From: Candidatus Woesearchaeota archaeon | Lineage (GTDB): Archaea; Nanobdellota; Nanobdellia; Pacearchaeales; GW2011-AR1 | DNA length: 33,643 nt | Reading direction: 5' to 3' | Assembly (NCBI GenBank): GCA_964364885.1 | Contig: CAYIOA010000003.1 | Span: 1,558 to 35,200, forward strand | In this document: one piece after another, positions 1 to 33,643 of the stretch | Layout of the letters: each line of letters begins with the position of its first letter | How positions within the stretch are numbered: the stretch's first letter is position 1 | The notes under the pieces: generated by a model | Told to the model about the DNA's origin: nothing | Database searches by the model: none | Seen by the model: the letters and a program-made list of their open reading frames with translations, nothing else | Translations under genes and position numbers: made by a program

Positions 1-2
1 AT

Positions 3-215
3 CTTTTCTGGATGAAAAACACACTAATACCTTTGGATATAATCTGGATTTCAGAAGATGGGAAAATAGTCCATATAGAGCGCGCTTTGCCATGCACAAC
101 AAATGAGTGCATTTCTTATATTCCAAAGGAAAAGGCGAAATATGTTTTAGAATTAAATTATAATTTCACAGAGAGAAAGAATATATCTGTAGGAGAGCAA
201 ATAGAATTCAGCTAA
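3..215 (+). CDS. DUF192 family protein, 5' end outside the window
   Basis: The frame is open from the window edge. FWMKNTLIPLDIIW and YVLELN are DUF192 motifs. Confidence 0.85.
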   Translation, partial: LFWMKNTLIPLDIIWISEDGKIVHIERALPCTTNECISYIPKEKAKYVLELNYNFTERKNISVGEQIEFS

Positions 216-999
216 CCATTTCCCTCAAAGTTCTGCCATCTCCTTTGTAACGCTCCTTCAAGTTGTTTATAATCTTTTTATGAATTTGGGAAATTCTTGA
301 CTCTGACAAGTCAAGCACTATTCCAATCTCCTCCATAGTTAAACTCTCATAATAATACAATACCAAAACCAGTCTCTCTTCTTTGCTTAATCCTTTATTA
401 ATATGCGCGATAAATAATTCTTTGTTAATTTTCTCTGAGGGATCTCTTGTTCTTTCATCTTGCACATCATACAACATCCATCCCCCGCTGTTTTTGTTCT
501 CGCCCTCTAATAAATCAGACAGATATGCTGTTCGGCCTATATTGGACCCTCTCATAAGTCTATTGTACCTCTCGTGGCTTAATCCCATTTTTTCAGCAAT
601 GTCTTTTGAGTCTAATACTTTGTTCGATTCATAATCCAAAGACTCTATTGCTCTCTCTCTATCTCTCTTAAAGGCTCTTAGTGTTCTTGACTGCGAAGCT
701 GTGCTTCTCGCCCAGTCTAGAATAGCTCCTCTCAATCTATGCCGGCAATAAGTTTCAAAACTAACTTCTCTTTTCGGGTCATAAGACTCTACAGCATTAA
801 TTAATCCTACAAAACCTGCACTGACAATTTCGTTAAGCTCCAGAGGAACTCTCCTGGAAATCCGCGCAGCGTGTGAATACGCCAGAATTAAATAATGCTC
901 AACCAAATTGTTTCTCAGTTTAACATCCGACCTTCCGCCTTCAACATATTTCCCCCAGAGTTCAGAAACATTATCGTCGCGAAACTCGCTATGAGCCAT
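208..999 (-). CDS. Sigma-70 family sigma factor, FliA/WhiG (sigma28)-like
   Basis: Region 2: RNNLVEHYL..., EIVSAGFVGLINAVESYDPKREVSFETYC..RLRGAILD. Region 3: DIAEKMGLS. Region 4 HTH: LSKEERLVLVLYYYESLTMEEIGIVLDLSESRISQIH. 263 aa. Confidence 0.93.
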   Translation of the reverse strand: MAHSEFRDDNVSELWGKYVEGGRSDVKLRNNLVEHYLILAYSHAARISRRVPLELNEIVSAGFVGLINAVESYDPKREVSFETYCRHRLRGAILDWARSTASQSRTLRAFKRDRERAIESLDYESNKVLDSKDIAEKMGLSHERYNRLMRGSNIGRTAYLSDLLEGENKNSGGWMLYDVQDERTRDPSEKINKELFIAHINKGLSKEERLVLVLYYYESLTMEEIGIVLDLSESRISQIHKKIINNLKERYKGDGRTLREMVS

Positions 1000-1019
1000 G
1001 TACCTTTTAGTTTTTAGAG

Positions 1020-1034
1020 TTAATAAATACTTTT
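1020..1034 (-). promoter_or_regulatory. Archaeal BRE/TATA promoter of the sigma factor gene
   Basis: Minus-strand AAAAGTA-TTTATTAA. The TATA starts 28 nt before the ATG at 999, matching the spacing of other genes here. Confidence 0.6.
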
Positions 1035-1096
1035 ACTTTTCTAAATAATCTTTTCATATGGACTTTCTCAGCCAATTCTGCAAAAGCTGAACAAAG

Positions 1097-1104
1097 TTTA
1101 TAAA
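1097..1104 (+). promoter_or_regulatory. TATA box of rpl41e
   Basis: TTTATAAA with an A-rich BRE-like sequence upstream, 29 nt before the ATG at 1126. Confidence 0.7.
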
Positions 1105-1125
1105 GAGCATATATTTCAATGACAC

Positions 1126-1242
1126 ATGAAAAGAAGCTCACGACGCTGGAAGAAAAAAGGGCAAATGCGCTGGAAATGGCAGAGAAAAAGACTCAAAAAA
1201 GAAAAAAGAAAGAGGAGATTGCACAGGCAAAGATCTGCTTAG
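1126..1242 (+). CDS. rpl41e: Ribosomal protein eL41 (eS32), 38 aa, absent from the ORF track
   Basis: Manual translation MKRSSRRWKKKGQMRWKWQRKRLKKEKRKRRLHRQRSA matches the archaeal L41e pattern KRSSRRWKKKG.MRWKW. It has its own TATA box. Confidence 0.92.
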   Translation: MKRSSRRWKKKGQMRWKWQRKRLKKEKRKRRLHRQRSA

Positions 1243-1329
1243 ACTAGTTTTTGATTCTGTAAAGCTTACTAAAAGAAAAGGACTTTTGATTACAGCAATC
1301 TTTATAAAAACTTAACTCTCAGGACACAG

Positions 1330-2295
1330 ATGTCTCAAACAAACATTTGGACTGAGAAATACCGCCCCTCGAAATTTGACGATATGGTCGGTCAGCAAGA
1401 GGTAATCAAAAGAGTGAAGTCGCTTGTTCAGGCAATGAATATCCCGCATTTGCTCTTTGCCGGGCCTGCAGGAACTGGGAAGTCTACTCTGGCTTTAATT
1501 ACAGTAAAAGAATTATTCGGAGAAAGATGGAAAGAAAATTACCTTGAATTAAATGCTTCTGATGAAAGAGGAATTGACGTTGTAAGACAAAAAGTAAAAG
1601 ATTTTGCAAGAACAAAAGCTATAGAGAACATCCCGTTTAAAGTTATTTTTTTAGATGAGGCGGATGCTTTGACAAAAGAAGCACAGCAGGCTTTAAGGAG
1701 AACAATGGAAAATTATTCTAATACGTGCAGATTTATACTGTCGTGCAACTATTCTTCAAGAATAATAGATCCGATACAATCGCGGTGTGTTGTCTTTAGA
1801 TTTAAATTGCTGGAAAAGAAGGATGTCTCTAAGATTGTAAAGAGGATATCTGAAAAAGAAGGCCTTAAAATTGCAGATGAAGCATTTGAAACTGTGTATG
1901 AATCATCTGAAGGAGATTGCAGAAGAGCAATTAACCTGCTTCAAGCAACTGCCTCTATATCTTTAGACGTCAATTCTGAGATGATAAGAATGATTTCCTC
2001 TAGCACAAAACCTGCAGATATTCGGGTTGTCCTTGGTTATGCTCTTGCTGGAGATTTTATAAGCGCGCGGGATAAACTGCTTGATGTAATGCTAAAAGAG
2101 AGTGTTTCTGGGACAGACATAATAAAGTCAATTCAAAAAGAGATATGGAATCTGCAAATAGAACCAAGCATCAAGGTCAGACTTACTGAGAAAACGGGGG
2201 ACACTGAATTTAGAATGATAGAGGGTTCTGATGAATTTATTCAACTTCAGGCTCTTCTTGCGTCTTTTGTTCTTGCAGGTCAGGGTAAAATATAG
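1330..2295 (+). CDS. rfcS: Replication factor C small subunit
   Basis: WTEKYRP, Walker A GPAGTGKS, ELNASDERGIDVVR, LDEADALT, IQSRC. TATA at 1301. Confidence 0.97.
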   Translation: MSQTNIWTEKYRPSKFDDMVGQQEVIKRVKSLVQAMNIPHLLFAGPAGTGKSTLALITVKELFGERWKENYLELNASDERGIDVVRQKVKDFARTKAIENIPFKVIFLDEADALTKEAQQALRRTMENYSNTCRFILSCNYSSRIIDPIQSRCVVFRFKLLEKKDVSKIVKRISEKEGLKIADEAFETVYESSEGDCRRAINLLQATASISLDVNSEMIRMISSSTKPADIRVVLGYALAGDFISARDKLLDVMLKESVSGTDIIKSIQKEIWNLQIEPSIKVRLTEKTGDTEFRMIEGSDEFIQLQALLASFVLAGQGKI

Positions 2296-2296
2296 A

Positions 2297-3460
2297 ATGT
2301 CTCTCTCTGAAAAATACCGCGCGAAAAAATACTCTGATATTTTCGGTCAGAATAAGGCTGTAGAGGAAATAAAAGAATTTTTAAAAAACTTCCCAAAAAG
2401 AAAGGCTCTTGTTTTATACGGGCCAGCTGGGACTGGAAAAACCTCCCTGGCTCTTGCTGCCGCCCATGAAAATAATCTTGAAATTCTAGAGCTAAATGCA
2501 TCTGATTTAAGAAATAGGGCAAAACTTGAGGGAGTATTAAAACCTGCGACAGAACAGAGAGGATTATTCAAAAAGGGGAAAATTCTTCTTATGGATGAAG
2601 TAGATGGTGTTACCGGCACAGATATTGGAGGCATTCCTGAATTGGTGAGATTAATAAAAACAACAAGGTATCCTATAATAATGACGTGCAATGACGTCTG
2701 GCAATCCAAGCTTTCTTCTTTAAGAGCTGAGTCAAAGATAGTAGAGATGAAAATTCTTGATATGGATGTAATAACTTCTGTTTTATTGAGAATATGCGAG
2801 AAAGAAGAAGTGAAAAAGGAGCATTCTTTACTAAGGCAGATAGCAATAAAATCGCAAGGAGACTTAAGGGCGGCTATAAACGATTTGGAGTCTTATTTCT
2901 ACACGGAGGAGCTGACAATAGATACCTCTGAAAAGAGAGATGTTGAAGAAAATGTTTTTAACATATTAAGAAGACTGTTTAAAGAAAGGAACGACTTTCT
3001 TGACTTGTTTGATAACACCAGCCTGTCTTTGGATGAACTGTTATTATGGATTGAGGAGAATATTCCTAAAGAATACAAGAATGAATCTCTGGCAAGAGCT
3101 TATTATGCTTTAGGCAATGCAGATGTTTTTCGCGGCAGGATTTATAGAAACCAGTCATGGCGTTTTTTAATTTATCAAAACGCTTTTCAAAGCGCTGGGA
3201 TTTCTTACGCCAAACCCTTCCCAATGACTGGCTTTACAAAATACGAGCGCCCTAAACGTATTTTGAAAATATGGCTCCATAATCAAAAGATAGGCAAAAA
3301 GAAAACAATTTCCAAGAAATATGCCCGTTTTGTCCATTGCTCAACGCAGAGAATTATCCGAGATTTTGAACTTTTAAAGCCAATTTTAAAGCAGGAAGAT
3401 GTTCAGAAAAAATTAAAATTCAGCGATGAAGAAATTGCTTATTTGAATACTTTGAAGTGA
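2297..3460 (+). CDS. rfcL: Replication factor C large subunit
   Basis: EKYR, GPAGTGKT, ELNASD, MDEVDG, GDLRAAINDL, WIEENIP. The start was moved to the ATG at 2297, just after the rfcS stop. Confidence 0.93.
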   Translation: MSLSEKYRAKKYSDIFGQNKAVEEIKEFLKNFPKRKALVLYGPAGTGKTSLALAAAHENNLEILELNASDLRNRAKLEGVLKPATEQRGLFKKGKILLMDEVDGVTGTDIGGIPELVRLIKTTRYPIIMTCNDVWQSKLSSLRAESKIVEMKILDMDVITSVLLRICEKEEVKKEHSLLRQIAIKSQGDLRAAINDLESYFYTEELTIDTSEKRDVEENVFNILRRLFKERNDFLDLFDNTSLSLDELLLWIEENIPKEYKNESLARAYYALGNADVFRGRIYRNQSWRFLIYQNAFQSAGISYAKPFPMTGFTKYERPKRILKIWLHNQKIGKKKTISKKYARFVHCSTQRIIRDFELLKPILKQEDVQKKLKFSDEEIAYLNTLK

Positions 3461-3478
3461 GTGATGATAAGAGAAAGG

Positions 3479-3507
3479 TTTATATAGTATAATTATATTG
3501 TTTATAC
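3479..3507 (+). promoter_or_regulatory. TATA box plus palindromic operator of the toxin-antitoxin operon
   Basis: TTTATATA (3479-3486), then the inverted repeat GTATAA-N9-TTATAC (3487-3507) abutting the ATG. Confidence 0.6.
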
Positions 3508-3732
3508 ATGATTGAAATAAAGACTAAATTAAGAAGGTGGGGGAATTCATTTGGAATAGTTGTGCCTCAAAAAGCAGTTGAGCAAACAAAGGCAAAAGAA
3601 GGAGATGAAATTATAATTTTACTTAAGAGAAAGAAAAACAATGTTTTGAGAGAGATGTTTGGGTCACATAAATTCTCAAAACCAGTTAAGCAATTGATGA
3701 GAGAAATGGATGAAGAATTATACCATGACTAA
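3508..3732 (+). CDS. AbrB/MazE/SpoVT-family antitoxin (VapB-like)
   Basis: KLRRWGNSFGIVVP...KEGDEI motif, acidic tail, and position upstream of a PIN gene. Confidence 0.9.
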   Translation: MIEIKTKLRRWGNSFGIVVPQKAVEQTKAKEGDEIIILLKRKKNNVLREMFGSHKFSKPVKQLMREMDEELYHD

Positions 3733-4087
3733 ATATCTTTTTGATACATATGCAATAATAGAAATAATTGAAGGAAATTCAGATTATGAAAAATATGTTG
3801 ATGAGGAGATAATAATAAATGATTTTGTTTTTGCGGAATTGTGCTATAGTTTAATAAAAACAAACTATTCCAACTTAGACCTCTATATAAAAAAATATGA
3901 AGAATTTAGTGTTCCTCTTGAAGCAGAAACGATTAAGAAAGCCATGCAGTTTAGACATGAAAACAAAAAGAAAAAATTGTCTATGACAGATTGCATCTCA
4001 TATTTTCAGGCTAAAGAATTAGGGATAAAATTTTTAACAGGAGACAAAGAATTTGAAAATTTAGAAAATGTGGAATTTATCAAATAG
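3725..4087 (+). CDS. vapC: PIN-domain toxin (VapC-like)
   Basis: YLFDTYAIIE, AEL, LSMTDC, LTGDKEF. The likely start at 3725 overlaps the antitoxin 3' end. Confidence 0.9.
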   Translation: MTKYLFDTYAIIEIIEGNSDYEKYVDEEIIINDFVFAELCYSLIKTNYSNLDLYIKKYEEFSVPLEAETIKKAMQFRHENKKKKLSMTDCISYFQAKELGIKFLTGDKEFENLENVEFIK

Positions 4088-4101
4088 GATTCTTGGGATT
4101 G

Positions 4102-4713
4102 CTAATCCGTGGCTTCCTTGAAAAGCTCGTTAACCTTATTCCAATTTATGATATTGAAAAATGCTTCTACATATTCATTTCTTCTGTTCTGATACTTTAA
4201 GTAATATGCGTGCTCCCAGACATCTAAACCTAAGATTGGTGTTTTGCTGTCCATTAAAGGAGAATCTTGATTTGAGGTGCTTATAATTTCCAATTTTCCT
4301 TTATTGTTGACTAGGAGCCATGCCCAACCAGAGCCAAATTTGCTCAATGCAATGTCAGTAAATTGTTTTTTAAAATTTTCAAAATTGCCAAATGTTTTCT
4401 CAATTGATTTTGCGATATTTCCATATGGGGCTTGTTTTTTGGGGCTGAGGATTTCCCAAAACAAGCTATGATTAAGATGTCCTCCTCCATGATTTACAAC
4501 AGCTGTTCTAATCTCTTTTGGAACAGAATCTATGTCTCTTAGAAGTTCTTCTACGCGCATTTTTTGTAATTTGGGATGCTTCTCAAGTGCGCTGTTCAGT
4601 TTATCAACATACGTTTTATGATGCTTGGTATAATGAATCTCCATTGTCTTAGCATCTATATAAGGCTCTAAAGAATCATAATTATAAGACAATTTTGGCA
4701 ATTCATGTTTCAT
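4102..4713 (-). CDS. sod: Fe/Mn superoxide dismutase with Mn-type signature
   Basis: [33 protein letters not shown]. Confidence 0.97.
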
Positions 4714-4747
4714 AGAATATCAAATAAGAAGCATTATAAAAGACTTT

Positions 4748-5770
4748 CTAAGCTGTTTGTGTCTTTGCAAGCTCTGCATCAATAATCTGCTTGAATTGCT
4801 CATAGGGGAGAGCACCATCTAGCTTGATACCGTTAACAAAAAAACCAGGTGTACCTTGGATTCCTGCTGCACTGCCTTCATTAAAGTCTTTTTGAATTTC
4901 TTCCTTGAATTTACCACTGTCTAAGCAACTGTCTATGTTATATCCTATTTCCTTAGCCCATTTTTTCAGATCGTCATTTGTGTATTGAACTGTTGATTTG
5001 ACTGGTCCTTTTACAGGGTCGCCACCGTCAAGCTCGTTCTGCTCTTTGAACATTTTATCATGCATCTTATAATAGGCGCTGTCTCCTCCTTTCTCCCTGA
5101 CGCAGTTTGCCGCCTCTGCAGAAGGTATTGCCATTGGATGGAAGCTAAGAGGGAAATCTCTAAACACGAGTTTAACTTTGTTGGTTTCTATGTAATCTTT
5201 CTTAAGCATTGAGAATGTTTCTGTCCAGAATTTTCTACAGAACGGACATTGATAATCAGAGAATTCAATAATTGTTATTGGCGCGTTTTTATCTCCTAAA
5301 ACAGGATCATCATCAACACTAACATCAACTTTACCGCCTAATAACTGCGGTTCGCCTTCTTCTGGGGATCCAACTCCCTGAACCAGAGGAACTATATTAG
5401 TGACTAGAAACTTTCCATCTAAAGTTGCATATAAAGGAATTTCCTGCCCTTGAAATTTGACATTTACTTTATACAAACTGTCTTCTCTTTCTGTTGAAAG
5501 CAACTCGACTTTTGCGCCTAGTGCTGGATTTGAATTGATAAAGTCCACAACGTTCTTTCCTGCTGTTTCGGCATTTACGACATTTCCCGTTAAACTTCCT
5601 GTAAAACTGAATATCAAAAACACAACAAGAACAATTCCTAGAACAAATGTTGATATTATCCATGGATTTGAGCGCGTTTTTCCGAGATACTTCCCAAAGG
5701 GTATTTCAACAGCATCTGACTTAGAATCTTCTTTCGTTTCTTTTGACATTCCTTCTTCTTTTTTGTTCAT
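4748..5770 (-). CDS. Membrane-anchored DsbA-family thiol-disulfide oxidoreductase
   Basis: N-terminal TM segment, EFSDYQCPFC, RDFPL..H, GTPGFFVNG, GALPY. Confidence 0.9.
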   Translation of the reverse strand: MNKKEEGMSKETKEDSKSDAVEIPFGKYLGKTRSNPWIISTFVLGIVLVVFLIFSFTGSLTGNVVNAETAGKNVVDFINSNPALGAKVELLSTEREDSLYKVNVKFQGQEIPLYATLDGKFLVTNIVPLVQGVGSPEEGEPQLLGGKVDVSVDDDPVLGDKNAPITIIEFSDYQCPFCRKFWTETFSMLKKDYIETNKVKLVFRDFPLSFHPMAIPSAEAANCVREKGGDSAYYKMHDKMFKEQNELDGGDPVKGPVKSTVQYTNDDLKKWAKEIGYNIDSCLDSGKFKEEIQKDFNEGSAAGIQGTPGFFVNGIKLDGALPYEQFKQIIDAELAKTQTA

Positions 5771-5892
5771 TGGGTTTTGAATAGTGGGCTATTTAAAAAT
5801 GTTTGGATGAGTTCGATTTTGTTGAGAATCTCAATAGAGTTAAGTCTAAATTATGTGCAAATATTTAATAATCTTGCAACCTAATAAATTTT

Positions 5893-7203
5893 ATGCCATA
5901 CAATATTGTAATAGGAAGGGATGCAACTGACAAAGAAAGATTTGGCGACAAGGGGCTGATTTATATTGGCAAGGGATATGTAAAAATGGGCAATTACACT
6001 TCATTGTCTAATAAAATATATATGGATATTGCAAGAACTCATGTTGTTCTTGTGGCGGGCAAACGTGGATCTGGGAAGAGCTATACACTTGGGGCAATAG
6101 CTGAAGAACTCTCAAATCTGCCATCAGAAACTGCGAAAAATATTGCCTCAATTGTATTTGATACAATGGGAATATTCTGGACAATGAAATTCAAAAACGA
6201 GAAAGATAAAGAACTTCTTGATGAATGGGGCTTAAAATCAAAAAATCTTCCTGTGAAGGTTTTTGTTCCATTTGGGAAAGCAGAAGGATACAGGGAGAAA
6301 AAAATCCCGTTTGACGAGACTTTTGCGCTTTTACCCTCAGAAATTGAGGCAGAAGACTGGATAACCTTGTTTAATCTGGAGATGACTTCTCTTCCGGGAG
6401 TCTTAATTGAGAGGATTGTCACAGAGCTTAAAGAGAAGAATATTGTCTTCACAATAAAAGAGATCCAAAACGCGATAGAAAAAGACCATATATCATCAAA
6501 AGAAACAAAGGAAATTGTTTTGTCCTTGTTTTATGCTGCGGACAGCTGGGGAATTTTCGCCAAAACAGAAGAGGGCACTGAAATCTCTGATTTGGTGAAT
6601 CCTGGTGTGACAACTGTTCTTGACACCTCAATTTATAGCTCAATAGGGGCATTTAATATTCGCGCTTTGGTAATAAGCTTAATCTCAAGAAAATTATTTA
6701 ATAAAAGAATGGACGCGAGAAAAAAAGAGGAGCTGGATGCACTGCAACACGGTCAGGATTATTTATCTTACAAACAAGAGAGACAAGAGCCGCTTGTCTG
6801 GGTTTTTATTGATGAAGCTCATGAGTTTCTTCCAAGAGAGGGAAAAACTCCTGCGACAGATGCTTTAATTCAGCTTTTAAGAGAGGGCAGACAGCCGGGA
6901 ATTTCCTTAGTTTTGGCAACACAACAACCTGGACAAATTCATAAAGATGTTATGACTCAATCAGATATTGTAATTTCTCATAGAGTTACTGCGAAGCCAG
7001 ACATAGAGGCATTGAATGAGATTATGCAGACATATTTATTGCAGAATATCCGGCAGCAGATTGATGATCTGCCTCCTTTAAAGGGCTCTGCAATAATTTT
7101 AGATGACAACTCAGAAAGAATTTATCCTATTCGGGTTCGCCCTAGATTTACATGGCATGGCGGCGAAGCGCCAACTGCGATAAAGACAGACATTAAAATT
7201 TAG
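5893..7203 (+). CDS. HerA/FtsK-superfamily (DUF87-like) P-loop ATPase
   Basis: Walker A GKRGSGKS, Walker B VFIDEAH, LREGR.PG...LATQQP. No N-terminal HAS barrel and no adjacent nurA. Confidence 0.85.
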   Translation: MPYNIVIGRDATDKERFGDKGLIYIGKGYVKMGNYTSLSNKIYMDIARTHVVLVAGKRGSGKSYTLGAIAEELSNLPSETAKNIASIVFDTMGIFWTMKFKNEKDKELLDEWGLKSKNLPVKVFVPFGKAEGYREKKIPFDETFALLPSEIEAEDWITLFNLEMTSLPGVLIERIVTELKEKNIVFTIKEIQNAIEKDHISSKETKEIVLSLFYAADSWGIFAKTEEGTEISDLVNPGVTTVLDTSIYSSIGAFNIRALVISLISRKLFNKRMDARKKEELDALQHGQDYLSYKQERQEPLVWVFIDEAHEFLPREGKTPATDALIQLLREGRQPGISLVLATQQPGQIHKDVMTQSDIVISHRVTAKPDIEALNEIMQTYLLQNIRQQIDDLPPLKGSAIILDDNSERIYPIRVRPRFTWHGGEAPTAIKTDIKI

Positions 7204-7251
7204 AGCATATAGAACAATAAGATTTATAAAACGTCTTTAATAAAATTCAGG

Positions 7252-7737
7252 ATGATAACAGCAACATATGAAGAATTTGAAAAATTAGGATTTCAAAAAG
7301 CATGGAAACGCCCAGATGGCGCTCTTGGAGAATATCTTGGTCTTGTGAAGCAGGGAATATTAATTTTTGCAAAACAAATAGAAGAAAAGAGATATGTTAT
7401 ACATTCAGCTAGAGATGCAAAGAAAAATCAATATGATCTGAGTGAATTGAACGACCTGCCAAAACAAGTCCTTGCCAGCTTAGATGGGCTAATGAGCTTT
7501 CTGGAAAAACCAGACCAAATAAAAATGAGATGGATTGGAATAGAACCAAGAACAAGAGAGAGTCTTTACGAAATTGCAAAGGCGCCTCTAACTGAGAATA
7601 TAGATTCCAGAGTAGATAAGATAATAAAAGACAGCGGGAGATACAGCCCAAAAATAAAAGGAAGAATAGATATGGAAATAGATGCAGCACTCACATACCG
7701 CCAATTAGGAAAACCTGAAGAATACATAAAACAATAA
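7252..7737 (+). CDS. Hypothetical protein
   Basis: 161-aa ORF with TTTATAAA 29 nt before the ATG. No recognised motif. Confidence 0.7.
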   Translation: MITATYEEFEKLGFQKAWKRPDGALGEYLGLVKQGILIFAKQIEEKRYVIHSARDAKKNQYDLSELNDLPKQVLASLDGLMSFLEKPDQIKMRWIGIEPRTRESLYEIAKAPLTENIDSRVDKIIKDSGRYSPKIKGRIDMEIDAALTYRQLGKPEEYIKQ

Positions 7738-7787
7738 TAATAAATTAATTTATAAATATGTGTGAACTTTTGTTCCCACATACTAAT

Positions 7788-8264
7788 CTACTTAATCTTT
7801 TTAACCATCTTCAAAGAGGTTTTCTCAAATCCAAAGTTTTCAAGATTTTTAATCGAGTTAATATTATTTATCAATATCCCTGCAGAAATTTCTTTTACCT
7901 TCTTTTTCTTTAACCAAGTTATTCTTTCAGAGGTTAGTCTTTTTCCAATTCCTTGCTTTCTATAAGGCTTTGTTATATAGAGCATCGTTAATGCGCCCTC
8001 TTTCTTATCTTTTATTTCCGCATTTGCAAAACCTATAATTTTATTATTTATTTCAGCCACCAACCAAAGATTTTTCTTTCCAGACTTCATTTCCTTATTG
8101 AAACCAGATAACCTTTTTTTACGGGCTTGATTCATTTCTTTTATTATATCTGATTTGCTTCTACTTGGAAACTGAATTTTAATCTCATCTGTAACTCCTT
8201 CTAAATAGATTTTATCAATTTCATCCAAATCCTCAACATTAGCTTTTCTTATCAGCATATACAA
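7788..8264 (-). CDS. GNAT family N-acetyltransferase
   Basis: IRKA...D, LYITKPYRKQGIGKRL (acetyl-CoA motif A), N..SIK.LENFGF. Confidence 0.9.
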   Translation of the reverse strand: MYMLIRKANVEDLDEIDKIYLEGVTDEIKIQFPSRSKSDIIKEMNQARKKRLSGFNKEMKSGKKNLWLVAEINNKIIGFANAEIKDKKEGALTMLYITKPYRKQGIGKRLTSERITWLKKKKVKEISAGILINNINSIKNLENFGFEKTSLKMVKKIK

Positions 8265-8292
8265 AACTAGAATTGTAAACTTATTAATCTAT

Positions 8293-9093
8293 CTATAAAA
8301 ATAATATGCGGGAATTTTTGTTCTCAGATATTATTAGTATATCGGCGCGATATCTGAACCTGTAAGGACCTATATCGCCTGCTTTTTTAATTTTTAAAAT
8401 TTTTACTTTCTTTCTGGATTTTTCTGCCTCTGTTATAATTAACTCCTTGAGATTGTTAGCTTCTTTTTCTTCATAAAATCCATAGTAATGTATAATTCCT
8501 CCTTTCTTAACAATGGAAAAGGCTACATCCAAAAAAGAATCTCTTAAATTGGGGCGCGCCATTACAATTCTGTCAAATTTTTCTTTCAATGAGGGGACTT
8601 TTTTTCTGACATCTCCCTGTATTATTTCAACATTATGCAGTTTATTTCTTTTTACATTCTCCTTCGCATATTTGTTACAATCTTTTCCCAGCTCGATAGA
8701 AACTACTTTTTTTGGCTTGGATAATTTGCCAATAATAACAGCGTAAGGCGCAACTCCGCCGAACATGACTAAAATATTTTCATCTTTTTTAACCATCTTT
8801 GCTATTTCTAATCTTTCTGATGCAAGCCTCGGAGAGAAATAGCAAGTGTCTGCATTTAGCCTGAACGTGCAGCAATTTTCTTTGTACAAAGCTTCTTTTG
8901 TTTTCTCCCCAAGAAGATATTTTGTTTTTTGTGTTCTCAATCTGCCTTTAAACTTTCCGTATTTTTCCAGAACAGTCCTGACGTTTTTATGCTCTTTCAG
9001 CAGTCTCCCGGCAAATCTCTTTTTTTCTTTTGATTTATCACCGCGCTTAAATTTTACAATCGCGATATTTCCTACTACGTCGTAATTAGCCAT
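8293..9093 (-). CDS. Trm5/Taw2 (Met10+-like) SAM-dependent tRNA modification enzyme
   Basis: YDVVGNIAI, YFSPRLASER, MFGGVAPY, N...N, GDVR, FDRIVM, GGIIHYY. Confidence 0.85.
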   Translation of the reverse strand: MANYDVVGNIAIVKFKRGDKSKEKKRFAGRLLKEHKNVRTVLEKYGKFKGRLRTQKTKYLLGEKTKEALYKENCCTFRLNADTCYFSPRLASERLEIAKMVKKDENILVMFGGVAPYAVIIGKLSKPKKVVSIELGKDCNKYAKENVKRNKLHNVEIIQGDVRKKVPSLKEKFDRIVMARPNLRDSFLDVAFSIVKKGGIIHYYGFYEEKEANNLKELIITEAEKSRKKVKILKIKKAGDIGPYRFRYRADILIISENKNSRILFL

Positions 9094-9199
9094 TTATGGA
9101 AAAATTAAACAAATTATATAAATGTTTATTAATCGCAGAAATGCAGATTAGAAGAAAGATTTATAAGTAAAAAATCCTTTAGAAAAGGATAAAAAGAGT

Positions 9200-9457
9200 A
9201 TGGTGAATAAATTAATAGGTTATATTCTGTCTGTGGTTGGAATAATCGGGCTAGCTGCGTATACAGTTCCTTTTGTAAGAAGTTATATTCCTCTTCCTCC
9301 TCAGATTGATGACACGATTCTGGTTATTATCTCCAGCGTATTGGTTATAGTTGGTCTTTTTTTAGCCTTAAAGGGCGGTTCGCCACGGAGGAAAAAGGGA
9401 GCTGAGGTTCCGATTTATTCTGGAAAAGATATTGTTGGATATAGAAGGATGAAATAA
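9200..9457 (+). CDS. Small two-TM membrane protein
   Basis: Two hydrophobic segments and a basic tail ending EVPIYSGKDIVGYRR. Confidence 0.75.
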   Translation: MVNKLIGYILSVVGIIGLAAYTVPFVRSYIPLPPQIDDTILVIISSVLVIVGLFLALKGGSPRRKKGAEVPIYSGKDIVGYRRMK

Positions 9458-9487
9458 TTAGAAAGAAAAGGTATATTTCTGAGATAT

Positions 9488-10156
9488 CTAAAATTCTTTT
9501 TTGTGCGTTTCTGCTATTGTGCTGATTATCTTTCTGCTTCTTTCTGTTCTCTCTCTTTCTGCTTCTTCTTTTTGACGTATTATTTTCTTCTTTAATTTCA
9601 TGCCTAACCGTTCAAAAACAAGAGCAAGAATTATGGCAATTATAAAACTTAAAATAGCTATCCAGAAGTTATTAAGAATGAAGGATAATAATTCAACTGA
9701 TTTTTTTATTATTCCGGAGAGACCAATAAGAGAGGCTGTTAAAAATCCGCCTAAGATTCCCAGATTTGTGCTTCCAAAGAAAGCAGTAAATGGATGAACA
9801 AGAAATATAAATAATGCTGTCCAGACAACTACCGCGAAAAGAAAAGACCAGGATAAAGAGTACTCTACTCCTAGAACAATTTTAAATATTGGGCTAAAAA
9901 TCTTTACAATATCACTTATTTTGATTAATATCTTACCGCCTTTATTTTTTGATAATATTTTCTCCCATTCCTGCTTAAGATATGCGGTTTTGTCCTGCTG
10001 CTCCTGAATTTCCTGTATTTTTTCATGGCCCTCTTGTATATCTTTGACAAGCGGAGCTTCTTTTATTCCTGGAGTCTCTTGCGCAAAAATATTTTCCTGG
10101 GCTATTATTGATAATAAAAACAGAAAGATAAGCAAGAATGTTCTTTTATTCATCAA
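9488..10156 (-). CDS. Hypothetical multi-pass membrane protein
   Basis: Signal-peptide-like N-terminus, about 3-4 hydrophobic segments, charged helical C-terminus. Confidence 0.75.
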   Translation of the reverse strand: MMNKRTFLLIFLFLLSIIAQENIFAQETPGIKEAPLVKDIQEGHEKIQEIQEQQDKTAYLKQEWEKILSKNKGGKILIKISDIVKIFSPIFKIVLGVEYSLSWSFLFAVVVWTALFIFLVHPFTAFFGSTNLGILGGFLTASLIGLSGIIKKSVELLSFILNNFWIAILSFIIAIILALVFERLGMKLKKKIIRQKEEAERERTERSRKIISTIAETHKKEF

Positions 10157-10185
10157 TTATGTAAGAAAAAGGAATTTTTAAACGT

Positions 10186-10902
10186 TTATTCTGCACCATA
10201 ACTTGATTCTAGCTCTCTTCTTTGCAGCTGGTGAAGTACTTTTGCTCTTGATGCTACTCTTTCTCCTCTCTCTTCCAGATCATTTATATCTCCCTTAAAT
10301 ATCATCTTTCTAAGCCCGCCTAGAAATATAACTATCAGGGCTCCTGCAAGCATTGCTGCCAGATAAGGAATGTATTCAGGCCAGGGAACGCTTGTGTCTA
10401 ATGTTCCAATTTTGTAAATGAAAATCGCGAAATAATAAATAATATAGAAAATCCAGGTTACTCTAGCTATTAAAATACTCTCTGTTATCCTGAGACTGAA
10501 ATAGAGAAGAATTATTAATGGTATCACTGCCAGTATTGCTGCTCCCATTGCCCCATATTGGAGGACAATTGCTTCTACAAAATTTTCAGGCAGATAGATA
10601 AAAGATAGGAGTACTACAATTAGAGAAACTGCTCCTCCAAACAATCTTCCCCAGCTCTTGCCTTTTTTACCGAATACTTCCATTACGATACTGTAAATAA
10701 CTATCCAAAGAAGAATTCCTAATAACAATGTTGAGAGGGCTGTTGGGTTTAATTTGAGGGTGTCAAGAAAATCAACTATGCCTGAAGCAGCGGTTTTTCC
10801 CCAGCTCCTTGCAATTGTTTCTTGCGCGCTGATTAAGTTTAGCGAGGATAATAAAACTAGGGAAAATAAAAATGAGATTTTAATTAAACTCTTTTTTATC
10901 AT
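10186..10902 (-). CDS. Hypothetical multi-pass membrane protein
   Basis: Signal peptide (LISA-QE), about 5 TM segments, charged C-terminal helix. Confidence 0.78.
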   Translation of the reverse strand: MIKKSLIKISFLFSLVLLSSLNLISAQETIARSWGKTAASGIVDFLDTLKLNPTALSTLLLGILLWIVIYSIVMEVFGKKGKSWGRLFGGAVSLIVVLLSFIYLPENFVEAIVLQYGAMGAAILAVIPLIILLYFSLRITESILIARVTWIFYIIYYFAIFIYKIGTLDTSVPWPEYIPYLAAMLAGALIVIFLGGLRKMIFKGDINDLEERGERVASRAKVLHQLQRRELESSYGAE

Positions 10903-10995
10903 GCTTCTTATAATTACAAGATAGTTTATAAATATTTTGCTTATTTTCTCCTCTGTCGCAGTAAAGCTTAAATACTAATTTTGTATATATATCGC

Positions 10996-11796
10996 ATGAA
11001 GTTATTAAAAGAGATTAAGATATTTATATTATTTATTTTTTTGATGGGCAATATAACTCTGGTTTCTGCGGCATTTAGAGATGATTTTAATAGTGCTGTT
11101 GGCGGGGCAGGAGAAGGAATAAAATATTTATTCGGGGATGTCAGCGGAATTAGCGGAGCTGCTCCAGGAGAAGTTTTATTCGTTAAACTTCTTGTTTTTA
11201 TTTTGTTGTTGTCTATTATTCATACGGCTTTGGAGAGAATACCTCAAATTGGAGACAGAAGAGGGGTTATTCTTGTCATTTCTATTGTAGTCTCCATACT
11301 TGCAGTAAGGTTTATCACTACCGAGAGTCTTATTAATTTTATTTGGCTGCCTTATGGAGTTCTTGGTGTTGTACTATCTACACTTTTGCCATTTATAATC
11401 GGGTTTTATTTCATAGAAGGATTTGACAGCACAATTATCCGCAAGCTCGGATGGACTACATATCTTGTTATATTCTTGGGATTAGCTTATATGAGATGGG
11501 ATAGTTTAAAAACAGGGGCAGAATGGTATCAGAATCTTGGATTAATGTATGTTGCTATCGCAGTTATTTCTGGTCTTTTGATAATTTTTGATAGAGATAT
11601 TAGGGCTATAATGTTTAAGAGGTCTTTAATGGACGCAACAGACAGAAATGCAAGAGTTCAGGCAGCAAATATTTCTGCTGATATAGAGGATCTTCAGCAT
11701 ACTCTTGCCAGAACTAGTGACCCTACTGCTAGACAAAGTGTACAGAATCAGATTAGGTCAAAGGAAAGAGCGCTGAGAGGATTATTAAAACCGTAG
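10996..11796 (+). CDS. Hypothetical multi-pass membrane protein, probable paralogue of 10186..10902
   Basis: Signal peptide (LVSA-AF), about 5 TM segments, coiled-coil-like C-terminus. The ATG at 10996 lies 29 nt after CTTAAATA. Confidence 0.78.
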   Translation: MKLLKEIKIFILFIFLMGNITLVSAAFRDDFNSAVGGAGEGIKYLFGDVSGISGAAPGEVLFVKLLVFILLLSIIHTALERIPQIGDRRGVILVISIVVSILAVRFITTESLINFIWLPYGVLGVVLSTLLPFIIGFYFIEGFDSTIIRKLGWTTYLVIFLGLAYMRWDSLKTGAEWYQNLGLMYVAIAVISGLLIIFDRDIRAIMFKRSLMDATDRNARVQAANISADIEDLQHTLARTSDPTARQSVQNQIRSKERALRGLLKP

Positions 11797-11848
11797 TTTT
11801 AGCTTAATTTAATCTTTTTTGGTCCGCCAATGTACCAATCACCTAATT

Positions 11849-12292
11849 TTATTTTCTTACTTTCTTCTGCTTCTCTAGAAAATTTGTTGTTTCCTTGATA
11901 AAAAGCTCAAAATCGTTCAAGCCAGATACTATATTCTCGTATGCTATTTCGTTATTTATTTCTCCATATCTATGAACTAACAAATTTCTAAAACCTCTCA
12001 TTTCCTGTAATTTTTTAGAGAGCGTATGAGAAACTACTCTTTCTTTTTCTGCCAGAACAAAGATATCCTCTTCTTCGTTTGGAGTTTCTTTACCTATATC
12101 AGAAATAATAATTGAGCAAATGTCAAGGCATAGCTGAATAGCAAATTCAACTTCCTTGTACAATTTATTTCTCGCCCCACGGTCCTTCAGCTCTATAAAA
12201 TCACTCGGAAGAAATTCTTTTATATAGACTAATGAATTTTTTAAATCTCTTATTTTCGCACTGATTAGGTTTGCTCTTAATTCTTTTTTCAT
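11849..12292 (-). CDS. hepT: HepT-like HEPN (DUF86) RNase toxin
   Basis: GFRNLLVHRY contains the RX4HXY motif. The gene lies downstream of an MNT gene with a 4-nt overlap. Confidence 0.9.
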   Translation of the reverse strand: MKKELRANLISAKIRDLKNSLVYIKEFLPSDFIELKDRGARNKLYKEVEFAIQLCLDICSIIISDIGKETPNEEEDIFVLAEKERVVSHTLSKKLQEMRGFRNLLVHRYGEINNEIAYENIVSGLNDFELFIKETTNFLEKQKKVRK

Positions 12293-12672
12293 TTCATTCT
12301 CTCTACTCCGATATAGTCATAATAATATTTCTTGAAATCCTCAAACTCTTCTATTGTTTGATAAGCGACATCATAAACAAAACTCCTGTCTTTTGTGTAA
12401 ATAATTTTTCCTTTCAAAACTTCTTTTCTCACATAGAGCGGCAAGTCCTGAAAAATCTTAACGTCGAATTTATCGGACAGCGAGCTATTCAGCTTGATTA
12501 AAAATTTAAATCTTTCTTTTTTATCGCCTTCGAAATAAACGGCAAAATCATAGTCGGACATTTTATTTGCCTTTCCAGTTGTCTGAGAGCCAAACAAAAT
12601 TACAAACTTCACTTTATGAAAGCCCTTTAGCGCTTTCAGTTTTTTCATAAATAATCTTATTTCTTTTCTCAT
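12289..12672 (-). CDS. mntA: Minimal nucleotidyltransferase (MntA-like antitoxin)
   Basis: LFGSQTTG....SDYDFAV (GSX10DXD motif). Confidence 0.9.
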   Translation of the reverse strand: MRKEIRLFMKKLKALKGFHKVKFVILFGSQTTGKANKMSDYDFAVYFEGDKKERFKFLIKLNSSLSDKFDVKIFQDLPLYVRKEVLKGKIIYTKDRSFVYDVAYQTIEEFEDFKKYYYDYIGVERMK

Positions 12673-12706
12673 AAGATAAACAAGAAATATAAATTTAAAT
12701 AGCTAT

Positions 12707-13714
12707 CTAAAACAGCTTCCTCTGCCCGCTTTCCTTCTTTATTTCATTTAATTTCTCAAGCTGTTTTTCAATTCTCTCGGGGGAGAAATCATGCTCGCTA
12801 ACTAGAATTTTCTTTACATTTTTCTCTTCTAGCTTTGGAAACTTGATTTTAATGGTGTTCACATTCGGCTTTTTAAAGATCTCAAAGATTTCCTGCCAGT
12901 TAAAGTCAAGCTGATGCTCCACCTCGCGAAAAATTTCTACCGGATATTTTTTCGCCTTAACGAGAGCCAAAGCTTTCTTTGGGCCTATGCCCTTAATGCC
13001 TCCGGGATTAAAATCTGTTCCGACTAAAATAGCGAGACAGATTAGTTGGTCTGAGTTGATTTCCAGCTCGTTTAATACGGCAGTGTACTCAATTATCTGG
13101 GGAGAGATGTAAACAAAGCCAGAAGGAGTTTTTCTTTTTCTTGCTAATGTTAAGTTTTGAACCAATCTTCTTCCGCCTACGACTAAGGCATCATAATCCT
13201 GGCTTCCAACTGCGTATGCCTCTCCTTCTTTCACAAGATGGGCGCATTGCATCTCGCCTTCTCCAGGAGCCTGAACAACTGCAATGCCCATTGATTCTAG
13301 AAGGACTTTACTCTCCTCTACTTTTTCTTTATCTAATTTAACGAAACCTCTTGCGTATTTGCCCATTGATTCAATATCCTCTTCCTCTTTAGCAAGCTCG
13401 TATTTTGCCCGCGCTTCTTCTTTTGCTTCTGAGCGTATTTCATGAGTTCTGCCTTTCAGCTTATGATATTCGCCATCGAAAACATAAATTAATTTTATTC
13501 CTTCTGATAACAAAGCAATATTCCTGTAAAACAATCCAGATAAATGAGAAGTGACTCTTTTTTTAGAGTCCATTAAAGGAGTTCCATCTGGCTGTCTTAT
13601 TGAACTTAAAAACTGATAAATTGCGTTATAAGCATCGACTGCAATTATTCTTCCTTTTAATTCATTAAACGCCACGTCCTTTCTTGGGACTATCTCCCCT
13701 ATCTGTAAACCCAT
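12707..13714 (-). CDS. fen: Flap endonuclease 1
   Basis: DAYNAIYQFLSSIRQPDGTPL, YVFDG, APGEGE, SQDYD, GTDFNPGGIKGIGPK. C-terminal PIP-like QRKLF. Confidence 0.97.
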   Translation of the reverse strand: MGLQIGEIVPRKDVAFNELKGRIIAVDAYNAIYQFLSSIRQPDGTPLMDSKKRVTSHLSGLFYRNIALLSEGIKLIYVFDGEYHKLKGRTHEIRSEAKEEARAKYELAKEEEDIESMGKYARGFVKLDKEKVEESKVLLESMGIAVVQAPGEGEMQCAHLVKEGEAYAVGSQDYDALVVGGRRLVQNLTLARKRKTPSGFVYISPQIIEYTAVLNELEINSDQLICLAILVGTDFNPGGIKGIGPKKALALVKAKKYPVEIFREVEHQLDFNWQEIFEIFKKPNVNTIKIKFPKLEEKNVKKILVSEHDFSPERIEKQLEKLNEIKKESGQRKLF

Positions 13715-13748
13715 TAAAATAGCAGGAAAAGGAGATTAATAAAATTAT

Positions 13749-14141
13749 TTATCTTTTCCTCGAATAGTTGGCAAGACTCCTGAAAGTAGCTCCAACTTTG
13801 ACATTTTCAAAATTAGTGATAGGCTGTTTTCCGCTGTCCCGAAATCTTGGGAAGTATTTTTTCAGCAGACCCGCCTTTGCGTCTGCGTCCTCGTCTAGAT
13901 TATCAAGATTCAATCCAGAAGCTCTGACCTCGCAGAGAAAAGCTTTGTATTTATTGCCTCTCGCTTCTGGTAGAGAATTTTCCCGAACTATCTGCTCGGT
14001 CATTCCGCGCTCATAGAGAAATTCGTCTTCTGGAGCTATCCCGCTCTCTGAGCAAAGCACCAAATAACCCAAACCGTCCTGGCGGGCCAGGGCTTCTCTT
14101 CTTTCTTCTTCTATTTGAGCAAGTTTTCTTTTATAATACAT
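13749..14141 (-). CDS. Hypothetical protein
   Basis: 130-aa ORF with a minus-strand TTTATAAA about 29 nt upstream. No recognised motif. Confidence 0.65.
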   Translation of the reverse strand: MYYKRKLAQIEEERREALARQDGLGYLVLCSESGIAPEDEFLYERGMTEQIVRENSLPEARGNKYKAFLCEVRASGLNLDNLDEDADAKAGLLKKYFPRFRDSGKQPITNFENVKVGATFRSLANYSRKR

Positions 14142-14183
14142 GGGAATATTAAAAAAACACGATTTATAAATCTTTTTAGGAGC

Positions 14184-14525
14184 TTAATGAATTTTCAGAT
14201 AATCTTTTTCAGAACTAACACTTAGTCCAAGCTGCACCAATTCTTCCTTCATACTCATCAAACACTGGCTTTTATATTCGGATGGAATTTCTCTTTCAGT
14301 GCTCCTGCAGACGAAACCTGTTTCGCCTAAAACGCCTTTACTTCTGTTTTCCATGGATAAAAGCCGGTATTTCACAGCAAACCCTATAGGACATTTAGAA
14401 ACATCTGCTTTTATTTCGAGCTCTGCCCTGCCGCATCTTTTTTTCGCTCGGGCAACAGCTGATTCAACAACTTCGGCAAAATCCCTAAAAGTAAAGGTGA
14501 GATTATAATTTCTTTGCCTGTCCAT
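14184..14525 (-). CDS. Hypothetical protein
   Basis: 113-aa ORF with a minus-strand TTTAAAAA about 29 nt upstream. Confidence 0.6.
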   Translation of the reverse strand: MDRQRNYNLTFTFRDFAEVVESAVARAKKRCGRAELEIKADVSKCPIGFAVKYRLLSMENRSKGVLGETGFVCRSTEREIPSEYKSQCLMSMKEELVQLGLSVSSEKDYLKIH

Positions 14526-14606
14526 TTTGTATTTATAGTTTATAGGTTTTTAAATTTAATTAGATTAAATCATATAACTTAAAAACATCAGTATACTAAT
14601 AAAAAC

Positions 14607-16937
14607 ATGAAAGGCTACATTGTATATTCAACGTATGATACATTAAATAACGAGGGGGTTATTCAATTGTTTGGGAGACTTGAAAACGGAGAGTCGTTTG
14701 CAACAATAAACAAAATAGAGCCGTATTTTTTTGTCAAGAAAGAGGAAGAGAAAAAGATGAGGGGGCTGATAAAAAATGCGAAAGTAGAGGATACTAATTT
14801 AACAACTTTTGATAATAAAAAAGTGATAAGAGTTTCATTTGAAAATAATTCTGAATTAAATGCTGGAGTAAAGGCAATCTCAAAAAAAGTCCTGACATTT
14901 GAGGCAGATATCAGACCGCATTATAGATTTATGATAGACAATGACTTGTTAGGAAGCTTGGAAATTGAAGGCGATTATGACTCCTCGGAAAAAATAGACC
15001 GGGTTTACAAAGAACCAAAAATATCCCCAATTGAGTTTAAACCAAAATTAAAAATTGCCTCTATTGATATAGAATCTGATAAAAAAACCGGGAAATTATT
15101 TTGCATTGGAGTTTATTCAGAGAATTACAGGAAAAGCTTTATGATAACTGAGCATAAACTTACAAACACTATCTCCTGCAAGAATGAAGAGGAATGCTTG
15201 GAGAGATTCAGGAATGAATTGATAAAATTAGATCCTGATATAATAACTGGATGGAATGTCATAGACTTTGATTTAGCTTATTTAAAAGAGCTTTTTAGAA
15301 AGAATAAGATAGAGTTTGATTTGGGAAGAACAAATGAAGAAGCGAAAATTAGAATAGAGTCTAACTTTTTTAGATCATCGTCAGCAGATGTACCCGGAAG
15401 ACAGGTGCTTGACGGCTTGAACTTAATAAAAGATCCATTTATAAAAGAGGCTCCTTCGATAAAAAAAGCAAAATACGACTCTCTTACATTGGAGGATGTG
15501 TCGCAGGCTGTTCTTAAGAGAGGCAAAATGATAAGAGGAAAAGATAGGCATGATGAAATTGGAGAGATGTATAAAGAGAATACAGAAAAAAGCCATCAAA
15601 GTCTCGCGGATTACAACTTGAATGACTGCGAACTTGTATATGAAATATTAAAGGAAACAAAAATAGTTGAATTAGCTGTTGAGCGCTCGCAATTAACAGG
15701 CATGCCATTGGACAGAATTACCGGCTCTATTGCTTCTTTTGATTCTTTATATATCAGAGAGGCTCATAAGAGGGGTTTTGTCTCTCCAACAATGAACTAC
15801 AAACAAAAAGAGGAAAGAATACGAGGAGGATATGTCCAATCGCTAAATCCTGGAATTTATAAAAATGTTCTTGTCTTAGATTTTAAATCCCTGTATCCTT
15901 CTATAATAAGGACGTTTAACATTGACCCTGCATCTTTTCTGAAAAAAAAGGAGAAGGGAAGTATTGAAGCGCCGAATGGAGCCTGGTTCAGAAACCAAGA
16001 AGGAATTTTACCCAGCATAATAGAGAGATTGCATAAAGAAAGGGAAAAAGCTAAAAAAGAAAAAAGAGAATTCTCAAGCTACGCAATAAAGACTATAATG
16101 AATTCTTTTTTCGGAGTTCTTGCCTCGCCAAACTGCCGTTATTTTGATTTAAAAATGGCGAATGCGATAACGCACTTCGGGCAGTTTATAATTAAACTAA
16201 CTGCAAAAGAGATTGAAAAAGAGGGCTATAAAGTGATATACTCTGATACTGATTCTGTTTTTGTTGAGACAGGCCTAGGCAAGAGCAAGGCTGACTCACT
16301 TGGAGAGGAGATAGAAGATAAAGTGAATAAATTTTATAAAGATTATGTGAGAAAATTCTACAGCCGCGATTCTTTTCTTGAACTGGAGTTTGAGAAACAG
16401 TATATTATGCTAATGATACCCCAGACAAGAGGAAAAGAGATAACTGCTGCCAAGAAAAGGTATGCCGGGCTGATAGAAAAAGATGGAAAGGAGGAACTTG
16501 ATATAGTTGGTTTAGAAGCAATTCGGGGGGACTGGACAGAAGCGGCGCAAGAATTTCAAAAGGAACTCTTGATTAAATTATTTCATGACGAGCCGGTTGA
16601 GAAATTTATTAAAGAATTTATTAAAAAAATCAGAGAGGGAAAACTCGATAATATGCTTGTTTACAGGAAGTCGATAAGAAAGTCTCTTGAAGAATACACT
16701 AAAACAACGCCTCCGCATGTTAAAGCAGCCAGACAGCTTGATAATTTAGAGTCAAATGTTATAGAATATTATGTAACTGTTGAGGGCCCTGAGCCAATAC
16801 AAAAATTGAAGCATAAAATTGATTACGAGCATTATATTGAAAAACAGATTCAGCCAATAGCAAATCAAATTTTAATACTTTTTAACAAGTCATTTGAAGA
16901 ATTGTTTCAAAGAGTAAAACAAAGTAAATTATTCTGA
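14607..16937 (+). CDS. polB: Family B DNA polymerase, DNA polymerase II-like
   Basis: Exonuclease motifs DIE, GWNVIDFD, YNLND. Polymerase motifs DFKSLYPSIIRTFNIDP, KTIMNSFFG, YSDTDS, KKRYAG. C-terminal QSKLF. Confidence 0.95.
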   Translation: MKGYIVYSTYDTLNNEGVIQLFGRLENGESFATINKIEPYFFVKKEEEKKMRGLIKNAKVEDTNLTTFDNKKVIRVSFENNSELNAGVKAISKKVLTFEADIRPHYRFMIDNDLLGSLEIEGDYDSSEKIDRVYKEPKISPIEFKPKLKIASIDIESDKKTGKLFCIGVYSENYRKSFMITEHKLTNTISCKNEEECLERFRNELIKLDPDIITGWNVIDFDLAYLKELFRKNKIEFDLGRTNEEAKIRIESNFFRSSSADVPGRQVLDGLNLIKDPFIKEAPSIKKAKYDSLTLEDVSQAVLKRGKMIRGKDRHDEIGEMYKENTEKSHQSLADYNLNDCELVYEILKETKIVELAVERSQLTGMPLDRITGSIASFDSLYIREAHKRGFVSPTMNYKQKEERIRGGYVQSLNPGIYKNVLVLDFKSLYPSIIRTFNIDPASFLKKKEKGSIEAPNGAWFRNQEGILPSIIERLHKEREKAKKEKREFSSYAIKTIMNSFFGVLASPNCRYFDLKMANAITHFGQFIIKLTAKEIEKEGYKVIYSDTDSVFVETGLGKSKADSLGEEIEDKVNKFYKDYVRKFYSRDSFLELEFEKQYIMLMIPQTRGKEITAAKKRYAGLIEKDGKEELDIVGLEAIRGDWTEAAQEFQKELLIKLFHDEPVEKFIKEFIKKIREGKLDNMLVYRKSIRKSLEEYTKTTPPHVKAARQLDNLESNVIEYYVTVEGPEPIQKLKHKIDYEHYIEKQIQPIANQILILFNKSFEELFQRVKQSKLF

Positions 16938-16938
16938 A

Positions 16939-18051
16939 ATGGGAAAGATAATATATCTCGATAATGCCGCTACAACGCGTGTTAAAGAAGAAGTTGTTAG
17001 AGTTATGCAAGAATATCTTGTTAAAGAGTATGGGAATCCTTCATCTTTGCATCAATCCGGGGAGAATGCAAAGAAAGCTGTAAATGGCGCAAGGGACAAA
17101 CTTGCAAAAGAGATTAATGCAAATTCCCGAGAGATAATTTTTACCTCTGGAGGAACTGAATCTAATAATCTGGCAATTCTGGGAGCTGCAGGCGCATATC
17201 CCAATAAAAAAAAGATAATAGTGGGCTCAGCAGAGCATCCTTCTGTTTTAGAAACATGCGAATTTTTAGAGAAGAAGAACTATGATATAATAAAAATTCC
17301 TGCTGATAAAGACGGAATTATTAGAATTTCAGAACTGGAAACTGAAATAAAAAAAAATTGCAAGGAAATTTTATTGGCGTCGTTTATGCATGTCAATAAT
17401 ATAACCGGCACAATTCAAGATGTTGCCAGAATAGGAAAAATATGCAGGGAGAACAATGTTTTTTTTCATAGCGACGGAGCGCAGAGTTTTGGAAAATTAG
17501 AAATTGATGTTAAAAAAATGAGCATTGATTTGTTTTCTGCGTCTGCCCATAAGATTGGAGGACCAAAAGGGATTGGCTTTCTTTATATAAAGGAAGGGAT
17601 AAAAATAAACCCAATTATTTTTGGAGGAGGACAGGAGAGAGGCTTAAGAAGCGGCACAGAAAATGTTCCGGCTATTGCTGGTTTTGCAAAGGCGCTTGAA
17701 ATCTCCAGAAGGACAGATAAAAAAAAGATATTAAAATTGCGTGATAAAATTATTCTGGAGCTTGAGAAAATTGGAGGAGAGATTAGCGGCTCAAAAGAAA
17801 AAAGAATTTATAATAACATTGCTGTTTCCTTTCCAGAAATCGAATCAGAGGCGCTCGTTATTTATCTCTCACAGAAAAAGATTTATGTTTCTGCAGGGAG
17901 CGCGTGCGATAGCAATAAAGAATTTGAAAAAGCAGCGCATGATGAAAAAGAATTAATTAGAATAACTCTGAATGAAGATTTAAGCTATAAAGATGCGGAG
18001 TATTTGATTAATGAAATTAAAAAGGCAGTAAAAATTTTTAGTCTCAAATAA
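16939..18051 (+). CDS. iscS: Cysteine desulfurase, group I (IscS/NifS-like)
   Basis: YLDNAATT, GNPSSLH, FTSGGTESNN, SAHKIGGPKG, GGGQERGLRSGTEN, SAGSAC. Confidence 0.93.
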   Translation: MGKIIYLDNAATTRVKEEVVRVMQEYLVKEYGNPSSLHQSGENAKKAVNGARDKLAKEINANSREIIFTSGGTESNNLAILGAAGAYPNKKKIIVGSAEHPSVLETCEFLEKKNYDIIKIPADKDGIIRISELETEIKKNCKEILLASFMHVNNITGTIQDVARIGKICRENNVFFHSDGAQSFGKLEIDVKKMSIDLFSASAHKIGGPKGIGFLYIKEGIKINPIIFGGGQERGLRSGTENVPAIAGFAKALEISRRTDKKKILKLRDKIILELEKIGGEISGSKEKRIYNNIAVSFPEIESEALVIYLSQKKIYVSAGSACDSNKEFEKAAHDEKELIRITLNEDLSYKDAEYLINEIKKAVKIFSLK

Positions 18052-18116
18052 GAATAGAGGAGAAAACTATTTAAATGATATAAACATGATATAATCAGAT
18101 TAAATAAAATAAAAAA

Positions 18117-18124
18117 GGAGGTGA
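18117..18124 (+). promoter_or_regulatory. Strong Shine-Dalgarno sequence
   Basis: GGAGGTGA immediately upstream of the ATG at 18127. Confidence 0.75.
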
Positions 18125-18126
18125 AA

Positions 18127-18468
18127 ATGGCCAAAGTTGGTGGGGTAAATATGATTGGCAAGTGGGCTTTTTTAATTGGTTTTGTCCTTGCAGTCTTATT
18201 GGGAGCTTTCTCTAGAACGTTAACGCCTTACATGGTTTATGCGTTGGTTGTAATAGGACTTGTTGTCGGCTTTTTGAATGTAGCTGGCAGGGAAGTATCT
18301 CAATTCCTGATATCTGGTGCTGTTTTAGTTATCGTGGCTTCGTTAGGTCAAGAGACTATTTCAACTGTGCCTATCATGGGCAGTGTTTTGCAAGCATTAC
18401 TAACCTTATTCGTACCAGCAACACTTATTGTTGCAGTAAAGCATGCCTTTAGCTTAGCAAAGAATTAA
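18127..18468 (+). CDS. Small four-TM membrane protein
   Basis: Almost entirely hydrophobic, with GLVVGFLNV...E...FL. Flanked by an SD and a T-rich terminator. Confidence 0.8.
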   Translation: MAKVGGVNMIGKWAFLIGFVLAVLLGAFSRTLTPYMVYALVVIGLVVGFLNVAGREVSQFLISGAVLVIVASLGQETISTVPIMGSVLQALLTLFVPATLIVAVKHAFSLAKN

Positions 18469-18470
18469 AA

Positions 18471-18501
18471 CTCCTTTTTTCTTTTTATTATTTTATTTTT
18501 T
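18471..18501 (+). terminator. Oligo-T archaeal terminator
   Basis: CTCCTTTTTTCTTTTTATTATTTTATTTTTT directly after the stop codon. Confidence 0.6.
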
Positions 18502-18542
18502 AACACACAAAGACTTAAATATAATTATCCTTTATTATAAAA

Positions 18543-19463
18543 ATGAAAGGTAAAGAGGGAAATGTTAAAATAGGTCCGAATATTTATTTTTATTATTGGA
18601 CTATACCTCTCTTTTTTGTTTTTCTGCTTCTAAATTATTACTCCAGAAATTTTAGGATTGAGACTCTTGATATTGATTTGATGATATCTATTGTGTCTTT
18701 TCTTTTTGGCTTTTTGATTACTATAAGCTTTTCTATGTTATTGACTAGAGTTGCTGCATTAAAAGAAGCGCTTGCCGGCGAGACTGGAAGATTAGTCAGC
18801 TTGTACCATTTGTCCAAGAATTTAGGAGAAAAGTTTCATAAAAAAGTAGCTGACAAAATAGATGACTACACTAAAAAGACTCTCGGCTTTTACACGAATT
18901 ATGAACTTGGAAGAGAAGAAATCTATGGAATGTATGATGATTTAGATTCTATGGAGATTAAGAATGATAAACAGGGCGCTATCGTGAATTCGTTTTTATA
19001 TGTTCTTGGCGAGCTAGAGCCAATAAGAGAAAAACTTGAATATTTAACAGGAAGAAGAATGGAATGGTCTTTGAAATTCTCTAATTATGTTCTTGGGATT
19101 ATTTTGGTAGTTTTGTTATTTTTGAACCGGGGGGACAGCTTTACAAACACCCTTTTCATAATTTTGTCTACAATAATAGTCTTCATATTCTTGATTATCG
19201 AGGATTATGACTCTCTGCGCATTGGAGATTATATCTCTAATATAAGCAATTCTGAGCAGATATTTGACATGCTCGGGAGAAACCGATATTACCCGCAGTC
19301 TGTTCTGGAAAGAGTTAGACTAGAAAGCGGAAAAACTTACAGAATAGGAATTTATAACAAACATAAAAAAGAAGAGCAGATATTTGACATTGTATATTCG
19401 CAAACTTTTGATGCCAGGATAAAACGCCTGTTAAAAGTTTTAGGAAGAAAAAATAATAATTAA
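18543..19463 (+). CDS. Membrane protein, possibly DUF4239/bestrophin-like
   Basis: Two TM, a helical cytoplasmic region (A.E...L..L), two TM, then IEDYD. The family call rests on topology only. Confidence 0.55.
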   Translation: MKGKEGNVKIGPNIYFYYWTIPLFFVFLLLNYYSRNFRIETLDIDLMISIVSFLFGFLITISFSMLLTRVAALKEALAGETGRLVSLYHLSKNLGEKFHKKVADKIDDYTKKTLGFYTNYELGREEIYGMYDDLDSMEIKNDKQGAIVNSFLYVLGELEPIREKLEYLTGRRMEWSLKFSNYVLGIILVVLLFLNRGDSFTNTLFIILSTIIVFIFLIIEDYDSLRIGDYISNISNSEQIFDMLGRNRYYPQSVLERVRLESGKTYRIGIYNKHKKEEQIFDIVYSQTFDARIKRLLKVLGRKNNN

Positions 19464-19507
19464 AGATTAGGGGATAAATTTATAATTATCACTTGTTTCA
19501 TATTTTT

Positions 19508-20200
19508 ATGGATGTGAAAAACAAAATAGTTCTAATTACCGGCGCCAGCAGCGGCATAGGAAAGTCTATTGCGGAATTATCCCTGAAAAAAGGAGCGAGG
19601 GTTGTAGTATTTGGCTTAAACAAACCATCTTTGGATGTTGAATTTTATAAAACTGACGTCTCTAAAGAAAACGAGATAAAAAAATCCTTATCTAGACTCA
19701 AGAAAATTGATGTGCTGATTAATAATGCCGGTGTTGCAAAAACTGCAAAAGTCCAAGAGACATCAAATGAAATTTTGGATGAAATGCTGACTATTAATTT
19801 TAAGGGCTTATTCTGGATGTCGAAACACTCAATTCCAAAATTCAATGATGGCGGGTGTATTATTAACATCAGCTCTCTTGCAGGCATAAAAAGTTTTGAG
19901 GGATATGGAGTTTACTGCGCGACAAAATCAGCAGTTATTAGTCTTACAAAAACTCTTGCTTTAGAATTGGCAAACAGAAAAATTAGGGTTAATTCTATAG
20001 CCCCAGGAGTAATTGATACTAAGATATGGAAAAAAATTTATGGAAAGGAAGGCAGAAAAAAATTTAAAGAATATTCTAAATATCCTCTTCTTAAAAGGGC
20101 TGGCAAGCCTGAGGAAATAGCCAAGACGGCGTTATTTATCTGTGAAAATGATTATATCAATGGAGAGACTATTGTTGTTGACGGCGGGGAGCAGGTTTAG
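19508..20200 (+). CDS. Classical short-chain dehydrogenase/reductase
   Basis: TGASSGIG, NNAG, ISS, YCATK, VNSIAPG, VDGG. The ATG at 19508 lies 29 nt after a TATA. Confidence 0.93.
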   Translation: MDVKNKIVLITGASSGIGKSIAELSLKKGARVVVFGLNKPSLDVEFYKTDVSKENEIKKSLSRLKKIDVLINNAGVAKTAKVQETSNEILDEMLTINFKGLFWMSKHSIPKFNDGGCIINISSLAGIKSFEGYGVYCATKSAVISLTKTLALELANRKIRVNSIAPGVIDTKIWKKIYGKEGRKKFKEYSKYPLLKRAGKPEEIAKTALFICENDYINGETIVVDGGEQV

Positions 20201-20245
20201 TAGAATAGTCGACATCTTTATAAATGTCTTATTGCCTTTATAGGC

Positions 20246-20308
20246 ATGAGAAAGTCCATAAGAAGATCGCGGAGAAGAAGAAAATTGTTGAAGAGATTGA
20301 AAAAATAG
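20246..20308 (+). CDS. Putative 20-aa Arg/Lys-rich microprotein MRKSIRRSRRRRKLLKRLKK
   Basis: Manual translation. TTTATAAA at 20217-20224 starts exactly 29 nt before the ATG, and the ORF fills the gap up to a convergent gene. Confidence 0.6.
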   Translation: MRKSIRRSRRRRKLLKRLKK

Positions 20309-20581
20309 TTATTTTTTTATCTTAGTTCTGATATTTCTTCTTGACTTTTTTATCTGGAGTTTCTTTTTTGAAAAGACAAAAATGTAAAGTATCTCCAGCA
20401 AGCCCATGGTGTTAACAAAAAGCAAGACAATAAACCAAATTGGCTGATTTGAGCGTCCTGCCCGCCAGAGAGCAAGAGCTTTCCAGATTAAAGACCATAC
20501 TAAAACAATTATGATAAACCATAAGGGAACTGAATATTGCGAAGCCAATTGCTGAAGCAGAGAGATTAATTCGCTTGCCAT
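20309..20581 (-). CDS. DUF5652-like small membrane protein
   Basis: WSLIWKALALWRAGRSNQPIWF...VNTMGLLEILYIF. Confidence 0.78.
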   Translation of the reverse strand: MASELISLLQQLASQYSVPLWFIIIVLVWSLIWKALALWRAGRSNQPIWFIVLLFVNTMGLLEILYIFVFSKKKLQIKKSRRNIRTKIKK

Positions 20582-20647
20582 TGAGAGAAGAAAGTTGCGC
20601 TATATAAAAACTTTTTGTGTGAATGTTAACAGAACTTTGTCAGATAA

Positions 20648-20787
20648 AGAGATTGCCTAAAATTTCGCTATCCCCACCTCAAACTGATAGGTATTCTTCG
20701 CGAAATTTTTCGCTTCGCGAGCAACAATCTCTAATTGTCAAATTGACGACGCAGCAAGTTGCAGGGCATTAAACCCAATTTGACAAT
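20648..20787. repeat. Nested inverted-repeat element (structured RNA or REP/IS200-605-like remnant)
   Basis: Inverted repeats AGAGATTG (20648-55)/CAATCTCT (20725-32), AAAATTTCGC (20659-68)/GCGAAATTTT (20700-09) and ATTGTCAAATTG (20734-45)/CAATTTGACAAT (20776-87). The last pair encloses GCAGC-AA-GTTGC. Confidence 0.65.
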
Positions 20788-20866
20788 AAAATAGTTTTGT
20801 CACTCTAAAAATAAGAATTTAATTTTTTATAGTTTAATAGACGATAAAAAATATTATATGGAAATC

Positions 20867-20874
20867 TTTAAATA
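20867..20874 (+). promoter_or_regulatory. TATA box of the nrdR-nrdJ operon
   Basis: GGAAATC-TTTAAATA. The predicted start site falls just at NrdR box 1. Confidence 0.55.
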
Positions 20875-20899
20875 TCAAATAAAATTTTAGTGTGTATTA

Positions 20900-20946
20900 C
20901 CACAATAAGTTGTGTTAAAAAATAATAAAAACACAAGATATTGTGG
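20900..20946. promoter_or_regulatory. Two tandem NrdR boxes
   Basis: CCACAATAAGTTGTGT (20900-15) and ACACAAGATATTGTGG (20931-46) are 16-bp near-palindromes resembling the NrdR consensus acaCwAtATaTwGtg, offset by 31 bp. Confidence 0.85.
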
Positions 20947-20957
20947 TGGTAAATGAA

Positions 20958-21401
20958 ATGCACTGCCCTTATTGCCTGAATGTTGAAACAAAAGTTGTTG
21001 ATAAAAGGGACATTGGAGGGGCAACAAAGCGCAGAAGAGAGTGCTTTAAGTGCGGTCGGAGATTTAGCACAAGAGAGCTTGTAGAATATGCTGAACTCCG
21101 TGTGATTAAGAAGGACGGCAGAAGAGAGCACTTTGACAGGGAAAAATTAAAAAGAGGTATAGTAAAGGCCTGCGAGAAGAGGCCGATTACTACAGAGAAG
21201 ATAGATAAAATGATAGCTATGGTAGAGGAAAAATTGCAAAAAAAGGGGAAGGAAATTCCAGCAACACTCATAGGAGATTTGACTTCTAAGGAATTAAAAA
21301 AAATTGACAAGGTTGCTTATATAAGATTTGCTTCTGTTTATAAAGATTTTACAGAATTGGATGATTTTAAAAAAGAGATAAGGGAGCTGATAAAGAGATA
21401 A
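20958..21401 (+). CDS. nrdR: Transcriptional repressor NrdR
   Basis: MHCPYC, VVDKR, RRRECFKC..RFST.E, ATP cone VIKKDGRRE.FDREKL, D.VAYIRFASVY. Confidence 0.95.
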   Translation: MHCPYCLNVETKVVDKRDIGGATKRRRECFKCGRRFSTRELVEYAELRVIKKDGRREHFDREKLKRGIVKACEKRPITTEKIDKMIAMVEEKLQKKGKEIPATLIGDLTSKELKKIDKVAYIRFASVYKDFTELDDFKKEIRELIKR

Positions 21402-21402
21402 A

Positions 21403-24294
21403 ATGACATTTGAGCTAACAAATAAAAAAAAGGTGTATGATGAGAATGGAAACGGGAATGGTCTTTCAGAGGGAAGGATTGGCGGTTACTCTGGTGTTCC
21501 TAGAATTTATCTGGATAAATTAAAGATTGAGAGATACTTCACTCACTCGGGAAAAAGCCCTTTTGAATATGATATTTTTGGGAATCCTATAAGATGGGTT
21601 TCAGAAGATGTTAGTGTTACAGATGACATGGGAAAGCTAATTTTTACCCAGCCGAATGTCAGGAGGCCTGAATTTTGGTCGTCGCTTGCGATTAAAGTTG
21701 TTGCAAACAAATATTTTTGGGGCGACCAGAAAAAAGGCGAGAGAGAAAATTCTGTTGAATTGCTGGTTGGCAGAGCCGCCAGATTTATTGGAAGACAGGC
21801 TTTCAAGCAGAGATACTTTAATGAAGAGCAGTCTGATATATTGAGAGATGAGATTGCTGCGATTTGCTTAAATCAAATGTGCGTATTTAACTCTCCTGTT
21901 TGGTTCAATGCAGGAATTTTTGAGTATAATAAAGAAGCAGGAGGAGTTTCTGCATATAAATGGGATTCTGCACTTGGGAAAGTTGTAAGAGCAAGTGTTG
22001 GAGAGGATAGGCCGCAATGTTCTGCCTGCTTCATACAGGGTATTGAGGATAACATGGATTCTATTATGAGTGTTCAAGTTGCAGAAGCAAATTTATTTAA
22101 GGCTGGCTCTGGAACAGGAACAAACCGCTCTCCATTAAGGAGTTCTAAAGAGACTTTAACTGGTGGAGGACGCGCTTCAGGACCTGTAAGCTTTATGCGA
22201 GGATATGATTCTTATGCGGGCGTTATAAAATCAGGCGGTAAAACAAGAAGAGCTGCAAAAATGGAAATATTGAATGTTGATCATCCTGACATAATTGAGT
22301 TTGTTGAAGCAAAACAAAAAGAAGAAAAAAAAGCATGGGCGTTGATTGAACAGGGCTACGACGGCGGAATGAACGGAGAAGCTTACAAAAGCATTTCATT
22401 TCAGAACTGCAACATGTCTGTCAGCGTGCCTGACTCGTTTATGGAAGCAGTAAAGGAGGATAAAGAATGGCAGACAAAATATGTGAAGAAAAAAGAAGTT
22501 TGTGAGAGCTTTAAAGCCAGGCATATATTGAATAAAATCGCAGAAGGCACATGGATTTGCGGGGACCCTGGAATATTCTGCGACACAATAATAAATAGAT
22601 ATCATACAAGCAAGAATTCAGGAAGAATTAATGCCAGCAATCCGTGTTGTGAGTATTTATATCTTGATGATACTGCATGCAATTTAGCATCAATAAATCT
22701 AATTAAATTCAGAACACCGGAAGGAAGCTTTGATGTTGATAAATTTAAGAGAGTTGTGAAATATTTTATTATTGCGATGGACATCATTGTTGACGGCGCA
22801 AGCTACCCGACTGAGAAGATAACTGAAAGGTCGCATGTTTTTAGAACTCTTGGATTGGGCTATGCTAATCTTGGGGCCTTGTTAATGTCTTTCGGCCTGC
22901 CTTATGATTCTGAAGAAGGAAGAGCTGTTGCTGCTGCGATAACTGCTATAATGTGCGGAGAAGCTTACAAAACTTCTGCAGAAATTGCATCTTTGATTGG
23001 TCCTTTTCCAGGATTTGAGGAGAATAAAGAGCCTATGCTAGAAGTAATAAAGATGCATAGAGAACACGTTAAGGAAATTAATGTTGAGAAAATGCCCTCT
23101 CATTTGAGATATTTAGTTAATGATGCCTGGGACTCCTGGGCAGAGGCTCTTGAGCTTGGAGAAAAATATGGTTTTAGAAATGCACAGACAACTGTTATCG
23201 CTCCTACAGGAACTATTGCTTTTATGATGGATTGCGATACAACCGGAATTGAGCCAGATATTGCTTTAATAAAATATAAAGTTTTAAGCGGAGGTGGAAT
23301 GTTAAAAATTGTTAATAGGTCTGTGCCGCTTGCTTTGAAAAATCTTGGATATAAAGATGAGCAAATCAGGGAGATAATTGAATATACTGACAGGAATGAC
23401 AGTATAGAGGGGGCGCCTTATTTGAGAGAAGAGCATCTGCCTGTTTTTGACTGCGCATTTAAGCCAGCAAAAGGAAAAAGATTTATTCATTATAAAGGGC
23501 ATATAAAAATGATGGGCGCCTGCCAGCCGTTTATTTCAGGAGGCATTAGCAAGACGATTAATATGCCTGAACATTCCAGTGTGGAGGAGATTGCAGATGC
23601 GTATGTTTTCGCATGGGAGCAGGGATTAAAGGCGATTGCGATTTACCGCGAGAACAGCAAACGAAGCCAGCCATTGAATACGCAAAAAACTGAAGGAGAG
23701 ATTGTAAAGAAACAAGAGCCTAAGAATAAATTAGGCGAGAGAACTAAACTTCCGCAGACAAGGAAATCTATCACCCATAAATTTGACATATCAGGGCATG
23801 AGGGCTTTGTTACAGTTGGATTATATGATGACGGCAAACCCGGGGAGATTTTTGTGACGATGCATAAACAAGGCTCGACAATCAGAGGATTAATGGATGC
23901 ATGGGCAACTTCTGTCTCATTAAACTTGCAATATGGCGCTAATGTGAATGACTTATTTGGAAAATTCAGGCATCATAAATTTGAGCCAGCTGGTTTTGTG
24001 AAAAATTTAAACGGGGGAGAGATTGACAGCAAGATAAAACAAATTAGAACTGCTTCGTCTATTGTCGATTATGTTGCGCAGTTTATGCTTAATAACTTTG
24101 GTGTAAGAAGCAGTGCAATTGATGTAGAAGTTGAGAATTTTGAGGACCTTAAAGAAGAGCAAGCGTCGCTAGAAGAATTCTCAAATGAAGGTCTTGCTTG
24201 TCCGATCTGCGGCGGTGTTGCAAAACGTATTGGCAACTGCGCTATTATGTGCACAAGCTGCAATCAAACTACAAGAAGCGGCTGCGGCGAGTAG
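21403..24294 (+). CDS. nrdJ: Class II (B12-dependent) ribonucleotide reductase with TSCPD domain and C-terminal Cys cluster
   Basis: FNSPVWFN, PQCSACFI, GGKTRRAAKM, NPCCEY, ACNLAS, APTGTI, SKTINMP, GKPGEIF, CPIC..CTSC..GC. Confidence 0.95.
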   Translation: MTFELTNKKKVYDENGNGNGLSEGRIGGYSGVPRIYLDKLKIERYFTHSGKSPFEYDIFGNPIRWVSEDVSVTDDMGKLIFTQPNVRRPEFWSSLAIKVVANKYFWGDQKKGERENSVELLVGRAARFIGRQAFKQRYFNEEQSDILRDEIAAICLNQMCVFNSPVWFNAGIFEYNKEAGGVSAYKWDSALGKVVRASVGEDRPQCSACFIQGIEDNMDSIMSVQVAEANLFKAGSGTGTNRSPLRSSKETLTGGGRASGPVSFMRGYDSYAGVIKSGGKTRRAAKMEILNVDHPDIIEFVEAKQKEEKKAWALIEQGYDGGMNGEAYKSISFQNCNMSVSVPDSFMEAVKEDKEWQTKYVKKKEVCESFKARHILNKIAEGTWICGDPGIFCDTIINRYHTSKNSGRINASNPCCEYLYLDDTACNLASINLIKFRTPEGSFDVDKFKRVVKYFIIAMDIIVDGASYPTEKITERSHVFRTLGLGYANLGALLMSFGLPYDSEEGRAVAAAITAIMCGEAYKTSAEIASLIGPFPGFEENKEPMLEVIKMHREHVKEINVEKMPSHLRYLVNDAWDSWAEALELGEKYGFRNAQTTVIAPTGTIAFMMDCDTTGIEPDIALIKYKVLSGGGMLKIVNRSVPLALKNLGYKDEQIREIIEYTDRNDSIEGAPYLREEHLPVFDCAFKPAKGKRFIHYKGHIKMMGACQPFISGGISKTINMPEHSSVEEIADAYVFAWEQGLKAIAIYRENSKRSQPLNTQKTEGEIVKKQEPKNKLGERTKLPQTRKSITHKFDISGHEGFVTVGLYDDGKPGEIFVTMHKQGSTIRGLMDAWATSVSLNLQYGANVNDLFGKFRHHKFEPAGFVKNLNGGEIDSKIKQIRTASSIVDYVAQFMLNNFGVRSSAIDVEVENFEDLKEEQASLEEFSNEGLACPICGGVAKRIGNCAIMCTSCNQTTRSGCGE

Positions 24295-24301
24295 AAATGC
24301 A

Positions 24302-24526
24302 ATGAGAAAAATTACTCAGATTATTGTTCTTAGTATTTTAATTATGGGATTATTCTTATTGGCATATTTTATATCATGGGGCAATGCTTATGCTGTTCAA
24401 GGCGCGACGGTTGACAATGATACCGGAATTAATCCGTTTAACAATTTTTATCCTCTTATTTATGGGCTTTTGATTATGGGGGTTCTGGCTGTATTAATTT
24501 TAGTAAGCCTGGACAAACTAAATTAA
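24302..24526 (+). CDS. Small two-TM membrane protein
   Basis: MRKITQIIVL... from the ATG at 24302, 7 nt after the nrdJ stop. Two hydrophobic segments. Confidence 0.6.
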   Translation: MRKITQIIVLSILIMGLFLLAYFISWGNAYAVQGATVDNDTGINPFNNFYPLIYGLLIMGVLAVLILVSLDKLN

Positions 24527-25113
24527 TCTGTTAAAGGCACAAAAACGAAGCCGGGAAATTCTTGTTTTTTAATTGAGTTATTTTGTTTTTTAATTTTGAA
24601 TATAGAATTATTTATCGGCGCTACTATAATGCCCTGGTCTTTTAATTGAGCATAGAGAGATTCTGGCAGTTCCCGTGATTCAGCACTTATTAAAATTCTG
24701 TCAAATGGAGCTTTTTCTTTTAATCCTTGAGAGCCGTTTTTATTATAAATTTTTATGTTTTTATATTTGCTGAGAGTTTGTTCTGAGTTTTTTGCAAGCG
24801 AGCTTATTATTTCAATACCATAAATTTCCCCTTTTGTTATTTCTGATAAAAGAGCCAGAACATAGCCAGAGCCAGAGCCAATTTCTAAAATTTTTTGTCC
24901 TTTTTTTAATTCTAGAAGCTCCAGCATAAAGGCGATTGTTGACGGCTGTGATATTGTTGCTCCTTTTTCTAGGGGCAGCGCATCGTCATAATAAGCAAAC
25001 TTTCTTGAATTTTCTGGGATGAAATTTTCACGCGGAACTTTGCTAAAAGCTGACAGGATTTTTCGTGACAAACCTTTATTTTTTAAGCTAATAATTAATT
25101 CTTTTTTGTTCAT
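24523..25113 (-). CDS. pcm: Protein-L-isoaspartate O-methyltransferase
   Basis: VPRENF, AY.D..LP, TISQP, LEIGSGSGY, APFDRI, FVPL. Confidence 0.93.
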   Translation of the reverse strand: MNKKELIISLKNKGLSRKILSAFSKVPRENFIPENSRKFAYYDDALPLEKGATISQPSTIAFMLELLELKKGQKILEIGSGSGYVLALLSEITKGEIYGIEIISSLAKNSEQTLSKYKNIKIYNKNGSQGLKEKAPFDRILISAESRELPESLYAQLKDQGIIVAPINNSIFKIKKQNNSIKKQEFPGFVFVPLTD

Positions 25114-25188
25114 AATAATACTAGGATTGATAATATTAAAAGATTAACGTGCCAAAAGCTTTATTAATTGAAAAAAATAAGCTGATGT

Positions 25189-25509
25189 ATGGCCACAAAT
25201 ACAACTGACTTGGATTCTAAAACATTTAATAAATTTATCAAAGAGGGGGATTGTGTTGTTGATTTCTGGGCAGAGTGGTGCGGGCCATGCAAGATAATGG
25301 GGCCTATTTTTGAAGAAGGAGCTAAGGAATTTAAAGGAAAAGTTAGATTTGGCAAGGTCGATGTTGATAAAAATAATGAATTGGCGCAGCGTTTTGGAGT
25401 TATGAGCATCCCGACAACTATTTTTTTTAAGAAAGGGGAGCAGATTGATAGATTCTCCGGAGCTGTCTCCAAGAGCGCGCTGATAAAGATGATTAAAGAA
25501 GCGTTTTGA
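25189..25509 (+). CDS. trxA: Thioredoxin
   Basis: VDFWAEWCGPC, SIPT. TATA 29 nt upstream. Confidence 0.96.
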   Translation: MATNTTDLDSKTFNKFIKEGDCVVDFWAEWCGPCKIMGPIFEEGAKEFKGKVRFGKVDVDKNNELAQRFGVMSIPTTIFFKKGEQIDRFSGAVSKSALIKMIKEAF

Positions 25510-25528
25510 GTTTGTTAGTGACTTAAAA

Positions 25529-25747
25529 TTAAATTCTGAAAATCAAAAAATCCTTGTGTTTTACTGCGGAAATCACGAAAAGTGCGCCCATATCATTGAA
25601 ATTGTTTAATCTTATTTGTTTTGAGAAGAGAGCGATACCAACGCCAATCGCGTAAGTAAATGCAAGAATAACGGATGTAGAAGCAATGATTAAATATTTT
25701 TGGAACTGTAAGTCTAGAATGTTTTTCTTTTTATTTTCTTCATCCAT
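25529..25747 (-). CDS. Small hypothetical membrane protein, possibly C-terminally truncated
   Basis: 72 aa with one clear TM and a second that ends abruptly. It starts 1 nt after the upstream small ORF. Confidence 0.5.
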   Translation of the reverse strand: MDEENKKKNILDLQFQKYLIIASTSVILAFTYAIGVGIALFSKQIRLNNFNDMGALFVISAVKHKDFLIFRI

Positions 25748-25748
25748 C

Positions 25749-25925
25749 TTAATCGCTAAATGCCCAGGCCATTAAAACTATTCCGGATATTACAGAAATT
25801 GCAGTTATCGGAAGCCCTATTAAATATTCTTTATTTAACAGAATTGGTATAGTTCCTGTTACTCCAAACAAAGTCAATAAAACACCAATAACACCAAAGA
25901 TTGTTTTGTTTTTTCTTCTTGCCAT
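25749..25925 (-). CDS. 58-aa two-TM protein, absent from the ORF track
   Basis: Manual translation MARRKNKTIFGVIGVLLTLFGVTGTIPILLNKEYLIGLPITAISVISGIVLMAWAFSD. Minus-strand CTTAAAGA lies 28 nt upstream. Confidence 0.65.
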   Translation of the reverse strand: MARRKNKTIFGVIGVLLTLFGVTGTIPILLNKEYLIGLPITAISVISGIVLMAWAFSD

Positions 25926-26056
25926 TTCGCCCCTGGTTATTATCTTCTTTAAGATTTTTATCTTTAAATTTCTTTTCTTTTTTCATTTTAGACAATTGCT
26001 AAGTTGACGATTTTAAATACCAATCTTTAAATATTAAAATTTTCTCAGAATGCTAT

Positions 26057-26131
26057 GGCTCCGTAGCTCAGCCCGGTTAGAGCACCGGCCTTTTAAGCCG
26101 GGTGTCGGGGGTTCAAATCCCCTCGGGGCCA
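26057..26131 (+). tRNA. tRNA-Lys(TTT), no intron, CCA not encoded
   Basis: Acceptor stem GGCTCCG/CGGGGCC, D arm GCTC/GAGC, anticodon arm CCGGC-CTTTTAA-GCCGG, T loop TTCAAAT. TATA at 26026. Confidence 0.96.
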
Positions 26132-26132
26132 T

Positions 26133-26528
26133 TTATGCAATCGCCTGGTAAGAAATGATTACTAATAAAATGTTTAGTATGTATATTGCTGTGCAAACTA
26201 AACAAAGATTCTTCATTTTTATGAAGGAAATGTATGCTAAGAAGATAGTGGGTATTAGCGATATAAATGATAAATAAAATATAAATTGTGATTTGTTGTA
26301 TACAGACAAAATGATTAATACTAAATAAAATAAAAATCCGATTAGAGAATTAGAAATTCCTGTTATTTTGCTGTATTGACTTGAGAAAGCTTTTGTGCAT
26401 GAAATGTTGTTGGTTATGTCGCATGCGGGCTTGTATGATTTTTTATTTTCTAATCTTTTTTCTACTATCATGGCATAAAGAGAAATGACCAGACCGATTA
26501 TTGAAATAATTAATATAGCATTCGACAT
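26133..26528 (-). CDS. Vitamin K epoxide reductase (VKOR) family protein
   Basis: Loop cysteines CD....ISC...FSSQYS, four TM segments, and CLVC. The start was moved to the ATG at 26528 on TATA spacing. Confidence 0.88.
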   Translation of the reverse strand: MSNAILIISIIGLVISLYAMIVEKRLENKKSYKPACDITNNISCTKAFSSQYSKITGISNSLIGFLFYLVLIILSVYNKSQFIFYLSFISLIPTIFLAYISFIKMKNLCLVCTAIYILNILLVIISYQAIA

Positions 26529-26669
26529 CCCTTTTTTAAGAATCTTTGTTATAAAAAGTGTTCTATGGTTTTTTTGAGAATCGTCGAAAGATTTAAAAAG
26601 CAACTTTTACACATTTTTATCATTCGCACTTATTAAACTTATCAGCCAATTTCGGCTTGTTATATTCCC

Positions 26670-26882
26670 ATGCACGCCTTGCAGCCAAAACACACAAAAT
26701 TGAAACCAGATGAGGTAAAAAAATTACTTGATAAATATGGAATATCTTTATCCCAACTTCCGAAAATCCGTATTATTGACGCGGCTCTTGCCGAAGGAAA
26801 TTTTTCCATTGGAGATGTAATAAAAATAGAAAGACAAGATACCAATGCTTCTTATCTTTATTATAGAGTTGTTGTTTCATGA
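26670..26882 (+). CDS. rpoH: RNA polymerase subunit Rpo5 (H)
   Basis: H.LQPKH, QLPKI...D, GDVIKIER, YYRVV. Confidence 0.95.
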   Translation: MHALQPKHTKLKPDEVKKLLDKYGISLSQLPKIRIIDAALAEGNFSIGDVIKIERQDTNASYLYYRVVVS

Positions 26883-29800
26883 GCGATAAAAAGAAAAACA
26901 TCCTGGTTGAAAGATATCTCAAACAGCATTCTTTAGTGGAATCTAACATAAACTCATTTAATGACTTTATTGACAACAGAGTTCAGCAAATAATTAATGA
27001 TGTCAGCCAGTCTTTATCAAATGATGACATGGAGATTAAGCTCGGCAAGGTTAGAATAGGCCATCCAAATATAATAGAAGCTGACGGCAGTTCTGGACCG
27101 AATACACCAACAATAGCAAGATTGAGAAATCTGACTTATTCGGCCCCTATTTTTGTTGAATTGAGTGTCAGGCATGAAAATCAAACTGAAAGCACTGAAG
27201 TAGAAATAGGGAGAATTCCGGTGATTGTCAGAAGCAAAATATGCAACATATACAATATGAGCAAGGATCAATTGAGAGACAGCCATATAGACCCGCTAGA
27301 TCCTGGCGGATATTTCATCATAAACGGCAATGAAAGAGTTATTGTTATGTCAGAAGATCTTGCTCCTAATCAGCCATTTGTTGAAGAGGGCAGGCAGGGG
27401 CTTATCTTGCGCCTTTTCTCTGAAAGGGCATCTTACAGAATCCCAACAACAATCTCAGAAACAAACGAAGGCATTTTAGAGCTAACATTTAGCAGACTAA
27501 AAAACATCCCTATTGTGGTTCTTCTTAAGTCCCTAGGACTAATAAAGGAAGCGGATATAGCAAAAAACATAAATTATGAGACTGATTGTTTAATTGTTAA
27601 TTTATACGAGTTCGCGAATTTACAGAGTCCGGAAGACGCGATGACTTTCATTGCTGAGAAGTCTGGGATACAGGGAACTAAAAAAGAAATTCTAGACAGA
27701 GTAAAACAAAAAATAGACAGTTTTCTATTGCCACATATTGGCACGATAAAAGGTTCAAGAATGGATAAGGCCCTCAGTTTATGCAGACTTGTTAGAATTT
27801 ATCTTAGAGCAAAAGAAAATGAGCAAATAAGAACTGATAAAGACCATTACGCCAACAAAAGAGTGAAACTCTCAGGGGACTTGATGGCTGATTTGTTTAG
27901 AGTTAATCTAAATATCCTGGTTAGGGATATACAGTACTCTCTGCAAAAAATATCAAAGAGAAACAAATTTTATTCTCTGAAGACAATTGCCAAATCAACT
28001 CTTTTTACACATAGGATAGAAAGCGCGATTGCGACTGGCTCATGGATAGGGGAAAGAAGCGGAGTTACGCAAAACATGGACAAAACAAACTATCTTGCGG
28101 TTTTATCGCAGCTCCAAAGAGTAACGAGCATGCTTCCTGGTGAGCAGGAGAATTTCATGGCCAGGACATTACACCCAACCCACTATGGCAGATTCTGCCC
28201 TACTGAAACACCGGAAGGCACCGAGATAGGCTTAAGAAAAAATCTCTCTCTTTTGGCAAAAATATCTACTGCAATAGAAATTGATGAAAGCGGCATAATA
28301 AAAAAACTTGAATCTCTCGGCATGAGAAAAGAAAAGGGCGTAGATGTTTTCCTAAACGGCAAATTTATTGGTTTCTTTGAGAATGGAGAGGAATCTGCGA
28401 AAAGAATAAGAGAGCTCAGAAGGAAAAAAGAGTTGCCTACTGGACTAAGCATAAAATTCGACAGAATTCTGGAGCAAATTGTTATTTCTTCTGAAGTTGG
28501 CAGAGTTCTTAGACCTCTGATAATAGTTGAAAATGGAGCGCCAAAACTTAAAGATGAGCATTTTATTTTAATTGAAGAAGGAAAAATTAAATGGAGCGAT
28601 CTGATAGAAAGCGGAATAATTGAATATATTGATGCTGCGGAGGAAGAGAATGCCCATGTGGCATTAAAAGAAGAAGAAATAACAACAGAGCATACACATC
28701 TAGAAGTTCATCCTATTGATGTTTTTGGTTTGATAACCTCTCTAGTGCCATTTGCAAACCATGACCAAAGCTCGAGACTTCTAAGAGGAAGCAAAACAAA
28801 CAAACAAAGCCTTGGAATTTATGCTGCTAATTATCTTGTGAGGATTGACACTGATGTATCTGTTCTGCATTATCCTCAAAAGCCTCTTGTGAGAAGCTTT
28901 GTGTATGATACGCTGGAGGTTTATCCTGCTGGCCAGAATCTTGTTGTTGCTATAATGCCATTTGAAGGATATAACTTGGAGGATTCTGTAGTTCTGAATA
29001 AAGCGAGTGTTGATAGAGGGCTTGGCAGAAGCACGTATTTCAGACCATATTCAACAACAGAACTTCAATATGCCGGGGGTTTAAAGGATGAGATAGTAAT
29101 TCCTGACAAAGATGTTTCTGGATATAGGACTGAGGAAATATACAGATTATTAGAAGACGATGGAATTGCTTATCCAGAAGCTGAGATGGAATCCGGGGAT
29201 GTTGTTATAGGAAAAGTGACTCCTCCAAAATTTCTTTCTGAAGCAAAAGACCTAAGCATTCAAGCAAAAAAAGAAGCAAGCGCCTCAATAAGGCAGGGAG
29301 AGAAAGGAGTTGTAGATGCTGTTTTTGTAACAACTGATAATGAAGGCAATAAGATAGTACATGCTAGAACAAGAGATTCTAGACTGCCTGAAACAGGAGA
29401 TAAATTCTCGTCTTATCATGGACAAAAAGGAGTAATAGGACTAATAGCTGACGCAGACGATATTCCTTTTACCTCAAAGGGGATTAAACCTGATTTGATG
29501 TTCAATCCGCACGGAATTCCCGGCAGAATGACTGTTGGTTATTTGATAGAATTATTAGCAAGCAAAACTGCTGCAGTTAGTGGAAAAGTAATTGATGGAA
29601 CTCCATTTACAGGGCAGAAAATAGAACAGCTGGAAGAGCAACTAAACGAATTTGGGTTTAGCTATGATGGAAAAGAAATAATGTATGATGGTGTTACCGG
29701 CAAGAAATTTGAAGTTAAAATTTACATAGGCAATATGTATTATTTAAAACTAAAGAGAATGGTAAAGAATTTGATACATGCAAGAGCTTCTGGAAAAGTT

Positions 29801-30130
29801 GCTTTATTAACCAGACAGCCAATAGAGGGAAGAGCGAGAGGAGGAGGATTGAGACTTGGAGAGATGGAGCAACAGGCCCTGGCCGGCCATGGCTCAGCAT
29901 TATTACTGAAAGAGAGATATGATTCTGACAAAACTGTTGTTTATGTTTGTAAAGAATGCGGCAATCTTGGATATGAGGATTTGATAAGGAATAAAACAAC
30001 CTGTAATTTATGCGGCGGCAATGAACTGGAAGCAATCGAAGTTTCCTATGCCTTCAAATTACTAATTGATGAATTATTGGGGCTTGGAATCCAGACATCA
30101 TTTGAATTAAAAAATAAATACGAGAGATAA
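26879..30130 (+). CDS. rpoB: RNA polymerase subunit Rpo2 (B), unsplit
   Basis: GGYFIINGNERV, ETPEG, GYNLED, GDKF..HGQKG, RQPIEGRARGGGLRLGEME, C-terminal Zn ribbon. Confidence 0.97.
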   Translation: MSDKKKNILVERYLKQHSLVESNINSFNDFIDNRVQQIINDVSQSLSNDDMEIKLGKVRIGHPNIIEADGSSGPNTPTIARLRNLTYSAPIFVELSVRHENQTESTEVEIGRIPVIVRSKICNIYNMSKDQLRDSHIDPLDPGGYFIINGNERVIVMSEDLAPNQPFVEEGRQGLILRLFSERASYRIPTTISETNEGILELTFSRLKNIPIVVLLKSLGLIKEADIAKNINYETDCLIVNLYEFANLQSPEDAMTFIAEKSGIQGTKKEILDRVKQKIDSFLLPHIGTIKGSRMDKALSLCRLVRIYLRAKENEQIRTDKDHYANKRVKLSGDLMADLFRVNLNILVRDIQYSLQKISKRNKFYSLKTIAKSTLFTHRIESAIATGSWIGERSGVTQNMDKTNYLAVLSQLQRVTSMLPGEQENFMARTLHPTHYGRFCPTETPEGTEIGLRKNLSLLAKISTAIEIDESGIIKKLESLGMRKEKGVDVFLNGKFIGFFENGEESAKRIRELRRKKELPTGLSIKFDRILEQIVISSEVGRVLRPLIIVENGAPKLKDEHFILIEEGKIKWSDLIESGIIEYIDAAEEENAHVALKEEEITTEHTHLEVHPIDVFGLITSLVPFANHDQSSRLLRGSKTNKQSLGIYAANYLVRIDTDVSVLHYPQKPLVRSFVYDTLEVYPAGQNLVVAIMPFEGYNLEDSVVLNKASVDRGLGRSTYFRPYSTTELQYAGGLKDEIVIPDKDVSGYRTEEIYRLLEDDGIAYPEAEMESGDVVIGKVTPPKFLSEAKDLSIQAKKEASASIRQGEKGVVDAVFVTTDNEGNKIVHARTRDSRLPETGDKFSSYHGQKGVIGLIADADDIPFTSKGIKPDLMFNPHGIPGRMTVGYLIELLASKTAAVSGKVIDGTPFTGQKIEQLEEQLNEFGFSYDGKEIMYDGVTGKKFEVKIYIGNMYYLKLKRMVKNLIHARASGKVALLTRQPIEGRARGGGLRLGEMEQQALAGHGSALLLKERYDSDKTVVYVCKECGNLGYEDLIRNKTTCNLCGGNELEAIEVSYAFKLLIDELLGLGIQTSFELKNKYER

Positions 30131-30131
30131 A

Positions 30132-33100
30132 ATGGCATTAACTATATTCAGAAAACAAGTAAAAGCATTGAGATTTAATTTGCTTAGTCCGGAACAGGTT
30201 AAAAGATTGAGCATGGTAAAGGTGGTCACGCCTGAACTTTATGATATTGATGGTTTTCCTGTTGATGGAGGGCTAATGGACTTAAGACTTGGAGCGATTG
30301 ATCCAGGAGTTCGATGCAGGACTTGCGGAAAGCGTGTTAAAGAATGCCCGGGCCATCCTGGAAGTATAGAACTAGCAAGACCTATTTTCCATATCAAGTA
30401 TATCCCATTGATAGAGCTGTGTTTAAGAAGTTTCTGCCCGCGCTGCGGGAAACTAGCACTTAGTGATGAAAAACAAAAATCTTTAACAATTGCCGAGCGT
30501 TCAAAAAAAGCAAGAGATGCTAAAAAATGCCCTCATTGCAATGAAGGCATAGAAAGAGTTAGACTTGAGAAGCCAACTAATTTTTATGTTGATAAAAAGA
30601 GATTAAGCCCGATTGAAGTAAGAGAAAGAATTGTTAATATTTCTGGGGAGGAATTGATAAAACTAGGGATAAATCCGAAAACAGCCAGACCGGAGTGGGC
30701 TGTTCTTTCTTTATTGCTGGTTCCATCTGTTACTGTCAGACCTTCTATAACATTAGAAACAGGAGAAAGAAGCGAGGATGACTTAACTCATAAGCTAAGT
30801 GATATAATAAGATCAAACCAAAGACTTTGGGAGAATTTAAACGCGGGAGCTCCTGAAGTTATAATCGAAGACTTGTGGGATTTGCTGCAATATCATATAA
30901 CAACTTTCTTTGACAATAATATCTCGAGAATTCCTCCTGCAAGACACAGATCAGGACAGCCTTTGAAAACGATAACAGAGAGGATAAAGGGAAAGGAAGG
31001 AAGAATAAGACACAACCTGGCTGGAAAGAGAGTTAATTATTCTGCGAGAACAGTTGTTTCTCCTGACCCTTATTTGAGAATAAATGAAGTTGGTATTCCT
31101 GAAGAGATAGCCAGAATAATTACGGTTGCTGAATCTGTTACTAATTTAAATCTTGAGGAAATGAAAACTTTGGTGATGAAGGGAGAGAACTATCCTGGCG
31201 CGAATTATATAATCAGACCTGATAAAAGAAGAAAAAGAATTACAGAAGAGCTAAAAGAAGAAATTGTTTTAGAGCTGCAACCAGGATATAAAGTTGAGAG
31301 ACATTTAAGAGATGGAGATATAGTTCTGTTTAATAGACATCCTACATTGCACAAGCAGGGTCTGATGGCACATTACGCAAAGGTTCTGCCTGGGAGAACA
31401 TTTAGATTGAATCCCGCGGCTGCTGCACCCTATAACGCTGATTTTGACGGGGATGAAATGAACATACACAGCCCTCAGAATGAGGAAGCTTTATCAGAAG
31501 CAAAAGTGCTTTTAGATATAAACAGCAATATAATATCCTCAAAAAATAATACGAATCTGGTAGGAACTATTACTGATGCTATTACTGGTGCATATCTTTT
31601 AGGAAGAGAAACTTTGGAAAGAAGCGAAGCAAACCAATTATTATTCGCGGCTAATATAATTAATCCTCTAAAAAAGAAAGATATCTCTGGGAGGGATGTT
31701 TTTGCTCAAATAATCCCTCATGGCGCGAATATTAGTATGCCTGCTGTAATAAGCGGAAGCAAAACTTTTGGAGTTGAAAATGGAGAAATGGTAAAGATTA
31801 TAGATAAAGAGCTTGGAAGAGAGATCGCTGTTGATTGTATAAATAAAGCTTTTAATATAGGAACAAATTATCTTACTAGAAAAGGATATACTTTATCTTT
31901 GCAAGACTTAAATGTTTCATCCAAAGTAAAAGAAATTGCCGGAGAGATAATTTCAAAAGCAGAAAATAGAACACGGGAAGTAATAGAAGAATATAATTCC
32001 GGGATGCTGGAATCTATGCCTGGAAAGAATTTGGAAGAAACAAGAGAGACAAAGATATTGCAGATTTTAAACGGTCTCGCAACTGAGATAAGTAATATTG
32101 TTAAATTGAATCTTCCGCCTGATGGAAATATAAACAAAATGATCAAGTCAGAAAGCGGGGGAAGCACATTGAATATCACACAAATGGGCTGTTCTGTTGG
32201 ACAGCAATCATTATGGAATAAAAGAATCAAGTTTGGCTATTATGGGAGAACATTATCTTTCTTTAAAAAAGAAGACCTTGGGCCTGAGTCTCGTGGTTTT
32301 ATAAAATCCTCTTATTTTGACGGATTAAAGCCAACTGAATTCTTTTTTGGGGCTATTACTGGAAGAGACAGTTTAATGGATACTGCTTTACGAACTCCAA
32401 AGTCTGGATATTTGTATAGAAGACTTGTAAGCGCCCTGCAGGATTTGAAAGTTGAATATGACGGAACGGTCAGAGATGCTTCTGAGAATATTGTCCAATT
32501 TCAATATGGAGGCGATGGAAAAGATGTTTCTAGATTACACTTAAAAGATGATAAAATCTCCTCCGGGGAAGCTGCGGGCGTTATTACAGCACAATCTTTT
32601 GGAGAGGCTTCGACGCAAATGGTTCTTAACGTATTCCACCATGCAGGTGTTGCACAAATGCAGATTACTTTGGGTTTGCCCAGACTAATTGAAATTCTTG
32701 ATGCAAGAAAACAGCCTTCAACACCTATTATGGAAATCTTTCTTAATAAAGAGTTTAATAATGAAAAAGATGCAAGAGTAATAGCTGAGAAAATCAAAGA
32801 AGTGAAATTAAAGGATATTCTTTCTGAAATAAATATAGACTTTGGGAATAAAAAAATAGAAATAGAGCTAGACGCAAAGGCGCTGAGAGGAGTTCATATA
32901 GGGTCTCAGAAAGTTGTTGAGAGATTGGAAGAAAAGAAATTAAAAGTGAGATTGAACAATTTAAAAATAACTGCCCCGTTGCCAGAGCTTAATTTTAAAG
33001 AGATATACAAACTTAAAGAAAAACTGAAGGAAACAATTGTTTCTGGAGTAAAGGGAGTGTCACAGGTTGTTGTGTCAAAAAGAGACAGAGAATATATTAT

Positions 33101-33548
33101 TCTTGCTACCGGGTCGAACTTGAAAGAAGTTATTGAATTTAAGGGAGTTAATAAAGACAGAACTTCTTCAAATGATATTTATGATATAATGAAGGTCTTT
33201 GGTATTGAGGCTGCGCGGCAAATAATCATAAATGAGATTAAAAAGGTTATAGAAACGCAGGGATTAGATATTAATGAAAGACATTTAGGGCTTGTTGCAG
33301 ACGCAATGACTTCTTCAGGCGTTGTTAAGGGAGTAACAAGAATGGGAATAATAACTGACAAAGCAAGTATTCTGGCAAGAGCAACTTTCGAAACACCTGA
33401 CAAACAATTTGTAAATGCAACTATCAAAGGAGCAAAAGACGAGCTGAATTCTGTTATAGAGAATATTCTTCTCAATCAAGCGATTCCAGTCGGCACCGGA
33501 TTACCTGGATTATTAGTAAGGGTTACCGGACCACTATCAAAAAAATAA
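30132..33548 (+). CDS. rpoA: RNA polymerase largest subunit Rpo1, A' and A'' fused
   Basis: CRTCG...CPGH, GKRVNYSAR, catalytic YNADFDGDEMN, bridge helix TPKSGYLYRRL. It continues in frame into the A'' part AQSFGE..TQM, GLPRL.EI, ARATFE, VGTG. Confidence 0.97.
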   Translation: MALTIFRKQVKALRFNLLSPEQVKRLSMVKVVTPELYDIDGFPVDGGLMDLRLGAIDPGVRCRTCGKRVKECPGHPGSIELARPIFHIKYIPLIELCLRSFCPRCGKLALSDEKQKSLTIAERSKKARDAKKCPHCNEGIERVRLEKPTNFYVDKKRLSPIEVRERIVNISGEELIKLGINPKTARPEWAVLSLLLVPSVTVRPSITLETGERSEDDLTHKLSDIIRSNQRLWENLNAGAPEVIIEDLWDLLQYHITTFFDNNISRIPPARHRSGQPLKTITERIKGKEGRIRHNLAGKRVNYSARTVVSPDPYLRINEVGIPEEIARIITVAESVTNLNLEEMKTLVMKGENYPGANYIIRPDKRRKRITEELKEEIVLELQPGYKVERHLRDGDIVLFNRHPTLHKQGLMAHYAKVLPGRTFRLNPAAAAPYNADFDGDEMNIHSPQNEEALSEAKVLLDINSNIISSKNNTNLVGTITDAITGAYLLGRETLERSEANQLLFAANIINPLKKKDISGRDVFAQIIPHGANISMPAVISGSKTFGVENGEMVKIIDKELGREIAVDCINKAFNIGTNYLTRKGYTLSLQDLNVSSKVKEIAGEIISKAENRTREVIEEYNSGMLESMPGKNLEETRETKILQILNGLATEISNIVKLNLPPDGNINKMIKSESGGSTLNITQMGCSVGQQSLWNKRIKFGYYGRTLSFFKKEDLGPESRGFIKSSYFDGLKPTEFFFGAITGRDSLMDTALRTPKSGYLYRRLVSALQDLKVEYDGTVRDASENIVQFQYGGDGKDVSRLHLKDDKISSGEAAGVITAQSFGEASTQMVLNVFHHAGVAQMQITLGLPRLIEILDARKQPSTPIMEIFLNKEFNNEKDARVIAEKIKEVKLKDILSEINIDFGNKKIEIELDAKALRGVHIGSQKVVERLEEKKLKVRLNNLKITAPLPELNFKEIYKLKEKLKETIVSGVKGVSQVVVSKRDREYIILATGSNLKEVIEFKGVNKDRTSSNDIYDIMKVFGIEAARQIIINEIKKVIETQGLDINERHLGLVADAMTSSGVVKGVTRMGIITDKASILARATFETPDKQFVNATIKGAKDELNSVIENILLNQAIPVGTGLPGLLVRVTGPLSKK

Positions 33549-33578
33549 GAGAAAAGTTAATTTCTGAGTTTATTTATC

Positions 33579-33643
33579 TTATCTGACGGTAATTGTTCCT
33601 TTAAATTGCGGGTTTAGATGGTCGTGATATCCCCATATTCCTA
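33579..33643 (-). CDS. 3' end of a cupredoxin-fold protein (partial)
   Basis: Manual translation ...GIWGYHDHLNPQFKGTITVR-stop resembles the cupredoxin C-terminal pattern GxYxYxCxxHxxMxGxIxV. Confidence 0.6.
   Translation of the reverse strand, partial: GIWGYHDHLNPQFKGTITVR

What the first reader, a model, noticed from the sequence alone, without database searches (positions are those of the whole stretch)
208..1034. Intact bacterial-type FliA/WhiG sigma factor in an archaeal chromosome, under an archaeal TATA promoter
Seen: a full 263-aa sigma-70 protein with regions 2, 3 and 4 sits next to archaeal rpl41e and rfcS/rfcL. Its TATA box has the same leaderless spacing as the core genes, and no flagellar or anti-sigma gene is nearby. 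Known: archaea initiate with TBP/TFB and are not known to use sigma factors. Inference: the gene is domesticated and expressed. It could (a) dock on the archaeal RNAP clamp coiled-coil, which is homologous to the beta-prime element bound by sigma region 2, (b) act as a stand-alone DNA-binding regulator, or (c) be an effector delivered into a bacterial host to reprogram its transcription. From memory, FETYC and YYYExLTMxEIG..LDLSESR resemble planctomycete FliA/WhiG proteins, which could point to a donor or host; this is unverified.
Basis: partly seen in the sequence, partly recalled or inferred. Interest (0 to 1): 0.92.

Follow-up and report, generated by a model that had tools for sequence, protein, structure and literature searches.

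The report
Bacterial-type sigma factor in DPANN archaeon
A tiny groundwater archaeon carries an intact bacterial-style sigma factor gene, taken from planctomycete-like bacteria and placed behind an archaeal promoter; such genes were already reported in these archaea, but what they do is still unknown.

Summary
Window 208-999 (-) encodes an intact 263-aa sigma-70-family protein with sigma2, sigma3 and sigma4 domains. It lies on the same N-free stretch as archaeal rfcS/rfcL, PolB, FEN1, Rpo2 and Rpo1. A BRE/TATA element sits at the genome's usual leaderless spacing. The gene is not an assembly artefact: contigs of 15,437 and 14,257 nt carry it and also carry the same neighbours.

Its nearest relatives (44-48% identity) form a FliA-like clade whose labelled members are all Phycisphaerae. 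No orthologue turned up in 20 same-genus genomes or 400 same-phylum genomes. Base and amino-acid composition match the AT-rich host, and 47 of 52 clade-invariant residues are kept.

It is one of four sigma genes in this 0.81-Mb genome. Sigma70_r2 domains occur in 166 of 400 other sampled genomes of the phylum. Castelle et al. 2021 already reported sigma-70 genes in DPANN archaea, so this is a new member of a known but unexplained kind.

The genome has no bacterial core RNAP, flagellin or FlgM. It does have TBP, TFB, TFE and Spt5. The protein is most likely a domesticated DNA-binding regulator. Docking on the Rpo1 clamp coiled-coil has only weak in-silico support (0.52 against 0.30 for the best control).

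The parts
208..999 (-). Sigma-70-family gene, FliA/WhiG-like group 3, 263 aa, intact
   Evidence: ORF. Pfam r2 and r4 above cut-off. NCBIfam FliA_WhiG 171 bits, under the 189.6 cut-off. PDB sequence matches to WhiG 6pfv at 1.7e-33 and E. coli FliA 6pmi at 5.2e-29. Foldseek top matches are SigD, WhiG and sigma28.
700..978 (-). Sigma2 domain (residues 8-100). In bacteria this domain binds the core and recognises the -10 element.
   Evidence: AF2 helices 8-100 with pLDDT about 77-92. Of 26 clade-invariant columns in residues 15-110, 23 are kept. The other alleles show no differences before residue 118.
532..687 (-). Sigma3 domain (residues 105-156)
   Evidence: AF2 helices 105-124, 131-137 and 142-156. 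Aligned to WhiG and FliA region 3. Pfam r3 gave no hit at E<=0.01.
424..531 (-). Region 3.2-like linker (residues 157-192), predicted disordered
   Evidence: pLDDT under 50 for residues 155-181 and 186-195.
250..423 (-). Sigma4 helix-turn-helix domain (residues 193-250). Most allelic differences fall here.
   Evidence: Pfam Sigma70_r4 at 203-249. Differences from alleles P0001 and P0122 lie at residues 198, 210, 223, 230, 242, 243 and 245.
1020..1034 (-). Predicted archaeal promoter: TATA-like box at 1020-1027 (-28..-21 from the ATG) and an A-run at 1031-1034 (-32..-35, BRE position)
   Evidence: Genome-wide upstream profile. Matrix score 5.41, 71st percentile of 556 genes, reached by 0.25% of random positions. 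This is a prediction; no transcript data exist.
208..1028 (.). Unit that Logan contigs join head to tail: position 1028, one letter C, then position 208. It equals the ORF plus its TATA box. Probably a tandem second copy in sister strains.
   Evidence: read-laying table 5c gives depth 7 in X1 and 2 in X2. Contig pieces start exactly at 208 and at 999 (= 1029 minus k-1). Two 263-aa alleles, P0001 and P0122, are each recorded on a contig of 15,437 nt. This is an inference and was not verified.
3..215 (+). 3' part of a DUF192 gene, convergent with the sigma gene and overlapping its end by 8 nt
   Evidence: Pfam DUF192 profile positions 40-96. The 5' part lies across the 100-N scaffold gap, at L119:1174-1455, profile positions 1-54.
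1119..1247 (+). Conserved 42-aa Lys/Glu-rich ORF, divergent from the sigma gene. Not identified as L41e.
   Evidence: No family match. Found upstream of rfcS in 12 of 22 loci from 20 same-genus genomes.
1330..3460 (+). rfcS (1330-2295) and rfcL (2297-3460), archaeal clamp-loader genes on the same N-free stretch
   Evidence: Pfam Rep_fac_C, AAA and RFC lid domains. An rfcL variant is recorded on a 14,257-nt contig, the same length as the contig with the partial sigma labelled 'Nanoarchaeota archaeon'.
30777..30917 (+). Clamp coiled-coil of Rpo1 (residues about 216-262), the candidate docking site for sigma2
   Evidence: Rpo1 domains. Gap-free BLASTP alignment of residues 186-327 to a bacterial beta-prime, 36% identity. 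Nearly invariant across 26 genomes of the order. Complex prediction gave weak support.

Best explanation
This is a real chromosomal gene of a roughly 0.8-Mb DPANN (Nanoarchaeota-type) archaeon. It encodes a complete group-3 sigma-70-family protein with sigma2, sigma3 and sigma4 domains. The gene came by horizontal transfer from bacteria related to a Phycisphaerae-type FliA-like clade of Planctomycetota. It has since taken on the host's AT-rich composition, gained a host-type BRE/TATA leaderless promoter, and been kept open by selection. Up to here the statement is shown or strongly inferred.

The host has no bacterial core RNA polymerase and no flagellar genes. The protein therefore cannot act as FliA does in bacteria. 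It most likely works inside the archaeon as a sequence-specific DNA-binding transcription regulator. Sigma4, and perhaps sigma2/3, would read a promoter-like motif and so modulate TBP/TFB/TFE-dependent initiation. This part is inferred.

A direct contact of sigma2 with the Rpo1 clamp coiled-coil, the site used by TFE, TFB and Spt5, is possible but has only weak support. In sister strains the gene may be tandemly duplicated, with copies that differ in sigma4. If so, DNA specificity is what is evolving.
For: Real and resident:
- No N lies between the gene and rfcS/rfcL.
- The window also holds PolB, FEN1, an Rpo2 with the archaeal/eukaryal domains 4 and 5, and Rpo1.
- The genome holds TBP, TFB, TFE-alpha and Spt5-NGN.
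- The only match to the bacterial rpoC model is the archaeal Rpo1, at 242 bits against a cut-off of 963.5.
- Proteins at 90% identity or more are recorded on contigs of 15,437 nt and 14,257 nt, the latter labelled 'Nanoarchaeota archaeon'. Variants of the neighbours PIN, Trm5 and rfcL are recorded on contigs of those same lengths.
- DNA runs of 2 studies hold the stretch. Depth was found in 30, 30, 29 and 25 of 30 bins.

Origin:
- Apart from its own cluster, the best of 120 listed hits are 44-48% identical.
- 11 of the 120 carry an organism label. Ten are planctomycete lineages and one reads 'cyanobacterium TDX16'.
- In a 92-row tree the protein plus P0001 are sister to a 40-row clade whose four labelled rows are Phycisphaerae. 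The joint clade has SH-aLRT 100 and the stem branch is 1.63.

Kept by selection:
- 47 of 52 columns invariant in 30 bacterial clade members are retained, as are 79 of 100 columns conserved at 90% or more.
- GC is 39.5% and GC3 37.9%. The closest fetched bacterial homologue (L039) has 56.1% and 70.4%.
- The FYMINK fraction is 0.27, against a clade mean of 0.18 and maximum of 0.23.
- In a genome of 36% GC, an unconstrained frame of 263 codons would not stay open over such a change in composition. This last point is inference.
- The four other alleles show no differences before residue 118, so sigma2 is the same in all of them.

Promoter.

Fold: sigma2, sigma3 and sigma4 domains. The top structural matches are SigD, WhiG and sigma28.

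DNA-reading residues: 6 of the 11 E. coli sigma28 residues named as -10 contacts are identical here (R50, T83, R88, R98, R108, R112). The source is bioRxiv 10.1101/2020.01.02.893370 (passage), mapped with the alignment.

Context: this genome has 4 sigma genes. The r2 domain occurs in 166 of 400 other genomes of the phylum. Published mention: PMC8204110.

Clamp docking: ipSAE was 0.52 against 0.30 for the best of 3 controls, verdict 'weak support'. The mark was reached by 58 of 80 solved complexes and 2 of 110 mismatched pairs. At 0.60 or under it was reached by only 7 of those 80, and by both mismatches that passed. The runs agree in at least 82% of their contacts and the partner's pLDDT is at least 73. 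My own alignments were used. Bacterial sigma2 / beta-prime clamp complexes are solved, so the pass may come from memory. The clamp coiled-coil is described as a shared binding site of TFB, TFE, sigma70, Spt4/5 and NusG (PMC3223566, passage).
Against: - No transcript or protein evidence exists.
- No orthologue was found in 20 same-genus genomes, where the best match was 41% identity over 75 residues. None was found in 400 other genomes of the phylum, where the best was 32% identity at E 4e-20. The gene is therefore accessory and could be dispensable.
- Differences between strains are mostly amino-acid changing: 6 non-synonymous to 1 synonymous in X1, and 8 to 5 in X4. With 624 non-synonymous and 165 synonymous sites, pooled dN/dS is about 0.6. 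The counts are small, and the tool left 14 further differences unshown. This cannot be told apart from relaxed constraint.
- At columns conserved at 90% or more, retention is 0.79. That is at the bottom of the bacterial range (leave-one-out median 0.98, minimum 0.78).
- From established knowledge, recalled here: free sigma factors usually bind promoter DNA poorly without core enzyme.
- No target motif was found. The canonical sigma28 pattern (recalled consensus) is not enriched: 2 observed against 1.5 +/- 1.0 in shuffles.
- The host has a full archaeal initiation set, so no gap needs filling.
Confidence: 0.55

Rival explanations
1. True sigma-like initiation factor of the archaeal RNA polymerase. 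Sigma2 docks on the Rpo1 clamp coiled-coil in place of, or beside, TFE-alpha and the TFB linker. Sigma4 reads an upstream element. The protein thereby redirects the Pol II-like enzyme to a special promoter class. This is the strong form of the reader's option (a).
For: - Complex prediction: weak support, 0.52 against best control 0.30. Counts as: 58 of 80 solved complexes and 2 of 110 mismatched pairs reached the mark; at 0.60 or under, only 7 of those 80, and both mismatches that passed. Contact agreement at least 82%, partner pLDDT at least 73.
- The Rpo1 clamp region aligns without gaps through the coiled-coil to a bacterial beta-prime, at 36% identity and 58% positives.
- The coiled-coil is the common site for sigma70, TFB, TFE, NusG and Spt5 (PMC3223566).
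- Sigma2, which a mere helix-turn-helix regulator would not need, is the best-kept part. It keeps 23 of 26 clade-invariant columns and does not vary among alleles before residue 118.
Against: - The tool itself says a weak pass is more often wrong than right unless the guess was likely beforehand, and it can come from memory of solved bacterial holoenzymes.
- Sigma4 would need a flap-tip-like partner on Rpo2, and sigma3.2 would need a path through the RNA exit channel that TFB occupies. This is inference from established structures.
- The clamp coiled-coil is nearly invariant across 26 genomes of the order, with and without sigma genes, so no adaptation to sigma is visible.
- TFE and Spt5, which use the same site, are both present.
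- The gene is confined to one species, which fits poorly with a core initiation role.
Confidence: 0.22
2. Accessory passenger gene. It was transferred, is tolerated, varies between strains and is on its way to loss, with no role in the archaeon.
For: - Not found in 20 congeners or in 400 genomes of the phylum.
- None of the other sigma genes tested from this genome has a relative above 35% identity over most of its length in 45 other genera of the family, so sigma genes turn over fast.
- The ratio of non-synonymous to synonymous changes between strains is near the neutral expectation.
- Assemblies break within or beside the gene.
Against: - The frame of 263 codons is intact in every full-length allele seen (P0124, P0001, P0122).
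- Amelioration is complete, yet 47 of 52 invariant residues are kept.
- A good host-type promoter lies at the right spacing.
- Sigma2 is identical in all alleles.
- A genome of 0.8 Mb carrying four sigma genes argues that they are used.
Confidence: 0.15
3. Effector for a bacterial partner. The protein is delivered into a planctomycete-type host or neighbour cell and reprograms that cell's RNA polymerase.
For: - The nearest relatives are Phycisphaerae sigma factors.
- Residues needed with a bacterial core are largely kept.
- DPANN archaea are generally taken to be symbionts (abstract of PMC8204110).
Against: - By my own reading, the first 20 residues printed hold no hydrophobic, signal-peptide-like stretch; no predictor was run.
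- No secretion or injection genes lie beside the gene.
- At 44-48% identity, and with a changed residue at the position of E. coli Q73 (H87 here), it is far from any sampled bacterial counterpart.
Confidence: 0.05
4. Assembly or binning artefact: a bacterial fragment joined to an archaeal contig.
For: The gene lies about 200 nt from a 100-N scaffold gap. No listed Logan piece spans 941-998.
Against: - No N lies between the gene and rfcS.
- The gap interrupts a DUF192 gene whose two halves fit one profile.
- Composition is the host's, not that of its bacterial relatives.
- Two other contigs carry both the sigma gene and the archaeal neighbours.
- Contig pieces cross the DUF192/sigma boundary at 208 with 0 differences: X1 67-262 and X5 58-331.
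- The promoter is of the archaeal type.
- The published survey ruled out mis-binning for DPANN sigma genes in general (PMC8204110).
Confidence: 0.03

Closest known systems
Bacterial sigma28 / FliA (E. coli 6PMI; P. aeruginosa 9WSM; A. aeolicus 1RP3)
   Same: Same fold and domain order: sigma2, sigma3, sigma4, with no region 1.1. Sequence matches run from 5e-29 to 4e-18. Foldseek probability is 1.00. Six of the 11 named -10-contact residues are identical.
   Different: Scores under NCBIfam's FliA_WhiG cut-off (171 against 189.6). The genome has no flagellin or FlgM and no bacterial core RNAP. Five of the 11 contact residues differ, including the counterparts of R58, Q73 and R95. The canonical sigma28 promoter pattern is not enriched.
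WhiG of Streptomyces venezuelae (6PFV/6PFJ, RsiG-WhiG-c-di-GMP complex)
   Same: Best solved relative by sequence: 1.7e-33 over residues 10-252. It ranks 2-4 by fold, with 33% identity.
   Different: Scores 175 bits against the 343 cut-off of the WhiG equivalog model. I did not search for an RsiG-type partner. The host is archaeal.
Phycisphaerae-type FliA-like sigma clade (unnamed; PGAP calls its members 'sigma-70 family RNA polymerase sigma factor')
   Same: Nearest relatives at 44-48% identity and about 259 aa. They share motifs across regions 2 and 4. 47 of 52 invariant columns are kept. The two form one clade with SH-aLRT 100.
   Different: The window's protein sits on a long stem (1.63 changes per column). 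It has a 2-residue deletion in region 2.1 and AT-driven amino-acid replacements. Its genome is archaeal. The clade's own regulon is unknown; the one fetched context (L039) shows no flagellar gene.
Sigma-70 genes of DPANN archaea (fam00359 in Castelle et al. 2021, PMC8204110)
   Same: The same phenomenon: bacterial sigma-70-family genes in DPANN genomes, mis-binning excluded, no anti-sigma found, mechanism unknown (passage). My count is 166 of 400 other genomes of the phylum.
   Different: The other archaeal sigma proteins I fetched are only 23-44% identical over the stretches that matched, some of them short. They lie on long branches and do not group with the window's protein. This looks like a separate acquisition confined to one species. 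I could not check whether the paper's family includes this clade, because supplements are closed.
Archaeal TFE-alpha, the TFB linker and Spt5-NGN (users of the clamp coiled-coil)
   Same: If sigma2 docks on Rpo1, it would use the same coiled-coil tip (PMC3223566).
   Different: No homology to sigma. All are present in this genome, so the sigma protein would be an extra competitor or partner, not a replacement.
Archaeal regulators with sigma4-like helix-turn-helix domains (LuxR-type, HTH_10/Bat, Tfx)
   Same: A precedent for sigma-region-4-type DNA-binding domains acting in archaea without a bacterial polymerase (InterPro domains listed in PMC5413776, passage).
   Different: Those proteins have only the C-terminal helix-turn-helix. 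This one keeps a full and well-conserved sigma2 and sigma3.

Membership tests
Sigma-70 family (Pfam Sigma70_r2 + Sigma70_r4; NCBIfam TIGR02937) | Region 2 and region 4 domains score above the curated cut-offs | tested here: met
   r2 49.2 bits against 24; r4 60.3 against 24.1. TIGR02937 99 bits against 42.9.
Sigma-70 family, group 3 architecture | Sigma2, sigma3 and sigma4 domains joined by a region 3.2 linker, with no region 1.1 | tested here: met
   The AF2 model has helical domains at 8-100, 105-156 and 193-250 and a disordered stretch at 155-195. Top fold matches are SigD, WhiG and sigma28. Pfam r3 itself gave no hit at E<=0.01.
FliA/WhiG subfamily (NCBIfam TIGR02479) | Whole-protein score at or above the curated cut-off | tested here: not met
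   171.0 bits against 189.6. WhiG equivalog 175.2 against 343. FliA PRK06986 155.3 against 201.
FliA (flagellar sigma28) in function | Occurs together with flagellar or chemotaxis genes and the anti-sigma FlgM | tested here: not met
   Flagellin_N: 0 matches. FlgM: best 14.7 bits, under the cut-off of 25. Archaellin: 0 matches. The genome is 87% complete.
FliA (flagellar sigma28) in function | Residues that read the GCCGATAA-type -10 element | tested here: inconclusive
   6 of 11 residues named for E. coli sigma28 are identical; S42, S72, R77, H87 and A109 differ. TAAA-N14-16-GCCGATA (recalled consensus) occurs 2 times against 1.5 +/- 1.0 in shuffles.
Sigma factor in the functional sense | A bacterial core RNA polymerase in the same cell to bind to | tested here: not met
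   The only matches to rpoC_TIGR lie in the archaeal Rpo1 (241.8 bits against a cut-off of 963.5). The second-largest subunit has the archaeal/eukaryal Rpb2 domains 4 and 5.
Sigma factor in the functional sense | Binds the clamp coiled-coil of the largest RNAP subunit through sigma2 | tested here: inconclusive
   Predicted complex with Rpo1 1-330: weak support, 0.52 against best control 0.30. Counts and caveats as. No experiment was done.
Phycisphaerae-type FliA-like clade | Groups with the clade in a tree and keeps its invariant residues | tested here: met
   Joint clade SH-aLRT 100, as sister on a long stem (quick method; 76 of the 120 hits used). 47 of 52 invariant columns are kept.
DPANN sigma-70 family fam00359 (Castelle et al. 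2021) | Membership in the authors' protein family | not testable with these tools
Only the text passage was read.

The most novel reading that the evidence does not exclude
A bacterial group-3 sigma factor has been wired into a Pol II-like transcription system. Sigma2 docks on the Rpo1 clamp coiled-coil, competing or cooperating with TFE and Spt5. Sigma4 selects a promoter class. This would give a DPANN archaeon a sigma-style switch on top of TBP/TFB. A tandem duplication of the gene with its TATA box in sister strains, with copies that differ only in sigma3-sigma4, would be this specificity evolving in real time.
Probability: 0.2. Interest if true: 0.9.

Novelty: new member of a known kind. 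Interest (0 to 1): 0.5.

Why it matters
Sigma factors and the TBP/TFB/TFE set are textbook markers of the bacterial and the archaeal/eukaryal ways of starting transcription. Sigma genes are common in DPANN archaea: 166 of 400 sampled genomes of this phylum, and already noted in print in 2021. Nobody knows what they do without a bacterial polymerase.

This locus is a clean test case:
- The protein is small and complete, and alignable to solved sigma28 and WhiG structures.
- Its bacterial source clade is identifiable.
- Its promoter is of the archaeal type.
- The host's own Rpo1/Rpo2 genes lie 26 kb away on the same contig.
- Natural alleles vary only in the DNA-reading half.

Showing that it binds an archaeal RNAP would reveal a cross-domain hybrid initiation system. 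Showing that it binds only DNA would show how a polymerase subunit becomes an ordinary regulator. If it proves to be an idle passenger, the finding is ordinary.

Tried and rejected
Expression. The look-up of sequencing runs listed no RNA holder, so expression and a transcript start at 999 could not be examined.

Read mapping. Only Logan contigs were available, and most listed pieces are short. No listed piece spans 941-998, and 367 pieces were not shown. Continuity from the ORF body to its promoter therefore rests on the other assemblies, not.

dN/dS. Only the differences printed could be classified. 14 more were not shown. The result, pooled about 0.6, is inconclusive.

Search for sigma28-type promoters with consensus patterns recalled from memory. 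There was no convincing enrichment. The relaxed pattern TAAA-N14-16-CCGATA gave 11 against 5.3 +/- 2.0, but the hits were not examined for position relative to genes.

Mobile element or virus origin. No integrase or transposase lies beside the gene. The best viral-contig relative is 36% identical. PHROGs and PADLOC gave only generic sigma matches. Flanking direct repeats are weak: 25 nt at 76%. Rejected.

Empty-site comparison. In the 22 rfcS loci of 20 same-genus genomes, neither the sigma gene nor DUF192 lies within 1.5 kb upstream. No empty site could therefore be defined.

A reading of the 1028-to-208 joint as a sigma-less deletion variant was considered (note). I dropped it in favour of a head-to-tail junction, because contig pieces start at 208 and at 999 (= 1029 - 30), which fits a branch after 1028 and a merge at 208. 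Neither reading was verified.

Context of the Phycisphaerae-type clade. The genome-contig scan found only two distant Clostridia FliA loci. The metagenome scan returned one clade member with a short context (L039). The clade's function in bacteria stays unknown.

Supplements of PMC8204110 could not be seen and may list this family's members.

Literature. Searches for prior reports found only PMC8204110 on sigma genes in DPANN. An earlier report that I recall (Castelle et al. 2015, Current Biology) was not found in the library and was not read.
Full report
WHAT IS THERE

Window 208-999 on the minus strand is an uninterrupted ATG-started ORF of 263 codons. Pfam finds Sigma70_r2 at residues 32-101 (49.2 bits, cut-off 24) and Sigma70_r4 at residues 203-249 (60.3 bits, cut-off 24.1). 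NCBIfam aligns the protein over 1-222 of the 224 positions of FliA_WhiG (TIGR02479). The score is 171 bits, under the curated 189.6. The WhiG and FliA equivalog models are missed by a wide margin.

Pfam's region-3 model gives no hit at E<=0.01. An AlphaFold2 model built from a 32-row alignment (mean pLDDT 72.3) nevertheless shows three helical domains at 8-100, 105-156 and 193-250, with a disordered linker at 155-195. The best fold matches in the PDB are a B. subtilis SigD model, S. venezuelae WhiG and sigma28 proteins. By sequence the best solved relatives are WhiG (6pfv, 1.7e-33) and E. coli FliA (6pmi, 5.2e-29).

IS IT REALLY IN AN ARCHAEON?

The window is G000:C3:1558-35200, the stretch between two 100-N scaffold gaps. 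No N lies between the sigma gene and its neighbours. The window holds:
- RFC small and large subunits;
- a family-B DNA polymerase and FEN1;
- an Rpo2 with the archaeal/eukaryal Rpb2 domains 4 and 5;
- an Rpo1.

The 0.81-Mb genome (68 contigs, 87% complete, 1.5% contamination) has TBP, TFB, TFE-alpha and Spt5-NGN. The bacterial rpoC model matches only the archaeal Rpo1, at 242 bits against a cut-off of 963.5. The gap 200 nt to the left interrupts a DUF192 gene whose two halves match profile positions 1-54 and 40-96.

Other assemblies agree. The 90%-identity cluster of the protein has members on a 15,437-nt ENA/MGnify contig and on a 14,257-nt NCBI contig labelled 'Nanoarchaeota archaeon'. Variants of the neighbouring PIN and Trm5 proteins are recorded on a 15,437-nt contig, and an rfcL variant on a 14,257-nt contig. 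That these are the same contigs is inferred from their lengths.

DNA runs of two studies hold window 1-2600. Laid contigs give depth in 30, 30, 29 and 25 of 30 bins. They cross the DUF192/sigma boundary without a difference (X1 67-262, X5 58-331). They also cross from 999 to the small ORF, and from the small ORF into rfcS. No listed piece spans 941-998. I put the chimera explanation at about 3%.

PROMOTER

Upstream of 556 ORFs of 150 aa or more, the genome shows A at -33/-32 and TTTAWAAA at -29 to -22 from the ATG, with no Shine-Dalgarno signal. Leaderless transcripts from BRE/TATA promoters are therefore the rule. The sigma gene has a TATA-like box at -28 to -21 and an A-run at -35 to -32. 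Its matrix score is 5.41, the 71st percentile of genes, and 0.25% of random positions reach it. This is a prediction. No RNA run was listed.

WHERE IT CAME FROM

Among 5.8 billion proteins, the best hits outside its own cluster are 44-48% identical and about 259 aa long. Eleven of the 120 listed hits carry an organism label. Ten are planctomycete lineages (five Phycisphaerae; one each Sedimentisphaerales, Phycisphaerales, Planctomycetes, Planctomycetota and Planctomycetia). One reads 'cyanobacterium TDX16'.

I built a tree of 92 rows with the quick method. The rows were the window's protein, 76 of the 120 hits (all of P0001-P0045, every third of the rest, and all labelled ones), 13 other sigma ORFs from this phylum, and 2 Clostridia FliA. 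In this tree the window's protein and P0001 are sister to a 40-row clade whose four labelled rows are Phycisphaerae. The joint clade has SH-aLRT 100 and the stem is 1.63 changes per column. The clade is separate from a 35-row planctomycete FliA/WhiG clade. The other archaeal sigma proteins sit far away on very long branches.

No orthologue was found elsewhere in the archaea searched:
- 40 relatives, including 20 genomes of the same genus. Eleven of 41 genomes have some match. The best non-self match is 28% identity at E 1.4e-16.
- 400 other genomes of the phylum. The best is 32% identity at E 4.0e-20.

HOW LONG HAS IT BEEN THERE, AND IS IT KEPT?

The gene has 39.5% GC and 37.9% GC3. Five host genes have 35-38% GC and 28-36% GC3. 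The closest fetched bacterial homologue (L039) has 56% and 70%. The share of AT-codon amino acids (FYMINK) is 0.27, outside the range of 30 bacterial clade members (mean 0.18, maximum 0.23) and near host proteins (0.30-0.38).

Despite this turnover, the protein keeps 47 of the 52 columns that are invariant in the 30 bacterial members. It keeps 79 of 100 columns conserved at 90% or more. That fraction, 0.79, is at the bottom of the bacterial leave-one-out range (median 0.98, minimum 0.78). An unconstrained 263-codon frame would not stay open in a genome of 36% GC; this point is inference. I read the pattern as long-term purifying selection with some relaxation or re-tuning.

Between strains the picture is weaker. 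The printed differences give 6 non-synonymous to 1 synonymous change in X1, and 8 to 5 in X4, for 624 and 165 sites. The counts are small and incomplete. All amino-acid differences among the four other alleles lie at residue 118 or later, so sigma2 is identical in all of them.

A POSSIBLE TANDEM COPY

Read laying lists contigs in X1 (depth 7) and X2 (depth 2) that join position 1028, one letter C, and position 208. That segment is the ORF plus its TATA box, head to tail. Contig pieces start exactly at 208 and at 999, which is 1029 minus k-1. X1 holds two alleles at similar depth in 262-348. Two different full-length alleles, P0001 and P0122, are each recorded on a 15,437-nt contig. They differ from each other at residues 230, 242 and 245, all in sigma4. 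The simplest reading is a tandem duplication in sister strains with diverging DNA-binding domains. A circle is not excluded, and I could not verify either.

CONTEXT IN THE GENOME AND THE PHYLUM

The genome has four sigma-70-family genes:
- this one;
- two adjacent ECF-sized genes at the start of contig C4;
- a 210-aa one on C29, about 3.3 kb from an archaeal-type EF-1-alpha gene on the same contig.

The r2 domain occurs in 167 of 401 sampled genomes of the phylum (166 of 400 without this one), 162 of them above cut-off, and in 144 of 280 genera. It often lies in much longer open frames. Three positives are genomes flagged unpublished.

The C29 sigma and the first of the two C4 sigma genes have no relative above 35% identity over most of their length in 45 other genera of the family. 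Sigma genes are therefore common here but turn over fast.

Castelle et al. 2021 (PMC8204110; passage read) already reported sigma-70 genes in DPANN, 'particularly prevalent in Woesearchaeota'. They ruled out mis-binning, found no anti-sigma factors and left the mechanism open. My three literature searches found no other treatment.

WHAT IT CAN AND CANNOT DO

It cannot be a flagellar sigma factor in the usual sense. No flagellin, archaellin or FlgM was found, and no bacterial core RNAP.

Eleven E. coli sigma28 residues are named as -10 contacts in bioRxiv 10.1101/2020.01.02.893370 (passage). I mapped them by hand on the alignment. The register is checked by the residue types at all 11 chain positions. 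Six are identical here (R50, T83, R88, R98, R108, R112). Five differ (S42, S72, R77, H87, A109). Most of the differing positions also differ or vary in the Phycisphaerae-type clade. The canonical sigma28 promoter pattern, recalled from memory, is not enriched in the genome. The target motif, if there is one, is unknown.

CLAMP DOCKING

The clamp coiled-coil is described as the common site of TFB, TFE, sigma70, Spt4/5 and NusG (PMC3223566, passage). Rpo1 residues 186-327 align to a bacterial beta-prime without a gap through the coiled-coil, at 36% identity.

A predicted complex of Rpo1 1-330 (26-row alignment) with sigma residues 1-115 (31-row alignment) gave 'weak support'. The details are:
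- Score 0.52 against 0.30 for the best of 3 controls.
- The mark was reached by 58 of 80 solved complexes and 2 of 110 mismatched pairs. At 0.60 or under it was reached by only 7 of the 80, and by both mismatches that passed.
- Contact agreement is at least 82%, and the partner's pLDDT is at least 73.
- My own alignments were used, and solved bacterial holoenzymes may be remembered by the model.

This raises my odds for docking a little, to about one in five for the strong form.

VERDICT

The kind is already in print. This instance is new in four respects:
- its type (FliA-like) and its identifiable planctomycete affinity;
- its restriction to one species;
- its archaeal promoter;
- its allelic variation, and possible duplication, in sigma4.

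The mechanism is open. I favour a domesticated DNA-binding regulator (0.55 for the whole statement). The rivals are a true RNAP-docking factor (0.22), an idle passenger (0.15), an effector (0.05) and an artefact (0.03).

Noticed in passing
G000 contig C4:125-679 and 700-1257 (L120); C29:5742-6374 (L121): Three more sigma-70-family genes lie in this 0.81-Mb genome. Two are adjacent ECF-sized genes (184 and 185 aa, 30% identical to each other). The third is a 210-aa gene on C29, about 3.3 kb from an archaeal-type EF-1-alpha gene on the same contig. Neither the C29 gene nor the first C4 gene has a relative above 35% identity over most of its length in 45 other genera of the family.
   Followed up: partly
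window 208-1028: Logan contigs in two runs of one study join 1028, a C, and 208 head to tail. That unit is the ORF plus its TATA box. Two full-length alleles that differ in sigma4 are each recorded on a 15,437-nt contig. This suggests a tandem duplication, or a circle, in sister strains.
   Followed up: partly
window 30132-33548: Rpo1 is a single 1138-aa ORF covering Rpb1 domains 1-5 and nearly the whole rpoC model. In most archaea, as I recall, it is split into A' and A''. All 39 genomes of the order that matched the N-terminal query have open frames of 1095-1203 aa there.
   Followed up: partly
window 1119-1247: A 42-aa Lys/Glu-rich ORF lies upstream of rfcS and is conserved in 12 of 22 same-genus loci. 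Positions 1132-1218 draw very high contig depth (234 and 246 in X1 and X2). The cause is probably purine-rich low-complexity sequence shared with many organisms.
   Followed up: partly
window 3-215 and G000:C3:1174-1455 (L119): The 100-N scaffold gap cuts a DUF192 gene. The two halves overlap in profile coordinates (1-54 and 40-96), so the contig ends may in fact overlap.
   Followed up: no
window 20943-21401 and 21403-24294: A bacterial-type NrdR repressor (zinc ribbon plus ATP-cone) lies directly upstream of a class II-like ribonucleotide reductase with a TSCPD domain. It is another bacterial-style regulator in this archaeon.
   Followed up: no
window 3508-3732 and 3710-4087: An overlapping pair of an AbrB/MazE-type antitoxin-like ORF and a PIN-domain ORF, of the VapBC type, lies just after rfcL.
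   Followed up: no
L121:6362-6733 (-), G000 contig C29: A 123-aa ORF with an N-terminal hydrophobic segment and several Cys pairs overlaps the start of the C29 sigma gene by 13 nt on the same strand. Its position would suit a membrane-anchored partner (anti-sigma-like). This was not tested.
   Followed up: no
other genomes of the phylum, e.g. G349:C5:268794-268997: Many Sigma70_r2 matches in this archaeal phylum lie in open frames far longer than a sigma factor, up to 1763 aa. This points to fusions of sigma domains with other domains.
   Followed up: no
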